DNA of 32,000 bases. It comes from Candidatus Peribacter riflensis (GTDB taxonomy: Bacteria > Patescibacteriota > Gracilibacteria > Peribacterales > Peribacteraceae). Below are positions 1-32,000 of this stretch, piece after piece. The notes below the pieces were generated by a model, which searched no databases, was not told the DNA's origin, and saw only the letters and a list, made by a program, of their open reading frames with translations. The position numbers were made by a program, and so were the translations under genes. The number at the start of each line of letters is the position of its first letter. Positions within the stretch are counted from its first letter, which is position 1. The stretch spans positions 150,001 through 182,000 of the forward strand of contig CP013062.1 of the NCBI GenBank assembly GCA_001430755.1, in the 5' to 3' direction.

Positions 1-56
1 ATCCTCGCGCCTTTGACGATGATTGCATCCATCAGAAATTGTGGAATAACATAAAA

Positions 57-72
57 CCCCGCGCGTGCGGGG
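57..72. terminator. GC-rich hairpin CCCCGC-GCGT-GCGGGG, with an A-run on the + side and a T-run on the - side
   Basis: 6-bp perfect stem with a 4-nt loop, read directly. AAAA precedes it on the + strand, giving TTTTAT after it on the - strand. It is unclear which transcript it would terminate. Confidence 0.3.
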
Positions 73-197
73 CTGAGAGCCCAGCGTAGCAAAAATTTCG
101 AGTCCTGTCTAGGGTCTAGGGGCAATCTCGGAGGAGAAAGCCCATGCACTCATCGCTTCTTTACTGCGGAAAATCAGCGCATTCTCCCGCCGCCGGG

Positions 198-203
198 TAC
201 AAT
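198..203 (+). promoter_or_regulatory. -10-like box TACAAT, 8 nt upstream of the ribE ATG
   Basis: The sequence reads gggTACAATacgctcccATG. No Shine-Dalgarno sequence lies between the box and the start codon. Confidence 0.4.
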
Positions 204-211
204 ACGCTCCC

Positions 212-781
212 ATGTTCACGGGCATCATCGAAACGACGGCCAAGGTCCTGGATCGGCAGGATGACCGGCTCACCGTGAGCCGGCCGACATCATTTGATGA
301 CCTGAAAAAGGGAGCGAGCATCGCCATCTCGGGCGTGTGCCTGACGGTTGTAGAAATGGATGCGCACACACTCGCGTTCGACGTGATGCCAGAGACGATG
401 CACAAGACCACGATTGGCGATTTGGCGATTGGCGATAGCGTCAATCTCGAACGCGCGCTTCCCGCACACGGCCGTTTCGAGGGGCATGTGGTGCAGGGGC
501 ATGTGGAGGGGGTGGGCGAGGTGACCGGCCTGCAAACACAGGGAGGAGATGTGCGTCTGGCGGTCCGTGTTCCGAAGGAACTCATGCACGTCATTGTCCC
601 CAAAGGATCGATCTGCCTGGACGGTGTTTCGCTCACCATTACCGATGTGGGGCCGGAATCCTGCACGGTCGCGCTCATCCCGATGACGCTTGCATCCACG
701 ACACTCGGTACAAAGAGGATGGGGGATGCGGTGAACATCGAAACGGATATTCTCGTCCGCACGCTCCTCGCGCTGCGGTAA
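212..781 (+). CDS. ribE: riboflavin synthase (alpha chain)
   Basis: 189-aa ORF starting MFTGIIE. It shows the duplicated lumazine-binding repeat pattern (GASIAISGVCLTV ... GSICLDGVSLTI). It is immediately followed by ribH. Confidence 0.95.
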   Translation: MFTGIIETTAKVLDRQDDRLTVSRPTSFDDLKKGASIAISGVCLTVVEMDAHTLAFDVMPETMHKTTIGDLAIGDSVNLERALPAHGRFEGHVVQGHVEGVGEVTGLQTQGGDVRLAVRVPKELMHVIVPKGSICLDGVSLTITDVGPESCTVALIPMTLASTTLGTKRMGDAVNIETDILVRTLLALR

Positions 782-782
782 C

Positions 783-1268
783 ATGCTCCTGATGCAGTCG
801 CACACTCCTCTTCCGCTGCCCGCCCGCATTTCCTCCTCGTGGAGGATCGGCATCGTGCATGCGCTCTTTCATGATGAAGCGGTGTCATCGATGGTGCAGG
901 GGGCGCGGCAGGTCCTTGCACAGGCGGGGATCGCAGCAGGTAACGTGCGGACGTTCCCGGTGGCAGGATCGTTCGAGATCCCACTCATCGGTGCAGCCCT
1001 CATCGCCGCCAAAGAGGTCGATGCGCTCATCGGTCTCGGCATTGTGGTGGAGGGCGAAACCCACCATGCACGCCTGATCGCCGAGAACGCCACGCGCGCC
1101 ATCATGGATCTGCAGGTGCGTCATACCGTCCCGTTCGCATTCGAGATCCTGTACGTGAAGGATAGTGCGCAGGTGCAGGGGCGCGTGACGGGGGAGGGAA
1201 ACCGGGGAGCCGAGGCGGCGCGCGCCGTCCTCCACTCGCTTGCGCAGCTCAAAGCCCTGCACTCATGA
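783..1268 (+). CDS. ribH: 6,7-dimethyl-8-ribityllumazine synthase
   Basis: 161-aa ORF with RIGIVHALFH..., VAGSFEIPL and GIVVEGETHHA, all typical of RibH. The ATG lies 1 nt after the ribE stop. Confidence 0.92.
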   Translation: MLLMQSHTPLPLPARISSSWRIGIVHALFHDEAVSSMVQGARQVLAQAGIAAGNVRTFPVAGSFEIPLIGAALIAAKEVDALIGLGIVVEGETHHARLIAENATRAIMDLQVRHTVPFAFEILYVKDSAQVQGRVTGEGNRGAEAARAVLHSLAQLKALHS

Positions 1269-1367
1269 ATTGTAGGAAATGGGTAGCGTGAGGGGCGCGA
1301 AATGGTGTGGCATCTTGTAGAGCATGCAGAAATGCTTGTACGATGACGAATACTCCCTCTCCTCCGT

Positions 1368-2729
1368 ATGCGCTCCCGCGTTTGGATTTCTCTGCTCACT
1401 TCCTTTGCGCTCCTCGGTCCGGCCCTGCCGGCCGGTGCGGCGGCTTTCCCTGATGTTCCTGCAGAGCATCGCTTCAAGGAACCGGTCGATGCGCTCGTGA
1501 ACGCCGGGGTTCTCACAGGGAATCCGGACGGGTACTTCTACCCGGACCGGCAGGTGAATCGCGCCGAGATGCTCAAGATGCTCTATAAGGCCACGGGCAA
1601 AACACCCGACTCCACCAGTCGCGCATGTTTTTCTGACGTGGAGCGGTTGAGCTGGTACGAATCCTACGTGTGCGATGCGGCCGCCCACCATTACGTGGAA
1701 GGATATTCCAACGGCACGTTCCGTCCCGCGAATCCTGTGAACCGCGTCGAAGCACTGAAGATGATCACGCAGGTCATCGGCATTCCGGTGGAGGAGATCG
1801 GCGAAGAGGCGCGTCAGGTGGTGAAGTTCGTGGATGTCTCGATCTCGGCGTGGTACACGCGGTACCTGTACACGGCGTACACCAAGGGGATTCTGCCGAT
1901 CGCGGGGCAGGATGCCTCACGCTTCTACCCCGACTGGCCGCTCCTCCGCGGCGAGGCGGCAGCCATGATCTACAACGCGCTCCATGCCGATCTCACGCAG
2001 CGTCGTCAGGGGAGCAGCTCCTCCTCTTCCACTATGGCTGCCTCCCAGAGCCAGAGTTCCACGGCGATGCAGCAGGCGTCGTCCTCCAGCAGCGCGGGAG
2101 GGTACGACGTCCCGTTCCCTCTTGAGTCGTCGGGCAAGTTCTCCGGCCGCACGTCTCTCACGTACCGGTTTGTGCTCGACCGCGCGACGGTCGTCTCCAC
2201 TGTTGTGCGCCTGCAGTCCGGCCAGCCGGGCAGCGTGTCGTGCAGACTCTACCTGATGGCGGAATCCGGCTTCTCGTACGAGTACTTCGTGGGGTTTCAA
2301 GAAGGCTCCACGTGCACGCTGAAGACGGCCCTGAAGCCCGGCAGCTACCAGTTGCAGATGCAGTCCACCATTGCCGATACCACGTTCACCGTGAAGGTGG
2401 AAGAGACGACGACGGGTGACGGCAGCGACGGGTTCGGCGAGGCACAGACCCTGCCCTACAACCTGTCGCGCACCGGAACGCTGGCCCCCGGCGATTACCA
2501 GGATTGGTACACGTTCGAGGTTTCCGCCGTGCAGAGCCTGCAGGTCACGGTGAGCGACTCGACGCAGCTGACGTGCATGATCTACCCCATGGAGGGTGTG
2601 GATCTCTTCGGCTTCTCGGGTCCGGCATGCAACCAGCACTACGAGTTCCAGCCGGGCACGTACGTCATCGCCGTCGGGCGCATGTCCCCGAGTGACGCGC
2701 GGCAGACGTACACCATCCTTGCACAGTGA
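1368..2729 (+). CDS. secreted SLH-domain protein with a Ser-rich linker and a C-terminal PPC-like beta domain
   Basis: Signal peptide MRSRVWISLLTSFALLGPALPAGAAA. Three SLH-like repeats are present (FPDVP...GYFYPDRQVNRAEMLKML; FSDV...GYSNGTFRPANPVNRVEALKMI; FVDV...). A poly-Ser/Gln linker follows. The C-terminus carries GDYQDWYTFEV, resembling pre-peptidase C-terminal domains. Confidence 0.85.
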   Translation: MRSRVWISLLTSFALLGPALPAGAAAFPDVPAEHRFKEPVDALVNAGVLTGNPDGYFYPDRQVNRAEMLKMLYKATGKTPDSTSRACFSDVERLSWYESYVCDAAAHHYVEGYSNGTFRPANPVNRVEALKMITQVIGIPVEEIGEEARQVVKFVDVSISAWYTRYLYTAYTKGILPIAGQDASRFYPDWPLLRGEAAAMIYNALHADLTQRRQGSSSSSSTMAASQSQSSTAMQQASSSSSAGGYDVPFPLESSGKFSGRTSLTYRFVLDRATVVSTVVRLQSGQPGSVSCRLYLMAESGFSYEYFVGFQEGSTCTLKTALKPGSYQLQMQSTIADTTFTVKVEETTTGDGSDGFGEAQTLPYNLSRTGTLAPGDYQDWYTFEVSAVQSLQVTVSDSTQLTCMIYPMEGVDLFGFSGPACNQHYEFQPGTYVIAVGRMSPSDARQTYTILAQ

Positions 2730-2778
2730 TGGCCGGATGAGTCGGCCGGATTTCTGCCCTTACGGAGGGGTAGGTGTA

Positions 2779-2799
2779 GGGTTAGGGTTAGGGTTAGGG
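2779..2799 (+). repeat. GGG(TTAGGG)3 telomere-type G-quadruplex motif
   Basis: Read directly: gggttagggttagggttaggg, preceded by gggg (2767-2770). It lies between the convergent SLH gene and the YbaK-like gene and overlaps the latter's stop codon. Confidence 0.9.
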
Positions 2800-3297
2800 A
2801 TTTTGTCCGGAGCGTGACGGCACGCGGAGGATCCGAGGCGTGTGATGCGTGGCTTCGAGAAAGCGCACGATCCCTTCGTTCGGAATCACCAGTGTCGCCG
2901 TGTTGACGAGCGGATGGCACTGCAAGGCTTGGGCATTCCAGATCGCTTCATCGAGGATGACCTCCACTTTTCCCTCGCTGTCGTTCACGATGCCGAGCAG
3001 CGTCACGGCTCCCGGTTCCACCCCCAGAAGTGACTTGAGTCTCTCTGGTGAGGCGAAGCTGAGCTTATCCACTTCCAGTAGATCCTTGAGACCCCTCAGA
3101 TCCGCGGCAGTGTCGTAGCTGACCACGACGAGGAAGTTTCGTGTTCCCTTCCGGTCCCGGAGGAGGAGATTCTTGGTGGCGGTGCCGGGCATTTTCGGGC
3201 AGAGGCGCTCTGCCTCTTCACAGGTAAAGACAGCCGGATGGTCGAATTTCTCGAAGGGAATGCTGTGTTCAGAGAGAAAGGCGGAGATATCGCGCAT
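2794..3297 (-). CDS. YbaK/ProX-type aminoacyl-tRNA deacylase (editing domain protein)
   Basis: The sequence [30 protein letters not shown]...TKNLLLRD...GAVTLLG is typical of the YbaK/EbsC/ProX family. The ORF extends to 3336. The ATG at 3297 is preferred because TAGAAT lies 8 nt upstream and this start avoids overlap with ribBA. Confidence 0.85.
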
Positions 3298-3305
3298 CGC
3301 CGGGG

Positions 3306-3321
3306 ATTCTACTTGTATACT
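3306..3321. promoter_or_regulatory. back-to-back divergent -10 boxes: TAGAAT on the - strand (3306-3311) and TATACT on the + strand (3316-3321)
   Basis: Each box lies exactly 8 nt from its start codon (3297 on the - strand, 3330 on the + strand). Neither gene has a Shine-Dalgarno sequence. Confidence 0.45.
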
Positions 3322-3329
3322 GCTCATCC

Positions 3330-4613
3330 ATGCCACCCTTCGACTCTGCCCAGGGTAAACCCTTCGATCCCGCCTTCGCCGATGCTACGGTGGGCAGGCA
3401 GGGTACACCATTCGCAACGGTTCCAGAGGCTCTCGAGGCGTTGAAGGCCGGGCGCATGATCATTGTGGTGGATGACGAGGCGCGCGAGAACGAGGGCGAT
3501 TTGGTGTTCGCGGCAGAGCACATCACCGAAGAGACGATGGCCTTCATCATCCGGCACACCGGCGGAGTTGTCTGTCTCTCACTGAGTAACGCCATCGCCG
3601 ACCGACTCCGGCTCCCGCCGATGGTGAGCGAAAATTCATCCAAGCGTCAGACGCCGTTCACGGTGAGCATCGAAGCGGTGGAAGGAGTGGATACCGGCAT
3701 TTCGGCGCACGACCGCGCGCGCACCGTGCGTGCAGCGATTGATCCGGATGCCCGGCCGTCGGATCTCGCGCGGCCCGGACATGTGTTTCCCCTGCGCGCG
3801 CAGGATGGCGGCGTGCTCGTGCGTGCCGGACACACCGAAGCCGCAGTGGATCTGTGCCGTCTCGCGAATCTCAGAGAGGCCGCTGTCTTGAGCGAACTCA
3901 TGCACGACGACGGCACGATGATGCGTCTGCCGTCTCTGCAGGAATTTTCCGCAGCGCACGGGCTGTCCATCCTCCGCATTGCCGATCTCATCGCGTACCG
4001 CCGTCGCATCGAGACACTGGTTCGCTCCGAGGCCCGCTCTCTCCTCCAGACGGAAACCGGCGAGTGGACCATCCACGTGTACCGCGATCTGCTGCAGAAC
4101 GGGGAGCACGTCGCACTCACGAAAGGCGATGTGAGCGGAGGCGCACCCGTTCTCGTGCGCGTGCACTCCGAGTGCTTCACGGGTGACACGCTCCATTCGC
4201 TCCGCTGTGATTGCGGTCACCAGCTCCACACGGCCATGCAGATGATTCAGGGCGAGGGGCGCGGCATTCTCCTCTACTTAAAGCAGGAGGGGCGCGGCAT
4301 CGGACTCACGAATAAAATTCGCGCCTATCAGATTCAGCAGGAGCAGGGGTTGGACACGGTTGAAGCCAACGAGCAACTCGGATTTGCGCCGGACCTGCGT
4401 GAGTATGGAATCGGCGCGCAGATCCTTCGCGACCTCGGAGCCGGCAACATCCGGCTGCTCACGAATAACCCGCGCAAAATCGTCGGACTCGAGGGGCACG
4501 GTCTCACAGTCGTGGAGCGCATTCCCATCGAGTTGTCGCAAGGAACGCCCGAGCAGCATCGGTACCTCATGACCAAGCAGAAAAAACTCGGACACACGAT
4601 TCACATCGCGTAA
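3330..4613 (+). CDS. ribBA: bifunctional 3,4-dihydroxy-2-butanone-4-phosphate synthase / GTP cyclohydrolase II
   Basis: The N-terminal half has [21 protein letters not shown] and HTEAAVDL, typical of RibB. The C-terminal half has [11 protein letters not shown]...CDCG...[13 protein letters not shown], typical of RibA. Confidence 0.95.
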
Positions 4614-4736
4614 TGGTGGTACTGGGTGCGTGTTGAACGAGGGCACATTTCGTCGAATGCGCTGCAGAAAGAATTTCCCTTGCGGGCAATTCTGCATACA
4701 GTATCAAGATACATTTTACTTCTTCCCACTCATTCT

Positions 4737-4805
4737 ATGGTTAAGAGGAAGAAAAAAGTCAGGAAGACTAAGAAGCGAAAGGCCACGAAGAAGAAGAGGC
4801 GCTAG
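4737..4805 (+). CDS. possible 22-aa extremely basic peptide MVKRKKKVRKTKKRKATKKKRR
   Basis: An ATG-to-TAG ORF read by hand; it is below the ORF-track cutoff. A strong intrinsic terminator follows 22 nt later. No SD or close -10 box was seen, so support is limited. Confidence 0.3.
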   Translation: MVKRKKKVRKTKKRKATKKKRR

Positions 4806-4826
4806 AGCGCACGTGGTTCCTGACGA

Positions 4827-4855
4827 GCGTCCCGCACATGCGGGGCGCTTTTCTT
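4827..4855 (+). terminator. rho-independent terminator, possibly bidirectional
   Basis: 9-bp stem GCGTCCCGC / GCGGGGCGC with one G-U pair, an ACAT loop, then TTTTCTT. It also abuts the stop codon (4854-4856) of the minus-strand ORF. Confidence 0.7.
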
Positions 4856-5264
4856 ATACAGCCTGCTTGTACTCCGTTTCGGTTGGCGTGGTGAATTTCT
4901 TCTCGGATCGAAGCGTGAGTTGCTCGCGGAGAGTACTGAGGGACGTGTGCGTACTCGTTCCCTGTTTCATGCGATCAGCTTTCCAGCTGTTGAGCACGGG
5001 GAGGGGGAGGGGCAGATGCTTGATCGCGCTCCATGTGAGCCGCAGAGTTCCTCTACTCACGCCTTTGATGACACTCCACAGGACGCGGTGCGGCATGGCG
5101 AGCAGATTCCATGTGGCATCCGCGATGTCGTGCTTCGTCGAAGCGACGAAGGGTTTGCCCTCCAGCTTTCGCACGGCGTTCTCAGCGATCTTCACGGGGA
5201 GCGTTGCGGGCCCCTCGATCGCCTTGCCGACATCACGGCCGATCTCGTGGAGCATGTCGCCCAT
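4854..5264 (-). CDS. hypothetical protein (136 aa)
   Basis: This is the part of the 4854..5447 ORF downstream of the tRNA-Arg locus. The ATG at 5264 is preceded by a near-consensus promoter, TTGTAA-16 nt-TATAAT-6 nt-ATG. I recognised no family. Confidence 0.55.
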   Translation of the reverse strand: MGDMLHEIGRDVGKAIEGPATLPVKIAENAVRKLEGKPFVASTKHDIADATWNLLAMPHRVLWSVIKGVSRGTLRLTWSAIKHLPLPLPVLNSWKADRMKQGTSTHTSLSTLREQLTLRSEKKFTTPTETEYKQAV

Positions 5265-5270
5265 ATAGAT

Positions 5271-5298
5271 ATTATACAATAAATTACATATATTACAA
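5271..5298 (-). promoter_or_regulatory. sigma70-like promoter (TTGTAA, 16-nt spacer, TATAAT) with leaderless geometry
   Basis: The reverse complement of 5265-5298 reads TTGTAAtatatgtaatttattgTATAATatctat, followed by ATG. The region is AT-rich within high-GC surroundings. Confidence 0.55.
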
Positions 5299-5369
5299 TA
5301 CTTCGGGGGATCAGGGCATTCCTGAAAATTTAGAGGATCGCGATAACCGTGATAGGCTTTTTTCACGCT

Positions 5370-5446
5370 GCCCGCGTAGCTCAGCTGGATAGAGCGCCTG
5401 GCTTCGAACCAGGAGGTCGTGGGTTCAACTCCTGCCGCGGGCACCA
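5370..5446 (+). tRNA. tRNA-Arg (anticodon TCG), CCA encoded
   Basis: Manual cloverleaf fold. The acceptor stem is GCCCGCG/CGCGGGC, the D arm is GCTC-AGCTGGATA-GAGC, and the anticodon arm is CCTGG-CTTCGAA-CCAGG. The T loop is TTCAACT, followed by discriminator A and CCA. Total length is 77 nt. Confidence 0.93.
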
Positions 5447-5456
5447 TTCGATTCGC

Positions 5457-5482
5457 CCAGCACTTTCATCGGAAAGTGCTGG
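5457..5482 (+). terminator. perfect 11-bp hairpin directly after tRNA-Arg, without a U-tract
   Basis: CCAGCACTTTC-ATCG-GAAAGTGCTGG read directly. It could be a terminator or a processing structure. Confidence 0.45.
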
Positions 5483-5633
5483 CTCACTCATGGTCCTCGG
5501 CCCTTTCGGCCCTCGGGCCATTCTTTCTCGTGGCACGAATCGAATGACAGTGAGCGGAGCGCAGCGGAGTCGAACTGCCCCTCCATTCGTCACTTTGCTC
5601 CTCATGGCAAGCCATGGGGGTATACTTGTTTCC

Positions 5634-6044
5634 ATGGGCACTCGCGATGACGAAGATGTGTGGGCAAGCTATTCCCAGCAGGAACGTCTGACGCGTGCTG
5701 ATCCGCGCAAGGACGTGCTCAAGCGCGAAATCGAAGCGCAGAAGGGGAAGCAACTGGAGGACCGGGAGGCGCAGGAACTCAAAGAGCTCAAAACGAAGGT
5801 GAATTTGAAGGAGCTCAAGATGCAGGTCGGTGGCAAGCAGGAGGATGCGGCCACGCACGCGAAGCAGGAAGAGGAGGCAAAGAAGCCGAAGCCCTTCCAC
5901 ACCGAAACGATCAAAGAGAAAGAGGAAGGCGAAGTGGAGAGCGCCCAGACCAAGCCGACGCCTGAGAAGCTCATCAAGAAGGAGGAGGCAGAGCGCAAAG
6001 AGCAAGCACAGGCCGATCAGGAGTATCAACAACAAGTGGGATGA
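5634..6044 (+). CDS. hypothetical Lys/Glu-rich low-complexity protein (136 aa)
   Basis: The ATG at 5634 is preceded by TATACT 7 nt upstream. The product is highly charged (KELKELKTKVNLKELK..., EEEAKKPKP...). The upstream part of the ORF runs across tRNA-Arg and was discarded. Confidence 0.55.
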   Translation: MGTRDDEDVWASYSQQERLTRADPRKDVLKREIEAQKGKQLEDREAQELKELKTKVNLKELKMQVGGKQEDAATHAKQEEEAKKPKPFHTETIKEKEEGEVESAQTKPTPEKLIKKEEAERKEQAQADQEYQQQVG

Positions 6045-6060
6045 CGATTTGAGACTTCTT

Positions 6061-6094
6061 GTCCTTTCTTTGTCAGGCGCGACAAAGAAAGGAC
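6061..6094 (+). terminator. perfect 14-bp hairpin after the K/E-rich ORF
   Basis: GTCCTTTCTTTGTC-AGGCGC-GACAAAGAAAGGAC. A second hairpin follows, GCGCCTATG (6108-6116) pairing with CATAGGCGC (6139-6147), and then a roughly 60-nt T/G-rich tract. Confidence 0.5.
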
Positions 6095-6296
6095 GAAAGA
6101 AAGCGCTGCGCCTATGACCCCCTCCGCTATCGCCGCCACATAGGCGCGTTTCCGGAGATTTTGTTTGTTTCTGTATTGTTCTGTTTTTTTTGTGTATGTT
6201 TTTCTTTTTTGTCTGGCATGCGAATATCGCTCTGTGATGCACAAGAATTTTGATACTGCGACATCGGCAAGGTGTGGCGTTTCGTGTCAGCGCATT

Positions 6297-6305
6297 TGAT
6301 ATAAT
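6297..6305 (+). promoter_or_regulatory. extended -10 promoter TGATATAAT, 8 nt upstream of the GTG start
   Basis: The sequence reads tttGATATAATggaccaccGTG. No Shine-Dalgarno sequence is present. Confidence 0.45.
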
Positions 6306-6313
6306 GGACCACC

Positions 6314-8638
6314 GTGCGACGGGTGTTCCCCCTCTTTCTCCTCGGCCTGCTCGTCTCTGCGGCGTCTGCCCAGTCAGAGCCGTTTCTGGATACTGTCCAT
6401 CATCCGCAAGCCGGACCGATCGAGGAGTTGAGAACGCGCGGCATCGCGCAGGGGTACGGCAACGGCATCTTCCGTCCCGATACTCCTATCAACCGTGCCG
6501 AGTTTTTAAAACTTGTCACACTTGCGGTGTTCGGGCGGATGTATGTGACTGATACGACAGCGTGCTTCGCCGATTTCCAGGACGAGGTGCAGTGGTACTG
6601 GATGACTGCGTGCGTGGCGAAGGAGGCCGGTCTCATCGATGGGTATCCCGACGGCACCTTTCGCGGCGGGCAGACTGTGAATCTGGCCGAGGCGCTGAAG
6701 ATGGCCGAAATGGCCTGGCAGATGCCGCTGCCGCAGTACTTTCGCGAGCCTGATCACTGGTATGACCCGTTCTTCGATGCCGTCGCGGACCGCGGCATCG
6801 CGGAGTACTTTCTGCACACTCCCGGCCATCTGCTCACGCGGGGGGACGCCGCATGGCTTCTCGTCGCTCTCGGGCAGCCCCTTGCAACTGTCGAGCAGCG
6901 CGCTTCATCCCGCTCGTCGGCGTTCTCGACATCCTCGGTTTCTTCTCCCTCCATCCACGGTGTCTGCGGTAATGGTCGCAGAGAGGGCACGGAGCAGTGC
7001 GATGACGGCAACCGCGAAGATGGCGACGGCTGCAGCTCCATCTGCATCATCGTTCCTGAGACGATTCAGCATTCCGCGATTCGCCTGGACCAGCGCTCTC
7101 TGGGCGAAGACACGCGCGCCGGCGGCTCCAGCCAGACCGTGCTCTTCTCGTTCGACGCCAATGCGCGTTGGCAGGATGCCATCCTCACGGGTCTGAAGCT
7201 CGAAGCGGAACTGGGAGCGCTCAGCGCAGCCGTGAACTACCGACTCTATGAAGATGTTGACGGTGATGGGCGTCCGGAATCAATCGTGGGATCGGGGATT
7301 GTGCGGGAGGGCGTGCTCTCGTTCTCAGGGCTGGATGCGCGCATTTTCATCATTCGCGGAAAACGTTTCGAGATCCGCGCCGATCTGGTGCAGGCGGCGG
7401 GGAGTGTGGCGCTCGGTTTCCGCACGACGGATTCTGCGTACGTGGAGGCCGTGGGCGCGCTCGACGGGCGCGAGCTCATTGGCATCCGGACCGATGACGG
7501 CGGATGCCCCCGTACGGACAATTGCTGGATTGCGGTGTACACCAAGGAATCTGAGACCGTCACCGTCGCCGAGCGCGGCAATCTGTTCGTCCGTGAAGCC
7601 ACCGCGCCGACGCGCAGCCATCAGCTCCTTGCCGGAGGCAAGACCGGCGATCTGCTGCGCTTGAGTTTCCGTGCGACCGATGAGGAGATCACCGTCCGGC
7701 GCCTGGCGATTCGCGGGGCGACGGATGCTGTGGAGCAGATTGAATTCTACGATCCGGGCATTGCCACGCCGTTCGCCATCGCGCACACCTCCGGATGCCG
7801 GACCCCCGCGACCGGCCAGTTCTGCACCTCTGTGAATTTCTCGGTGCACAAAGACATTGTCCGCGATGTGATCGTGCGCGCGGTGCTCAAGCCTGCCGAT
7901 GACGGGGCAGTGAGCGGCGATGCCGTCACCCTCATGCTGACGCCCGGCACGTCCGTCTCTGATCCGGCCGTGGAAGCCACGGGCGTGGCCTCGCAGGAGG
8001 ACCTGGTGCAGAACGACGGGGATTTCAGCGCAGAGGGCGAGATCTTCATCGGACGGGCAGCCGCAGGGGGAAACAACGCCATCGAAAGTTCCACGCATGA
8101 TGTCGTGCACAGCGGCATCGCGAGCATCACCAATGCCGCGACTGAGTTCGACGGCGCGGTGGTGCCGACAGGGCTGCGCACGTTTGGCTCCTTCCGTTTC
8201 CGGGCGCACGAGAAGCCGGCCACCGCCCGCGGATCGCGCTCGGTCCATCTGACGGACCTCACCTTCGATGTGACGGCGACGAGCGTGCGCTTTCAGACCG
8301 GCAGTTTCGTCCTCATCAATACGATTGCGCCCACCATCGCTTCCACCTGCACCGAAACGGGCATCACCGGTGCCTTCACCGTGACGTGTTCTGCATTTGT
8401 GGCAGAGGGGGTGCATGCGATCATTCCCTTCGGAGACTACGTGACGCTGGGGTTGCGGGGCTACATCGAGAGTTCCAAGACCGTTCCATCCGGAACGAGC
8501 ATGCTGCAGGTGAGCCTGGTGAATTTCAATGACCGTAGTGCGGCGGGCAGCGTGGTGTGGAATGACGGCACCACCACGTTTGAGTGGGTGGATAGCGATG
8601 CATCCGATGTACGCTCCACGCTCTATCAAACACCGTAA
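6314..8638 (+). CDS. large secreted SLH-domain protein with a Myxococcus-type cysteine-rich repeat
   Basis: GTG start with signal peptide MRRVFPLFLLGLLVSAASAQ. N-terminal SLH-like repeats are present (GYGNGIFRPDTPINRAEFLKLV; GYPDGTFRGGQTVNLAEALKMA). It contains CGNGRREGTEQCDDGNREDGDGCSSIC. The long beta-rich C-terminal region belongs to no family I recognise. Confidence 0.9.
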   Translation: MRRVFPLFLLGLLVSAASAQSEPFLDTVHHPQAGPIEELRTRGIAQGYGNGIFRPDTPINRAEFLKLVTLAVFGRMYVTDTTACFADFQDEVQWYWMTACVAKEAGLIDGYPDGTFRGGQTVNLAEALKMAEMAWQMPLPQYFREPDHWYDPFFDAVADRGIAEYFLHTPGHLLTRGDAAWLLVALGQPLATVEQRASSRSSAFSTSSVSSPSIHGVCGNGRREGTEQCDDGNREDGDGCSSICIIVPETIQHSAIRLDQRSLGEDTRAGGSSQTVLFSFDANARWQDAILTGLKLEAELGALSAAVNYRLYEDVDGDGRPESIVGSGIVREGVLSFSGLDARIFIIRGKRFEIRADLVQAAGSVALGFRTTDSAYVEAVGALDGRELIGIRTDDGGCPRTDNCWIAVYTKESETVTVAERGNLFVREATAPTRSHQLLAGGKTGDLLRLSFRATDEEITVRRLAIRGATDAVEQIEFYDPGIATPFAIAHTSGCRTPATGQFCTSVNFSVHKDIVRDVIVRAVLKPADDGAVSGDAVTLMLTPGTSVSDPAVEATGVASQEDLVQNDGDFSAEGEIFIGRAAAGGNNAIESSTHDVVHSGIASITNAATEFDGAVVPTGLRTFGSFRFRAHEKPATARGSRSVHLTDLTFDVTATSVRFQTGSFVLINTIAPTIASTCTETGITGAFTVTCSAFVAEGVHAIIPFGDYVTLGLRGYIESSKTVPSGTSMLQVSLVNFNDRSAAGSVVWNDGTTTFEWVDSDASDVRSTLYQTP

Positions 8639-8646
8639 AGACTCGC

Positions 8647-10443
<1,797 letters not shown>

Positions 10444-10579
10444 CTCATCCACTTTACCAGAATTCGGCACTTGCGGGAATACTCAGGATCCCAATTACTT
10501 AAGAATTTTGCGGTTATGCACGCAATGAGTGGCGAGTGTTCATCCGACTACGCTCAGGATGACATGCTCTGCAACATGC

Positions 10580-10615
10580 AAAAACCCCGCGCCACCCTTT
10601 CGGTGCGGCACGGGG
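10580..10615 (-). terminator. rho-independent terminator of the cold-shock gene
   Basis: On the minus strand an imperfect GC-rich hairpin (CCCCGTGCCGCACC...GGTGGCGCGGGG) is followed by TTTTT. It lies 19 nt after the CDS stop. Confidence 0.6.
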
Positions 10616-10633
10616 TAAATGCTAAGAGACGAA

Positions 10634-10828
10634 TTATCCAGCGACCACGTTCTCCGCCTTCGGACCCTTGTCGCCTTTCACAATGTCGAACGTAACAGTG
10701 TCGCCAACATTCATATTGTCGTACTGTCCGTTGCAGGCGCTATTGTGAAAAAACACATCAGCCGAACCGGGGACGGTGATAAAACCGAAGCCCTTTTCGG
10801 TCTTCGTCTTAATTGTTCCTGAAGCCAT
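10634..10828 (-). CDS. cold-shock protein (CspA family)
   Basis: 64-aa product with the RNP1-like motif KGFGFI and the RNP2-like motif VFFH. Confidence 0.95.
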   Translation of the reverse strand: MASGTIKTKTEKGFGFITVPGSADVFFHNSACNGQYDNMNVGDTVTFDIVKGDKGPKAENVVAG

Positions 10829-11017
10829 ACTACTGAATGGGGAAAAAAATGTGTCGAAATGACGAGGGCATTCTAGGCCCCTTCGTTCCCCAAAGCCACC
10901 ATAATCTCTGCATAATTCCCGGCTTCGAAAGCCACGGAACGGGAGGACCTACCCGCATGGCGGGATGATCAGGGCGACTGGGAGCGAAAGGGCACGGTTC
11001 TCCGCTATGCTCCTCGC

Positions 11018-12397
11018 ATGAGCAGGCGCAATGATCATTGGTCTTTGGGATGCATTACGCTCCTCTGCGGGCTTCTCTTCCCTTTCACGTTCGCGCAGGC
11101 CGCGAGTGCTCCGCCATTCCCGGACATGGCGAACTCGTGGTACGGCTACCAGGAGAGCACTCAGTACCTCAAAGACAAAGGCTCCATCGGCGGGTACCCC
11201 GATGGGCTCTTTCACCCCCAAGACACGGTCAACCGTGCGGAATTCCTGAAGCTCGTCTTCCGTTCGAAGGGAGCCGCGGAACCGGTCACGGAAGATTGCT
11301 TTGCCGATGTTCCGTCCGATGCGTGGTTCGCGCCGTTCGTGTGCGCGGCCAAGCGGCGTGGAATTATCCAGGGCTACACTGTGGGCTCCCGCCAGGTCTT
11401 CAAGCCGGAGCAGCCGATTAATTTTGCCGAGGCCATCAAGATGGCGGTGCTTTCGTACGGCAGCGAAATTGCCGAAGGCAGCGGCGAAAAGTGGTATCAG
11501 CCGTACGTGGATGAGCTTGATGCGAAGAAGATCCTCGCAAGCTGGTCGTACATTCCGTGGGCTCCCATCACGCGCGAGCGCGCCGCCGACCTGATCGCGC
11601 GTTACGTGCGGCACGATGAAGATCGCGTGCTCCCCCATCTCTCTCCCGGATGCGGCAAATCCGAACGCAATCCTTCGCTTACGCTCACTGTCGGGGGGCA
11701 GGAGAGAACGTATCTGCTCACGCAACCCTCCCATGCCAGTACCTCTACCCCTTCGACGCTCATCGTCGCGTTTCACGGCCGCACCAACGGTAACGCGCAG
11801 GTGCGCGCTTACTTCGGCTTAGACCGCTCTGCATCCGATTCCTTCATCGCCTACCCGTCCGGTATTCCCAATGGCAACGGCAGTTACTCGTGGTCTGACC
11901 CCGGCGACAAGGCACAGGAACTGCGCGACTTCGCGTTGTTTGATGCCATCGTGCGCGAAATCGGCGACAGTGCGTGTATCGACTTAGACCGCATCTACGT
12001 CGTCGGGCATTCGTTGGGCGCGTGGTTTGCCAATTCCGTCGCGTGCGCGCGCGGGGGAGTGGTGCGCGCTTCGGCAACAGTGGGCGGGTCCACGACCATG
12101 AAGAATTGCACGGGTCCCACGGCCGCGCTGATCATCAATAATCCCAAAGATACGCTTTCGTCCCATGTGGCTGCGGAGGCCATGCGCGATATCCGCATCG
12201 CGGCGAATACGTGTTCGCCAAAGAGCGCAAAAACGGAGCCTTCATCCCTCTCGTGCATGCAGTACGCCGATTGTCCGCTCAATCCCGTGGTCTTCTGCCC
12301 GCATACGATCGACCGGGATCGCCATGGCACGTACTACCCGCACCTGTGGCCGGATGGTACCGCGCAGGCGATGGTGAAGTTTTTTGAGGGGTTGTAG
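11018..12397 (+). CDS. secreted SLH-domain protein fused to an alpha/beta-hydrolase (PHB-depolymerase/esterase-like) domain
   Basis: Signal peptide followed by SLH-like repeats (FPDM...GYPDGLFHPQDTVNRAEFLKLV; FADV...GYTVGSRQVFKPEQPINFAEAIKMA). The C-terminal half has LIVAFHGRTNG and the nucleophile elbow GHSLGAW. Confidence 0.88.
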   Translation: MSRRNDHWSLGCITLLCGLLFPFTFAQAASAPPFPDMANSWYGYQESTQYLKDKGSIGGYPDGLFHPQDTVNRAEFLKLVFRSKGAAEPVTEDCFADVPSDAWFAPFVCAAKRRGIIQGYTVGSRQVFKPEQPINFAEAIKMAVLSYGSEIAEGSGEKWYQPYVDELDAKKILASWSYIPWAPITRERAADLIARYVRHDEDRVLPHLSPGCGKSERNPSLTLTVGGQERTYLLTQPSHASTSTPSTLIVAFHGRTNGNAQVRAYFGLDRSASDSFIAYPSGIPNGNGSYSWSDPGDKAQELRDFALFDAIVREIGDSACIDLDRIYVVGHSLGAWFANSVACARGGVVRASATVGGSTTMKNCTGPTAALIINNPKDTLSSHVAAEAMRDIRIAANTCSPKSAKTEPSSLSCMQYADCPLNPVVFCPHTIDRDRHGTYYPHLWPDGTAQAMVKFFEGL

Positions 12398-12501
12398 TAG
12401 GATTGAATATCCTCTGTTGAATCGCACCGACGAAAAAGCATATTTTTAATTACTGTCTAGAAAGATAGACAAGGTAGTGACTTGGTTCGATTGTTTAGCA
12501 C

Positions 12502-12825
12502 ATGCAAACCACTCAGCAAGAGATCGAAAGAGTACTTGAGAAAGTACAGATTATGTCCCTTCCAGAGAATGAACATATTTTTGATTTACATGTTCATGAA
12601 GAGAATAACATTTGGTTTATTGGCGGATGCGTTGGACCGTATGCGCACACCCTCGCCGACGGACAACCATATCCAGTACTGTGTCCATTACCTGTGTCTG
12701 ATTTAGAATTTACATCGAAAGAGGAAGCACTTGAATTTGCACAAGAGGTACACGATGTTTTGTTCGAGAGGGGGCTGGAACCCGATGCATCTACCTTTCG
12801 CCTTCTTGAAAGACAGTCTGTCTGA
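12502..12825 (+). CDS. hypothetical protein (107 aa), island-encoded
   Basis: This is the only sizeable ORF in this stretch and I recognised no family. A nested hairpin ending in a T-run follows it. Confidence 0.5.
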   Translation: MQTTQQEIERVLEKVQIMSLPENEHIFDLHVHEENNIWFIGGCVGPYAHTLADGQPYPVLCPLPVSDLEFTSKEEALEFAQEVHDVLFERGLEPDASTFRLLERQSV

Positions 12826-12883
12826 AGAAGGTGAGACACAGTTGCGGCAGGAGTAACGGCCAGAGAGGACGTGCTTATTTACC

Positions 12884-12958
12884 GGAAGATGCTTCACGCT
12901 TACGTTTCCGATTTTCAGTGGAGATACAATAATCGGAAGGCTTCACAGCATCTTTTTT
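12884..12958 (+). terminator. nested stem structure ending in T6, a terminator-like element
   Basis: The outer stem pairs AAGATGCT (12886-12893) with AGCATCTT (12947-12954). The inner stem pairs TTCCGATT (12906-12913) with AATCGGAA (12931-12938). TTTT follows. Confidence 0.4.
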
Positions 12959-13020
12959 GATCTGCTCCCTTCACGCGTGTTGTCGCGGCAAGCTCTAGGA
13001 GCTTGAAAAACTGATTACGG

Positions 13021-13416
13021 TTAGTCTTCATGTTTTTCAGGAAGCAGTCCTACTGAATCTCCGCTAAACAGCCAATTTACTACTATATATGCTAGTCCAA
13101 GTACCTTTGCCAAATTTTCAGTAATTAAAAGACCAATAAGCCACTTGGCACCTTCATCTTGTGGCGCAAATACTCCAACTCCAATTAGGGGAATCATTAC
13201 CATGTCGTAAATCACGATAAGAACGATGCACAATAGAATCCAACCAGACCATTTCTTTCTCATTGCGATAATGTCTTGTTTTTCTTGTGCAAGAAGCATC
13301 GCAGTCATCCTTCTATCTTCCAATTGAGAAAAGAGGGTAACGGGTATGGTTGGTGTCATACTTCTTTTTGTACCCAAGAGTTTAAGCGCCTCATTTTTTG
13401 TTGGCAGTGAATTCAT
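13021..13416 (-). CDS. small membrane protein (131 aa, 2-3 predicted TM helices), translationally coupled to the ImmA-like gene
   Basis: Hydrophobic segments WILLCIVLIVIYDMVMIPLIGVGVF and WLIGLLI...LGLAYIVVNWLF. Its ATG at 13416 overlaps the upstream TGA (ATGA overlap). A GTG at 13422 is an alternative start. Confidence 0.7.
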   Translation of the reverse strand: MNSLPTKNEALKLLGTKRSMTPTIPVTLFSQLEDRRMTAMLLAQEKQDIIAMRKKWSGWILLCIVLIVIYDMVMIPLIGVGVFAPQDEGAKWLIGLLITENLAKVLGLAYIVVNWLFSGDSVGLLPEKHED

Positions 13417-13940
13417 ATCCACTTCAGTCTAAATTTGATAACATCAGTGGATACGCCAAATATACCAGCTAAGAGTTCTTGATCTGCGTCGGTCTTATTA
13501 AGACTATATTGCTTCATGATTTTTTTGAGCATATCTAGTGGAACCAATAGACTCGCAGCAAAACAATTCGCCTCCTTCTCTATTGGATTATCTTCTTTTG
13601 GACGTGGATACCTTGGTAAAACTCCATACTCATTTGGTTTATGTCCTAGAATAAAATGACCAAGTTCATGAGCAATAGTAAAAGTTTGTCTATTTGGTGG
13701 GTCTGCACGATTCACAAAAATGATCTTTTGTTCTGGATCAAAGAAGCCAGCAACATCTCTCAATGTTTCTGGAAACTGAAGTACTTTCACAGTTAGGCCA
13801 TGTTTTTCTGCAAGACGGGTAATTGGAATTATTGGTTCCTCAATTTCATACTGCCGCAAAATTTCAGCAGCCTTATCTTTCGCCATATCGTATCGAGGTG
13901 AAAGAATAGCTGTCATATGCGCAAAGAATCTCACATTCAT
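13413..13940 (-). CDS. ImmA/IrrE-family (COG2856) zinc metallopeptidase
   Basis: The HEXXH motif HELGH lies at 13656-13670 in the context FTIAHELGHFILGH. The family-typical EKEANCFAASLLVP lies downstream. Alternative ATG starts are at 13916 and 13886, and the track start at 13961 is TTG. Confidence 0.88.
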   Translation of the reverse strand: MNVRFFAHMTAILSPRYDMAKDKAAEILRQYEIEEPIIPITRLAEKHGLTVKVLQFPETLRDVAGFFDPEQKIIFVNRADPPNRQTFTIAHELGHFILGHKPNEYGVLPRYPRPKEDNPIEKEANCFAASLLVPLDMLKKIMKQYSLNKTDADQELLAGIFGVSTDVIKFRLKWI

Positions 13941-14120
13941 ACAACTAGCACAAACTGACAATCATCTTATTTAGTATGAAAAGTATTGTTTTAGGTGCCA
14001 GTAATGAGTTTATGCAACTGTTGATCCTAGTCATAAAGGGGTAGTTACCTATTTACTTGGGTCCCAGACAGGGTTTTTTGAAGGTTGGGTTTTAGGAATG
14101 GGAGGGCAAGACGGTCGGGA

Positions 14121-15785
14121 TCAAGCAAAACAACCCTTTAGATATTCAATAAAATTAATCGCCTTTAGAAGTATCCGCTCAAACCCTATTTGGTATCCAA
14201 CTTTGTCGATGCCGAATTTCTTTAACAAAGCATCATATTCTTTGCCCTTTTTATGTGCCGCCCCTTTTGATCTTAGCTTCTGCAAATCACGTAGGAAGGA
14301 AATATGCAATTCGGCATCAGCACAGCTTTTTTCAGACATAAAACGAGAAAGCCATGTGATGCTTCCTTGTTTTTCTTTATTAATGTATTGCCGAGAACAG
14401 TGCTTGATCAATTCTTCTATATTGATTGATTCGATCAGGACGTGAGCCAATGACAAAATTTGATTATCAAATTCTGCCTGCGTATTTCGCAGAGGAATGT
14501 GCAGCGAATTTAGATGATGCGCATCCTTCTTCGGTAACTCTCCGAATAATTCCCAGCTGTTCTTCTCCTCCCAATCCTTTCTAAAAATTGAAAACCTATG
14601 TCTGAAAAGGAGGTCCGCTTTTTCTGGCTCTGAAAACTGCGCATAAAAATCTCTTTTCAACGATGTCTTGCTGATTGCTTCACCTGGAACGACATTGTGC
14701 GCAAGCCAATGAGCATGATCTTCAAAAGGAAGATCACGTCCCAGATCACCTAAATAAGCAGAAACATAATTTTTGAGATTGTTATCAATGTACATGCTCC
14801 ACATATGACCACAGGTGAGATGTCCATCGTGAACGGTGTATTTCGGGTCATTATAATACTTTTCCAACACTTCTCGCTTGAAGAACACCCGCGTGAGATA
14901 TTGGGGAGCATCAGGATTGGCACCGAAAAAATTTCCAAGCATATGGTGATTGCATGTGTATGACACAGGATCACCGTTTTCGTCTGTTTTAATTACATAC
15001 TTGGGATATTCTCGCTCCTCTTCCTCATCCTGTTTATAAGGCCAAATTCCGCTTTTCTCTTTGGGTAAACCAGTAAGAATTACTTTTCCGATCATTCTTG
15101 AAAAACTTGCTCGTGTATCCCCTCCGAATTTGTCCCGCCACGTCATACAAGTAAATGAAAACCGAGCACTGTCATTCGTATGTTCAAAGGCGATACGATC
15201 TTCATCGATGCCTAATTCTTCCAGGGTCTTATATGACCATCTGCAAAAAGTAAAACATAGGCACAAAGCCATGTCCTTGATCCCGAGAAATTGCCTAACT
15301 TGTTTCAGATGAGCACCAATGTAATCACCATTCATCTTTACTACATCTTCCAAATCTCCATTGTCTAAGACTTTTTGAAACGTGTTTTTTTGTTCATCAA
15401 AAAATAGATTGTGGTAGAGACGAAACTCCTCATTTAGTTCTTTGTATCCGTCTTTTACACCACCAAAGTCCCTTTCGATAATTAGTGGTTCATAATCATA
15501 AAAACTGCCGAAACGCTTGTACTCGATGGTTCCCCTTTTTCCTTTGGTAAACCCAACACAGCCTGGTTGACCATCTATCGAACAATCATGCCAATCCGAA
15601 CGCTTAAGTTCTTCGGGAATTCGTGAAGTAGGAATCATGCAGCAGTGAAACAAAAGATCATCAACTAGCTGCCTACTCTCCCGTCTTTCTCTTGAGTCAT
15701 GCAAGGTAAGCCATTGCTCTGTGCGCATTTTATTCAATACATACTCACGAAGATCCTCTTGGAGTAACCATGACTTGTCGCTCAT
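14121..15785 (-). CDS. large uncharacterised protein (554 aa) with a C-terminal HEPN-like Rx5H motif
   Basis: Long, clean AT-rich ORF. The C-terminal helical region contains LQKLRSKGAAHKKG, with the R and H codons at 14271-14273 and 14253-14255. His/Cys clusters occur at CNHHMLGNF and VHDGHLTCGHMW. I recognised no family for the first roughly 450 aa. Confidence 0.85.
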   Translation of the reverse strand: MSDKSWLLQEDLREYVLNKMRTEQWLTLHDSRERRESRQLVDDLLFHCCMIPTSRIPEELKRSDWHDCSIDGQPGCVGFTKGKRGTIEYKRFGSFYDYEPLIIERDFGGVKDGYKELNEEFRLYHNLFFDEQKNTFQKVLDNGDLEDVVKMNGDYIGAHLKQVRQFLGIKDMALCLCFTFCRWSYKTLEELGIDEDRIAFEHTNDSARFSFTCMTWRDKFGGDTRASFSRMIGKVILTGLPKEKSGIWPYKQDEEEEREYPKYVIKTDENGDPVSYTCNHHMLGNFFGANPDAPQYLTRVFFKREVLEKYYNDPKYTVHDGHLTCGHMWSMYIDNNLKNYVSAYLGDLGRDLPFEDHAHWLAHNVVPGEAISKTSLKRDFYAQFSEPEKADLLFRHRFSIFRKDWEEKNSWELFGELPKKDAHHLNSLHIPLRNTQAEFDNQILSLAHVLIESINIEELIKHCSRQYINKEKQGSITWLSRFMSEKSCADAELHISFLRDLQKLRSKGAAHKKGKEYDALLKKFGIDKVGYQIGFERILLKAINFIEYLKGCFA

Positions 15786-15791
15786 GTGTCA

Positions 15792-15818
15792 ATTATAGGG
15801 CACATGGGTCACATGCCC
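15792..15818 (-). promoter_or_regulatory. TATAAT box 6 nt upstream of the ATG, plus an adjacent imperfect palindrome (possible operator)
   Basis: The minus strand reads GGGCATGTGACCCATGTGCCC-TATAAT-tgacac-ATG. In the 21-nt palindrome, 7 of 10 positions are Watson-Crick pairs and 1 is a wobble pair. Confidence 0.4.
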
Positions 15819-15822
15819 ATAG

Positions 15823-15839
15823 TGGCTGGGGAGGAGGGA
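15823..15839 (-). repeat. 17-nt perfect copy of the tRNA-Gln 3' end (att-like remnant)
   Basis: TGGCTGGGGAGGAGGGA is identical to 17385-17401. That stretch covers the CCA, the discriminator, the 3' acceptor strand and the 3' T-stem strand of tRNA-Gln. Confidence 0.85.
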
Positions 15840-15868
15840 AAAGCAGACCGTTCCGCATGTTTCGTTCT

Positions 15869-17296
15869 TCAGCTCCCGTACCGGCTGCGGAGCAGAACAT
15901 CCTGCCAGTTCATTTCGTAGAATTCCTTGGTCGCCGAAGTCTCCCGCGCTTTGTTCAGCCACTCCTGCCATCGTTCATCGGCTTGCGGCTGCGTGCTTTC
16001 TTCGAGGACAAGGCCGTACACATCACCCGAGAGCATTTTCAGCTCCAGCATGTCGATGCGCGAAGTCGGCAGCGCGGCCAGTCGCCGGTTCAGCCGGAAG
16101 ATCGCCTGCTCCACGGGGAACACGGTCGCCACGGCGTACATCCAGACAAACGCGACCACGATGAACTTCACCATGTCGGGTTTGCCCTTCTGAAAGAGCG
16201 CCGCAATCAACCGGACAAAGAGGAGGATCGAAAACAGCACGGTGTAGAGCGCGAAGAACTTTTCGTAGCTGAAGCCGTAGGTGTACACGTACATGCCCAT
16301 GCGGTTGGCTGCCGAGAACAGGAGCAGGAGCGACGCGACCATGAATACCATGAGGATGTGCTGCACGGGCCGGGCCGTCCGGCGGTAGTAAATGAGAAAG
16401 AGCAACGCGTTGATGCCGCTCAAGAAGAAGAGCTCCCAGAAGCCGTTTTTCACCAGCCGTTCCGTTTCGAGGAACTCCGTCGGAAGCGTCGGCACCCACA
16501 GGGAGGAGAGTTGCGTGAGGAGGAAGAGGATGTAGAGACCGAGCACGCCCCCCAGGACGATGCCGGAAATAACGCTGTCCATGGGCTTCATTTGCGTCGA
16601 TGCGAACGTTTCCTCCCGTGTCCAGCGGACGATGCCGGCGAGCAAGAGGAGCGTAAGCAGGACAAAAACGCCGAAGCGCACCAGTGTTTCCACAGAAATG
16701 ATTTTCAGCAACGGTTCGTAGACCTGCCGGACCAGTTCGGCAAAGCGCGCATCAGCGTCGGAGAGGAGCGGGATGAAGATGAGGCAGGCCACAACAGCAA
16801 AAATCACCACACCGATTGCGATGCGCTTGTGCAGGTCGGACCGCTTGTTGCCGGAGGGCAGAACGCTCCCGATGGTCAGTGACACGGCTGTTGCCAGCGC
16901 GCTCACGATCCCGACGAAACGTTCAACGATCCTCAGGAGCCAGCTGATATTCCACACGACGCTTTGGGAGTTGCGCGTCGAAGACACGATCCATGCGGCT
17001 GCGAAAAGCGTCGGCACGACCAGGCAGTTCACCAGTTTGATGTACGGGTTTTCGTACAGGGCATAGCTGACCGCAATCAATCCCAGCGGTATGAGAAAGA
17101 GCAGGTCCGCCCGTTGCCACGTTCGTTTTTCGGACGCGAAGGCATAGATCGCCATGGCGCCCACAATGAACACGGATATATTCCAGCCGAATGCCGAGAC
17201 GTCTTTCTCCCAGACATTCCACGCGGTCAGCACCCAGAAGAGGGAGAGCGCCAGCGCACCGTAGACGGTCATTCTTTTCCGCCAAGAAGCATCCAT
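15869..17296 (-). CDS. polytopic membrane protein (475 aa; DUF4153/DUF4173-like is my guess)
   Basis: Many hydrophobic helices. The ORF track extends it to 17644, but that extension reads through tRNA-Gln. The first ATG downstream of the tRNA is at 17296 (MDASWRKRMTVYG...). Confidence 0.8.
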   Translation of the reverse strand: MDASWRKRMTVYGALALSLFWVLTAWNVWEKDVSAFGWNISVFIVGAMAIYAFASEKRTWQRADLLFLIPLGLIAVSYALYENPYIKLVNCLVVPTLFAAAWIVSSTRNSQSVVWNISWLLRIVERFVGIVSALATAVSLTIGSVLPSGNKRSDLHKRIAIGVVIFAVVACLIFIPLLSDADARFAELVRQVYEPLLKIISVETLVRFGVFVLLTLLLLAGIVRWTREETFASTQMKPMDSVISGIVLGGVLGLYILFLLTQLSSLWVPTLPTEFLETERLVKNGFWELFFLSGINALLFLIYYRRTARPVQHILMVFMVASLLLLFSAANRMGMYVYTYGFSYEKFFALYTVLFSILLFVRLIAALFQKGKPDMVKFIVVAFVWMYAVATVFPVEQAIFRLNRRLAALPTSRIDMLELKMLSGDVYGLVLEESTQPQADERWQEWLNKARETSATKEFYEMNWQDVLLRSRYGS

Positions 17297-17384
17297 GGAG
17301 AGGGAAGGAAAGAAGTCCGATGGTAGCAGCGTTGGAGGTGTGGTGCTATGTAGTTCCCGAGCGGGAACGAGGAACGAAGCCGGA

Positions 17385-17459
17385 TGGCTGGGGAGGAGGG
17401 ATTCGAACCCCCGAATGCCTGCTCCAGAGGCAGGTGCCTTACCACTTGGCGACTCCCCA
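17385..17459 (-). tRNA. tRNA-Gln (anticodon CTG), CCA encoded
   Basis: The minus strand reads TGGGGAG-TC-GCCAAGTGGTAAGGC-A-CCTGC-CTCTGGA-GCAGG-CATTC-GGGGG-TTCGAAT-CCCTC-CTCCCCA-G-CCA. This is the same architecture as E. coli tRNA-Gln, including the U1-A72 pair. Confidence 0.93.
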
Positions 17460-17526
17460 ACGTGAAACGATGATAGCAGGAATGGGCTCTCGCCCGCCGT
17501 AGTCCCGCGAAGCGGGCGAAGGTGGG

Positions 17527-17537
17527 CTCCCCAACGT
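17527..17537 (-). repeat. 11-nt repeat of the tRNA-Gln 5' junction
   Basis: CTCCCCAACGT at 17527-17537 equals 17453-17463, which comprises tRNA positions 1-7 plus 4 upstream nt. The spacing is 74 nt. Confidence 0.7.
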
Positions 17538-17656
17538 ATGCAGGAGGATAGCAAAGCCTGCTCTGTGTGGAAACGACTCATAGGTTTTTCTTCCCGGCTT
17601 GTTTTCTTCAGAGCTGAGACAGGATCTCTTTCATCCGTTCCCACGCCGCATTCCGC

Positions 17657-17983
17657 TCACAACCCGCACACCTCGGTCATGGGTTCGCAGCTGGCGGCCG
17701 TTGCAATGCAACCGGTCTTCTCGCTCGTCCACTGCGCGCACGCTTCCATGCACGAGTCGCGGCCCTGCTGAAACAGCGTCTCGCCGGCTCCCGGCACCAG
17801 TGTCAGGCACTTGTTCACGTAGTTTTCGCACGCCGCCGCGCAGGTATTGCCTGCCGCAGGCTCGTTGACGCGGATCACCGATCCCGACAGGGCGTCGTTT
17901 TCAACGTCCTGCGGCTGCCCGCCGCATCCTGCCAGCACGAGGCAGGTGAGGAGCAGTGAAGAACATGCCGTGAGTGGTTTCAT
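17657..17983 (-). CDS. Cys-rich lipoprotein (108 aa)
   Basis: MKPLTACSSLLLTCLVLAGC lipobox, with nine further Cys residues in the mature part. I recognised no family. Confidence 0.7.
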   Translation of the reverse strand: MKPLTACSSLLLTCLVLAGCGGQPQDVENDALSGSVIRVNEPAAGNTCAAACENYVNKCLTLVPGAGETLFQQGRDSCMEACAQWTSEKTGCIATAASCEPMTEVCGL

Positions 17984-18037
17984 GGGATTCAAGGGGAAAA
18001 TCCCCGGTACCCTAGCAGACGCTCTCGGCCCGACCAA

Positions 18038-18094
18038 TCATTTTGCCCGTTCGCCCGCGAGCACCGTCGCCGCATCCACCCACCCGTCCAATTC
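18038..18094 (-). pseudogene. orphaned 3' fragment of the M23 peptidase gene (displaced original C-terminus)
   Basis: The minus strand reads ELDGWVDAATVLAGERAK*. Its first 10.7 codons are identical in DNA to the end of the intact gene (18755-18786). An in-frame TAG lies immediately upstream of the fragment. Confidence 0.7.
18063..18094. repeat. 32-bp direct repeat, copy 1 (att-like)
   Basis: ACCGTCGCCGCATCCACCCACCCGTCCAATTC is identical to 18755-18786. Confidence 0.95.
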
Positions 18095-18754
18095 GTTCTA
18101 GAGTGCCTTCAAAAAGGGGATAAGACGCCTTGCGGGAGCTCAAGGAAAAGATATACAATGTGCACGTATCCATACGAATTGGGATCCGAACGGCCCCGTG
18201 CCTAAGGAGCCCTTTTCTTTAAGGTAAATGCAATTTTGGCTTGGATGCCGGGGTTTTCCAGATAATCAAATAATTCCGATCCGAGTTTGCTATACAGAGA
18301 GGAGGCAAATTTTCTATCCGGAAAAAGTAATTTCTTGAACATTCCTTTCTGAATCAGAAAATCAACAACTTTTTTATAATCGCCGTCACCTGAAACAAGG
18401 AGCACCTTATTGAAATCTTTTCTCTCAATGATTGTTTTCATGATTTCAAAAACGATATCGGTATCGACATTGCCTTTCTTGGTGCCTTTCAGGGTGGAGA
18501 TATGTTCTTTGAACAGGACGATGAAGCCTGCCTTTTGCAGATTGCTGTAGAGACTCTGTTGTTCTTCCGAAACGTAACCGAGAAAATAGTAGGCCTCATC
18601 CACCTGATATTTATCCTTCAGATATATCCTGAATTTCGCATGGTCGACCTTCCAGCCGTTCTGCGTAGTGCCGAGGTGTAGGTTTTGCCCGTCAATGAAC
18701 GCAAGATTCGATTCCTTCTCCATGCGGGGATTTTATCACACTGTCACGCCGGGA
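18095..18754. mobile_element. 660-bp AT-rich insertion carrying only an NYN-domain gene, bounded by 32-bp direct repeats
   Basis: Perfect direct repeats flank it. Composition shifts sharply by eye. The target gene's 3' end was replaced and the displaced tail is retained. No recombinase is present. Confidence 0.6.
18202..18723 (-). CDS. NYN-domain (LabA/DUF88-like, PIN-like fold) putative RNase
   Basis: LAFIDGQNL, KGNVDTDI and LLVSGDGDY match the acidic motifs of NYN/LabA domains. TGATAAAAT lies 6 nt upstream of the ATG. Confidence 0.88.
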   Translation of the reverse strand: MEKESNLAFIDGQNLHLGTTQNGWKVDHAKFRIYLKDKYQVDEAYYFLGYVSEEQQSLYSNLQKAGFIVLFKEHISTLKGTKKGNVDTDIVFEIMKTIIERKDFNKVLLVSGDGDYKKVVDFLIQKGMFKKLLFPDRKFASSLYSKLGSELFDYLENPGIQAKIAFTLKKRAP

Positions 18755-19368
18755 ACCGTCGCCGCATCCACCCACCCGTCCAATTCCTCTTTCGTCTGCA
18801 CATAGCCCTCGAGCTCCCTGTCCGCTCCGCGGTGAATGGCAAAGTGCAGGTGCGGGCGTTCGCCATCCGTTTCTGTGCTGAAGCCCGTTCCCAAGACCCC
18901 GATCCGCTCACCAGCGGCAAGTTCCTGCTCAATCTTCGCATCCACGGACGCGAGTGAAAGGTGACCGTAGAGCACCGTGACGGGTGAGCCATTCAGGGTA
19001 CAGCGCTGGATCACCACGCCTCCATATCCCTTCACCCATTGACGATAGATCACTCTGCCGATGCAGGCGGCACGCACGGCTACGTCATGCTCCGTCTCGC
19101 CCGGATTGAGTTCAAAGTCCGTTCCCGTGTGGTAGCCCTTGAACTTCTCCGGCTGCACGGGGGAATCCGCCGGCGTGATGAAGATAGAGAAGGGCTTTTT
19201 GGTCACGCGCTCGTCTGCGCGATCGATGGGGTCGTTCCATATCTTCTGCTCCTCTGTCACGAAAGACTGCGATCCGTCTGAGTCATCCTGAGCGACGGGT
19301 TTCGTCGGGGCGGACTCGCAGGCTGCGAGGAGGAAGCAGAGTCCGAGGAGGGCGAAGCGCAGTCGCAT
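18736..19368 (-). CDS. M23-family (LytM-type) metallopeptidase lipoprotein
   Basis: MRLRFALLGLCFLLAAC lipobox. The HxxxD motif appears as YHTGTDF, together with GYGGVVI and the HxH motif PHLHFAIH. The last 5 codons plus the stop are supplied by the inserted cassette. Confidence 0.9.
   Translation of the reverse strand: MRLRFALLGLCFLLAACESAPTKPVAQDDSDGSQSFVTEEQKIWNDPIDRADERVTKKPFSIFITPADSPVQPEKFKGYHTGTDFELNPGETEHDVAVRAACIGRVIYRQWVKGYGGVVIQRCTLNGSPVTVLYGHLSLASVDAKIEQELAAGERIGVLGTGFSTETDGERPHLHFAIHRGADRELEGYVQTKEELDGWVDAATVPGVTV
18755..18786. repeat. 32-bp direct repeat, copy 2 (inside the 3' end of the M23 peptidase gene)
   Basis: Identical to 18063-18094. Confidence 0.95.
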
Positions 19369-19372
19369 GCAC

Positions 19373-20392
19373 TTATTCTACCGTCAGATGCCCGCGCAGG
19401 AACGCGGTCGTCCGCTTCATAAAATCCTCCCACTTTGGAATGAATTCGTGCTTCTCGCCTTCGTACGAGACATAGGTGACGTCTTTGTTCAGTGCTTTCA
19501 ACTGCGCATCGAGAAAATCGGACCACTCCGGCGGCACGTCCGCGTCTTTGGTGCCCTGAAAGAGCAGCACGGGTGCAGTGATGTTTTTGAGTGAGGTGAG
19601 GGATGAAAGGGCATCCCACGCTTCCGGATTCTCCTCCCGCGTGCCGAGGACAGCGAGCGTGCGATCTTTGTCGTCCCGCTTCGATCTCCAGCGCGCAAAA
19701 TTCTCCCACGCGTCACTGTGCACGGGGGCGTACAGGACGAACGCGCTCACGAGATCGGGCCGCGCGACGGCGATGTTGAGTGAGACCCCGCCGCCGAGCG
19801 AGTGGCCCAGCATGCCCACCCGCTTCGCATCCACCTGCGGAAGATCGGCAGCCCGCACGGCATTGATCGCATTGGCGCTATCCATGGCGTACTCCAGCCC
19901 GGCGTCGTAGACCTCGCGCACGTCGGGGCTTGCGTCCGACAGGGCGTGCCCGCGGTAGTCGGTGTGGAGCACGGCGAAGCCCTGTCGTGCCAGATAGTCC
20001 TGCTCGCGCTTGAGGCCCCGGCCGCGGGTGTAGACCGAGGGCGCGATGTACCCGTGATTGAGAATGACGAGCGGAAAAGGCCCCGTACCTTTCGGGATAT
20101 TCATGATCCCGCTGATGAGAAGGCCGTTACTCCGGTATGTGATCGCGTAGCGCGTGTAGGCGGCGTTCTCTTCCAAAATATCGCCGAGGGTGAAGTCGGT
20201 TCCTTCCAGTCGCATTTGGGCGAAGTGCGCGATCGAGAGTTCTGCAGGCACCTGTTCCAGCACTCCGGCTTGTTCCCGTGAAGTGACGGATGCGCTGCCG
20301 GTCAGGGTGGAGGATCCCGCCGAAGGCGAGACGCAGGCCGTGAGAAGCAGGCAGAGGCCGAGGAGAGCGGAAGGGGATCGCACGGATTTCAT
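19373..20392 (-). CDS. alpha/beta hydrolase lipoprotein (S9 prolyl-oligopeptidase / dienelactone-hydrolase-like)
   Basis: MKSVRSPSALLGLCLLLTAC lipobox, GHSLGGG nucleophile elbow, and a C-terminal PVLLFQGTKDADVP...H pattern. The track start at 20440 is TTG, so the ATG at 20392 is preferred. Confidence 0.88.
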   Translation of the reverse strand: MKSVRSPSALLGLCLLLTACVSPSAGSSTLTGSASVTSREQAGVLEQVPAELSIAHFAQMRLEGTDFTLGDILEENAAYTRYAITYRSNGLLISGIMNIPKGTGPFPLVILNHGYIAPSVYTRGRGLKREQDYLARQGFAVLHTDYRGHALSDASPDVREVYDAGLEYAMDSANAINAVRAADLPQVDAKRVGMLGHSLGGGVSLNIAVARPDLVSAFVLYAPVHSDAWENFARWRSKRDDKDRTLAVLGTREENPEAWDALSSLTSLKNITAPVLLFQGTKDADVPPEWSDFLDAQLKALNKDVTYVSYEGEKHEFIPKWEDFMKRTTAFLRGHLTVE

Positions 20393-20470
20393 TCTATTCC
20401 CCCGGTATCCGGAAAGAGATGTATTAATGAAAATGCACAAAAGATATATTTTACAGCGTTTCGCTGAATA

Positions 20471-20499
20471 TTTACATTTTTACCATAAAATGTTATAAT
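20471..20499 (+). promoter_or_regulatory. strong sigma70-type promoter: TTTACA, 17-nt spacer, TGTTATAAT (extended -10)
   Basis: Read directly in the AT-rich divergent intergenic region, about 30 nt upstream of the 20530 ATG. Confidence 0.6.
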
Positions 20500-20529
20500 A
20501 CTTACAATCTTATTCTTACCCAAATACAC

Positions 20530-22506
20530 ATGAATCACCGCATGCGAACGATAGCGCTTCTCAGCGTGCTCGTTGGTTGTACTGCTCTGTTCGGAATGTT
20601 CCGGGCTACCGATAGTCAACGTTTGCGATCGCAAATGGTGGAGCCTGGTTCAGGTCCTCAACTCCCCCCCGTTTCTCTGCCACCGTGCGACGATTCCGAT
20701 GGAGAGAATTTCTATAACCCCGGGTTCGTCTCTGGGACGCAGATCTCTCAATGGGATGCGCAGCAGTTCAGGAGCGTACCGGTGTCAGTCGTGCGCGACT
20801 ACTGCGAAGGCAGCATTCTCAAAGAAGCTCGCTGTGCAGAAACATGCAGAGAAGGTGCAACGGTCATGTGCAATTACTTCACCACCTTCGATTGTCCCAA
20901 TGGTTGTGAGAATGGCGCATGCAAGCGCGATTCCGCATCCTCTTCCTCGTCGTCCGCTTTGGCCCGATGCGGGAACAGGATCCGCGAATCCGGTGAGGAT
21001 TGTGACGATGGTAATACCCAAAATGGGGATTACTGCACGTCGCAGTGTAAACTCTGCCCCGCCTTTTCTGCTCCATACTGTCCCGATGGAACGCTCGTCG
21101 GCGGGACGGAGCTGGATGAGCGTGGCTGCCGTACGTCAGTGATCTGTGTGCGATCCTCCTCTTCTATGGCCTCTGAGACCTGCGCGAAGGACGGCCAGAG
21201 AGTCTACGGCTCCACACAGTTCGGTCCCACGATGTGCTGCAGCAAGAACGCAGGGATCATGCCGAATGCGTATCTTGCAGGTGATCAGTGCGTCGCCACG
21301 AGCGATGGCTCCAAAGGCACCTGCATCGACGGCTGGTGGAAGTCTTGCGGCGATGGTACGTGCGGAGAAAAGGAAAACAAATGCAGCTGCCCGCGGGATT
21401 GTTCCGTCTGCATCAAGGAAGGTGAAAAAAGTGCCTCCACCCCATTCGATCCTCCTTGTTGTTACGGTTTGACCAGCGTGAATCCGGGCAATGCCCCCCA
21501 GGCGGACGGCTCTTGCCCGACGGAGCTCCCTGTCGGTGCCAAGCTGTGCACAAATTGTGGCAATGGTACGTGTGAGCCGTGGGAGAACAAGTGTTCCTGC
21601 CCGCGGGATTGCACTGCGACCACCTGTGGAAATAAGCGTATCGATACGGACGAAGAGTGTGATCCCTCTGCAGAGAGCTATGCCCCGCAGTGCGGACCGA
21701 ATGGCCAATGCAACAAAGACTGCAAGTGCCTCTATTTCTTCCCGCAGCCTCCCCCCCCGCCTCCGGTTACGACGGAATGCGGCAATGGTGTTCTTGATAC
21801 CGTTGAGCAGTGTGATCCATCCGCTCCGGATGGGACTGTAGCCTGCAAGAGTGATCAAAAATGCGGCAGGAGCTGCAAGTGCGTTTCCTTTTCCACTTCC
21901 TCAGCAGGACAGAGTTTCAGCACTCCACCGGCCGGATTCGAGGATGAGGTACAGACCAATCCCGTCGAGACCCGGCACAACTGGTTTTCTGATGTCAGTC
22001 TCGAAGATGAGGTGGGTCAAGCCGCCAATTTCCTTGCCGACAAGGGCGTTATCGGCGGCTACCAGGATGGGACGTTCCGGCCGGAGAAGACCGTCAATCG
22101 CGCCGAGGCCGCCAAGTTCCTTCTCCTTGCGCGGTACGGGTCCGTCACTTCCCAGGAAGGCGTCTCGCCGTTCCGCGATGCGGTTGCCGGACAGTGGTAT
22201 GTGCCCTTCATCATCCGGGCGGCTGAAACTGGCATCATCGGCGGTTATGCGGACGGGACCTTCCGTCCGGCGAATATGGTGAACACGGCAGAATTCCTCA
22301 AGATGCTTTCGATCACTTTTAAGCTTTCTCAAAACGAGCAGCACAATTTCAGTGATGTCTCTGCAGAGGACTGGTTCGCACCGTATGTCGGTTCCGCGTT
22401 TGTCTACAAACTCTTCCCCGACAGGGGGCTTTCGCTCGAGCCGCAGCGTCTTCTCACACGGGGTGAGGTGGCCATTGCCATCGCGAGGATCCTGCAGACA
22501 CGATGA
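20530..22506 (+). CDS. secreted Cys-rich repeat protein with three C-terminal SLH domains
   Basis: A signal or anchor segment is followed by CGNRIRESGEDCDDGNTQNGDYCTSQC. The motifs CGDGTCGEKENKCSCPRDC and CGNGTCEPWENKCSCPRDC are duplicated, and further ECD-type repeats and a poly-Pro stretch are present. Three SLH repeats close the protein (GGYQDGTFRPEKTVNRAEAAKFL; GGYADGTFRPANMVNTAEFLKML; LLTRGEVAIAIARIL). Confidence 0.9.
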   Translation: MNHRMRTIALLSVLVGCTALFGMFRATDSQRLRSQMVEPGSGPQLPPVSLPPCDDSDGENFYNPGFVSGTQISQWDAQQFRSVPVSVVRDYCEGSILKEARCAETCREGATVMCNYFTTFDCPNGCENGACKRDSASSSSSSALARCGNRIRESGEDCDDGNTQNGDYCTSQCKLCPAFSAPYCPDGTLVGGTELDERGCRTSVICVRSSSSMASETCAKDGQRVYGSTQFGPTMCCSKNAGIMPNAYLAGDQCVATSDGSKGTCIDGWWKSCGDGTCGEKENKCSCPRDCSVCIKEGEKSASTPFDPPCCYGLTSVNPGNAPQADGSCPTELPVGAKLCTNCGNGTCEPWENKCSCPRDCTATTCGNKRIDTDEECDPSAESYAPQCGPNGQCNKDCKCLYFFPQPPPPPPVTTECGNGVLDTVEQCDPSAPDGTVACKSDQKCGRSCKCVSFSTSSAGQSFSTPPAGFEDEVQTNPVETRHNWFSDVSLEDEVGQAANFLADKGVIGGYQDGTFRPEKTVNRAEAAKFLLLARYGSVTSQEGVSPFRDAVAGQWYVPFIIRAAETGIIGGYADGTFRPANMVNTAEFLKMLSITFKLSQNEQHNFSDVSAEDWFAPYVGSAFVYKLFPDRGLSLEPQRLLTRGEVAIAIARILQTR

Positions 22507-22524
22507 AGATCAAGGCACATGAAG

Positions 22525-22552
22525 AAGCCGGCTCAGATGGGCCGGCTTTTTT
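22525..22552 (+). terminator. rho-independent terminator between convergent genes
   Basis: AAGCCGGC-tcagatgg-GCCGGCTT followed by TTTT, with an A-rich sequence on the 5' side, so it may work in both directions. Confidence 0.75.
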
Positions 22553-22569
22553 CAATGCCAGAAAGCTCA

Positions 22570-23172
22570 TCACTCTTTCACCATCCACTGATACAGGTAC
22601 ACCGCGGCGACGGCGCCGACGAACGGGCCGATCAGGTACGAGAGCGAAATCGAGCGGATGCCGATGGCCACGGCGGGGTTCAGCACGCCGTTGCTCATGA
22701 GCGAGGCCAGCAAAATACCCAGTAAAAGCGAGCTGCCGATGGTCAGGCCCCCTGCGGCGGATTGCACTTTGCCATGGACGACTGCGGCGATGCCGAGCAG
22801 CAGGAAGAACGCACCCATCGCTTCGGCGAAGGCGATGCCCCAGCCCGGAGTCACCGAAACGAGCGGCAGGCCGCCCAGCAGGTACTGAAAGAGGAACTGT
22901 GCGGCGACGGCCCCGACGATCTGTGCGGCGATGTACGCCAGTGCCTCGGGGGTCTTCATTTTGCGGATGCTCCAGAGAGCCACCGTGACGGCGGGGTTCA
23001 CATGGGCGCCGCTGACGGGCCCGATGATGTACACCGCGAGCATGAGGACTAAGGCAGCGACGAAGGGAGTGGCGGTCTGCTGCTGCAGAGAGCCCAAGAC
23101 AGCAAACGTCAGCGTTGCGGTCCCGAGGAGTTCCGCGACGTACTTGCGCCAGTGAAGGGGAGAGAGAGCCAT
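22570..23172 (-). CDS. MIP-family channel (aquaporin/glycerol facilitator type)
   Basis: Two NPA boxes (HVNPAVT and LNPAVAIG) and six hydrophobic helices. The track start at 23229 is TTG, so the ATG at 23172 is preferred. Confidence 0.92.
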   Translation of the reverse strand: MALSPLHWRKYVAELLGTATLTFAVLGSLQQQTATPFVAALVLMLAVYIIGPVSGAHVNPAVTVALWSIRKMKTPEALAYIAAQIVGAVAAQFLFQYLLGGLPLVSVTPGWGIAFAEAMGAFFLLLGIAAVVHGKVQSAAGGLTIGSSLLLGILLASLMSNGVLNPAVAIGIRSISLSYLIGPFVGAVAAVYLYQWMVKE

Positions 23173-23319
23173 AGACGAAGAAGGGGAAGAATTGCTGTCT
23201 ACCGTACGTGTTTTGTATTTTCCTGCCAATTGCGCTCTTTCAACGGATATGTCGGTACAGCTGCTTGGATCATGCCGTTTCTATGGCGTGATCACCGGTG
23301 GGTGCCCGTGCCTGCATCA

Positions 23320-23787
23320 TCACTCCTGCTCTACGCCTTCGTATCTTGCCAGGCTGACAAAGGACGGCTCGAGAACACGGTGGATTCCGTTGCGCTCGCG
23401 CTCCTGCGCGCAGTTGATGCACAGCGTCGTATCGGGCACGGCCTCCAGCCGCGTCACGGGAATGGCAGAATCGCACCCTTCACAGATGCCGTACACGCCA
23501 TCCCGCATCCTCTGTCTGGCTGCCTGAATACGTGCGATCGAGGCAAGGAGCGATTCGAGTGTGGTGGCCTGATCCTGTACGACCTCTTCGGTTTGTGCGG
23601 CATCGCAGAGCTCTCCGCCGGCAGTCGCAGCGGCCGAGAGGCCCGAGCGTGCCCCCCGGATCAAGCGCTCGGAATGCTCGACGAGTTTTGCCTCCAGCTC
23701 CTGCTGCGTGGCTGGCCAGTTTTTTCCTCTGCGCTGAGGCAGAGAGAATGTTCGTTCGGAAGGGGAGGAGAGTGATCTCTTCGCCAT
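23320..23787 (-). CDS. DksA/TraR-family C4 zinc-finger protein
   Basis: CEGC-x17-CINC zinc finger preceded by a predicted long helical region, as in the DksA/TraR family. Confidence 0.85.
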   Translation of the reverse strand: MAKRSLSSPSERTFSLPQRRGKNWPATQQELEAKLVEHSERLIRGARSGLSAAATAGGELCDAAQTEEVVQDQATTLESLLASIARIQAARQRMRDGVYGICEGCDSAIPVTRLEAVPDTTLCINCAQERERNGIHRVLEPSFVSLARYEGVEQE

Positions 23788-23934
23788 GGCAGAGTGGGAA
23801 AGGCGCTGATTATTTCCCTTTCGGGCCCACTGTCAATGCACCTGCGGTCTTTTCTTCCGCCACCTCTGCGATCGCTTCGTCGCAGCCAGAGTGGGGCAGG
23901 TTTCCCTTCCTCCCGCGCATGGGGGCGGAGTAGC

Positions 23935-25317
23935 ATGGGCGCACCCGATACCGGTTTTCGCACCATGAACCAAGAGCTCTTCCACAAGGTCGACGGCTTG
24001 CTGCAGGCGAAGAATGATCAGGAGCTTCGGCGGGTGTTGCTCCGGGAGGATGCCCGTGAGATCGCGGATATCATTGATGCGCTCGGTCATGGCAAGCGAA
24101 AAACATTCGCGGTCTTTCCGCCCGAGGTGCAGGCCGATGTGGTCCTGCTTCTCTCAGAGGCCAGCATTCACTCGGTGGTGCCGCGCCTGCCCGATGCCGT
24201 CATCGCCCGGTTCCTGCACTTTCTGGATGAAGACGAGGCGACCGATATCCTGCAGCGTCTGCACTCCAAGCGGCATCCGCACATTTTAGAAAAGATGCGC
24301 GAAGACCGCCGCAAGCCGATCGAAAAGCTGCTCACCTACGGCCCAGAAACAGCAGGAGGTCTCATGGATCTCAATTTTCTGGAGGTCGATCCGCAGGCGA
24401 AAATTCCGATGATTCTCTCGTCGGTGCAGGAGTACATGCGCACGCATCACAAGCAGATACCCATTGCCCTGCTCACGGGCAAGAATGGCATTCTGTGGAT
24501 TCCCTCGCGCGCACTCATGTCGTCGAACGGTGATGTTGTTCCCTCGCAGATCGCGCGGCCGATCCCGGTGCTGCATCACGCCACCGACCAGGAAGATGTG
24601 CTCGAGACGATGCAGCGCGAGGGGGCCGATGTGTCGTGCGTGATCGACGACCACCAGAAGATCGTCGGAGTCATTCATTTGGGCGATCTGCTGAGGGTGG
24701 CTGAAGCGGAGGCCAGCGAAGACGTGTACCGCTTGGGAGGTATGGATCCGCTCTCGGCGAGCTACCTCGAAAGCAAATTCACGACGATCTGGCGCAAGCG
24801 CGTGGTGTGGCTCTCGGTGCTCTTCGTCGCGGAGCTCTTCACGTTTACTGCGCTCGCGCAGTTCGAATCCTCCATCGCCGCGGTCACCGCACTCGCGCTC
24901 TTCGTGCCGCTCACCATTTCCACGGGGGGCAATTCCGGCTCGCAGGCCGCCACGCTCATCACCCGCGCCATGGCGCTGGGCGACGTCGCGCCCCGTGACT
25001 GGTTCAAGGTCATGCGCCGCGAGCTCGTGATGGGCATCGCCCTCGGTCTCACGCTCGGAGCCGTGGCATTCGTCCGGGCTTCGCTCACGCCGCAGGGGGT
25101 GCTGGGGACGGCGAACCGCTGGATCCTCGGGCTTGTCATCGCGCAATCCGTCGCGGCGATCTGCCTGTGGGGCACGCTCGTCGGCTCGATGCTGCCGCTC
25201 CTCTTCAAGCGGTTCGGTGTTGATCCGGGCTACGCTTCGAGCCCTTTCGTGGCGACGTTTGTCGACGTGACAGGCATCGTGATCTACTTCTCGATCGCGG
25301 GGGTATTCATCCTCTGA
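23935..25317 (+). CDS. mgtE: magnesium transporter MgtE
   Basis: An N-terminal MgtE domain is followed by a CBS pair (CVIDDHQKIVGVIHLGDLL) and a C-terminal TM domain with GNSGSQ and PFVATFVDVTGIVIYF. The start is uncertain (ATG at 23935 or 23965), and the track start at 23794 gives an implausible extension. Confidence 0.93.
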   Translation: MGAPDTGFRTMNQELFHKVDGLLQAKNDQELRRVLLREDAREIADIIDALGHGKRKTFAVFPPEVQADVVLLLSEASIHSVVPRLPDAVIARFLHFLDEDEATDILQRLHSKRHPHILEKMREDRRKPIEKLLTYGPETAGGLMDLNFLEVDPQAKIPMILSSVQEYMRTHHKQIPIALLTGKNGILWIPSRALMSSNGDVVPSQIARPIPVLHHATDQEDVLETMQREGADVSCVIDDHQKIVGVIHLGDLLRVAEAEASEDVYRLGGMDPLSASYLESKFTTIWRKRVVWLSVLFVAELFTFTALAQFESSIAAVTALALFVPLTISTGGNSGSQAATLITRAMALGDVAPRDWFKVMRRELVMGIALGLTLGAVAFVRASLTPQGVLGTANRWILGLVIAQSVAAICLWGTLVGSMLPLLFKRFGVDPGYASSPFVATFVDVTGIVIYFSIAGVFIL

Positions 25318-25479
25318 ACGCGGCACGCTTCCTATACTGCGATCAAACCAATCCCGCCCCGTTCTATGAGGGTTTAGAACGTATTTCTGATCTTCTCAAA
25401 GCCAAAAAATCAGTATCACATCTGCTACATTTTCTCGGGTGATTCTGTGCAATAGCATCCATGGTACACTGGCGCTCCC

Positions 25480-25781
25480 ATGGTCCGAAAATCACCAAAA
25501 ACCGTCGGCGTTACCAATGCTGTTCTCCTGCAGCACTTGCAGGGAATGCGGTACGCTCTGGAAACTCGCCTGGACAGTCTGGAGAAGCGCATGGGTGGAG
25601 TGGAGAAACACTTGGGTGGGCTGGATAGTCGCATGGGCGGGCTGGAGAGTCGCATGACGGCCGGATTCACGGAGGTCCACGGGCATCTCGGCAAAATCGA
25701 CGCGGCACTCCAGCGTCTCTACGTCCATCGCACGAGCATGCTGGGGCGCATTGAGAAACTTGAGGAAACCGTGGGCGTCGC

Positions 25782-25785
<4 letters not shown>
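25480..25785 (+). CDS. small coiled-coil protein with tandem heptad repeats (101 aa)
   Basis: LEKRMGG-VEKHLGG-LDSRMGG-LESRMTA heptads. Its 3' end overlaps the convergent MFS gene by 4 nt. I recognised no family. Confidence 0.5.
25579..25662 (+). repeat. four tandem imperfect 21-bp repeats (heptad-encoding)
   Basis: ctggagaagcgcatgggtgga / gtggagaaacacttgggtggg / ctggatagtcgcatgggcggg / ctggagagtcgcatgacggcc. Confidence 0.8.
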
Positions 25786-28456
<2,671 letters not shown>

Positions 28457-28901
28457 GAATTAGGAATTATGAATTATGAACGAAGCACCCATGCCTATTG
28501 CATCTCCCAGCACCGCGTCGGAAAAAATCAGAGTCTTCACGGATCTGTTTTCCTGGCAGGATGCCCATAAACTTGTTCTCATGATTTACAGAATCACAAG
28601 GAAGTTCCCAAAAGATGAAATGTTCGGATTGGTTGCCCAATTGCGCCGGGCGGTCGTTTCTATCTCATCCAATATCGCTGAGGGATTCAGCAGGATCTCC
28701 TACGCGGAGAAAATTCATTTTTATTCGATCGCTCTCGGATCCGTGACGGAAGTGCAGAATCAGATGCTCATCGCGCGGGATGTCGAGTATGTTGCCCAAG
28801 AAGATTTCATGTCTGTGGAGAAGCAGAGTGTCAAAGTACATAAGCTCATCAACGGCCTGATCAAATCCAGTCGATCATTCTTAATTCCTCATTCCTAATT
28901 C
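28457..28901 (+). mobile_element. IVS-like cassette: four-helix-bundle gene bounded by 24-bp imperfect inverted repeats, inserted between atpD and atpC
   Basis: Left arm GAATTAGGAATTATGAATTATGAA (28457-28480). The reverse complement of the right arm (28878-28901) is GAATTAGGAATGAGGAATTAAGAA, giving 21/24 identity. The arms start 1 nt after the atpD stop and enclose the ORF's start and stop codons. The segment is AT-rich relative to the operon. Confidence 0.5.
28476..28898 (+). CDS. four-helix-bundle protein of the 23S rRNA intervening-sequence protein family
   Basis: FSWQDAHKLVLMIYRITRKFPKDEMFGLVAQLRRAVVSISSNIAEGFSR...ALGSVTEVQNQMLIA matches the family pattern (W-Q-A, FPK.E..GL..Q.RRA..SI..NIAEG). 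Confidence 0.92.
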   Translation: MNEAPMPIASPSTASEKIRVFTDLFSWQDAHKLVLMIYRITRKFPKDEMFGLVAQLRRAVVSISSNIAEGFSRISYAEKIHFYSIALGSVTEVQNQMLIARDVEYVAQEDFMSVEKQSVKVHKLINGLIKSSRSFLIPHS

Positions 28902-28914
28902 ATAATTCTCCAAC

Positions 28915-29355
28915 ATGCTTCGTCTAGAAATCACCACGCCCGACCGTCCCATGTTCGAAGGGGAGGTGGACTCTGTGTCCCTTCCGACTCCGCAGGGGGA
29001 AATTACGATTTTGCCGCACCACATCCCGCTCATCTCCATCGTGTCGCCGGGGGCGATCACGATCCGGCAGAAGGGGAGTGAGCAGCTGCTCGCGGTTTCA
29101 CGCGGGGTCATCGAGGTGGATGGCAAGACCATCCGCGTGATGGTGGATACGGCGGATCGCGCCGATGAGTTGCAGGAGGAGGCGATTTTGAAGGCCAAAG
29201 CCGAAGCGGAGAAGCTCCAGCGCGAGAAGCGCGAAGACCGCGAGGGCTTTGCCGAGGCCACGGCCATCCTCGAGCGCGAGTTGGCGCGCCTGCACGTGGT
29301 GCGTCGCCGGCGCGGCGGGCGACGGTCCGTCCCCACCCCCGGCAGTGGTGAATGA
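28915..29355 (+). CDS. atpC: F-type ATP synthase subunit epsilon
   Basis: MLRLEITTPDRPMFEGEVDSVSLPTPQGEITILPHHIPLIS is typical of AtpC. It has a helical C-terminal domain and an unusual Arg/Gly-rich tail. Confidence 0.92.
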   Translation: MLRLEITTPDRPMFEGEVDSVSLPTPQGEITILPHHIPLISIVSPGAITIRQKGSEQLLAVSRGVIEVDGKTIRVMVDTADRADELQEEAILKAKAEAEKLQREKREDREGFAEATAILERELARLHVVRRRRGGRRSVPTPGSGE

Positions 29356-29383
29356 CGCGCCGCGTTCGGATGGATCCAAGGGG

Positions 29384-29590
29384 ATGGGTCTCATGTTGAG
29401 CCTCCGGCTCGCGTGGAACCTGGGGTTCATCATCGCGGTTCCCGTTGCTGTGTTCGGTTTCGGAGGCGCCTACTTAGATAAGTACCTTCAGACCACCCCG
29501 ATTTTCGTGATCACGGGTTTTGTGCTGGCGATCGTACTGACGGTGATAGGGGTCTATCGCAAAGTGAAGGAGATTTTGGGAGCTTCTTAG
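29384..29590 (+). CDS. AtpZ/AtpI-like small membrane protein (68 aa)
   Basis: Two TM helices (LAWNLGFIIAVPVAVFGFGGAYLD and IFVITGFVLAIVLTVIGVY). Its position immediately before atpB matches this family. AAGGGG lies upstream of the ATG. Confidence 0.7.
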   Translation: MGLMLSLRLAWNLGFIIAVPVAVFGFGGAYLDKYLQTTPIFVITGFVLAIVLTVIGVYRKVKEILGAS

Positions 29591-29662
29591 CTGATTAGCT
29601 TCTTAGTTTTTCTGATGATGATTTCCTTAAAACATTCCTAAGAAGCTACAACCTAAGAAGCT
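29581..29662. repeat. double palindrome: 2x AGCTTCTTAG and 2x CTAAGAAGCT
   Basis: AGCTTCTTAG occurs at 29581-29590 and 29597-29606. Its exact complement CTAAGAAGCT occurs at 29638-29647 and 29653-29662. This predicts two stacked 10-bp helices around an AT-rich 31-nt loop. Confidence 0.85.
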
Positions 29663-29720
29663 GCGTCTGGTCGAGAATTCATTTGCTCTCACATCCCTTC
29701 GTTCTTTATCCTCCTCCCCG

Positions 29721-30533
29721 ATGTCCGGCATTGAAGCTCCGCCACTGGCCTCCGAAACAATCGCACACATCGGCTCTTTCGAAGTCCGTAACACGCTCAT
29801 CATGGCGTGGCTCGCCATGGCGGTGGTGTTCATCGTGGTCTTCTTCGCCCGCCGGACCAAGTTCAAGCAAATCCCCGGGCGCTTTCAGGCACTGCTGGAG
29901 CTCATCGTGGAGGGGCTGTTCAACTTCTTCAATTCCATCATCGGCGATACGAAGCAGACCAGGCGGTTCTTTCCGCTCATTGCCACGATCTTCCTCTTCC
30001 TCATGCTGGCCAACTGGATGGGCATCTTGCCGGGCGTGGGGAGCATCACGATTCTAGGTGAGCACGACGGGCACATGCTCAATTTGCCGATTTTCCGCTC
30101 CATGAATGCGGATGTGAACATGACCCTCGCCGTCGCGCTGATCTCGGTCATCGCCACGCAACTCTTTGGCATCGCGGCCCTCGGCGTGATGCCGTACGCC
30201 AACAAATTTTTCGTGGCGCCCTGGCGCGATCCGATCGGGTCCTTCGTGGGGATTCTGGAGCTGATCGCAGAGATGGCGAAGATCATTTCGTTTACCTTCC
30301 GTCTCTTCGGCAACATCTTCGCGGGCGAGGTGCTGCTCGTGGTCATCGGCTTCCTCATGCCATACGTCGCTCCCATTCCGTTTCTGGGGCTCGAGCTCTT
30401 CGTGGGCTTCGTCCAGGCGCTGGTCTTCTCCATGCTCACCGCTGTCTTCCTCAAGATGGCCGTGACGGCGCATGGCGGGCATGAAGAGCACGGCCATGAA
30501 GGGGGGCATGCGGTGGAAATGGCGCACGCGTGA
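29721..30533 (+). CDS. atpB: F-type ATP synthase subunit a
   Basis: LANWMGILPG and the essential-Arg region FRLFGNIFAGEVLL are present. It has an unusual His-rich C-terminal tail, AHGGHEEHGHEGGHAVEMAHA. Confidence 0.93.
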   Translation: MSGIEAPPLASETIAHIGSFEVRNTLIMAWLAMAVVFIVVFFARRTKFKQIPGRFQALLELIVEGLFNFFNSIIGDTKQTRRFFPLIATIFLFLMLANWMGILPGVGSITILGEHDGHMLNLPIFRSMNADVNMTLAVALISVIATQLFGIAALGVMPYANKFFVAPWRDPIGSFVGILELIAEMAKIISFTFRLFGNIFAGEVLLVVIGFLMPYVAPIPFLGLELFVGFVQALVFSMLTAVFLKMAVTAHGGHEEHGHEGGHAVEMAHA

Positions 30534-30606
30534 ACGCGCATGAGGCGATGGGACATGGAGCCCGGTGGTTTTGAGGATGTGCGGTAATTCTGCTATCGTT
30601 TTCAAT

Positions 30607-30972
30607 ATGAACAGCGCCATCAAAATACTCTCGAGTGCAGTGGGATTATCGCTGCTCTGGCTCGTCATGGGAATCGTATTTGTTCCTCTGGATGCAGTTG
30701 ATCAGTTCAGCAATTACTTCGTGTTTGCTCTGCTCCACGCACTATTGTTCTTCCTTCCTTTGTCCATTGCACTGTTCTCTACACGCATGCGCTGGAGGAT
30801 CTTCTCGGCAGCCATTCTCGTTCTCTATTTCATGATTGTTGCATTTTCCCTTCAGTTTCTCTTTTCTTCCTCGCTACACAAGCCCGTAGTATCGGATCTG
30901 TTCACGCTTCTCTACATGGCACCGGGGATGTTTCCGTTTGCGCTCCTCACGGCCTTGGGAGGATCGATGTGA
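30607..30972 (+). CDS. hypothetical 4-TM membrane protein (121 aa) inserted between atpB and atpE
   Basis: Hydrophobic ORF with lower GC than its neighbours by eye. TATCGT lies 7 nt upstream of the ATG at 30607. The track start at 30565 is a possible alternative. Confidence 0.55.
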   Translation: MNSAIKILSSAVGLSLLWLVMGIVFVPLDAVDQFSNYFVFALLHALLFFLPLSIALFSTRMRWRIFSAAILVLYFMIVAFSLQFLFSSSLHKPVVSDLFTLLYMAPGMFPFALLTALGGSM

Positions 30973-31133
30973 CGCCATCATGGCCACGTGAAGAGATCTG
31001 AAGATATTGAGTAAGCAATACAAATAATAACAGTCAAATATTGGCGGAGTCGGCTCTTAGACCCTTGATTGTCTCTTGCCCCGTCCCTACAATCCGCGGC
31101 GTTTTCTCATCTCCACTTCTTTCCCACTTTTTT

Positions 31134-31391
31134 ATGCCAGAAGTCGCAGAAGTCGCCCAGACCGCCGTGTCTTCGATCGACAAGAACCTGCTGGTGGCCA
31201 TCACCATGGGATTCGGTGCGCTCGTCCCTGCCTTCTCCATCGGTTGGATGGGGAGCAAGGCCATGGAGGCCATCGGCCGCAATCCCGAGGCCGCGAACCG
31301 CATCCAGACGCCGATGGTTCTCGCCGTCGCGTTCACGGAAGCCATCGCGATCTACTCGCTCGTCGTGGCCCTCATTATCAAGTTCGTCTGA
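31134..31391 (+). CDS. atpE: F-type ATP synthase subunit c
   Basis: 85-aa hairpin protein with the loop sequence GRNPEA and the ion-binding carboxylate context AFTEAIAIYSLVVALI. Confidence 0.92.
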   Translation: MPEVAEVAQTAVSSIDKNLLVAITMGFGALVPAFSIGWMGSKAMEAIGRNPEAANRIQTPMVLAVAFTEAIAIYSLVVALIIKFV

Positions 31392-31480
31392 TTTCCAGTG
31401 TTCAGCGTTGAGCGATCAGTGAACAGCATAAGCAGCTGATCGCCTGCCGTTGACCATCGATTCTTCTCCTCCCGCGTTCC

Positions 31481-31987
31481 ATGGAATTGCTCTTAAAACT
31501 CGGCATTAACTGGCAGCTGCTCATCGCGCAGATCGTGAACTTTGCGATCGTGATGGGAGTGCTGGGGTTCTTCCTCTACCGTCCCATCCTGAATTTGCTC
31601 GATGCCCGCGCAGAGCGCATCCGCAAGGCCATGGAAGATGCCAAGCGCGTCGAGAACCAGATGCAGGAGCTGCACAAGCTCCGCGAGGAAGAGATGAAGC
31701 GTCTCGATAAAGAGAGCGGCGAGTATTTCGACCGCATGCGCAAAGAGGCCCAGGCCCTGCACGAAGAGATGATGGCCACTGCCAAGAAAGAGGCGGAAAC
31801 AACGCTCCAGAACGCGCTCAAGCGCATCGATGAGGAGCGCCGGGTCATGATGGAGGATGTCATGAAGACCGTGAATACCGTGATCGTACGCATGACGGAG
31901 AAGCTCCTCGAGCGGGAGTTCACCCCCGCCGACCAGAAGCGTATTCAGGAGAACCTCGTTGCAGAACTTCCCCAGTCGATGCGATGA
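31481..31987 (+). CDS. atpF: F-type ATP synthase subunit b
   Basis: An N-terminal TM helix (LLIAQIVNFAIVMGVLGFFLY) followed by a long charged helix. It sits immediately after atpE. Confidence 0.9.
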   Translation: MELLLKLGINWQLLIAQIVNFAIVMGVLGFFLYRPILNLLDARAERIRKAMEDAKRVENQMQELHKLREEEMKRLDKESGEYFDRMRKEAQALHEEMMATAKKEAETTLQNALKRIDEERRVMMEDVMKTVNTVIVRMTEKLLEREFTPADQKRIQENLVAELPQSMR

Positions 31988-32000
31988 AGGTGTCTGCCGC
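31984..32000 (+). CDS. atpH: 5' end of the next atp gene (probably subunit delta), truncated by the window edge
   Basis: An ATG at 31984 overlaps the atpF TGA (ATGA coupling). Only 17 nt are visible, so the identity rests on position alone. Confidence 0.3.

What the first reader, a model, noticed from the sequence alone, without database searches (positions are those of the whole stretch)
12398..15822. AT-rich island with an uncharacterised three-gene module: 554-aa HEPN-like protein, ImmA/IrrE protease and a coupled small membrane protein (candidate new defence/abortive-infection system)
Seen in sequence:
- About 3.4 kb of clearly AT-rich DNA is wedged between two GC-rich housekeeping-type genes.
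- Three co-directional minus-strand genes lie in it: 14121-15785, 13413-13940 and 13021-13416. The last two overlap by ATGA, a translational-coupling arrangement.
- A divergent 107-aa ORF (12502-12825) is also present.
- The first gene has a TATAAT-N6-ATG promoter next to a 21-nt palindrome.

Established knowledge:
- ImmA/IrrE (COG2856) peptidases normally act as the sensor protease of a two-part switch. They cleave an adjacent XRE/HTH repressor, as in ImmR/ImmA of ICEBs1 and DdrO/IrrE. They are also enriched in phage-defence and toxin-antitoxin islands.
- HEPN Rx4-6H domains are RNase effectors of Abi and TA systems.

Inference:
- No HTH partner is present here.
- The protease is instead tied to a small membrane protein and preceded by a large protein whose C-terminus carries an Rx5H motif.
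- This looks like a protease-gated effector module that I cannot assign to any named defence system.
Basis: partly seen in the sequence, partly recalled or inferred. Interest (0 to 1): 0.8.

Follow-up and report, generated by a model that had tools for sequence, protein, structure and literature searches.

The report
Two unrelated conflict modules, not one system
The AT-rich island in this Candidatus Peribacter genome is real and foreign-looking, but its three genes are not one system: they are a stand-alone probable RNA-cutting defence protein from a large unnamed family, sitting next to a separate protease-plus-small-membrane-protein pair that looks like a stripped-down RosmerTA toxin–antitoxin module.

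Summary
About 3.4 kb at GC 0.38–0.44 lies between genes at 0.58–0.60, the genes are where stated, and the last two overlap by ATGA.

The three-gene interpretation does not hold.
- **554-aa gene:** relatives were confirmed in at least 462 species-representative genomes of bacteria and archaea. In 80 loci examined, none had an adjacent ImmA or 2-TM gene.
- **What sits next to its relatives instead:** five overlap an upstream type I hsdS, 12 overlap a downstream PIN gene, and one is the first gene after a GMT mobile-element trio.
- **Its C-terminal domain:** 118 of 119 full-length relatives keep an Rx4-6H motif, placed in the model where HEPN nucleases carry it. The one exception has a fused PNP-like domain instead. 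No significant fold match to solved HEPN structures was obtained.
- **ImmA plus 2-TM pair:** this is a conserved, self-contained cassette. ImmA lies directly upstream in 11 of 12 readable loci found through the membrane protein. No HTH gene or 554 homologue is present, and the pair is usually lower in GC than its flanks.
- **Closest known system for the pair:** RosmerTA, an ImmA-protease antitoxin with a variable toxin, sometimes a membrane-depolarising one.

Verdict: two juxtaposed accessory modules, each a new variant of a known kind. Functions are inferred, not shown.

The parts
12398..15822 (.). AT-rich island: compositionally foreign DNA in a Candidatus Peribacter riflensis chromosome
   Evidence: GC is 0.38-0.44 per gene against 0.586 for the rest of the window. 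The organism comes from the source name of an identical protein and from NCBI assembly records holding the same locus (L081, L082). No flanking direct repeats beyond chance were found.
14121..15785 (-). 554-aa protein of a large unnamed family: a beta-rich region of about 370 aa followed by a C-terminal all-helical domain
   Evidence: No hit in Pfam, NCBIfam or PADLOC for it or for 29 relatives. There were 384 homologous clusters and at least 462 genomes. The AlphaFold2 model has pLDDT 87.3.
14124..14672 (-). C-terminal domain (residues 372-554), HEPN-like, with R505 (codon 14271-14273) and H511 (codon 14253-14255)
   Evidence: R505 and H511 are invariant in 30 sequences. Of 119 relatives, 118 keep Rx4-6H. 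In the model (pLDDT 90.3) R lies at the end of a long helix and H in the loop that follows, as defined for HEPN (PMC3710099). Foldseek was not significant, but the solved structures 1wwp, 6m6w_B and 9oij_A (HEPN proteins: 1wwp, the other two by my own knowledge) appear among the weak hits.
15792..15819 (-). Promoter-like site: TGGGCA, 16 nt, TATAAT. The -10 ends 6 nt before the ATG, a leaderless-type layout.
15798..15818 (.). Imperfect 21-nt inverted repeat between the -35 and -10 hexamers, a possible operator
   Evidence: 7 of 10 pairs match. It is the only match in the window without mismatch.
13413..13916 (-). ImmA/IrrE (M78) metallopeptidase with no HTH domain. Alternative starts at 13940 and 13961. 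HELGH is encoded at 13656-13670.
   Evidence: Pfam PF06114 1.3e-23. PADLOC capP and RmrA models match the protease core only. Start position from the alignment.
13021..13416 (-). 131-aa protein with two TM-like hydrophobic segments, translationally coupled to ImmA through an ATGA overlap. Candidate membrane toxin or effector.
   Evidence: Two hydrophobic segments, and alignment with the partners of ImmA homologues. The family has 192 representatives. It is paired with M78 in 11 of 12 readable loci found from the membrane-protein side.
12502..12825 (+). 107-aa acidic ORF, convergent with the 2-TM gene. Function unknown. Not part of either conserved module.
   Evidence: No family hit. It is called in all copies of the Peribacter locus. 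No homologue appears in the pair loci L089-L104 or in the 554 loci.
15843..15856 (-). Terminator-like hairpin after the upstream DUF4153 gene. It separates that gene from the 554-aa gene's promoter.

Best explanation
The island is horizontally acquired DNA carrying two independent conflict modules that happen to be neighbours in Candidatus Peribacter.

**Module A, the 554-aa gene (14121-15785, - strand).** It is a stand-alone, probably leaderless-transcribed gene from a large unnamed family.
- Its N-terminal region of about 370 residues, rich in beta strands, is inferred to be the sensing or regulatory part.
- Its C-terminal helical domain carries an Rx5H motif of the HEPN type. It is inferred to dimerise into a metal-independent RNase that arrests translation when triggered, as in ApeA, PrrC or the AbiJ-type proteins.

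**Module B, ImmA plus 2-TM (13021-13916, - strand).** It is a conserved, mobile bicistronic cassette: a minimal M78 protease followed by a translationally coupled two-TM protein.
- It is best read as a RosmerTA-like toxin-antitoxin pair without an HTH domain.
- The membrane protein would be the toxin (pore formation or depolarisation).
- The cytoplasmic protease would hold it in check, or process it, through its cytoplasmic N-terminal segment.

**Shown:** composition, domain identities, motif conservation, and presence or absence of synteny.

**Inferred:** RNase activity, toxicity, the direction of the protease-substrate relation, and any anti-phage role.
For: **Independence of the two modules**
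- None of 80 loci with a 554 homologue has a 2-TM homologue. One of 80 has an M78 gene, and it is distant.
- Among 149 immediate neighbours there is no M78. There are 13 PIN, 6-7 HsdS, 4 HsdR and 4 Uma2, plus Mrr, Eco57I and integrases.
- The pair occurs without a 554 gene in every other pair locus examined.

**Module A**
- R505 and H511 are invariant.
- Of 119 full-length relatives, 109 have Rx5H, 8 have Rx4H and 1 has Rx6H. The only one lacking the His (P0027) carries a fused PNP_UDP_1 domain instead.
- The motif sits at the end of a helix and the start of the next loop, matching the HEPN definition. S506 follows the Arg, and an invariant D440 lies in an earlier helix.
- Relatives overlap hsdS by 1-4 nt in 5 loci and overlap a PIN gene by ATGA in 12 loci. 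One is the first gene after a GMT trio on a Pseudomonas syringae plasmid.
- The gene has lower GC than its flanks in 65 of 76 loci.

**Module B**
- ImmA lies directly upstream, with adjacent or overlapping stop and start, in 11 of 12 readable loci found from the 2-TM side.
- A 2-TM homologue lies downstream in 6 of 7 loci found from the ImmA side. The seventh has a look-alike partner.
- Conserved features include the juxtamembrane 'DII.MRK.WS' segment and the invariant residues D71 and K104, each in or beside one of the two hydrophobic segments.
- The pair has lower GC than its flanks in 9 of 11 loci.
- The protease matches PADLOC RmrA models.
- In the literature, the ImmA protease is a hub antitoxin domain. 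One RosmerTA toxin is membrane-located and depolarising (PMC10440598).
Against: **Module A**
- No significant structural match to any solved HEPN protein (best Foldseek E 0.5).
- No sequence or profile match to PDB or Pfam HEPN families.
- The only significant fold hit of the full model is Avs3 (8dgc; E 8e-4, 217 columns). The tool does not show which domain matched, so a nuclease-like N-terminal part cannot be excluded.

**Module B**
- The neighbours of the pair are mostly housekeeping genes: ribosomal operons, fusA, msrA/msrB and aminoacyl-tRNA synthetases. They are not defence genes.
- The pair was not found in the phage, plasmid or IMG/VR collections.
- The 2-TM protein hits no PADLOC model.
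- RmrA proteins are about 360-400 aa (PADLOC profile lengths), and proteins of that node often carry an N-terminal HTH. The protein here has only the protease core.

**Independence**
- No intrinsic terminator separates the 554 gene from ImmA. Co-transcription in Peribacter is therefore possible.
Confidence: 0.6

Rival explanations
1. The three genes form one system in which the ImmA protease senses infection and gates the HEPN-like effector, with the membrane protein as anchor or co-effector.
For: The genes are adjacent, co-directional and similar in GC (0.38-0.40). No terminator was detected between the 554 gene and ImmA. The trio is kept in all Peribacter contigs recovered.
Against: None of 80 related 554 loci has the pair. 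None of the other pair loci examined has a 554 homologue (and the gene tables). The 554 gene has its own promoter-like site, and relatives work with other partners or alone. The Peribacter contigs are near-identical copies of one population, not independent evidence.
Confidence: 0.08
2. The ImmA plus 2-TM pair is not a toxin-antitoxin or defence cassette. It is a small housekeeping or stress-signalling device in which a membrane protein sequesters or activates a protease whose real substrate is encoded elsewhere.
For: The contexts are mostly housekeeping genes: inside the spc ribosomal operon (L113), directly after fusA (L097), between msrB and msrA (L092), and next to L21/L27 (L111). The pair is absent from the phage, plasmid and viral collections. 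ImmA/IrrE proteases are classically stress-responsive regulators.
Against: The genomic location differs in every lineage, and the pair has lower GC than its flanks in 9 of 11 loci. Both point to a mobile accessory cassette. Tight stop-start coupling of a two-gene unit is the classical type II TA layout. The protease matches RmrA antitoxin models. No HTH substrate gene is nearby.
Confidence: 0.25
3. The 554-aa protein is not a HEPN RNase. The conserved Arg/His belongs to another kind of site, for example ligand or nucleic-acid binding. The active part would then be the N-terminal region, or the protein would be only a sensor or adaptor for partners such as PIN toxins.
For: There is no significant HEPN fold or profile match. 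The full model's only significant hit is Avs3, whose N-terminal part is, to my knowledge, a Cap4-like nuclease. Many invariant polar residues lie in the N-terminal and middle regions, including E116, E120, R122, H125, D334, N335 and D347. A subfamily is translationally coupled to a PIN toxin through a conserved C-terminal tail, the position an antitoxin normally holds.
Against: Rx4-6H is kept in 118 of 119 relatives, with exactly the 4-6 spacing variation of HEPN. The His is lost only where a PNP-like effector is fused. The motif sits where HEPN places it. Structures I know as HEPN proteins are over-represented among the weak Foldseek hits.
Confidence: 0.25
4. The island is an ordinary prophage or ICE immunity region with an HTH repressor that was missed.
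For: ImmA homologues at 31-37% identity sit in the immunity regions of temperate phages.
Against: No HTH ORF exists in the island or upstream of ImmA in 11 related loci. No phage structural gene or integrase flanks the island in the window or in L081. The 554 and 2-TM proteins have no match in 50,697 phage records.
Confidence: 0.02

Closest known systems
ApeA, a single-gene HEPN abortive-infection protein (Gao 2020; preprints 10.64898/2026.01.26.701840 and 10.64898/2026.03.20.713152)
   Same: One polypeptide of similar size, about 550-580 aa, with a catalytic HEPN-type domain at the C-terminus and a non-catalytic N-terminal part. It is found in R-M neighbourhoods. UniProt names one family member (A0A4P6EZR2, P0021) 'ApeA N-terminal domain-containing protein'. 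[quoted passage not shown]
   Different: The characterised E. coli ApeA proteins are predominantly alpha-helical, with catenin-like N-terminal and PafA-like Mid domains. Here the first ~370 residues are beta-rich. No PADLOC or Pfam model, ApeA included, matched any of 30 members, including P0021 itself.
PrrC/RloC anticodon nucleases embedded in type I R-M operons
   Same: HEPN-type Rx4-6H effector at the C-terminus. In 5 related loci the gene overlaps hsdS by 1-4 nt, and in L018, L045 and L065 a large candidate hsdR gene follows. This is the position prrC occupies in EcoprrI (my knowledge; the R-M association is listed in PMC3710099).
   Different: There is no ABC-ATPase N-terminal domain. The window copy is not in an R-M operon.
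RosmerTA (RmrT/RmrA) and the ImmA 'D25' antitoxin hub of NetFlax (PMC10440598)
   Same: A two-gene module in which an ImmA/M78 protease-domain protein partners a variable toxin. One validated toxin (RmrT_D5 of Gordonia phage Kita) is membrane-located and depolarising. The protease here matches 15 PADLOC RmrA models, down to 3e-16.
   Different: PADLOC RmrA models are 357-400 positions long, and proteins of that node often carry an N-terminal HTH. The 167-aa protein here matches only the protease core, about positions 144-267 of 383. The 2-TM partner matches no PADLOC model. Toxicity and defence are untested.
ImmR/ImmA, DdrO/IrrE and CapH/CapP protease-repressor switches
   Same: The same protease family with an intact HExxH motif. 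The best PADLOC hit is capP at 7e-23.
   Different: The defining adjacent XRE/HTH substrate is absent, both here and in related loci. No CBASS operon or mobile-element operon is under its control.
VapBC toxin-antitoxin, relevant only to a subfamily of the 554-aa family
   Same: In 12 of 80 loci the family protein has a conserved tail of about 50 aa, and its stop overlaps the start of a PIN (VapC-like) gene by ATGA. This is the VapB position.
   Different: The 'antitoxin' position is held by a 600-aa protein rather than a small DNA-binding VapB. The window copy lacks both the tail and the PIN gene.

Membership tests
HEPN superfamily (C-terminal domain of the 554-aa protein) | Conserved Rx4-6H motif | tested here: met
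   R505 and H511 are invariant in 30 sequences. Of 119 relatives, 109 have Rx5H, 8 Rx4H and 1 Rx6H.
HEPN superfamily (C-terminal domain of the 554-aa protein) | Motif at the end of core helix 3 and the start of the loop to helix 4, with a polar residue after the Arg | tested here: met
   In the model (pLDDT 90.3), R is at position 134 of helix 120-137 and H at 140 in the following loop. S506 is at least 90% conserved. Definition from PMC3710099. This rests on a predicted structure.
HEPN superfamily (C-terminal domain of the 554-aa protein) | Four-helix up-down bundle similar to solved HEPN domains | tested here: inconclusive
HEPN superfamily (C-terminal domain of the 554-aa protein) | Sequence or profile match to a curated HEPN family | tested here: not met
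   No HEPN family appeared in Pfam scans of 30 full proteins or 22 C-terminal domains at E up to 10. A profile search of PDB found nothing.
HEPN superfamily (C-terminal domain of the 554-aa protein) | Metal-independent endoribonuclease activity | not testable with these tools
   Needs biochemistry.
ApeA | Match to the ApeA models of PADLOC or Pfam (HEPN_Apea, ApeA_NTD1) | tested here: not met
   No such hit for the window protein or 29 relatives. I could not check separately that these models are in the library copies used.
ApeA | Alpha-helical N-terminal and Mid domains, as in the solved E. coli ApeA proteins | tested here: not met
   The model shows a beta-rich region from residue 25 to about 344, against the description.
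ImmA/IrrE (Peptidase_M78, COG2856) | Pfam PF06114 above the gathering score, with an intact HExxH motif and a downstream Glu | tested here: met
   83.5 bits against a cut-off of 22. HELGH and EKEAN are conserved in the alignment.
ImmA/ImmR-type protease-repressor switch | Adjacent XRE/HTH repressor gene or fused HTH domain | tested here: not met
   No HTH in the island. No conserved small ORF lies upstream of ImmA in 11 related loci.
RosmerTA | RmrA-type ImmA protease protein | tested here: inconclusive
   Fifteen RmrA models match, with E from 3e-16 to 1.6e-3. The matches lie within the central part of profiles 357-400 positions long, for example 144-267 of 383.
RosmerTA | Conserved two-gene unit with a toxin partner | tested here: met
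   The pairing is conserved in 11 of 12 loci from the 2-TM side and 6 of 7 from the ImmA side. That the partner is a toxin is inference.
RosmerTA | Toxin toxicity neutralised by RmrA; anti-phage activity | not testable with these tools
   Needs expression and phage assays.
CBASS CapH/CapP regulator | CapP next to CapH and a CBASS operon | tested here: not met
   The capP model matches at 7e-23, but no CapH or CD-NTase gene is in the window.

The most novel reading that the evidence does not exclude
Both modules would be new families.

1. The 554-aa family would be a widespread bacterial and archaeal immune sensor scaffold that no current catalogue recognises. Its C-terminal HEPN-like effector can be replaced by a fused PNP-like nucleosidase domain, or supplemented by a PIN toxin held through a VapB-like tail. 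It can also be wired to type I R-M systems as a guard.
2. The ImmA plus 2-TM pair would be a minimal protease-controlled pore module without an HTH domain. It spreads as an AT-rich cassette, mainly in CPR/Patescibacteria, even into ribosomal operons.
Probability: 0.4. Interest if true: 0.7.

Novelty: new variant of a known kind. Interest (0 to 1): 0.5.

Why it matters
If the inferences hold, three things follow.

1. A family present in hundreds of bacterial and archaeal species, with no Pfam, NCBIfam or PADLOC entry, joins the list of single-protein HEPN-type defence nucleases. Its N-terminal region matched no known domain family. Its natural variants (overlapping hsdS, overlapping a PIN gene, fused to a PNP-like domain) offer ready-made comparisons of how sensing is coupled to different effectors.
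2. The ImmA plus 2-TM pair would be the smallest RosmerTA-like module. It lacks the HTH domain that is usually assumed to be the protease's substrate. That makes it possible to test directly what an ImmA antitoxin protease acts on.
3. The case shows that adjacency inside a compositional island is not evidence of a functional unit.

Tried and rejected
**Searches that found nothing useful**
- Pfam, NCBIfam, PHROGs and PADLOC on all four island proteins gave nothing except for ImmA.
- PDB sequence and profile searches for the 554-aa protein and its C-terminal domain gave only chance hits.
- Foldseek of the full model against PDB gave only Avs3, and the matched domain is not shown. It also gave weak START-domain hits at probability 0.2 or less, which I did not interpret.
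- Foldseek of the C-terminal model against PDB and BFVD gave nothing significant.

**Identities considered and rejected**
- DARNA: its HEPN domain is N-terminal.
- ApeA membership: the UniProt name of P0021 could not be reproduced with the Pfam copy used here.

**Other checks that came back negative**
- Flanking direct repeats or att sites for the island: only short matches of the size expected by chance.
- The word-index search made the 2-TM protein look like an orphan, with 4 hits, all Peribacter. The exhaustive HMMER search and the partners of ImmA homologues showed it is a family of 192 clusters.
- Literature searches for COG2856 or M78 with a transmembrane partner, and for WP_007250370, found no paper on this pairing or protein.

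Full report

Yes. GC falls from about 0.60 to 0.38-0.42 between roughly 12400 and 15800. Per gene:

| Feature | GC |
|---|---|
| 554-aa gene | 0.404 |
| ImmA | 0.379 |
| 2-TM gene | 0.391 |
| ORF107 | 0.435 |
| SLH/hydrolase gene (flank) | 0.603 |
| DUF4153 gene (flank) | 0.581 |

The ImmA stop and the 2-TM start share ATGA at 13413-13416. A TGGGCA, 16 nt, TATAAT promoter-like site ends 6 nt before the ATG at 15785.

Four corrections apply:
- ORF107 is convergent with the 2-TM gene, not divergent.
- The '21-nt palindrome' at 15798-15818 is imperfect, with 7 of 10 pairs, and occurs once in the window without mismatch.
- The ImmA start is more likely the ATG at 13916.
- Promoter-like sites are not enriched in the region.

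The organism is Candidatus Peribacter riflensis, of the Peregrinibacteria within the CPR. This comes from the source name of an identical protein. The same locus recurs in NCBI assemblies and several metagenome contigs.

**2. The 554-aa protein**

- **No named family.** It has no hit in Pfam, NCBIfam, PADLOC or PDB sequences. Neither do 29 diverse relatives.
- **A large family.** There are 384 clusters at E of 1e-3 or better, about 35-43% identical over the full length. At least 462 species-representative genomes across many bacterial phyla and archaea (Methanothrix, Methanophagales, Methanomicrobiales) carry it.
- **Structure.** An AlphaFold2 model (pLDDT 87.3) shows a beta-rich region up to about residue 344 and an all-helical C-terminal part.
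- **Invariant residues.** A 30-sequence alignment has 35 invariant residues, including R505 and H511 in 'LRSxGxAHRKG'.
- **Motif conservation.** Among 119 full-length relatives, 109 have Rx5H, 8 have Rx4H and 1 has Rx6H. This is exactly the spacing range that defines HEPN.
- **The single exception.** P0027 (857 aa) lacks the His and has a C-terminal PNP_UDP_1 domain fused on (residues 632-836, E 4e-12). This is one case only. It fits the idea that the motif is the effector site and becomes dispensable when another effector is attached.
- **Motif position.** In a separate model of residues 372-554 (pLDDT 90.3, pTM 0.85), the Arg ends a long helix and the His lies in the following loop. Anantharaman et al. 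2013 place the HEPN motif there and note a polar residue after the Arg. Here that residue is S506.

Against the HEPN reading:
- Foldseek found no significant PDB or viral match for this domain.
- The solved structures 1wwp, 6m6w_B and 9oij_A appear only among the weak hits. 1wwp is cited as a HEPN structure; the other two are HEPN proteins by my own knowledge.
- Profile searches found no HEPN family.

I therefore call the domain HEPN-like: probable, not proven. The full model's only significant PDB hit is Avs3 (E 8e-4, 217 columns). The matched domain is not reported, so this remains unexplained.

**3. Is the 554-aa gene linked to ImmA and the membrane gene?**

No. I examined 80 loci with up to 8 kb on each side.
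- phmmer found no 2-TM homologue.
- It found one M78 protein: 390 aa, 3.9 kb away, on the opposite strand.

The 149 nearest neighbours include no M78. They include the following:

| Neighbour family | Count |
|---|---|
| PIN | 13 |
| Type I specificity subunit (HsdS) | 6-7 |
| HsdR N-terminal domain | 4 |
| Uma2 | 4 |
| Mrr, Eco57I, N6 methylase, integrase | 2 each |

Three recurrent arrangements stand out:
- **Overlapping hsdS.** In L018, L036, L045, L046 and L065 the gene's start overlaps the stop of hsdS by 1-4 nt. A large gene conserved across these loci, probably hsdM, lies upstream of hsdS where the contig extends that far. In L018, L045 and L065 a large gene, probably hsdR, follows (family counts). 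This is the position PrrC holds in EcoprrI.
- **Overlapping a PIN gene.** In 12 loci from Chloroflexota, Poribacteria, Latescibacterota and Nitrospinota the protein carries a conserved tail of about 50 aa ('...YAILDEMVG.VDSG.TDASVNHDEVIYEL'). Its stop overlaps the start of a 136-aa PIN gene by ATGA, which is the VapB position.
- **After a GMT trio.** On Pseudomonas syringae plasmid pPma4326F the homologue is the first gene after the GmtY/VPA1269-family/GmtX trio. GMT elements are described as rich in defensive and offensive tools (title of 10.1101/2023.03.28.534373).

The gene has lower GC than its flanks in 65 of 76 loci, with a median difference of -0.069. No match exists in 50,697 phage records.

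Together this describes a mobile, stand-alone conflict gene with interchangeable partners.

**4. The ImmA plus 2-TM pair**

ImmA is a bona fide M78 peptidase:
- Pfam gives 1.3e-23, and HELGH and the downstream EKEAN are intact.
- It matches PADLOC capP at 7e-23 and RmrA models down to 3e-16, but only through the protease core.
- It has no HTH domain.

The membrane protein looked like an orphan in the word-index search. That was a sensitivity limit.

Evidence from the ImmA side:
- Six of seven ImmA homologues examined (36-58% identical; loci L089-L092, L112 and L113) are followed directly, often with overlap, by a 110-136-aa ORF. This ORF aligns with the window protein or matches the family profile built from that alignment.
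- The seventh, from Rhizobium mayense (L111), has a look-alike partner that the HMM does not detect.

Evidence from the membrane-protein side:
- An exhaustive HMMER search found 192 representative clusters.
- A metagenome scan plus two distant members gave 12 loci with readable upstream DNA.
- Eleven of these have an M78 gene immediately upstream.

Conserved features of the membrane protein:
- a variable N-terminus;
- a juxtamembrane 'A..L.AEE..DII.MRK.WS' segment;
- two hydrophobic segments, with invariant residues D71 and K104, each in or beside one of them;
- 'K..GLAYIVV.FLF' near the C-terminus.

Other properties of the pair:
- No conserved small ORF or HTH gene lies upstream of ImmA.
- None of these loci holds a 554 or ORF107 homologue (for L089-L104; gene tables for the rest).
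- The neighbours differ in every lineage and are mostly housekeeping genes. Examples: between msrB and msrA, directly after fusA, inside the spc ribosomal operon, and beside L21/L27.
- The pair has lower GC than its flanks in 9 of 11 loci, for example 0.356 against 0.534 in L097.
- It was not found in the phage, plasmid or IMG/VR collections.
- Named members come from CPR lineages such as Pacebacteria and Magasanikbacteria, plus a few Proteobacteria.

**5. How it most likely works**

Module A. By analogy with ApeA, PrrC and the AbiJ-type proteins, the N-terminal region senses a cue or holds the enzyme latent. The C-terminal domains then pair to form a composite Arg/His RNase site, and cleavage of tRNA or mRNA stops growth. 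Every step after 'conserved motif in the right structural place' is inference.

Module B. Ernits et al. 2023 show that the ImmA protease domain is a hub antitoxin (RmrA) paired with many toxins. Gene order in that hub is variable. One RosmerTA toxin is membrane-located, depolarises cells, and the system protects against phages. The cassette here has the classical antitoxin-first, overlapping layout.

I infer that the 2-TM protein is the toxin. By the positive-inside rule, its N-terminus and short C-tail should face the cytoplasm. The cytoplasmic ImmA would neutralise it by binding or cleaving the conserved juxtamembrane segment. The reverse is equally open, with cleavage activating the membrane protein.

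The main rival is a non-selfish membrane-stress signalling pair. I give that 0.25 because of the housekeeping contexts.

**6. Comparison with known systems, and novelty**

| Known family | Result |
|---|---|
| ApeA | Tested, not met |
| DARNA | Considered and rejected: different domain order |
| PrrC/RloC | Considered; defining ABC-ATPase domain absent |
| CapH/CapP | Tested, not met |
| ImmR/ImmA-type switch | Tested, not met |
| RosmerTA | Partial: protease core and conserved pairing met, HTH-bearing RmrA architecture absent |
| HEPN superfamily | Partial: motif and its position met, fold and profile match not obtained |

Each module is therefore a new variant of a known kind. The proposed three-gene system is not a real unit on present evidence. 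Co-transcription in Peribacter cannot be excluded, because no terminator separates the genes.

**7. Verdict**

- Interest is moderate, at 0.5. Two uncharacterised and fairly widespread families with clear experimental handles are worth following. Candidate defence or TA modules of this general type are, however, found often.
- The striking claim, a protease-gated HEPN system, fails the synteny test.

Noticed in passing
L013, L022, L029, L032, L039, L048-L051, L054, L061, L063 (e.g. L013:7989-10180): A subfamily of the 554-aa family has a conserved C-terminal tail of about 50 aa. Its stop overlaps the start of a 136-aa PIN-domain gene by ATGA in 12 of 80 genomes from four phyla. A 600-aa protein thus sits where a VapB antitoxin normally would.
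   Followed up: partly
P0027 (857 aa, Logan contig of 4352 bp): One family member is fused to a C-terminal PNP_UDP_1 (phosphorylase superfamily) domain and has lost the His of the Rx5H motif. This is an apparent effector swap. To my knowledge, PNP-like domains are ATP-nucleosidase effectors in other defence systems.
   Followed up: partly
L018, L036, L045, L046, L065: In these loci the 554-family gene overlaps the stop of a type I hsdS gene by 1-4 nt. In L018, L045 and L065 a large gene, probably hsdR, follows. This resembles prrC in EcoprrI.
   Followed up: partly
L105 (NZ_CP047261.1, 137914-139494): On Pseudomonas syringae pv. maculicola plasmid pPma4326F, the family member is the first gene after the GmtY/VPA1269-family/GmtX trio of a GMT mobile element.
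   Followed up: no
L113:3001-3889; L097:3372-4279; L092:4001-4875; L111:3001-3853: The ImmA plus 2-TM cassette sits in unexpected housekeeping places. In L113 it lies between rpmD (L30) and rplO (L15) in the spc ribosomal operon, where the 2-TM gene was not called by the annotators. In L097 it follows fusA directly. In L092 it lies between msrB and msrA. In L111 it lies beside rplU/rpmA in Rhizobium mayense. Whether this reflects insertion preference or function is unknown.
   Followed up: partly
window 13021-13416 (residues D71 and K104 of the 2-TM protein): An Asp in or beside the first hydrophobic segment and a Lys in or beside the second are invariant in the five-sequence alignment. A Glu or Asp three residues before the Lys is kept in all five sequences. 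This suggests a polar, possibly pore-lining, face or an intramembrane salt bridge.
   Followed up: no
P0336 (3835 aa): A giant protein matches the C-terminal half of the 2-TM protein (residues 72-118) in 10 separate stretches. It may contain a repeated form of this hydrophobic hairpin.
   Followed up: no
window 18202-18723 (- strand): A second, smaller AT-rich islet (GC about 0.40 in a 0.59 background) holds a 173-aa gene. The product of the same gene in L081 carries a Pfam NYN-domain hit, so it is a predicted RNase-type accessory gene. It lies about 750 bp from tRNA-Gln.
   Followed up: no
window 15869-17644 and 17385-17459: The mechanical 591-aa ORF for the DUF4153 membrane protein runs across tRNA-Gln(CTG) on the same strand. 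In L081 and L082 the gene is called as 475 aa, which places its start near 17296. A terminator-like hairpin (15843-15856) follows its stop.
   Followed up: partly
window 14121-15785 (full model): The only significant PDB fold match of the 554-aa model is Avs3 (8dgc chains A and B; E about 8e-4, probability 1.0, about 217 aligned columns). The tool does not say which regions align, so its meaning is open.
   Followed up: no
P0021 = UniProt A0A4P6EZR2 (Paenibacillus protaetiae): UniProt names this family member 'ApeA N-terminal domain-containing protein'. The Pfam-A copy used here gives no hit for it, even at E up to 10. The source of the name could not be traced.
   Followed up: partly

Follow-up and report, generated by a model that had tools for sequence, protein, structure and literature searches.

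A widespread two-module protein family with a candidate HEPN-type RNase core, represented on a low-GC islet of Candidatus Peribacter riflensis

PrrC, like RloC, is an HEPN anticodon nuclease encoded inside a type I restriction-modification (R-M) locus, and it is masked by the R-M enzyme. To our knowledge, very few systems have so far exemplified this logic of guarding the restriction enzyme. ApeA is a single protein of ~600 aa in which the N-terminal and HEPN domains together form a ligand pocket that switches on the HEPN RNase. The N-terminal and Mid domains of the solved ApeA proteins are predominantly alpha-helical, and an 'ApeA-NTD1' made up mainly of beta structure, with aromatic residues conserved, is described in the 2013 survey. 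HEPN domains carry their motif where a long helix ends and the following loop begins (Anantharaman et al. 2013, PMC3710099). Here, we describe a 554-aa protein encoded in a stretch of 32,000 nucleotides of the Candidatus Peribacter riflensis genome (contig CP013062.1, positions 150,001 to 182,000), referred to as the window. The invariant Arg/His motif in its C-terminal core and the phage-defence neighbourhoods of its family make it most likely that this protein is an anti-phage RNase, so far uncharacterised, whose N-terminal regulatory domain is new.

The gene and its low-GC islet

The gene, including its stop codon, occupies positions 14121..15785 on the minus strand and belongs to a widespread unannotated family. 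It is an uninterrupted open reading frame with an ATG start, which the preliminary description had judged almost certainly real. The GC content of the surrounding DNA is 38-44% compared with ~60% for the remainder of the window, and this composition delimits an islet of ~3.4 kb (12398..15868) that is flanked by the gene of an SLH-domain protein on one side and that of a DUF4153 membrane protein on the other. The islet also contains an M78 (ImmA/IrrE-like) peptidase gene (13413-13961, minus strand), the product of which matches Peptidase_M78 in Pfam (1e-23) and capP in PADLOC (7e-23), a 133-aa membrane ORF (13021-13422, minus strand), and a 107-aa ORF (12502-12825, plus strand). It encodes no HTH partner resembling ImmR or CapH. 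A promoter-like site with the elements TGGGCA and TATAAT separated by a 16-nt spacer (15792..15819, minus strand; consensus scan) ends 6 nt before the ATG, which suggests that the gene may give rise to a leaderless transcript. This site is a positional hint only, because such sites are no more numerous in the region than shuffling would predict.

A scan of the neighbours from 8.6 to 22.5 kb of the window showed no R-M gene, and no R-M, PIN or other defence gene lies beside the window's copy, for which the M78 peptidase is the sole notable neighbour. This copy would be a solitary version of the family, carried on a horizontally acquired low-GC islet. The repeats found flanking the islet are short and at chance level. 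A tRNA-linked integration site was considered and discarded, the tRNA-Gln gene being 1.5 kb beyond the islet, and a transposase remnant (IS1595 C-terminus) suspected at 12880-12960 was dropped for want of Pfam support. The exact sequence of the window's protein had no match in the contig index.

Extent of the family and domain architecture

The protein had been described as an orphan, a view that does not survive a wider search: 384 homologous clusters were recovered at 90% identity, and 2,944 representatives at 50% identity are related to it at E<=1e-3. The relatives are distributed over at least 503 bacterial and archaeal species genomes, and full-length homologues share 35-43% identity with the 554-aa protein. 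Members occur in Cyanobacteria, Chloroflexota, Planctomycetota, Nitrospirota, Actinomycetota, Bacillota, Pseudomonadota and methanogens, and mobility is indicated by relatives on plasmids and on 13 IMG/VR contigs. The 554-aa protein matches nothing in Pfam, NCBIfam (2026) or PADLOC, the last two searched at E<=1. Pfam likewise gave no match at E<=10, HEPN families included, for 86 family members, after an equally negative run on 10 homologues, and none for the distant plasmid relatives; one homologue carries an additional C-terminal PNP_UDP_1 domain. Four profiles (A1, A3, A7, A8) searched against the sequences of the PDB returned chance-level matches only, and a literature search found no description of the family. 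The silence of Pfam weighs little, because in a control the validated HEPN protein Ec1ApeA was also unmatched, as was Ec2ApeA.

A confident AlphaFold2 (AF2) model (pLDDT 92.6, pTM 0.85) bears out the helical character assigned to the C-terminal segment and shifts the proposed division of the protein. The preliminary description had set apart an N-terminal part of 450 aa, and the boundary is instead near residue 294, with the helical domain starting at about residue 345. Residues 1-293 (14907..15785, minus strand), as delimited by DSSP of the AF2 model and hhalign, form a beta-rich accessory domain with mostly strands between residues 25 and 290, which is predicted to be a regulatory or sensor module. 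In this domain, E116 and E120 are invariant and R122, H125 and K170 are nearly so. The conserved core opens with a small beta subdomain at residues 294-344 (14754..14906, minus strand), marked by the motif YLTPVFFRxEVLxKYY ... C325 ... W329 ... D334-N335, and continues with the helical domain.

The core also exists alone. A free-standing family of ~280-aa proteins aligns solely to residues 294-554 (hhalign 99.5%, E 6e-23), with the two arginines in register and without the N-terminal 293-aa domain. Examples are P0293 from Maritalea, P0371 from Vreelandella stevensii and the IMG/VR loci L102-L105, and some copies are located inside phage or GTA-like structural gene clusters. This sister family retains FLTPVYF, WLGDL..EQ..W...N and the motif LRLWADH (Rx4H), and is equally uncharacterised, as its members are all named 'hypothetical' and have no Pfam match. 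That residues 1-293 behave as a detachable module lends some support to the sensor role that we infer for the N-terminus, and it makes the sensor-effector hypothesis directly testable by truncation. The full-length model has a single significant PDB neighbour in Foldseek, Avs3 (8dgc, E 7.7e-4), which the C-terminal model alone does not retrieve; START/Bet v1-like matches of the full-length model have low probability.

Two Cys/His clusters had been proposed as metal-binding sites, YTCNHHMLGNF from residue 276 and VHDGHLTCGHMW from residue 318. They are not a feature of the family. Among 115 homologues, H280 is kept in 6, H322 in 10 and C278 in 46, H281 is absent among the top residues, and H319 and H327 are mostly replaced, by E and by G/S, respectively. 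The only conserved Cys/His residue of the clusters is C325 (108/115).

Residues 345-554 (14124..14753, minus strand) constitute an all-helical C-terminal domain, which AF2 helices and Foldseek mark as a candidate HEPN-type nuclease domain. Its AF2 helices span residues 345-350, 354-361, 373-381, 390-409, 436-452, 475-485, 491-509, 515-523 and 531-553; between helices 436-452 and 491-509, DSSP places the short helices 456-462 and 475-485. The domain begins with the motif LGDLGRDLPxxEQxxWxxxN (residues 345-364; 14694..14753, minus strand), in which D347, L348, E356, W360 and N364 are, besides R505 and H511, the most conserved positions across the superfamily.

The Rx5H motif R505-S-K-G-A-A-H511 (14253..14273, minus strand) supplies the predicted catalytic Arg and His of a metal-independent RNase site. 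It had been placed correctly within LQKLRSKGAAHKKG, which starts at residue 501, with the R505 codon at 14271-14273 and the H511 codon at 14253-14255. Conservation of the two residues, chosen beforehand as the test on which the assignment could fail, is complete: both are invariant in 115/115 homologues. The spacing is Rx5H in 107 of these, Rx4H in 7 and Rx6H in 1, all within the HEPN range. Distant relatives, with identities of 20-28%, keep the motif, as does the ~280-aa sister family, and some remote relatives carry the canonical RNxxxxH form (LRNEIRGH, SRNKLAGH). The residue after the arginine is S506 in 108/115 homologues, which is polar but not the typical N, D or H of HEPN proteins; remote relatives have N. 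By DSSP of the AF2 model, helix 491-509 ends just past R505 and H511 falls in the loop 510-514, so that the modelled position of the motif relative to the helices matches the HEPN definition.

On the fold, the second test chosen beforehand, the models point only weakly to HEPN and do not indicate another fold with significance. When the isolated C-terminal model was compared with 350,542 PDB chains in Foldseek, the first-ranked chain was the minimal HEPN protein 1wwp_A (probability 0.63, E 0.6, TMt 0.43) and HepT 6m6w_B was at rank 15 (TMt 0.45). For this model no PDB chain reached E<=0.001, the HEPN matches having E values of 0.6-2.2 and TM scores of 0.29-0.45, and a Foldseek search of BFVD gave no match. 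Searches of Pfam, NCBIfam, PADLOC and PDB sequences revealed no sequence or profile link to any known HEPN family. An hhalign comparison with two HEPN-like ORFs, picked by regular expression from the fetched loci, was negative and of low power.

Genomic neighbourhoods and proposed function

Homologues are located in phage-defence neighbourhoods. They are embedded in type I R-M operons in about 9-10 of 85 homologous loci, with HsdS immediately upstream in about 9/85, and the gene of the Methanothrix homologue (P0084) is flanked by hsdS and hsdR, overlapping each of them by 4 bp; a planctomycete homologue is likewise R-M-embedded. The commonest immediate neighbour is a PIN gene (13/150), and the PIN-linked clade carries a C-terminal extension of ~45 aa. 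Single cases adjoin SIR2, SNF2/methylase, STAND NTPase and SAVED/nucleotidyltransferase genes. An MNT-HEPN pairing is not seen, as a nucleotidyltransferase is absent from the islet and from the recurrent neighbours of the homologues.

The best explanation, which we consider reasonably probable, is a two-module and probably stand-alone conflict or defence effector with a divergent HEPN-type metal-independent RNase core. The core, residues 294-554, would combine the small beta subdomain with the following helical bundle. The penultimate core helix would carry R505 and H511 at its end, and a composite active site may form by pairing of two subunits, as in other HEPN nucleases. Residues 1-293 most likely would keep the nuclease latent and release it on an infection cue, upon which the active enzyme may cut cellular and/or phage RNA, such as tRNA anticodon loops, mRNA or rRNA, and halt phage growth. 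Some homologues are built into type I R-M operons, which suggests a 'guard' role like that of PrrC, and others are coupled to a PIN RNase gene. A wider proposal, which we put forward tentatively and at somewhat less than even chances, is that of a widespread anti-phage family, absent from PADLOC, Pfam and NCBIfam, in which an HEPN-like RNase core is joined to a new beta-rich sensor, whose structure may be akin to part of Avs3, a pattern-recognition receptor, and in which the protein guards type I R-M enzymes as PrrC does or directly recognises a component of the phage.

Other explanations of the same observations differ in what they make of the helical domain and of the islet. The invariant Arg/His and the LGDLG...W...N motif could belong to a helical domain that is not an HEPN RNase, for instance another hydrolase or a module that binds nucleotides or nucleic acids, within a conflict-system protein. 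The missing significance of every sequence, profile and structure match to HEPN proteins is in keeping with this, short R...H motifs may arise independently, and the conserved block 345-364 is not a described HEPN feature; however, the motif has the HEPN spacing, a polar next residue and the HEPN position relative to the helices, the top structural neighbour among all PDB chains searched is a HEPN protein, and the R-M operons and defence islands are contexts that fit known HEPN nucleases. We regard a non-HEPN domain as unlikely. Still less probable is a local module in which the 554-aa protein would act as a toxin under the control of the downstream M78 peptidase and the 133-aa membrane protein, with the protease activating it, inactivating it or governing how it is expressed. 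Proteases of the CapP type are regulators of defence operons, the islet peptidase matches capP as well as Peptidase_M78, and the three genes share one strand of a single islet, with no terminator-like site between the 554-aa gene and the M78 gene. Against this, neither an M78 nor a membrane ORF is a neighbour in any of 84 homologous loci, apart from a weak M78 match 3.6 kb away in one of them (L045), M78 is absent from the neighbour census, and the islet lacks the HTH partner noted above; the 84-locus check thereby rules out the two genes as conserved partners.

Membership of ApeA itself has only a slight probability, and we reject this identity on the negative hhalign result and the lack of a library match. 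UniRef names one homologue (P0021) 'ApeA N-terminal domain-containing protein', yet neither this protein nor 85 other members match ApeA_NTD1 or HEPN_Apea in Pfam. The protein is similar in size to ApeA, its Rx4-6H lies about 40-80 residues from the C-terminus as in ApeA, and the mostly-beta 'ApeA-NTD1' of the 2013 survey resembles its N-terminus, whereas the N-terminal and Mid domains of the solved proteins are predominantly alpha-helical. The genes of Ec1ApeA (WP_000706972.1) and Ec2ApeA were recovered from E. coli genomes by means of the DNA in a preprint supplement, and an alignment of 18 ApeA sequences (A6) was compared by hhalign with the family profiles A1, A3, A7 and A8. The probabilities were 0.2-0.6%, below 1% throughout, and the best local profile alignment, which is not significant, sets R505 in register with R521 of Ec1ApeA. 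PADLOC and NCBIfam (2026) gave no match at E<=1, with an ApeA model presumed to be present in both; the existence of such a model is implied by the PGAP name of Ec1ApeA, 'HEPN family anti-phage protein ApeA'.

If the divergent HEPN-type effector reading is true, ~3,000 protein clusters of bacteria and archaea would gain a function. They would represent a new branch of HEPN nucleases that has its own sensor domain, a free-standing form of the core and two recurrent partnerships, by insertion into type I R-M operons and by translational coupling to a PIN RNase. A second, ATPase-free case of the PrrC logic would then be provided by the members embedded in R-M operons.

Comparison with ApeA, HepT and PrrC/RloC

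With ApeA, the 554-aa protein shares a single polypeptide of ~550-600 aa, an Rx4-6H carried close to the C-terminus by a helical domain that has insertions, and mobile or defence contexts. The ligand-sensing switch of ApeA, made up of a large N-terminal part plus the HEPN domain, is counted as a further likeness. The two differ in that no sequence or profile homology is detectable between them, and no model in PADLOC or NCBIfam, including any for ApeA that these libraries may contain, matches the 554-aa protein. Beta strands make up most of residues 25-344, in contrast to the predominantly alpha-helical architecture of solved ApeA, the core of the 554-aa family also occurs free-standing as a ~280-aa protein, and the motif reads RSxGxAH in this family and RNKIxH in ApeA.

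The structures that come closest to the C-terminal domain, at a level that is not significant, are minimal HEPN toxins of the HepT/DUF86 type (1wwp, 6m6w, 7AE8), which have in common with it an Rx4-6H at the end of helix 3. Unlike HepT, the window's gene has no adjacent nucleotidyltransferase antitoxin, and the 554-aa protein has additional subdomains and four times the size. With PrrC/RloC, a subset of the homologues shares an insertion inside type I R-M operons, where the gene follows one of hsdS and hsdR and precedes the other and its stop and start codons overlap theirs. PrrC/RloC have an N-terminal ABC-ATPase, whereas the 554-aa family is without any NTPase domain in all libraries searched, and most homologues, the window's copy included, are not beside R-M genes. 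In view of these likenesses and differences, we regard the 554-aa protein as a family-level variant of the single-protein HEPN defence effectors, with a putative RNase activity.

A large unnamed family and its domain architecture

The product of the ORF at 14121–15785 (−) had been described as a 554-aa orphan protein, a label that fails, as the protein belongs to a large family that is unnamed in Pfam, NCBIfam, and PADLOC. Searching 5.8 billion proteins by word index returned 384 homologous clusters, the best 120 of which are nearly all full length with an identity of 35–43%. When 1.84 billion representatives clustered at 50% identity were scanned exhaustively with an HMM, 2,944 passed E ≤ 1e-3, of which 1,291 also passed E ≤ 1e-30. 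A relative is present in more than 503 genomes, scanned at one genome per species, including those of Cyanobacteria, Chloroflexota, Planctomycetota, Nitrospirota, Actinomycetota, Bacillota, and Pseudomonadota, as well as three orders of methanogenic or methanotrophic archaea. Further relatives are encoded on 12 plasmids and 13 IMG/VR contigs, and none in the GenBank phage genomes searched. Named members are all "hypothetical", save for one UniRef entry ("ApeA N-terminal domain-containing protein"), and Pfam, NCBIfam, and PADLOC models gave no match for any member scanned. The family is of moderate interest because it is widespread, is lacking in the family libraries and the defence catalogue that were searched, and lends itself well to testing.

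Free-standing homologues of ~280 aa form a sister family. At four IMG/VR loci (L102:7001–7843, L103:7950–8792, L104:1455–2297, L105:5660–6502) the match is limited to residues 296–387, and the encoded proteins keep FLTPVYF, WLGDL..EQ..W...N, and a C-terminal LRLWADH (Rx4H). Further genes of this kind lie at L106:6001–6852 and L107:6001–6843, and a Streptomyces plasmid encodes a further minimal version of 276 aa. The sister family comprises 225 homologous clusters, all unnamed or "hypothetical", and has no match in Pfam. In profile–profile comparison, residues 294–554 align with residues 16–280 of the ~280-aa family (99.5% probability, E 6e-23, 256 columns) with the Arg residues in register. 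It follows that residues 294–554, comprising a small beta subdomain and a helical domain, make up the conserved unit, with residues 1–293 as a detachable accessory domain. Invariant or near-invariant positions across the superfamily are D347, L348, E356, W360, N364, D421, R505, and H511, and within the 554-aa family four positions of the N-terminal domain are also invariant (E116 and E120) or at least nearly so (R122 and H125). One homologue of 857 aa (P0027) carries a C-terminal nucleoside phosphorylase domain (PNP_UDP_1, Pfam 4e-12) after the HEPN-like domain. Some ~280-aa copies are embedded in clusters of phage or GTA-like structural genes, and one is located between trmD and rplS, beside a WYL regulator and DUF5677.

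The Arg/His motif and the predicted structure

The motif LQKLRSKGAAHKKG begins at residue 501, and arithmetic on the sequence places the codons of R505 and H511 at 14271–14273 and 14253–14255, in agreement with the preliminary description, which had read these residues as a HEPN motif in a helical C-terminal segment. All 115 aligned homologues have R505 and H511; S506 is shared by 108 of the 115, and the R/K-K-G after it hardly varies. The spacing is Rx5H in 107 sequences, Rx4H in seven, and Rx6H in one, which is exactly the span of the HEPN motif definition. The motif is kept in relatives at 20–28% identity, some with the canonical "RN" form, such as LRNEIRGH on a P. aeruginosa megaplasmid and SRNKLAGH, together with LRSKLQGH, on IMG/VR contigs; Rhodococcus and Streptomyces plasmid proteins also retain it. 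Since both residues are invariant and the motif persists in distant relatives, they are clearly conserved, as the HEPN reading had anticipated. The two Cys/His-rich strings proposed as metal-binding clusters are indeed present, at residues 276 and 318, but they are not conserved and give no support for a conserved metal site: across the family, P, D, E, Y, or G/S mostly takes the place of the His residues, and C325 (108/115) is the sole position retained.

An AlphaFold2 model built from the 115-sequence alignment (pLDDT 92.6, pTM 0.85) has mainly beta strands in residues 25–344, several of them 10–13 residues long, and residues 345–554 are helical, as had been predicted for the segment bearing the motif. 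Helix 491–509 bears R505 at its end, the loop 510–514 contains H511, and helices 515–523 and 531–553 come after; the predicted secondary structure agrees with each of the three points in the HEPN description of Anantharaman et al. A separate model of residues 340–554 (pLDDT 85.8) gave no significant match among 350,542 PDB chains. Its non-significant first rank is 1wwp_A (E 0.6, probability 0.63, TM 0.43 on target), a minimal MNT-associated HEPN named in the 2013 survey of Anantharaman et al., and the HEPN toxin HepT (6m6w_B, TM 0.45), which the ApeA authors give as the closest structural relative of the ApeA HEPN domain, is at rank 15, also not significant. These model comparisons lend weak support to a HEPN fold.

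Searched with the full-length model, the PDB yields a single significant neighbour, namely Avs3, a STAND receptor (8dgc; E 7.7e-4, probability 1.0, 245 columns). The search with only the C-terminal model misses Avs3, and by elimination the match stems from the N-terminal part. According to a 2026 paper, the sensor domains of Avs proteins can also occur in defence proteins outside the STAND class, one of them HEPN-like. A possible sensor common to Avs3 and the 554-aa protein is therefore a legitimate lead, although the search does not report which Avs3 region aligns.

The islet and the neighbourhoods of homologues

The 554-aa gene is intact and horizontally acquired. Its ATG-initiated frame runs uninterrupted for 554 codons, bearing out the long unbroken ORF first described, and the surrounding GC content is 38–44% versus about 60% in the remainder of the window. 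By composition, the low-GC islet extends from ~12398 to 15868, between an SLH-domain protein gene (11018–12397, +) and a DUF4153 membrane-protein gene (−) with its stop at 15869. The 591-aa mechanical ORF of the latter (15869–17644, −; Pfam match over ORF residues 185–541) runs across a tRNA-Gln(CTG) gene (17385–17459, −), and its true start must therefore be downstream of 17385. A terminator-like hairpin closes the gene upstream, and after it comes a promoter-like site at 15792–15819 (−; TGGGCA, 16 nt, TATAAT) in a consensus scan whose overall yield does not exceed chance. The perfect TATAAT ends 6 nt ahead of the ATG, a distance into which a Shine-Dalgarno sequence would not fit. This arrangement is a hint of independent transcription, perhaps without a leader.

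The islet also holds an M78 (ImmA/IrrE-type) peptidase gene (13413–13961, −; Pfam 1e-23) with a HELGH motif and capP as its best PADLOC match (7e-23), overlapped by 10 bp at its 3′ end by a 133-aa membrane ORF (13021–13422, −). This pairing (13021–13961, −) is unusual, and no HTH partner for the peptidase occurs anywhere in the islet. Neither gene recurs beside homologues at 84 other loci, bar one weak match 3.6 kb off, and for this reason their status as obligate partners of the 554-aa gene was not adopted. A 107-aa ORF on the strand opposite the peptidase gene has no family match. A short frame at 12880–12960 (+) ending in ...YRKMLHAYVSDFQWRYNNRKASQHLF* gives the impression of an IS1595-family transposase C-terminus, for which Pfam offers no support. 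An NYN-domain (predicted RNase) protein gene (18202–18723, −; Pfam 3e-15), 2.4 kb from the islet and adjoining an M23 peptidase gene, is probably unrelated housekeeping.

The genes around the homologues form the pattern seen with defence or conflict genes. The survey clustered ORFs lying up to 4 kb from the gene at 85 loci and scanned 150 immediate neighbours against Pfam and PADLOC. HsdS is encoded immediately upstream at about nine loci and HsdR immediately downstream at four, with HsdM farther upstream; the Methanothrix homologue overlaps both hsdS and hsdR by 4 bp, and the type I R-M arrangement is also found in Planctomycetota, Verrucomicrobiota, Gammaproteobacteria, and Methanomicrobiales. 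Other neighbours are Uma2 endonucleases (4–5 loci), Mrr_cat, NACHT-associated REase domains, and integrases (two loci each), and, at individual loci, SIR2, SNF2 with helicase and methylase genes, and SAVED with a nucleotidyltransferase. A ~1,400-aa STAND/NACHT-like NTPase is encoded immediately downstream in Paenibacillus protaetiae (L002:7644–11855), where a 2,027-aa AAA_16 protein comes next. On a Moraxella osloensis plasmid the same NTPase (L087:5417–9571; 27% identity, E 4e-111) comes after a homologue truncated by an IS; this may be an operon that recurs in one subclade. At a Coleofasciculus locus, a 113-aa DUF86/HepT-like ORF (L011:10088–10429, +; FRNVVVHEY, by regular expression only) ~500 bp downstream of a family member probably belongs to an MNT–HEPN pair.

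A PIN-domain gene is present at 13–14 loci (L024, L025, L032, L039, L043, L050, L058–L060, L062, L066, L072, L074, and L086; gene ends ~9650–9800), always immediately downstream, and accompanies only members with an extra conserved C-terminal tail of ~45 aa, which may be a fused PIN-binding, antitoxin-like segment. These homologues of ~600 aa come from Caldilineaceae, Poribacteria, Latescibacterota, and Nitrospinota; the tail ends in ...D(G/A)SVNHD(D/E)xIYEL, and the PIN gene (136 aa) overlaps the stop codon by 4 bp. The tail is absent from the 554-aa protein of the window.

Comparison with known HEPN systems

What the analysis itself establishes is how invariant the motif is and where it lies, the modular layout, the size of the family, and its genomic settings. 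On balance, we favour an RNase effector of the HEPN type that works in phage defence or abortive infection and whose N-terminal domain, specific to the family, has a regulatory or sensory role. Such a protein would share HEPN ancestry, cleave RNA, and presumably dimerise, and its N-terminal domain would act as the sensor. Membership in ApeA, a single-gene HEPN anti-phage protein, is unsupported: the 554-aa protein matches no PADLOC or NCBIfam model, hhalign against an 18-sequence ApeA alignment gives a probability below 1%, and the ApeA N-terminus is helical whereas that of the modelled protein is beta-rich. The best local ApeA alignment, which is non-significant, sets R505 opposite R521 of Ec1ApeA. 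The missing Pfam HEPN match says little, because the experimentally validated HEPN proteins Ec1ApeA (L091:2501–4306) and Ec2ApeA (L092:2501–4252) also go unmatched in the 2025 copy of Pfam-A (E ≤ 0.01). Ec2ApeA is still a "hypothetical protein" in PGAP, and its gene lies among the clustered tail and lysis genes of a P2-like prophage.

Among other systems, the HEPN anticodon nuclease PrrC is known for insertion within type I R-M operons, and this R-M-embedded context of PrrC/RloC is common to a subset of homologues, but PrrC/RloC have an ABC ATPase that the 554-aa family does not. HepT-type toxins offer the nearest structures but are without all other features of the 554-aa protein. The closest functional analogue is ApeA, which cleaves tRNA anticodon loops or phage RNA and was also noted by Anantharaman et al. 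inside type I R-M operons of epsilonproteobacteria. On the favoured reading, the 554-aa protein is a known kind of protein in variant form rather than a categorically new one.

Follow-up and report, generated by a model that had tools for sequence, protein, structure and literature searches.

Tyrosine integrases place genomic islands and prophages at the 3′ ends of tRNA genes, with P4-like elements as an example; another is the Yersinia HPI, at tRNA-Asn with 17-bp repeats. CIMEs (cis-mobilizable elements), known from the ICESt1/ICESt3 family of streptococci, are what remains of integrative elements after loss of the recombination genes, still flanked by att sites, and free-standing GIY-YIG homing endonuclease genes are found beside tRNAs, e.g., SegB in the tRNA cluster of phage T4. 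In the CPR/Patescibacteria, mobile elements and gene flow are poorly charted. The DNA analyzed here is a 32-kb stretch (the window) of the genome of Candidatus Peribacter riflensis, a member of the CPR, in which a copy of the 3′ end of tRNA-Gln(CTG) lies on the far side of a gene for a DUF4153 membrane protein. Loci of relatives are denoted by L numbers.

Like an island inserted by a tyrosine integrase, the locus has an intact tRNA at one end and, at the other, the 3′ part of that tRNA (T-loop to CCA) as a direct repeat, the repeat is of similar length, and variable, horizontally acquired DNA is found there. However, an integrase is missing from both the window and the related loci, the repeats enclose just one gene, of native composition, and the foreign island is located outside the repeat pair. 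CIMEs are also similar, as a segment with attL- and attR-like repeats lacks both integrase and excisionase, stands in tandem arrays with other att-bounded segments in relatives, and presumably depends on an enzyme in trans. Here the differences are that no cognate autonomous element has been identified in the Peribacteraceae, that mobilization is putative, and that the cargo is one conserved membrane-protein gene. The comparison with GIY-YIG homing genes rests on relatives, in which small GIY-YIG genes directly follow tRNA-Gln, tRNA-Ser, or tRNA-Trp in differing contexts. The differences are that no GIY-YIG gene lies between the repeats in the window, the relatives' cassettes have terminal inverted repeats and a 16-nt duplication that classical homing does not make, and their proteins are only 76-108 aa long with no DNA-binding domain. 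Lastly, as in tRNA-side defense islands, the slot beyond the repeat gathers differing, mostly AT-rich, defense-like cargo in each lineage (e.g., a HEPN-like protein with an ImmA protease, NYN nucleases, a MerR-ATPase pair, and IS elements), but the island in the window has neither mobility genes nor bounding repeats.

Our preferred reading, to which we assign a probability of roughly 55%, is that the 17-nt repeat is a genuine att-type duplication, that an integrase-less DUF4153 cassette is exchanged via its sites, and that the adjoining AT-rich island is separate cargo. The features of the tRNA and the repeat are as follows.

17385-17459, minus strand: intact tRNA-Gln(CTG) gene with encoded CCA, the attL-like end (ARAGORN; Rfam tRNA, 63.2 bits)
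17385-17401, minus strand: proximal repeat, the last 17 nt of the tRNA, TCCCTCCTCCCCAGCCA in tRNA sense
15823-15839, minus strand: distal repeat, 17/17 identical and in the same orientation, an attR-like displaced tRNA 3′ end
17527-17553, minus strand: partial second copy of the tRNA 5′ end and promoter, CTCCCCAACGT...GATAGCA, found from the sequence

The window has exactly two copies of the 17-mer TGGCTGGGGAGGAGGGA, one at 15823-15839 and another, on the same strand, at 17385-17401, and these are still the only matches when up to three mismatches are allowed. Dinucleotide shuffles gave a mean of 0.11 matches at that threshold, and a perfect second copy is expected at ∼1e-5 (a composition-based estimate for both strands, 64 kb). 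A chance origin is ruled out by the two exact copies with no near-copies in 32 kb. As the complement of the 3′-terminal 17 nt of the tRNA, the 17-mer corresponds to the T-loop end through CCA and takes in the final T-loop base, the 3′ strands of the T and acceptor stems, the discriminator, and CCA. Identity ends exactly at the CCA end (TCCG versus CTAT beyond it) and, on the other side, at the T-loop (TTCGAA versus GCTTTT). The original prediction of a same-orientation duplication of the tRNA 3′ end that includes CCA was thereby confirmed, both by the two matches and by the ARAGORN and Rfam placement. The tRNA itself is 100% identical to that of relatives L005 and L008. Neither the repeat nor the spacer upstream of the tRNA matched a known RNA family in Rfam. 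The functional tRNA 5′ end and promoter are at 17453-17478; the partial copy at 17527-17553, an arrangement also seen in L007, is another rearrangement scar at the tRNA.

Between the repeats, and immediately beyond the distal one, the following features were found.

15869-17296, minus strand: gene for a DUF4153 polytopic membrane protein of 475 aa, the sole gene between the repeats (Pfam PF13687, E = 1.7e-34)
17297-17384, minus strand: tRNA-DUF4153 spacer of 88 nt, the element-side flank of attL
17343-17358, plus strand: hairpin GTTCCCGAGCGGGAAC inside this spacer
15843-15856, minus strand: terminator-like hairpin of DUF4153, its T-run reaching the first base of the distal repeat
15819-15822, minus strand: CTAT (tRNA sense), directly after the distal repeat

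The interval was predicted to hold a single GC-rich gene for a polytopic membrane protein, and DUF4153 is that gene. The GC content of the bracketed DNA (0.58-0.59) is like that of the flanks and of the genome, and synteny in relatives links DUF4153 to tRNA-Gln across the family; given this normal composition and family-wide linkage, the gene is not obviously a recent foreign element. The tRNA flank in the window aligns with the sequence behind the distal repeat of the L020 GIY-YIG cassette (p∼0.003) but gave no alignment with the flank of the L020 tRNA (p∼0.8), and the last ∼45 nt of the spacer are conserved upstream of DUF4153 in L007 and L009. On the distal side, about 15819-15868, the DNA that runs from the DUF4153 stop codon across the repeat into CTAT aligns with its counterpart after DUF4153 in L020 (p∼0.003). 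CTAT also follows the copies in L020 and L005, which suggests, over these 4 nt only, that it is the start of the native flank downstream of tRNA-Gln(CTG).

The DUF4153 allele of the window is 79-82% identical to those of L007, L008, L009, and L020 and only 56-59% identical to those of L004 and L005, which are closer by housekeeping genes. Representative identities to the window are the following.

L005: BipA 93%, DUF4153 56%
L007: BipA 86%, DUF4153 80%
L004: SLH459 89%, DUF4153 59%
L008: SLH459 81%, DUF4153 79%

Because the DUF4153 alleles are discordant with the housekeeping genes, the gene has probably been exchanged horizontally. A conserved membrane-protein gene can sit in an att-bracketed, integrase-less cassette, and its alleles cross lineages.

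Related loci were surveyed for free copies of the local tRNA 3′ end, counting matches of at least 15/17 to the local 3′ 17-mer in non-redundant loci. Such copies were found at 7 of 16 tRNA-Gln loci versus 2 of 37 loci of other tRNAs. In relatives they match the local tRNA variant: the copy in L031, where tRNA-Gln(TTG) and DUF4153 are arranged as in the window (p<0.005), is 20/20 identical (GAATCCCTCCGCCCCAGCCA), that in L020 is CCTTCCTCCCCAACCATTC, and those in L108 and L112 follow their own variants as well. Since perfect copies of differing variants are present in L031, L020, L008, L108, and L112, new copies have been made repeatedly. In L031 identity ends exactly at CCA, as in the window, and in L020, L008, and L009 it extends 1-3 nt beyond CCA into the genomic flank. 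The copies border inserted GIY-YIG cassettes in L009, L020, L035, L108, and L112; in L005 a 1.2-kb AT-rich islet lies between two copies; and L009, L020, and L031 have tandem arrays of tRNA, cassette, copy, DUF4153, and decayed copy. Relatives thus show abundant polymorphism of both the repeat and the gene order, and across the window and the related loci extra copies are largely specific to tRNA-Gln and not those of a generic repeat. The claim that the tRNA-Gln locus has been an integration site can be restated from these loci: the tRNA-Gln 3′ end is a recurrently used site of recombination and insertion in the Peribacteraceae.

An exchange of flanks is visible between two of the relatives. 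Behind the intact tRNA of L033 stands CTATCTCGGAGTG..., which matches the flank of the L005 copy at 51/58; this junction of the tRNA with CTATCTCGG..., which we read as the native one, has a flank common with the L005 copy over 37 nt and with the window over only 4 nt. In L005, the L033-type flank is behind the detached copy in inverted orientation. The native-flank match in the window is limited to those 4 nt, CTAT. The orientation of the tRNA relative to DUF4153 varies among lineages; a single inversion between the tRNA and an inverted copy fits L005 versus L033, not the co-directional arrangement in the window.

No gene of the window has a recombinase domain in the Pfam results, which agrees with the predicted lack of an integrase, and no tyrosine integrase was found beside such repeats in about 20 related loci. 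A large serine recombinase adjoins tRNA-Gln in L022; its apparent absence from L023 is merely a difference in gene calling, as the DNA is identical. In the accessible part of the published P. riflensis annotation table, XerD is the only tyrosine recombinase, and the recombinase and transposase entries comprise XerD, a K07488 transposase, and two large proteins with weak "integrase catalytic subunit" matches. In the published analysis of five complete Peribacteria genomes (CP013062-CP013066), the words integrase, island, mobile, transposase, and recombinase are absent from the main text.

Based on these observations, our current hypothesis is that recombination at the 3′ end of tRNA-Gln(CTG), from T-loop to CCA, would have made the 17-nt repeat, and we infer that this recombination was site-specific. 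The intact tRNA with its element-type flank would then be the attL-like end, and the displaced copy with CTAT the attR-like end. Between them would lie a 1.56-kb cassette that holds DUF4153 only, with its own upstream region and terminator and without a recombinase. Such a cassette would be non-autonomous, att-flanked, and comparable to a CIME, moved by an enzyme encoded elsewhere that presumably acts in trans. The arrangement of tRNA-Gln, DUF4153, and repeat would be old in the Peribacteraceae, with a repeat that has decayed in most lineages and is perfect in P. riflensis. We favor exchange of DUF4153 alleles as the reason for this perfection, with excision to a tRNA-CTAT junction followed by reinsertion of the cassette of another lineage. 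The repeat is a recombination scar of a familiar kind, on this reading that of an integrase-less, att-flanked cassette, around one ordinary membrane-protein gene. The AT-rich island would be separate, composite, species-specific, defense-like cargo in a hot-spot 4 nt beyond the repeat.

An alternative that we consider unlikely, yet take seriously, is that the repeat is an old immobile relic of a single duplication in the Peribacteraceae ancestor and that nothing moves today, with the perfect copy owed to chance or to overlap with the T-run of the DUF4153 terminator or the upstream edge of the 554-aa gene promoter. Degenerate copies orthologous to the distal copy, with the flanks on both sides included, are found after DUF4153 in L020, L005, L008, L009, L029, L030, and L033, so the site predates the species-specific island. 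The copy is also positioned exactly between the terminator-like hairpin and the promoter-like site, and there is no polymorphism within the species. Yet a relic would not be expected to yield perfect copies of differing local tRNA variants in L031, L020, L008, L108, and L112, nor DUF4153 alleles that are phylogenetically discordant, and the region around the distal copy folds no more stably than shuffled sequence (z = −0.46) and so gives no sign of a structured RNA. What speaks against the preferred reading is that the duplication itself is old and that a perfect 17/17 match could have been retained by chance, at an estimated probability of roughly 2-6% at 15-20% divergence.

A second alternative concerns the AT-rich island, which has the following features.

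12403-15818, no strand: AT-rich island, whole (GC profile; homology with L004 stops at 12402)
12502-12825, plus strand: ORF of 107 aa at the left edge of the island
13021-13422, minus strand: predicted membrane protein of 133 aa with no assigned family, overlapping the end of the peptidase gene
13413-13961, minus strand: ImmA/IrrE-type metallopeptidase, Peptidase_M78 (Pfam E = 1.3e-23; PADLOC CapP/RmrA-like; PHROG metalloprotease)
14064-14114, no strand: GC-richer 51-nt element inside the island (blastn: L005 16266-16314, 82%; L022 9816-9856, 90%)
14121-15785, minus strand: AT-rich gene for a 554-aa protein with a C-terminal HEPN-like Rx5H motif (R505, H511)
15792-15819, minus strand: promoter-like site of the 554-aa gene, TGGGCA-16-TATAAT, 10/12, which starts 4 nt after the distal repeat

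Windowed GC drops to 0.37-0.46 from about 12500 to 15800. The island begins 5 nt past the stop codon of an SLH-domain gene (11018-12397) and ends at the CTAT that adjoins the distal repeat, so that AT-rich DNA starts 4 nt past the distal copy, much as predicted for an island adjoining the repeat. Relatives hold different cargo in its place. The 51-nt element, conserved in relatives at other positions, splits the island into two modules, and the island is composite. The ATG of the 554-aa gene at 15785 suggests a leaderless mRNA. The 554-aa protein matched no Pfam or PADLOC family and no PDB sequence, and its best fold match is a partial one to Avs3 (E = 1e-3). R505 and H511 of the Rx5H motif are invariant in 33 homologs, and one homolog is named "ApeA N-terminal domain-containing" in UniRef. 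As homologs (∼40% identity) are found in Bacillota, Chloroflexota, Planctomycetota, and Actinomycetota and in Methanothrix, this is most likely a horizontally spread, defense-like gene.

In the serial scenario, the island would have integrated first at tRNA-Gln and the DUF4153 segment later, with subsequent loss of the integrases and of the far-left att site. The island does abut the distal repeat and has a foreign composition, the AT-rich islet of L005 is truly between two copies, and tandem arrays are present in L009, L020, and L031. But local alignments run with the flanked repeat, the entire tRNA, the SLH gene 3′ end, and the termini of the island stayed at background: they gave no third copy near 12400 (all p>0.6), which the original prediction had also failed to find, and no direct or inverted repeats at the ends of the island. 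Furthermore, CTAT separates the repeat from the island, which therefore is outside the att-bracketed interval, a core-like 51-nt element interrupts the island, and DUF4153, which should be the younger insert, is the part with native composition and conserved synteny. We consider serial integration quite improbable. What stands from that part of the original prediction is recurrent recombination at tRNA-Gln; entry of the island by the tRNA-Gln att site is not supported, as the island is composite, is located beyond CTAT, and has neither a distal copy nor terminal repeats. The "loss of integrase" is an assumption, considering the count of zero tyrosine integrases given above.

Even less probable, in our view, is that the repeat is the footprint of small GIY-YIG elements with terminal inverted repeats that insert right after CCA and duplicate about 16 nt, the gene having been lost from the window or acting in trans. 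Relatives have such cassettes of 354-391 nt, bounded by the inverted ends TTCTGCTTCGC...GCGAAGCAGA and with 16 nt of the tRNA end repeated, at tRNA-Gln(CTG), tRNA-Gln(TTG), and tRNA-Ser, and L095, of another CPR lineage, has a tRNA-Trp cassette that is flanked by 21-nt repeats and lacks those end sequences. L031 reads tRNA, GIY-YIG, a 119-aa gene, DUF4153, and then a perfect copy; the first 10 nt after the tRNA in the window, TCCGGCTTCG, match the cassette left end at 8/10; and a P. riflensis GIY-YIG protein of 86 aa is encoded directly after tRNA-Ser (PMC4736985, supplementary file 2). Against this, the window has no GIY-YIG gene and only 88 nt from tRNA to DUF4153, DUF4153 lacks flanking inverted terminal repeats (the orientation of the right end, GGTCTGCTTT, is wrong), the repeat measures 17 nt and not 16, and an 8/10 match is weak. 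To our knowledge, no nuclease of this small GIY-YIG type makes such duplications. The L009 GIY-YIG protein gave 47 homologs, none of them assignable to P. riflensis; the only four that carried organism names were all from other Peregrinibacteria or Peribacteraceae.

The notion that the plus-strand copy is a functional tRNA complement, akin to a primer-binding site, that pairs with the mature tRNA-Gln 3′ end and is kept by selection is hardly credible: copies do match the local tRNA and identity does end exactly at CCA in the window and L031, but neither a reverse transcriptase nor features of a retroelement are present in the window, identity extends 1-3 nt past CCA in L020, L008, and L009, copies are at boundaries of inserted DNA, and no Rfam family matched.

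A broader proposal joins the preferred cassette to the GIY-YIG elements: a CPR family of small mobile cassettes that insert exactly at the tRNA CCA end and duplicate 16-21 nt, with GIY-YIG members of ∼370 nt autonomous and the P. riflensis unit non-autonomous. We regard it as speculative and rather improbable, and a literature search found no description of such a family. Under this proposal, the ∼370-nt inverted-end elements at tRNA-Gln and tRNA-Ser may be the autonomous members and the tRNA-Trp cassette a further one, and the P. riflensis unit of tRNA-Gln, DUF4153, and repeat may be moved in trans, e.g., by the GIY-YIG protein encoded after tRNA-Ser. If true, a tiny GIY-YIG nuclease would be the engine of a transposon-like or homing-like insertion system. 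The GIY-YIG cassettes of relatives offer a lead to what may be an undescribed mechanism of insertion.

Exchange of the cassette predicts an empty-site junction, ...GGTTCGAATCCCTCCTCCCCAGCCA|CTATGGGCATGTG, in which the tRNA is joined to the CTAT flank, and a circle junction, GTCTGCTTT + repeat + TCCGGCTTCG (in longer form ...GGAACGGTCTGCTTT|TCCCTCCTCCCCAGCCA|TCCGGCTTCGTTCC). Across several samples, with assemblies from NCBI, JGI, and Logan, all 14 same-species loci are 100% identical, with no empty site or excised form among them. Scans of IMG/VR for both junctions gave no matches, which is uninformative on excision, and the 17-mer matched there only tRNA-Ser genes in jumbo-phage tRNA arrays, which are irrelevant. 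Both junctions are searchable in existing deep metagenomes.

DUF4153 was also considered as a general tRNA-end cassette, which was rejected because in distant CPR genomes no repeat of the tRNA end is found behind the gene. Against the preferred reading, DUF4153 could be simply resident, with its host-like GC content and its place next to a tRNA without a repeat in those genomes. In distant CPR, a tRNA on the same strand (Trp, His, Lys, Met, Cys, or Asn) often lies just upstream of the gene.

The 17-mer TGGCTGGGGAGGAGGGA is present on the + strand at both 15823-15839 and 17385-17401. Because a tRNA-Gln(CTG) gene, called by ARAGORN and Rfam, occupies 17385-17459 on the opposite strand, the 17-mer is the complement of the 3'-most 17 nt of the tRNA, which comprise the final T-loop base, the 3' strands of the T-stem and the acceptor stem, the discriminator, and CCA. 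Identity between the two copies stops exactly at both borders, and they are the sole matches at ≤3 mismatches on both strands of the window (shuffled-sequence mean, 0.11 matches). A single gene, encoding a DUF4153 membrane protein, lies between the copies. The distal copy is placed exactly between the terminator-like hairpin of this gene and the promoter-like site of a gene for a 554-aa protein, where an AT-rich stretch begins (GC 0.37-0.46 from about 12500 to 15800). The 17-mer positions, tRNA calls, and GC profile confirm in every detail the original observation of a duplicated tRNA end that encloses one gene and abuts an AT-rich edge.

Features of the tRNA-Gln region (window coordinates)
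12403-15818, AT-rich stretch with genes for a 554-aa protein, an ImmA/IrrE-type M78 peptidase, a 133-aa membrane protein, and a 107-aa ORF
15792-15819, promoter-like site for the 554-aa gene
15823-15839, + strand, distal repeat
15843-15856, terminator-like hairpin of DUF4153
15869-17296, - strand, DUF4153 polytopic membrane protein, 475 aa, GC 0.58-0.59
17385-17459, - strand, tRNA-Gln(CTG), with the proximal repeat at 17385-17401

Related loci (L numbers) were fetched from genomes and metagenomes with the DUF4153 protein as the query. Free copies (at least 15 of 17 positions) of the local tRNA's last 17 nt were found at 7 of 16 non-redundant tRNA-Gln loci as compared to 2 of 37 other tRNAs, and the copies covary with the local tRNA sequence (L031, L020, L108, and L112). 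In L031, DUF4153 lies behind tRNA-Gln(TTG) and precedes a perfect 20-nt copy of that tRNA's own variant end (p<0.005), so the architecture of the window is found a second time. The L020 copy matches the local tRNA-Gln(TTG) at both variant bases, and L108 and L112 display the same pattern of a copy that follows its tRNA in unrelated genomic contexts. Inserted DNA separates tRNA and copy in several cases, namely GIY-YIG cassettes of 354-391 nt in L009, L020, L035, L108, and L112, and a 1.2-kb AT-rich islet with a MerR-HTH protein gene between two copies in L005. The orientation of the tRNA also changes between lineages. In L033, CTATCTCGGAGTG... directly follows the intact tRNA, and in L005 this flank (51/58 identical, tRNA end included) lies behind a detached copy, inverted relative to the tRNA; inversion through recombination between the tRNA end and an inverted copy accounts for this difference between L033 and L005. 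The frequency of copies at tRNA-Gln loci, their covariation, and the DNA inserted between them show that recombination has repeatedly used the tRNA-Gln 3' end in the relatives and that the window repeat, which brackets DUF4153, is a genuine recombination scar at tRNA-Gln. In line with the proposal that this tRNA has been an integration site, the repeat is polymorphic and gene order changes among the relatives, and the 17-mer is not generic within the DNA examined. Neither an empty site nor an alternative junction was found among 14 same-species loci (NCBI, JGI, and Logan assemblies; several samples), all of which are 100% identical across the region with both copies present. The window is also 100% identical to CP013064.1, the complete 1.25-Mb genome of the CPR bacterium Candidatus Peribacter riflensis.

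The flanks provide further detail. CTAT directly follows the distal copy in the window and likewise the copies in L020 and L005, and the native tRNA flank of L033 also starts with CTAT. The downstream flank of the window tRNA, including a hairpin at 17343-17358, aligns with the L020 flank behind the cassette's distal repeat (p~0.003) but not with the L020 tRNA-proximal flank (p~0.8). The window flank is therefore sequence of a type found beyond an inserted cassette, and in this case it runs on into DUF4153. The tRNA with this flank would form an attL-like end and the copy with its CTAT an attR-like end, bracketing DUF4153 alone; this arrangement is only suggestive because the match between the window and the native flank is just 4 nt. 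In distant CPR loci (L046-L105), DUF4153 is very often located 70-650 nt downstream of a same-strand tRNA (Trp, His, Lys, Met, Cys, Asn, or Gln); the linkage is conserved, and no tRNA-end repeat follows DUF4153 in these loci.

The DNA that starts at the DUF4153 stop codon, spans the repeat, and ends at CTAT can be aligned with the corresponding L020 sequence (p~0.003), where part of the repeat has been lost, and recognisable decayed copies ending in CAGCCA lie behind DUF4153 in L005, L008, L009, L029, L030, L033, and others. The presence of decayed orthologous copies in relatives indicates that the site is older than both the lineage split and the arrival of the species-specific island. Two DUF4153 allele classes exist, with a distribution at odds with the housekeeping genes, and this allele discordance argues that DUF4153 has been exchanged between lineages.

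Identity of related loci to the window (locus; housekeeping marker; DUF4153)
L005; BipA 93%; 56%
L007; BipA 86%; 80%
L004; SLH459 89%; 59%
L008; SLH459 81%; 79%

The perfect 17/17 copy in P. riflensis could have been renewed through recombination, and replacement of the cassette via its flanking sites would account together for the conflicting alleles, the intact 17-mer, and the persistence of CTAT. It is possible that constraint from overlapping signals kept the copy intact; retention by chance is roughly estimated at 2-6%. When compared to known systems, the window feature is similar to a tRNA-integrated island in its repeats and differs in the absence of an integrase; the bracketed DNA has the GC of the genome, with a discordant DUF4153 allele. 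Among described categories, the feature comes closest to a CIME-like, att-flanked, non-autonomous cassette, for which mobilisation in trans would be putative. Two other readings, the primer-binding site of a retroelement and a structured RNA, were discarded.

The origin of the AT-rich island is a separate matter. It had been proposed that the island integrated via the tRNA-Gln site; the scar at that site is genuine, but it brackets DUF4153, is old, and does not demonstrably explain the island. Entry through the repeat with a far-left att copy is not borne out, as there is no third copy near 12400 and no direct or inverted repeat common to both island termini. Homology with L004 stops 5 nt past the stop codon of the SLH gene, and the equivalent slot is occupied differently in the relatives.

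Content of the equivalent slot
L020, 177-aa AT-rich gene
L008, NYN nuclease region
L004, IS1595-type transposase and ATPase/STAS-like pair
L007, IS200-type gene

We conclude from these comparisons that the island fills a variable hot-spot starting right after the repeat. A 51-nt GC-richer element (14064-14114) inside the island is kept at other positions in L005 (16266-16314) and L022 (9816-9856), and the island is therefore composite. This element (41-51 nt, 82-90% conserved) adjoins a cold-shock gene in one relative and lies upstream of DUF4153 in the other. The 554-aa protein (14121-15785) has no Pfam or PADLOC family; its own family is unannotated and widespread, with 384 database clusters in bacteria and archaea at E≤1e-5, and homologues of ~40% identity are scattered over Bacillota, Chloroflexota, Planctomycetota, Actinomycetota, and the archaeon Methanothrix. 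R505 and H511 are invariant and form an Rx5H, HEPN-like motif. Its structure is predicted with confidence (pLDDT 87), and a PDB fold comparison yielded nothing notable beyond a partial match to the defence protein Avs3. The gene and the adjacent ImmA/IrrE-type protease are a candidate defence or toxin module, and we read the island as defence-like cargo. In L004, the final 60-69 nt of the SLH-domain gene, whose orthologue occupies 11018-12397 of the window, are present as three tandem copies (6542-6600, 6712-6779, and 6907-6975) bordering another AT-rich island, the one that carries the IS1595-type transposase, which recalls serial insertion at the gene's 3' end.

No window gene contains a recombinase domain, and no tyrosine integrase adjoins the copies in related loci. 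In the part of the P. riflensis annotation table consulted (PMC4736985 supplement), XerD is the only tyrosine recombinase listed, and an 86-aa GIY-YIG protein is encoded directly after tRNA-Ser. In relatives, small GIY-YIG genes (76-108 aa) directly follow the CCA of tRNA-Gln(CTG), tRNA-Gln(TTG), and tRNA-Ser. The cassettes (354-391 nt) are bounded by the inverted sequences TTCTGCTTCGC...GCGAAGCAGA and duplicate a constant 16 nt of the tRNA end.

GIY-YIG cassettes at tRNA ends
L009, 990-1383
L020, 952-1359
L035, 5958-6360
L108, 3960-4330
L112, 3958-4333
L111, 3796-4316, 16-nt copy degenerate
L095, 1970-2287, other CPR lineage, at tRNA-Trp with a 21-nt repeat, without the TTCTGCTTCGC/GCGAAGCAGA ends

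Together, these cassettes look like a mobile-element family, of which a literature search found no published description, and they are the most promising by-product of the analysis. In L022-L024 (another Peribacteria species; L022 3740-8780), a large serine recombinase gene beside tRNA-Gln lies between perfect 79-nt inverted repeats, the first of which starts in the final 6 nt of the tRNA. The GIY-YIG cassettes and this recombinase, both absent from the window, are two candidate enzyme leads. Next to the recombinase gene in L022/L024, a 3.2-kb segment bounded by 145-nt inverted repeats codes for a 928-aa protein of surface type and has opposite orientations in different strains. A '23S rRNA-intervening sequence protein' gene (PF05635) is located at 28476-28898 of the window, in an AT-richer stretch (GC 0.48) between ATP synthase genes, and a homologue adjoins the tRNA-Ser/GIY-YIG cassette in L111.

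Of the same-species metagenome contigs, three independent ones (L013, L016, and L017) end at window positions 17475, 17418, and 17414, inside or just past tRNA-Gln, which may reflect assembly-graph branching at the repeated tRNA sequence or unassembled variation at the locus. The first 7 nt of tRNA-Gln, together with 4 upstream bases and a promoter-like GATAGCA box, recur at 17527-17553 (compare 17453-17478), ~66 nt upstream of the real tRNA across a hairpin-rich spacer. L007 shares this layout, with compensatory changes in the hairpin, and the duplication may be either a small structured element or a scar left where the tRNA 5' end was rearranged. Upstream of the tRNA, an AT-richer gene with an NYN domain (18202-18723 and 18112-18201, with its downstream region) has changed place; in L008 (6604-7236), it and its downstream region are inverted and directly follow the decayed repeat behind DUF4153.

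Follow-up and report, generated by a model that had tools for sequence, protein, structure and literature searches.

How did a GC-poor nuclease gene come to lie between two perfect direct repeats at the 3' end of a peptidase gene, and does the perfection of the repeat mean that it arrived recently? A locus in the 32-kb stretch of the Candidatus Peribacter riflensis genome that we analyzed (the window) raises both questions. The 32-mer ACCGTCGCCGCATCCACCCACCCGTCCAATTC occurs there in two exact copies, at 18063-18094 (copy 1) and 18755-18786 (copy 2), while none of 100 shuffles contained two matches, and the similarity of the pair (family D2) reaches 37 nt at 95%. The copies enclose a 660-bp insert (18095-18754), giving a repeat unit of 692 bp. 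The insert is poor in GC, with a content of 0.47 across 18001-18800 compared with 0.58-0.67 nearby; its NYN open reading frame has a GC content of 0.41-0.42, compared with 0.56-0.60 where close relatives have this locus. No recombinase domain was found in the cassette or in the window. An AT-rich island at 12.4-15.8 kb was considered as an insertion made by the same mechanism and was rejected because it has no flanking repeats.

The two copies differ in what they encode. Copy 2 is coding and lies inside an M23 metallopeptidase gene (18736-19368, minus strand; Pfam Peptidase_M23, E = 1e-14), where it specifies ELDGWVDAATV; the tail in use reads VQTKEELDGWVDAATVPGVTV followed by a stop, and its last five codons (PGVTV) derive from the left edge of the cassette. 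Copy 1 is a noncoding orphan. Its translation (L, stop, NELDGWVDAATVLAGERAK, stop) has a TAG that precedes the repeat by two codons, and the segment at 18038-18094 (minus strand) is the displaced original 3' end of M23 (ELDGWVDAATVLAGERAK followed by a stop), severed by that in-frame TAG. Displaced tails homologous to this one are present at loci L009, L010, L007, and L011. In a syntenic outgroup (L095), the M23 protein is 59% identical, there is no NYN gene, and the tail ends in TVITSGGS, which, judged by sequence, appears to resemble the displaced L009 tail (TVLTEEWNK) more closely than the tail in use. M23 orthologs are 69-77% identical in relatives where NYN starts 12-51 nt past the M23 stop. 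On these points the preliminary description of the locus was accurate: it had reported the exact repeats, the AT-rich insert, the lack of a recombinase in cis, copy 2 as the end of the peptidase gene, and copy 1 as the original tail displaced by the insertion.

The insert carries a gene for a 173-aa NYN/LabA-like predicted nuclease (18202-18723, minus strand; Pfam NYN PF01936, E = 3e-15, 57.4 bits against a cutoff of 24.2). Among 43 homologs, residues D11, N85, D87, and D113 never vary, and conservation is 90% or higher at D89 and D115; the active-site columns are conserved in divergent paralogs too. The AlphaFold model (pLDDT 79, pTM 0.78) has a PIN-like alpha/beta fold. Its nearest Foldseek match is 2qip (VPA0982; E = 3.5e-7, TM 0.73/0.78), and the NYN domain of MARF1 aligns at TM 0.5-0.69. 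Membership in a known defense system was considered and rejected, with only a weak match to a PADLOC NYN model, as was a phage vehicle, with only four distant matches in IMG/VR and none in PHROG.

The start region of the gene overlaps the end of its neighbor. On the minus strand, the string TGTGATAAAAT-CCCCGC-ATG runs from 18740 to 18721; the stop codon of M23, TGA (18738-18736), lies inside TGTGATAAAAT, an overlap that the preliminary description had also noted. We predict that TGTGATAAAAT (18730-18740, minus strand) is an extended -10 promoter and, because it sits 6 nt before the ATG, the NYN mRNA looks leaderless, with a predicted start near A18723. Across 78 loci, the -10 element has a mean match of 4.9/6, with the TG extension in 76% and a gap of 6-7 nt to the start codon in 73%; a Shine-Dalgarno-like motif precedes NYN in only three.

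The preliminary description held that the insert encodes NYN only and suggested a check for an antitoxin partner elsewhere. Our analysis revises both points: the insert also has a predicted, conserved convergent promoter and a predicted small-RNA hairpin on the plus strand (approximately 18130-18220), and this cis-antisense RNA, within the cassette itself, is the most likely partner. The predicted RNA, based on a covariance model (R1) and on folding, is about 55 nt long (18166-18220, plus strand). Its first 10 nt are single-stranded and are followed by a long, interrupted hairpin and then a U tract; the RNA overlaps the NYN stop codon and last six or so codons. The R1 match in the window spans 18162-18230 (plus strand; 68.3 bits, E = 1e-10). 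The predicted promoter (18130-18159, plus strand) has a -35 element TTGCGG at 18130-18135, an 18-nt spacer, and a -10 element TACAAT at 18154-18159, with a start at G18166. In the window itself this promoter is weak (8/12; missed by a simple scanner), and the hairpin is marginally stable (z = -1.8).

The predicted RNA is conserved among loci. On the strand opposite NYN, R1 matched every one of the 80 genome loci and 76 metagenome loci, and loci without NYN gave no match; all 156 examined NYN loci have the conserved predicted promoter on the opposite strand, the predicted hairpin RNA of about 55 nt, and the U tract at the NYN stop. Eight hairpin pairs have changed on both sides, and the observed covariation is reached by none of 500 shuffles. 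Furthermore, pairing is 90.6% compared with 37-66% in slid controls, and two conserved G-U pairs are valid on the antisense strand only. The promoter is fixed in position (73 distinct sequences from 74 anchored loci); in the same set, the -10 matches at 5.2/6 and the -35 at 4.3/6, the spacer is 16-18 nt, and a purine stands 7 nt past the -10 in 97%. When promoters were scanned, the small-RNA site scored top in L033 and tied for top in L081. Since the hairpin is also the NYN terminator, some of its conservation can be explained without an RNA gene. A known RNA family was rejected because Rfam gave no match at E ≤ 1 for the window or three other loci. Pairing between the 5' end of the small RNA and the repeat was judged to be chance, consisting of an 8-bp match with two wobbles here and nothing in other hosts. 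The searched literature contained no description of a NYN/antisense-RNA module; the predicted antisense RNA is previously undescribed, and the module spans the Patescibacteria (CPR).

With moderate confidence, we propose that the 692-bp unit is a type I toxin-antitoxin-like module of nuclease and antisense RNA that was inserted long ago into the 3' end of the M23 gene of the Peribacter lineage. One part would be the leaderless NYN (PIN-like) nuclease gene under its extended -10 promoter. The other would be a convergent sigma70-type promoter driving the hairpin RNA, whose entire length would be complementary to the NYN mRNA 3' end and which would share a bidirectional terminator with that mRNA. 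Pairing of the antisense RNA with that 3' end would restrain NYN expression. The cassette may act as an addictive or defensive nuclease module, and such behavior would cause it to be retained wherever it landed; a toxin-like cargo is plausible. The perfect repeat would be what survives of a duplication, at least 50 nt long, that arose at insertion. Gene conversion against the coding copy would have kept its 32 bp identical in this strain, and we infer that the repeat is not an active att site.

An argument can be made that the module is more ordinary. NYN could be a conserved, lineage-specific housekeeping RNase of Patescibacteria whose convergent RNA is merely a regulator or terminator, a reading to which we assign a minor but appreciable chance. 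On the same reading, held just as tentatively, relocations would be rare rearrangements, and the repeats would have arisen incidentally when small genomes underwent illegitimate recombination. NYN is indeed highly conserved: its identity across classes is 60-80%, far above that of typical toxins, and dN/dS is 0.04-0.12 in comparisons with this strain and up to 0.17 among relatives. A neighbor-joining tree of NYN largely follows taxonomy, and for this reason rampant horizontal transfer was dropped as the cause of the high conservation. That conservation and the taxonomy-like tree would suit a lineage-specific housekeeping RNase as well as a toxin. There is usually one NYN copy per locus, and NYN often adjoins core genes such as those for rpoB, aminoacyl-tRNA synthetases, and ribosomal protein S20. 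In addition, other small genes of the same genomes are also flanked by repeats.

A housekeeping role fits less well with the genomic setting of the gene. The 130 flanking proteins match 179 Pfam families, and synteny around NYN is therefore wholly absent. In most of 80 loci, the GC content of the NYN gene is roughly 6-15 points lower than that of its host locus. Second copies exist, as do truncated copies that retain the RNA, and L073 has an orphan RNA copy without NYN. Locus L106, nested among carriers, has lost the cassette and is also rearranged. In L065, an array of five histidine-kinase 3'-end copies separates NYN, Fic, MazEF, and SET cassettes, placing NYN beside toxin cassettes. Finally, flanking direct repeats are 4-5 times more common than around control genes. 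They were detected at 15 of 70 cassettes and 20 of 316 controls (p = 3e-4), the controls being a greedy gene set that avoided ORFs inside repetitive genes, and the enrichment was replicated (6/56 cassettes versus 3/138 controls, p = 0.018). Overall, host-derived direct repeats of 24-150 bp surround 11-21% of cassettes, compared with 2-6% of control genes. Insertions regarded as young include L035, with a perfect 54-nt repeat, L053 (150 nt), and L118 (126 nt).

Homology between cassettes at different loci defines a core relocating unit of about 612 bp that runs from promoter to promoter (18130-18741). Specifically, homology between L016/L017 and L019/L021 starts at the NYN extended -10 and stops just past the small-RNA -35. 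In alignments, conservation of the right arm of the insert, from repeat copy 1 to the small-RNA promoter (18095-18129), is confined to cassettes that lie in the M23 context. The flanking duplications typically cover a gene 3' end or terminator. One could suppose that the NYN/antisense unit moves autonomously, as a new kind of mobile element, with NYN, possibly together with the small RNA, driving its own insertion. Nicking of DNA by NYN would occur at the 3' ends of genes or at terminator hairpins, with long and variable target duplications (24-150 bp) and no transposase or recombinase. We regard this as unlikely.

The preliminary description had favored site-specific insertion or cassette capture. 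Insertion into the 3' end of M23 is upheld; a recent or att-site event is not. A minimal integrative cassette that arrived recently through 32-bp att sites, with a recombinase acting in trans, now seems highly unlikely to us. Such an event would account for the perfect identity of the repeat and for insertion at a gene 3' end with a replacement tail. It would also suit the unusual conservation of both repeat copies across four species (copy 1 is 88-97% identical, the next 40 nt 47-80%), and a tRNA-Gln gene lies near the insert. However, the same junction with the duplicated M23 segment is found in L105, L007/L015, L009, L096, and L011/L016, as well as in L017 and L023/L025. NYN occupies this junction in at least six related species, with duplicates ranging from well preserved to decayed. 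Pairwise dS is 0.23-0.83 for NYN compared with 0.48-1.24 for M23 and the hydrolase, and the ratio of NYN to flank dS (0.35-0.87) puts NYN at or somewhat below its flanks. Because the junction is shared among relatives whose flank dS reaches about 1, recent insertion is rejected; inheritance of the Peribacter cassette is largely vertical, under strong purifying selection.

The repeat itself tells of the same age. Across lineages the two copies match at 32, 31, 28, 26, and 20 of 32 positions (26 in L011 and 20 in L096), the repeat being decayed in L096 and L105, and L016 shows that the ancestral duplicate spanned 50 nt or more. Given this original length and the decay in relatives, the perfect 32 nt here are probably the surviving core of an old repeat that has undergone gene conversion. 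Other hosts have repeats of 24-150 nt that are specific to each host and unrelated in sequence, which argues against a conserved att site. Likewise, no conserved end sequence or inverted repeats were found at cassette termini, and the 32 kb contain no recombinase that could serve such a site. The outgroup L095 lacks NYN; a degenerate 44-mer representing the empty-site junction had no matches in JGI metagenomes. NYN contigs of 785 bp were considered as circles and rejected, L103 being a linear fragment that extends from the end of M23 into cassette sequence.

In fungal mitochondria, free-standing homing endonuclease genes leave C-terminal duplications, and a homing-type selfish nuclease would likewise place a nuclease gene beside a duplicate of the host 3' end and displace the original tail. 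NYN would cut cassette-free alleles, and repair would copy in the cassette together with the donor 3' end. Consistent with this, several other cassettes lie at the 3' end of a gene whose stop codon falls within the repeat. The 54 nt at the 3' end of M23 are 87-98% identical between species, compared with 74-82% for the M23 body; they are more conserved than NYN itself, which gene conversion alone is insufficient to explain and which counts against our preferred reading. Nevertheless, we consider homing very improbable. NYN has an RNase-type fold and belongs to no known homing family, about 80-90% of loci have no detectable repeat, and many of the repeats are intergenic. Strong purifying selection and largely vertical inheritance are also unlike the usual cycle of invasion and decay in homing genes. 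An assembly artefact, which the preliminary description had named as grounds for refutation, is itself refuted: 32 equals k - 1 for k = 33, as a chimeric join through the shared 32-mer might produce, but the same order (M23, NYN 12 nt past the stop, 108-aa ORF) recurs across independent assemblers and samples, in at least 23 contigs (MEGAHIT k141, JGI, ANAN16), and in diverged relatives.

If the toxin-antitoxin-like reading is correct, the cassette has implications beyond this locus. In Patescibacteria, hardly any regulatory RNAs have been characterized, and the same is true of toxin-antitoxin biology. The RNA would represent a new and very widespread small-RNA family absent from Rfam, and together with the nuclease it would rank among the most conserved accessory modules of the phylum. 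It would also provide a concrete case of a nuclease expressed from a leaderless mRNA under cis-antisense control. More generally, small cassettes within long host-derived duplications at gene 3' ends would constitute a recurrent pattern, one that points to a route of gene insertion into reduced genomes unexplained by known transposases or integrases. A perfect long repeat, moreover, need not imply a recent event.

Several known systems share individual features with the cassette. Direct repeats at the borders (32/32) recall att-flanked elements, which the locus does not otherwise resemble, having neither an integrase nearby nor a constant att core. Insertion sequences and transposons differ in that no transposase or conserved ends are present here and the duplications vary (24-150 nt). 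As in integron cassettes, a single-gene unit without a recombinase is followed by an imperfect hairpin; unlike them, it has no attC-type R/L box and no integrase, its boundary is GTTCTAG rather than GTTRRRY, and it has two predicted promoters of its own and host-derived repeats. Orphan C-terminal tip arrays of Rhs/CDI toxins and tandem islands at att repeats offer a further comparison. A displaced gene 3' end downstream of inserted DNA is shared with both, and the five 3'-end copies of the L065 array resemble them too, whereas the host gene here is no tip-swapped toxin, the duplicates are short (24-180 nt), and the inserts are independent genes. In sequence, fold, and conserved acidic residues, the protein belongs with NYN/LabA-like nucleases (PF01936, 2qip, MARF1), although the searched literature describes no other NYN member as having a dedicated antisense RNA or forming a relocating cassette.

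The closest parallel is with type I toxin-antitoxin pairs. Classic type I toxins are small membrane peptides rather than 173-aa nucleases, an observation that weighs against a toxin-antitoxin reading. NYN, a 173-aa soluble predicted nuclease, is no small hydrophobic peptide and is comparable only to the nuclease exceptions SymE and RalR, the toxins of the type I pairs SymE/SymR and RalR/RalA. Unlike type I systems, NYN is also phylum-wide, usually single-copy, and mostly vertically inherited. In architecture, the cassette resembles Bacillus subtilis pairs with 3'-overlapping convergent antisense RNAs, such as txpA/RatA and bsrG/SR4: a protein gene and a small RNA, predicted here, converge and overlap at their 3' ends, and the antisense RNA gene has its own predicted promoter and terminator. 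Like type I pairs, the unit is compact and self-contained with two predicted promoters of its own, and it is a low-GC, relocating cassette with orphan RNA remnants and other toxin cassettes adjoining it.

The cassette lodged in the 3' end of the M23 peptidase gene of Candidatus Peribacter riflensis carries two predicted genes, one for an NYN nuclease and one for a convergent antisense small RNA. Public records assign the M23 protein to this organism, which belongs to the Peregrinibacteria (CPR/Patescibacteria). The preliminary description had recognized exact 32-bp direct repeats around an insert of lower GC content, and our analysis bears this out. The 32-mer occurs exactly twice in the window (18063-18094 and 18755-18786, 660 bp apart), two matches arose in 0 of 100 shuffles, and repeat similarity reaches 37 nt at 95%. 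Between the copies, the ORF at 18202-18723 (minus strand) matches Pfam NYN, with the M23 gene (18736-19368, minus strand) immediately upstream. Translation agreed with the proposal that one copy ends the peptidase gene and the other is its displaced tail: the upstream copy forms the end of M23 (...ELDGWVDAATVPGVTV and stop), and the downstream, non-coding "orphan" copy reads ...ELDGWVDAATVLAGERAK and stop, preceded by an in-frame TAG. As described, the NYN start region overlaps the M23 stop codon, which lies inside TGTGATAAAAT-N6-ATG. No recombinase or transposase was found in the 32-kb window. The insert does encode NYN, but NYN is not its sole content, since a predicted antisense small-RNA gene lies opposite its 3' end.

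Alignment of NYN 3' flanks from 80 species-level genomes revealed ~110 nt that are conserved whether coding or not. Read opposite to NYN, the conserved nucleotides comprise, in order, a promoter, a purine, and (G/A)UAUCAAUACGAAAAGGGAUCCGAAAGGUGUUAGUGCCUUAGGAGCCCUUUUCUUUU. The promoter has a TTGACT-like -35 box (averaging 4.3 of 6 matches), a spacer of 16-18 nt, and a TATAAT-like -10 box in fixed position (5.2 of 6 matches); the purine lies 7 nt 3' of the -10 box in 97% of sequences. In the predicted fold, the first 10 nt of the RNA are single-stranded and are followed by an interrupted hairpin and a U tract; folding z-scores are -3.8 to -4.3 for typical members and -1.8 for the window. In pair counts made on 54 sequences, 90.6% of hairpin cells were paired, compared with only 37-66% in slid controls. 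Changes on both sides were seen in eight hairpin pairs, with the observed value reached by 0 of 500 shuffles, and two consecutive conserved G-U pairs become C-A mismatches if read on the NYN strand. Opposite NYN, a covariance model matched in 80 of 80 genome loci and 76 of 76 independent metagenome loci; it also matched beside second NYN copies and at one orphan RNA that has no NYN of its own. Loci lacking NYN gave no match, and Rfam yielded no match to the RNA. Among the loci examined, an intact NYN gene was never seen without it. The orphan (L073, 1542-1661) consists of an NYN 3' end and the antisense-RNA gene with its promoter, has no NYN ORF, and lies 2.9 kb from an intact cassette.

In the window, the predicted elements lie on the plus strand: a -35 box (18130-18135), a -10 box (18154-18159), the RNA start (G18166), and a U tract (18213-18220). 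The NYN stop codon (18202-18204) thus falls within the predicted RNA, which spans G18166 to the U tract. The window's promoter falls short of the family consensus, and a simple promoter scan does not call it; its counterpart ranks first in its region in locus L033 and shares the top score in L081, from a Nomurabacteria genome. In the latter, a group I intron (4346-4591, minus strand; Rfam RF00028, 65.5 bits) lies ~430 nt 3' of the cassette.

The catalytic Asp and Asn residues of NYN are invariant or nearly so among homologues, and the protein's predicted structure matches LabA-like 2qip as well as the NYN RNase domain of MARF1. The mRNA is probably leaderless: of 78 loci, 73% have an extended -10 element 6-7 nt ahead of the start codon, and only 3 have an SD-like motif. 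Homologues in L065, L079, and L091/L092 carry a ~23-aa insertion with CxxC...CxC after the first helix, which looks like a zinc ribbon. The NYN gene of L094, labelled Gracilibacteria, has seven in-frame stop codons under table 11 that may reflect genetic code 25; the SR1 locus L089 was left out on the assumption of that code.

The cassette also behaves as a unit that relocates. In most genomes the NYN gene is ~6-15 GC points under its host locus, and its neighbors are completely unconserved, with 130 flanking proteins matching 179 Pfam families that range from rpoB and aminoacyl-tRNA synthetases to PemK and GIY-YIG. Some loci hold two NYN copies or a truncated copy. Within Peribacteria, cassettes at other loci (L019, L021) are 86-90% identical to that of L016, and homology runs from the NYN extended -10 to just past the small-RNA -35. 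The moving unit is therefore a ~612-bp promoter-to-promoter block. The NYN tree nonetheless largely follows taxonomy, so movement is mostly within lineages and not through rampant horizontal transfer.

We propose that a nuclease gene and a fully complementary convergent small RNA, sharing a bidirectional terminator, would form an addictive or defensive module resembling type I toxin-antitoxin systems. On balance, and by a modest degree, we favor this account as a whole, because the RNA is convergent and overlaps the 3' end, the unit is compact, low in GC, and relocating, orphan RNAs occur, and an intact NYN gene is never found without the RNA. The main rival, in which NYN is a conserved housekeeping RNase and the RNA its antisense regulator, would fit the extreme conservation of NYN and its taxonomy-like tree; we regard it as a possible but distinctly less probable reading.

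The preliminary description had further proposed recent capture at an att-like site. Insertion into the M23 3' end holds up, but recent capture is unlikely, because relatives share the junction and the duplicate and NYN dS is near that of the flanks. NYN directly follows M23 in L105, L007/L015, L009, L096, and L011/L016, whose M23 is only 69-77% identical, and likewise in L017 and L023/L025; in all of these, the M23 3' end occurs a second time 3' of NYN. The L016 duplicate is 49-50 nt, beginning further upstream at CTATGTGCAGAC, so the ancestral duplication was at least 50 nt. Matching repeat positions number 32 of 32 in this strain, 31 in L009, 28 in L007, 26 in L011, and 20 in L096, with L105 similarly decayed. 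NYN dS equals or falls somewhat short of the dS of neighboring genes (L001 versus L011, 0.83 against 0.96-1.05; L001 versus L007, 0.36 against 0.50-0.56), and dN/dS is 0.04-0.12 in comparisons with this strain and up to 0.17 among relatives. In the syntenic outgroup L095 (M23 59% identical), a convergent gene directly follows M23 and NYN is absent. Given the junction and duplicate common to diverged relatives, the dS values, and the empty outgroup, the insertion is real but ancient, and the perfect 32 nt is the best-preserved core of an old repeat. The close relative L106 lacks NYN and the downstream lipoprotein gene; because it is nested among carriers and its tRNA-Gln segment is inverted, this absence is a secondary loss. 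The inverted segment (L106 940-1215 versus window 17385-18040) lies just 4 nt from the M23 stop codon. In L096 and L018, tRNA-Gln comes straight after NYN, so the ancestral order may have been M23-NYN-tRNA-Gln. In the Peribacter relative L007, an RVT_1 reverse-transcriptase gene that is absent from the window lies ~5.5 kb 3' of the cassette (9567-10065).

The repeated segment diverges slowly. Among four species, the last 54 nt of M23 are 94-98% identical, compared with 74-82% for M23 bodies and 83-96% for NYN genes; the orphan copy is 88-97% identical and adjoining DNA 47-80%. Mismatches concentrate at the repeat ends in Peribacter and in L026, as would be expected from ongoing gene conversion against a selected coding copy. 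Gene conversion accounts for repeat identity within genomes, but not for slow divergence between species, and the repeated segment may itself be functional, as DNA or as RNA.

When NYN-upstream and NYN-downstream sequences were aligned locally, clear direct repeats (24-150 nt) emerged at 15 of 70 genome loci versus 20 of 316 control genes (p = 3e-4), and at 6 of 56 metagenome loci versus 3 of 138 controls (p = 0.018). Many span 50-130 nt at the 3' end of a host gene, stop codon included (L026, L035, L118, L165 [ruvB-like], L065 [histidine kinase]); others span a terminator (L071, L079, L089, L108, L168). At L065 3793-7723, five partial histidine-kinase 3'-end copies, each preceded by a hairpin, alternate with cassettes encoding NYN, Fic (295 aa), a small TM protein with MazEF, and a SET-domain protein, so cassettes other than NYN are also flanked by repeats. 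A comparable array, with five intergenic repeats, occurs in L071. The duplications could have arisen from insertion at staggered breaks or from Campbell-type integration of an aberrantly excised circle carrying host sequence; the latter is the better fit to the varying extents of the L065 copies. The repeats are a different host sequence in each case, and we found no conserved sequence at cassette ends. A homing-type element is an unlikely explanation of the cassette. An assembly artefact is likewise improbable, and a chimera is excluded because contigs assembled with different software from different samples, at least 23 in number and some >1 Mb, share the same gene order.

The window holds other lower-GC stretches. 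One (12400-15800; GC 0.38-0.44 versus ~0.60), found in every P. riflensis assembly seen and not flanked by repeats, encodes a 107-aa ORF (12502-12825, plus strand) and, on the minus strand, a 133-aa ORF with no Pfam match (13021-13422), an ImmA/IrrE M78 peptidase whose best PADLOC match is CapP (13413-13961), and a 554-aa protein with no family match (14121-15785). It looks like a defence or prophage-remnant island. At 28450-28908, 34-nt inverted repeats (82% complementary) surround a ~420-bp lower-GC segment encoding a "23S rRNA intervening sequence protein" (PF05635, 140 aa), a small cassette-like insertion within an operon, between the genes for ATP synthase beta and epsilon.

In the literature searched, neither an NYN/antisense-RNA module nor NYN cassettes in CPR bacteria were described. 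What is new here is the predicted RNA family and a module predicted to be regulated by a cis-antisense RNA in the manner of type I toxin-antitoxin systems. Nuclease toxins have precedent among type I pairs, in SymE and RalR, and 3'-overlapping type I pairs have the same architecture as the NYN/antisense-RNA cassette.

Follow-up and report, generated by a model that had tools for sequence, protein, structure and literature searches.

The window analysed here, a stretch of 32,000 nucleotides from Candidatus Peribacter riflensis (GCA_001430755.1, CP013062.1:150001-182000), comes from the Peregrinibacteria lineage of the CPR and carries the operon of an F-type ATP synthase, which runs atpD, cassette, atpC, ATPase_gene1, atpB, an uncharacterized membrane ORF, atpE, atpF, atpH, atpA and atpG. 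The cassette, with its two host genes, is laid out as follows:

27092-28456, + strand: atpD, F1 beta subunit, the upstream host gene (Pfam ATP-synt_ab, E = 1e-72; a 454-aa gene call on an identical public contig).
28450-28483, + strand: left arm of inverted repeat I1, made of the tandem heptamers GAAGTAA GAATTAG GAATTAT GAATTAT GAACGA (Tandem Repeats Finder, period 7, 4.6 copies; a pattern absent from shuffles).
28476-28898, + strand: gene of 140 aa for a four-helix-bundle protein (S23p, or 23S_rRNA_IVP; PF05635, 122.9 bits against a cutoff of 33.8; TIGR02436, 120 bits against a cutoff of 24).
28875-28908, + strand: right arm of the inverted repeat, made of the complementary heptamers TCATTC TTAATTC CTCATTC CTAATTC ATAATTC (Tandem Repeats Finder, 4.6 copies; the MFE and centroid folds both pair it with the left arm).
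28915-29355, + strand: atpC, F1 epsilon subunit, the downstream host gene (Pfam ATP-synt_DE_N, E = 6e-25).

The original prediction had placed the element at 28457-28901, and this placement is exact: the segment begins on the base after the atpD stop and leaves 13 nt to the atpC ATG at 28915. Its AT-richness relative to the operon was likewise borne out, with a GC content of 45.4% compared to 61.0% for atpD and 64.9% for atpC. The terminal inverted repeats are real—over 24 nt, the left arm and the reverse complement of 28878-28901 disagree at 3 positions, and none of 100 dinucleotide shuffles produced any match—but they are not plain repeats, as each arm is a tandem array of about 4.6 heptamers (GAATTAN in the left arm and its complement in the right), an organization that had gone unrecognized. 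The arms also extend beyond the 24 nt first described, reaching 34 nt with 82% complementarity (28450-28483 against 28875-28908), and because they consist of tandem 7-nt units they can pair in several registers (I1 to I5). The atpD stop codon (TAA, 28454-28456) lies inside the first, degenerate heptamer of the left arm, GAAGTAA, and the right array ends 6 nt before the start of atpC. As had been proposed, the repeats take in both ends of the reading frame: the left arm includes an AGGA motif together with the ATG at 28476, and the right arm, which holds the TAA at 28896-28898, encodes the C-terminal tail SFLIPHS of the protein.

Several other identities for the segment were considered and set aside. 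No promoter-like or terminator-like site was found by scanning either arm, and an intrinsic terminator was rejected on this negative scan and on the composition of the arms, which are AT-rich and have no T-run. An IS element or MITE with terminal inverted repeats is not supported either: the sole ORF is the four-helix-bundle gene, paralogues of the family within one genome are 76-90% identical, and reading of the flanks revealed no target-site duplication. A component of anti-phage defence was discarded as well, with PADLOC matches to 0 families. There is no rRNA in the window, where the Rfam matches consist of two tRNAs only, and further copies of the cassette ends are absent from the 32 kb, so that the cassette is single-copy within it.

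The assignment of the encoded protein to the family of 23S-rRNA-IVS proteins proved correct, with matches to both profiles far above the curated cutoffs (E = 8e-36 for PF05635 and 5e-35 for TIGR02436). The length of 140 aa holds for the ATG at 28476, but the start is ambiguous, since the public annotation, like the orthologues, begins at 28491, the second ATG (135 aa, beginning MPIAS); the public entry, identical over these 135 aa, bears the name 'four helix bundle protein'. The AF2 model (pLDDT 88) contains four helices, at residues 13-41, 50-72, 76-102 and 108-136, arranged as an up-down four-helix bundle. Foldseek identified Xanthomonas XCC0516 (2gsc; rmsd 1.0, 46% identity) and Bacteroides BT_0352 (2rld; rmsd 1.9) as structural relatives, each with 5 chains per entry, and the Xanthomonas family protein has been cited as a homopentameric toroid (PMC4990558). 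A kinship of the protein with HEPN domains found no confirmation in the literature searched.

The terminal stem with the ORF in its loop, another element of the original prediction, is recovered in both the MFE and the centroid fold and is thermodynamically favoured, with a duplex energy of -22.9 kcal/mol (z = -3) and a mean probability of 0.68 that the left arm pairs with the right. The fold of the whole 481-nt element is no more stable than that of shuffled sequences (z = 0.73); the terminal stem alone stands out. Mismatches between the arms give no wobble excess, with 38 G·U against 46 A·C in gene-bearing cassettes (n = 76) and 30 against 22 in ORF-less hairpins (n = 26; p = 0.33); selection on an RNA-specific helix is therefore not detectable, and we claim no support from covariation.

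Taken with the comparisons below, the best explanation of the feature is an IVS-type cassette—a four-helix-bundle gene bracketed by inverted arrays of about four to five heptamers and lodged in the spacer between the protein-coding genes atpD and atpC. To our knowledge, rRNA IVSs and their S23p ORFs, known since the early 1990s, have received no accepted explanation of their function or origin. IVSs with an S23p ORF occur in helix 45 of the Coxiella burnetii 23S rRNA, and others are reported from Leptospira, Brucella and the Xanthomonas type. This is the closest known kind, with the exception that its location inside 23S rRNA, at helix 25 or 45, does not apply to the Peribacter cassette, which sits in a protein-coding operon spacer. 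The Coxiella IVS ends in a stem of 28 bp, which RNase III cuts at its middle, and has an AG-rich ribosome-binding motif; ahead of the S23p ATG, within the stem, lie three GACAGAT heptamers in tandem and a further, degenerate unit, in a copy number that varies among strains (Warrier et al. 2016, PMC4990558). The two elements are alike in the protein family within the loop, in complementary terminal arms of about 28-34 nt, in tandem heptamers of variable copy number just upstream of the ORF, in a purine-rich, ribosome-binding-like motif in the arm and in being carried passively within a host transcript. They differ in the fate of the protein, which is under purifying selection in Peribacter, while in Coxiella the ORF is in decay and apparently goes untranslated, and RNase III cleavage, demonstrated in Coxiella, is proposed for the Peribacter cassette by analogy. 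With its heptamers and its RNase III stem, the rRNA IVS seems to be a single case of a more widespread cassette.

A scan of species-representative genomes yielded 79 related loci from many CPR lineages, 76 of them with usable flanks, and the same build recurs almost everywhere in the CPR flanks: (GAATNAN)n, the ATG, the ORF, its stop and (NTNATTC)n. The tandem-repeat score at period 7 is 11.7 on the left and 12.9 on the right, compared to about 3.5 at periods 5, 6, 8 and 9, with a median of about 4 units per arm. Arms are matched within a locus: complementarity scores 18.0 for the two arms of one locus, 13.2 for the left arm of one locus against the right arm of another (Mann-Whitney p = 1e-13) and 7.3 after shuffling. 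The stop codon falls within the right array at 54 of 64 loci and an in-frame ATG within the left array at 42 of 64; the general rule that a period of 7 provides stops in all three frames was rejected, being true of 19/64 left and 36/64 right arrays only. The unit core is GAAT in both arms at 57 loci, GTAT in both at 8 and mixed at 1. GTAT cores appear at 9 loci scattered over the protein tree—7 or 8 of them with GTAT in both arms, depending on the counting rule, and two (L040 and L043) in which the left arm alone reached the GTAT threshold.

The layout extends well outside the CPR. Inverted heptamer arms flank the gene at three of four plasmid loci from cyanobacteria and Bacteroidota. Arrays read beyond the CPR are:

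Nostoc punctiforme pNPUN01: (CAGGAGT)n on the left, (ACTCCTG)n on the right.
Calothrix: (GGGTGTA)n on the left, (TACACCC)n on the right.
Riemerella: (AAGGTTY)n on the left, (RAACCTT)n on the right, between an Fe-S assembly gene and sufB.

In twelve viral contigs, where the four-helix-bundle genes share just some 40% identity, the units include TAGTCYG, TAGGCYR, GGTACGY, GAGGCKT and GGAGTCN, and the layout is present at all viral-contig loci examined. In 13 of the 14 plasmid and viral-contig loci scored, the inverted-repeat score exceeded all 100 shuffles, and heptamer arrays can be made out by eye in most of the arms; the remaining locus adjoins an IS element. Next to four-helix-bundle genes, arrays are enriched about 10-fold, 115 of 200 falling in some 12% of the sequence. 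The unit sequence varies by lineage and the left and right arms co-vary, with the period of 7 constant throughout. Among the members examined—CPR, cyanobacteria, Bacteroidota and viral contigs—the heptamer-bracketed layout is the family norm and not a one-off. A weak negative concerns rRNA context: five conserved 16S/23S motifs were absent from 165 loci including all 79 cassette loci. The literature searched describes neither a family-wide bracketing by heptamer arrays nor operon-spacer cassettes, beyond the remark on Coxiella, an absence that is not proof of novelty. The Peribacter locus and its 90-odd relatives show that the defining build of an IVS is not tied to rRNA, being widespread in CPR operon spacers and found in other phyla and in viral contigs.

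Residence in the atp operon is no oddity. Among the relatives examined, drawn from CPR genomes, viral contigs and a small number of plasmids, operon spacers are the usual home: both neighbours are co-oriented with the gene at 63 of 72 loci, the next ORF begins a median of 26 nt past the stop, and the cassettes are tight intra-operon inserts. The cassette was said in the original prediction to have 'landed' inside the polycistronic mRNA, and the comparison of this site across relatives speaks against a recent insertion. In addition to the cassette-bearing loci, we retrieved 80 atpC-related loci for spacer comparison, and the gene is absent from all 80. In order of atpD plus atpC identity to the window, the informative sites are:

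L003, 94%: cassette present.
L164, 92%: ORF-less hairpin with 9-nt units.
L086, 91%: simple palindrome of 58 nt.
L087, 88%: empty spacer of 20 nt.
L088, 80%: remnant of a cassette in decay, both arrays retained.
L004, and likewise L005 and L006, 79%: cassette present.
L089, 79%: empty spacer of 23 nt, in the sister of L088.
L098, 76%: solo array, TTCTTAA x3.

The orthologous proteins at this site are 80% (L003) and 74% (L004 to L006) identical in amino acid sequence to that of the window, and these cassette proteins are mutual best matches among 5.8 billion sequences. Sequence comparison indicates that the protein is clearly under purifying selection (dN/dS = 0.105 against the L003 orthologue), and this value, along with the saturation of dS against L004, implies a protein that has been functional throughout its history at the site. 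The insertion is old, dating from an ancestor of this Peribacteria clade, and has since been passed on vertically. The most economical reading is a single such event and at least 4 later losses; the cassette is lost or decayed in several sister lineages. Orthologue arms differ in the number and sequence of their units (GAATTAA/G x7 in L003, GAATCAG in L004) yet remain matched from left to right. The situation in which all relatives carry the gene without inverted repeats was thus not encountered: orthologues have arms that differ in sequence and are complementary all the same, and the gene is missing from other close relatives. An IVS-type cassette can persist for a long time with its protein under selection.

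As to what the cassette does, the mechanism that we rank first, with a probability of about one half, is co-transcription followed by arm pairing and RNase III processing that would uncouple atpD from the downstream cistrons. Presumably lacking a promoter of its own, the cassette would be transcribed with the atp operon; within the transcript, the arms would form an imperfect helix some 34 bp long; and RNase III, by analogy with the rRNA IVSs of Coxiella, Leptospira and Salmonella, would cut this helix. Such a cut would part the atpD message from atpC and the cistrons beyond it, leave a stub of the stem at the 3' end of atpD and free—or silence—the four-helix-bundle message, and the tandem 7-nt build would allow the arms to pair in multiple registers and to tolerate the gain or loss of units. 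That RNase III processes the atp message is a plausible prediction. A plain stem needs no tandem periodicity, however, so the stem model alone leaves unexplained a period of 7 that is conserved over phyla and GC contents. A further observation that counts against RNase III processing comes from Coxiella, where the cut takes away the ribosome-binding site and no protein seems to be made, whereas the Peribacter protein is clearly under selection.

Three partly overlapping alternatives to RNase III processing are an array-binding protein, selfish propagation and a host-beneficial hairpin. The first addresses the periodicity directly. The heptamer arrays could be binding sites of the encoded protein, a pentamer engaging about five 7-nt units of RNA or DNA, one per subunit; it would then autoregulate its own translation or control the formation or processing of the stem, and the ORF-less arrays would be further targets. 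Proteins that read such arrays have precedents in TRAP on its triplet repeats and in iteron-binding proteins. The period of 7, kept while the unit is free to change across CPR, cyanobacteria, Bacteroidota and viral contigs, is in line with this proposal, as are the roughly 4-5 units per arm, the pentamers or toroids formed by the solved relatives and the position of the left array, which covers the AGGA motif and the ATG. Avd, the nearest characterised structural relative, is a pentamer in an RNA-protein complex, and ORF-less hairpins share the unit variant of the cassette in the same genome, as in the Peribacteria relative L004, where a GAATCAN hairpin (2438-2525) lies upstream of atpD. However, the core has switched between GTAT and GAAT several times and no protein column tracks it: once corrected for 114 tests, no column tells the 9 proteins of GTAT type apart from the 58 of GAAT type (best p = 0.0025). 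A protein binding single-stranded RNA would moreover read one arm, yet both are conserved, and the agreement between unit count and subunit number may be numerology. A pentameric toroid as the periodic reader, and as the reason for the conserved period, is attractive but unproven, and we hold array binding to be a tentative possibility.

Selfish propagation, which we consider rather unlikely, would make the element a mobile cassette of MITE or REPIN type, its inverted arrays serving as the ends through which a trans-acting enzyme or template switching duplicates it into intergenic sites; ORF-less hairpins would be internally deleted derivatives, and arm similarity would be maintained by DNA-level quasi-palindrome correction and slippage and not by function. 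Much of the distribution is compatible with this proposal. Cassette neighbours span about 100 Pfam families, copies occur on plasmids and viral contigs, a second four-helix-bundle cassette lies within 3 kb at 4 loci, and paralogues of the same genome are each other's closest relatives (76% for L030/L041, 90% for L040/L043). The presence/absence polymorphism, the decay intermediates and the solo array at the atpD-atpC site fit as well, as does a GC content 15 points under that of host genes. Short-loop ORF-less hairpins built from cassette units are found at L010 (3611-3681), L024 (2392-2465), L054 (2437-2529) and L061 (6195-6260), and other cargo can lie between similar arrays: in L147, from a CPR genome only distantly related, a cyclophilin gene follows a GAATTCA/GAATTAT array in the spacer of atpD and atpC. 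The symmetric mismatch spectrum of the arms agrees with a DNA-level process, and DNA-level concerted evolution—slippage and quasi-palindrome template switching, as judged from established mutational mechanisms—would also fit the similarity of the arms.

Against selfish propagation stand the absence of a transposase, of a recognisable target-site duplication and of near-identical copies, the residence of the Peribacteria copy at one site until dS became saturated, with a protein under strong purifying selection all the while, and the single copy in 32 kb of the Peribacter genome. The REP/REPIN-RAYT systems resemble the cassette in having a single gene inside inverted short repeats and ORF-less doublets scattered intergenically, often within operons; they differ in that the cassette encodes no Y1 transposase but a protein devoid of known catalytic motifs, and in that its arms are tandem 7-nt arrays and not a single palindromic REP. 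Membership in this group was rejected for want of a transposase domain, the layout alone being held in common.

Recurrence at ATP synthase genes lies behind the next alternative, in which the hairpin benefits the host as an intercistronic mRNA stabiliser or attenuator setting the 3:1 expression of beta to epsilon, and the gene is incidental cargo. The required subunit stoichiometry of ATP synthase falls from 3 to 1 at the beta|epsilon and alpha|gamma junctions. Cassettes recur at both, between atpD and atpC in the window clade, L021 and L026 and between atpA and atpG in L035 and L036. ORF-less inverted tandem-repeat hairpins with unrelated units occupy the atpD-atpC spacers of many other CPR lineages, among them L164, L097, L108, L114, L125, L140, L144, L146, L152 and L165, the first two with 9-mer arrays. 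This recurrence at stoichiometry-change junctions is suggestive, and the enrichment may be partly inflated by orthology and locus sampling. However, the closest relatives thrive with empty spacers of 20-23 nt (L087, L089), cassettes reside in many unrelated operons, and the purifying selection on the protein is left unexplained; a host-beneficial hairpin strikes us as improbable. Whatever its basis, the presence of cassettes and hairpins at the beta|epsilon and alpha|gamma junctions is relevant to the annotation of streamlined CPR genomes and to models of their expression.

Finally, that the gene is an accessory (Avd) gene of a diversity-generating retroelement, or a remnant of one, is very improbable: the fold is that of Avd as known from Bordetella phage BPP-1 (4dwl and 8ub7; Foldseek target-normalised TM-scores of 0.8-0.88), relatives form RNA-contacting pentameric barrels, and the Avd profile NF033474 gives a weak match (E = 2e-3), yet this match reaches 18 bits against a cutoff of 80, identity is about 5%, and the neighbours are atp genes with neither a nearby reverse transcriptase nor a TR/VR pair (template repeat included).

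A broader proposal can be made, which we regard as speculative and doubtful. All PF05635 genes—the ORFs of rRNA IVSs, the four-helix-bundle genes of cyanobacteria and Bacteroidota and those of the CPR—would form one heptamer-bracketed class, in which a putative pentameric toroid reads about five 7-nt units, each subunit taking one, whether on the transcript or DNA of its own cassette or on hairpins without an ORF, and so controls RNase III processing, translation or propagation. If true, this would provide a function for a protein family orphaned for 30 years and make rRNA IVSs a special case of an operon-dwelling element. With the Peribacter locus and its relatives, the question of what an IVS is for becomes testable, through the binding of heptamers by the pentamer and the cutting of operon transcripts by RNase III.

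The proposal, if true, might also account for the intergenic heptamer arrays of cyanobacteria and other bacteria, of the type of the cyanobacterial STRR repeats, which are heptamers. In Beggiatoaceae and cyanobacteria, intergenic direct arrays of TAACTGA have been described with no link to the S23p family (MacGregor 2015, PMC4679880). These arrays resemble the arms of the cassettes in being tandem 7-nt repeats of 2-6 copies that end just upstream of starts and are lineage-specific, and differ in being described as direct and unlinked to a bracketed gene. The cyanobacterial four-helix-bundle genes examined are heptamer-flanked, and a connection between these arrays and the cassettes may exist.

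The spacer between atpD and atpC contains hairpins without an ORF in many CPR lineages, and the arms of these hairpins consist of short tandem repeats in inverted arrays, with a unit that differs by lineage. They were found at the following retrieved loci:

L164, 2354-2500: 9-mer unit GAnTCCGAR
L097, 380-511: 9-mer unit GAnTCCGAR
L140, L146 and L152: TTAAACNG-like units
L104, L107, L108, L114, L125, L131, L143, L144 and L165: further ORF-less hairpins

Other genes also occupy this spacer. In L147, from a distant CPR genome, a cyclophilin-type peptidyl-prolyl isomerase gene lies within it (594-1377; PF00160, E 1e-51), and because a GAATTCA/GAATTAT heptamer array is located upstream of this gene, our observations suggest that such arrays can precede cargo besides the four-helix-bundle gene. 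At the same site in L092, from a Peribacteria relative, a 194-aa ORF without a Pfam match (1908-2492) replaces the four-helix-bundle gene.

In L004, a Peribacteria relative with the cassette between atpD and atpC, an ORF-less GAATCAN/NTGATTC hairpin (2438-2525) sits ~80 nt upstream of atpD, and the cassette arms carry the same GAATCAN variant—suggesting that the unit variant is genome-specific. In CPR locus L031, the heptamer GAAATCC forms direct, not inverted, arrays, with three occurrences no more than 2 kb from a GAAT-type cassette; one CPR genome can thus hold more than one heptamer family. These arrays are:

L031, 1771-1801
L031, 2290-2320
L031, 3872-3888

A four-helix-bundle cassette with AAGGTTY arrays was found in Riemerella anatipestifer NZ_CP081930.1 (L169), a record labelled as a plasmid. 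It is flanked by an Fe-S assembly accessory gene on one side and sufB on the other, with lepA nearby, and these surrounding housekeeping genes suggest that the record represents chromosomal sequence.

The ATP synthase operon covered by the window (27092-32000) and retrieved locus L001 displays an unusual gene order, in which atpD-atpC at the front are followed by ATPase_gene1, atpB, a membrane ORF, atpE, atpF, atpH, atpA and atpG. The membrane ORF is as follows:

Window 30565-30972, between atpB and atpE: unannotated membrane ORF, 121-135 aa, no Pfam match

N-ATPase operons are not known to encode the atpH (OSCP) subunit; since atpH is among the genes of this operon, the enzyme is, on that basis, not an N-type ATPase.

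Elsewhere in the window, positions 12400-16000 form an AT-rich island (GC 0.38-0.44 vs about 0.60), possibly acquired horizontally. A 22-kb stretch also encodes four large SLH (S-layer homology) domain proteins, two of which gave weak DUF4215 matches as well. The features are:

1368-2729, 6314-8638, 11018-12397 and 20530-22506: SLH-domain protein genes
Within the island: 133-aa orphan ORF
13413-13961, minus, within the island: IrrE/M78 peptidase-like ORF
14121-15785, minus, within the island: 554-aa ORF, no Pfam match
17385-17459: tRNA-Gln
25579-25656: 21-nt tandem repeat, 3.7 copies, within a 101-aa ORF (25480-25785)

The product of this 21-nt repeat is a reiterated, coiled-coil-like ...RMGG(L/V)E(S/K)... 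heptapeptide.
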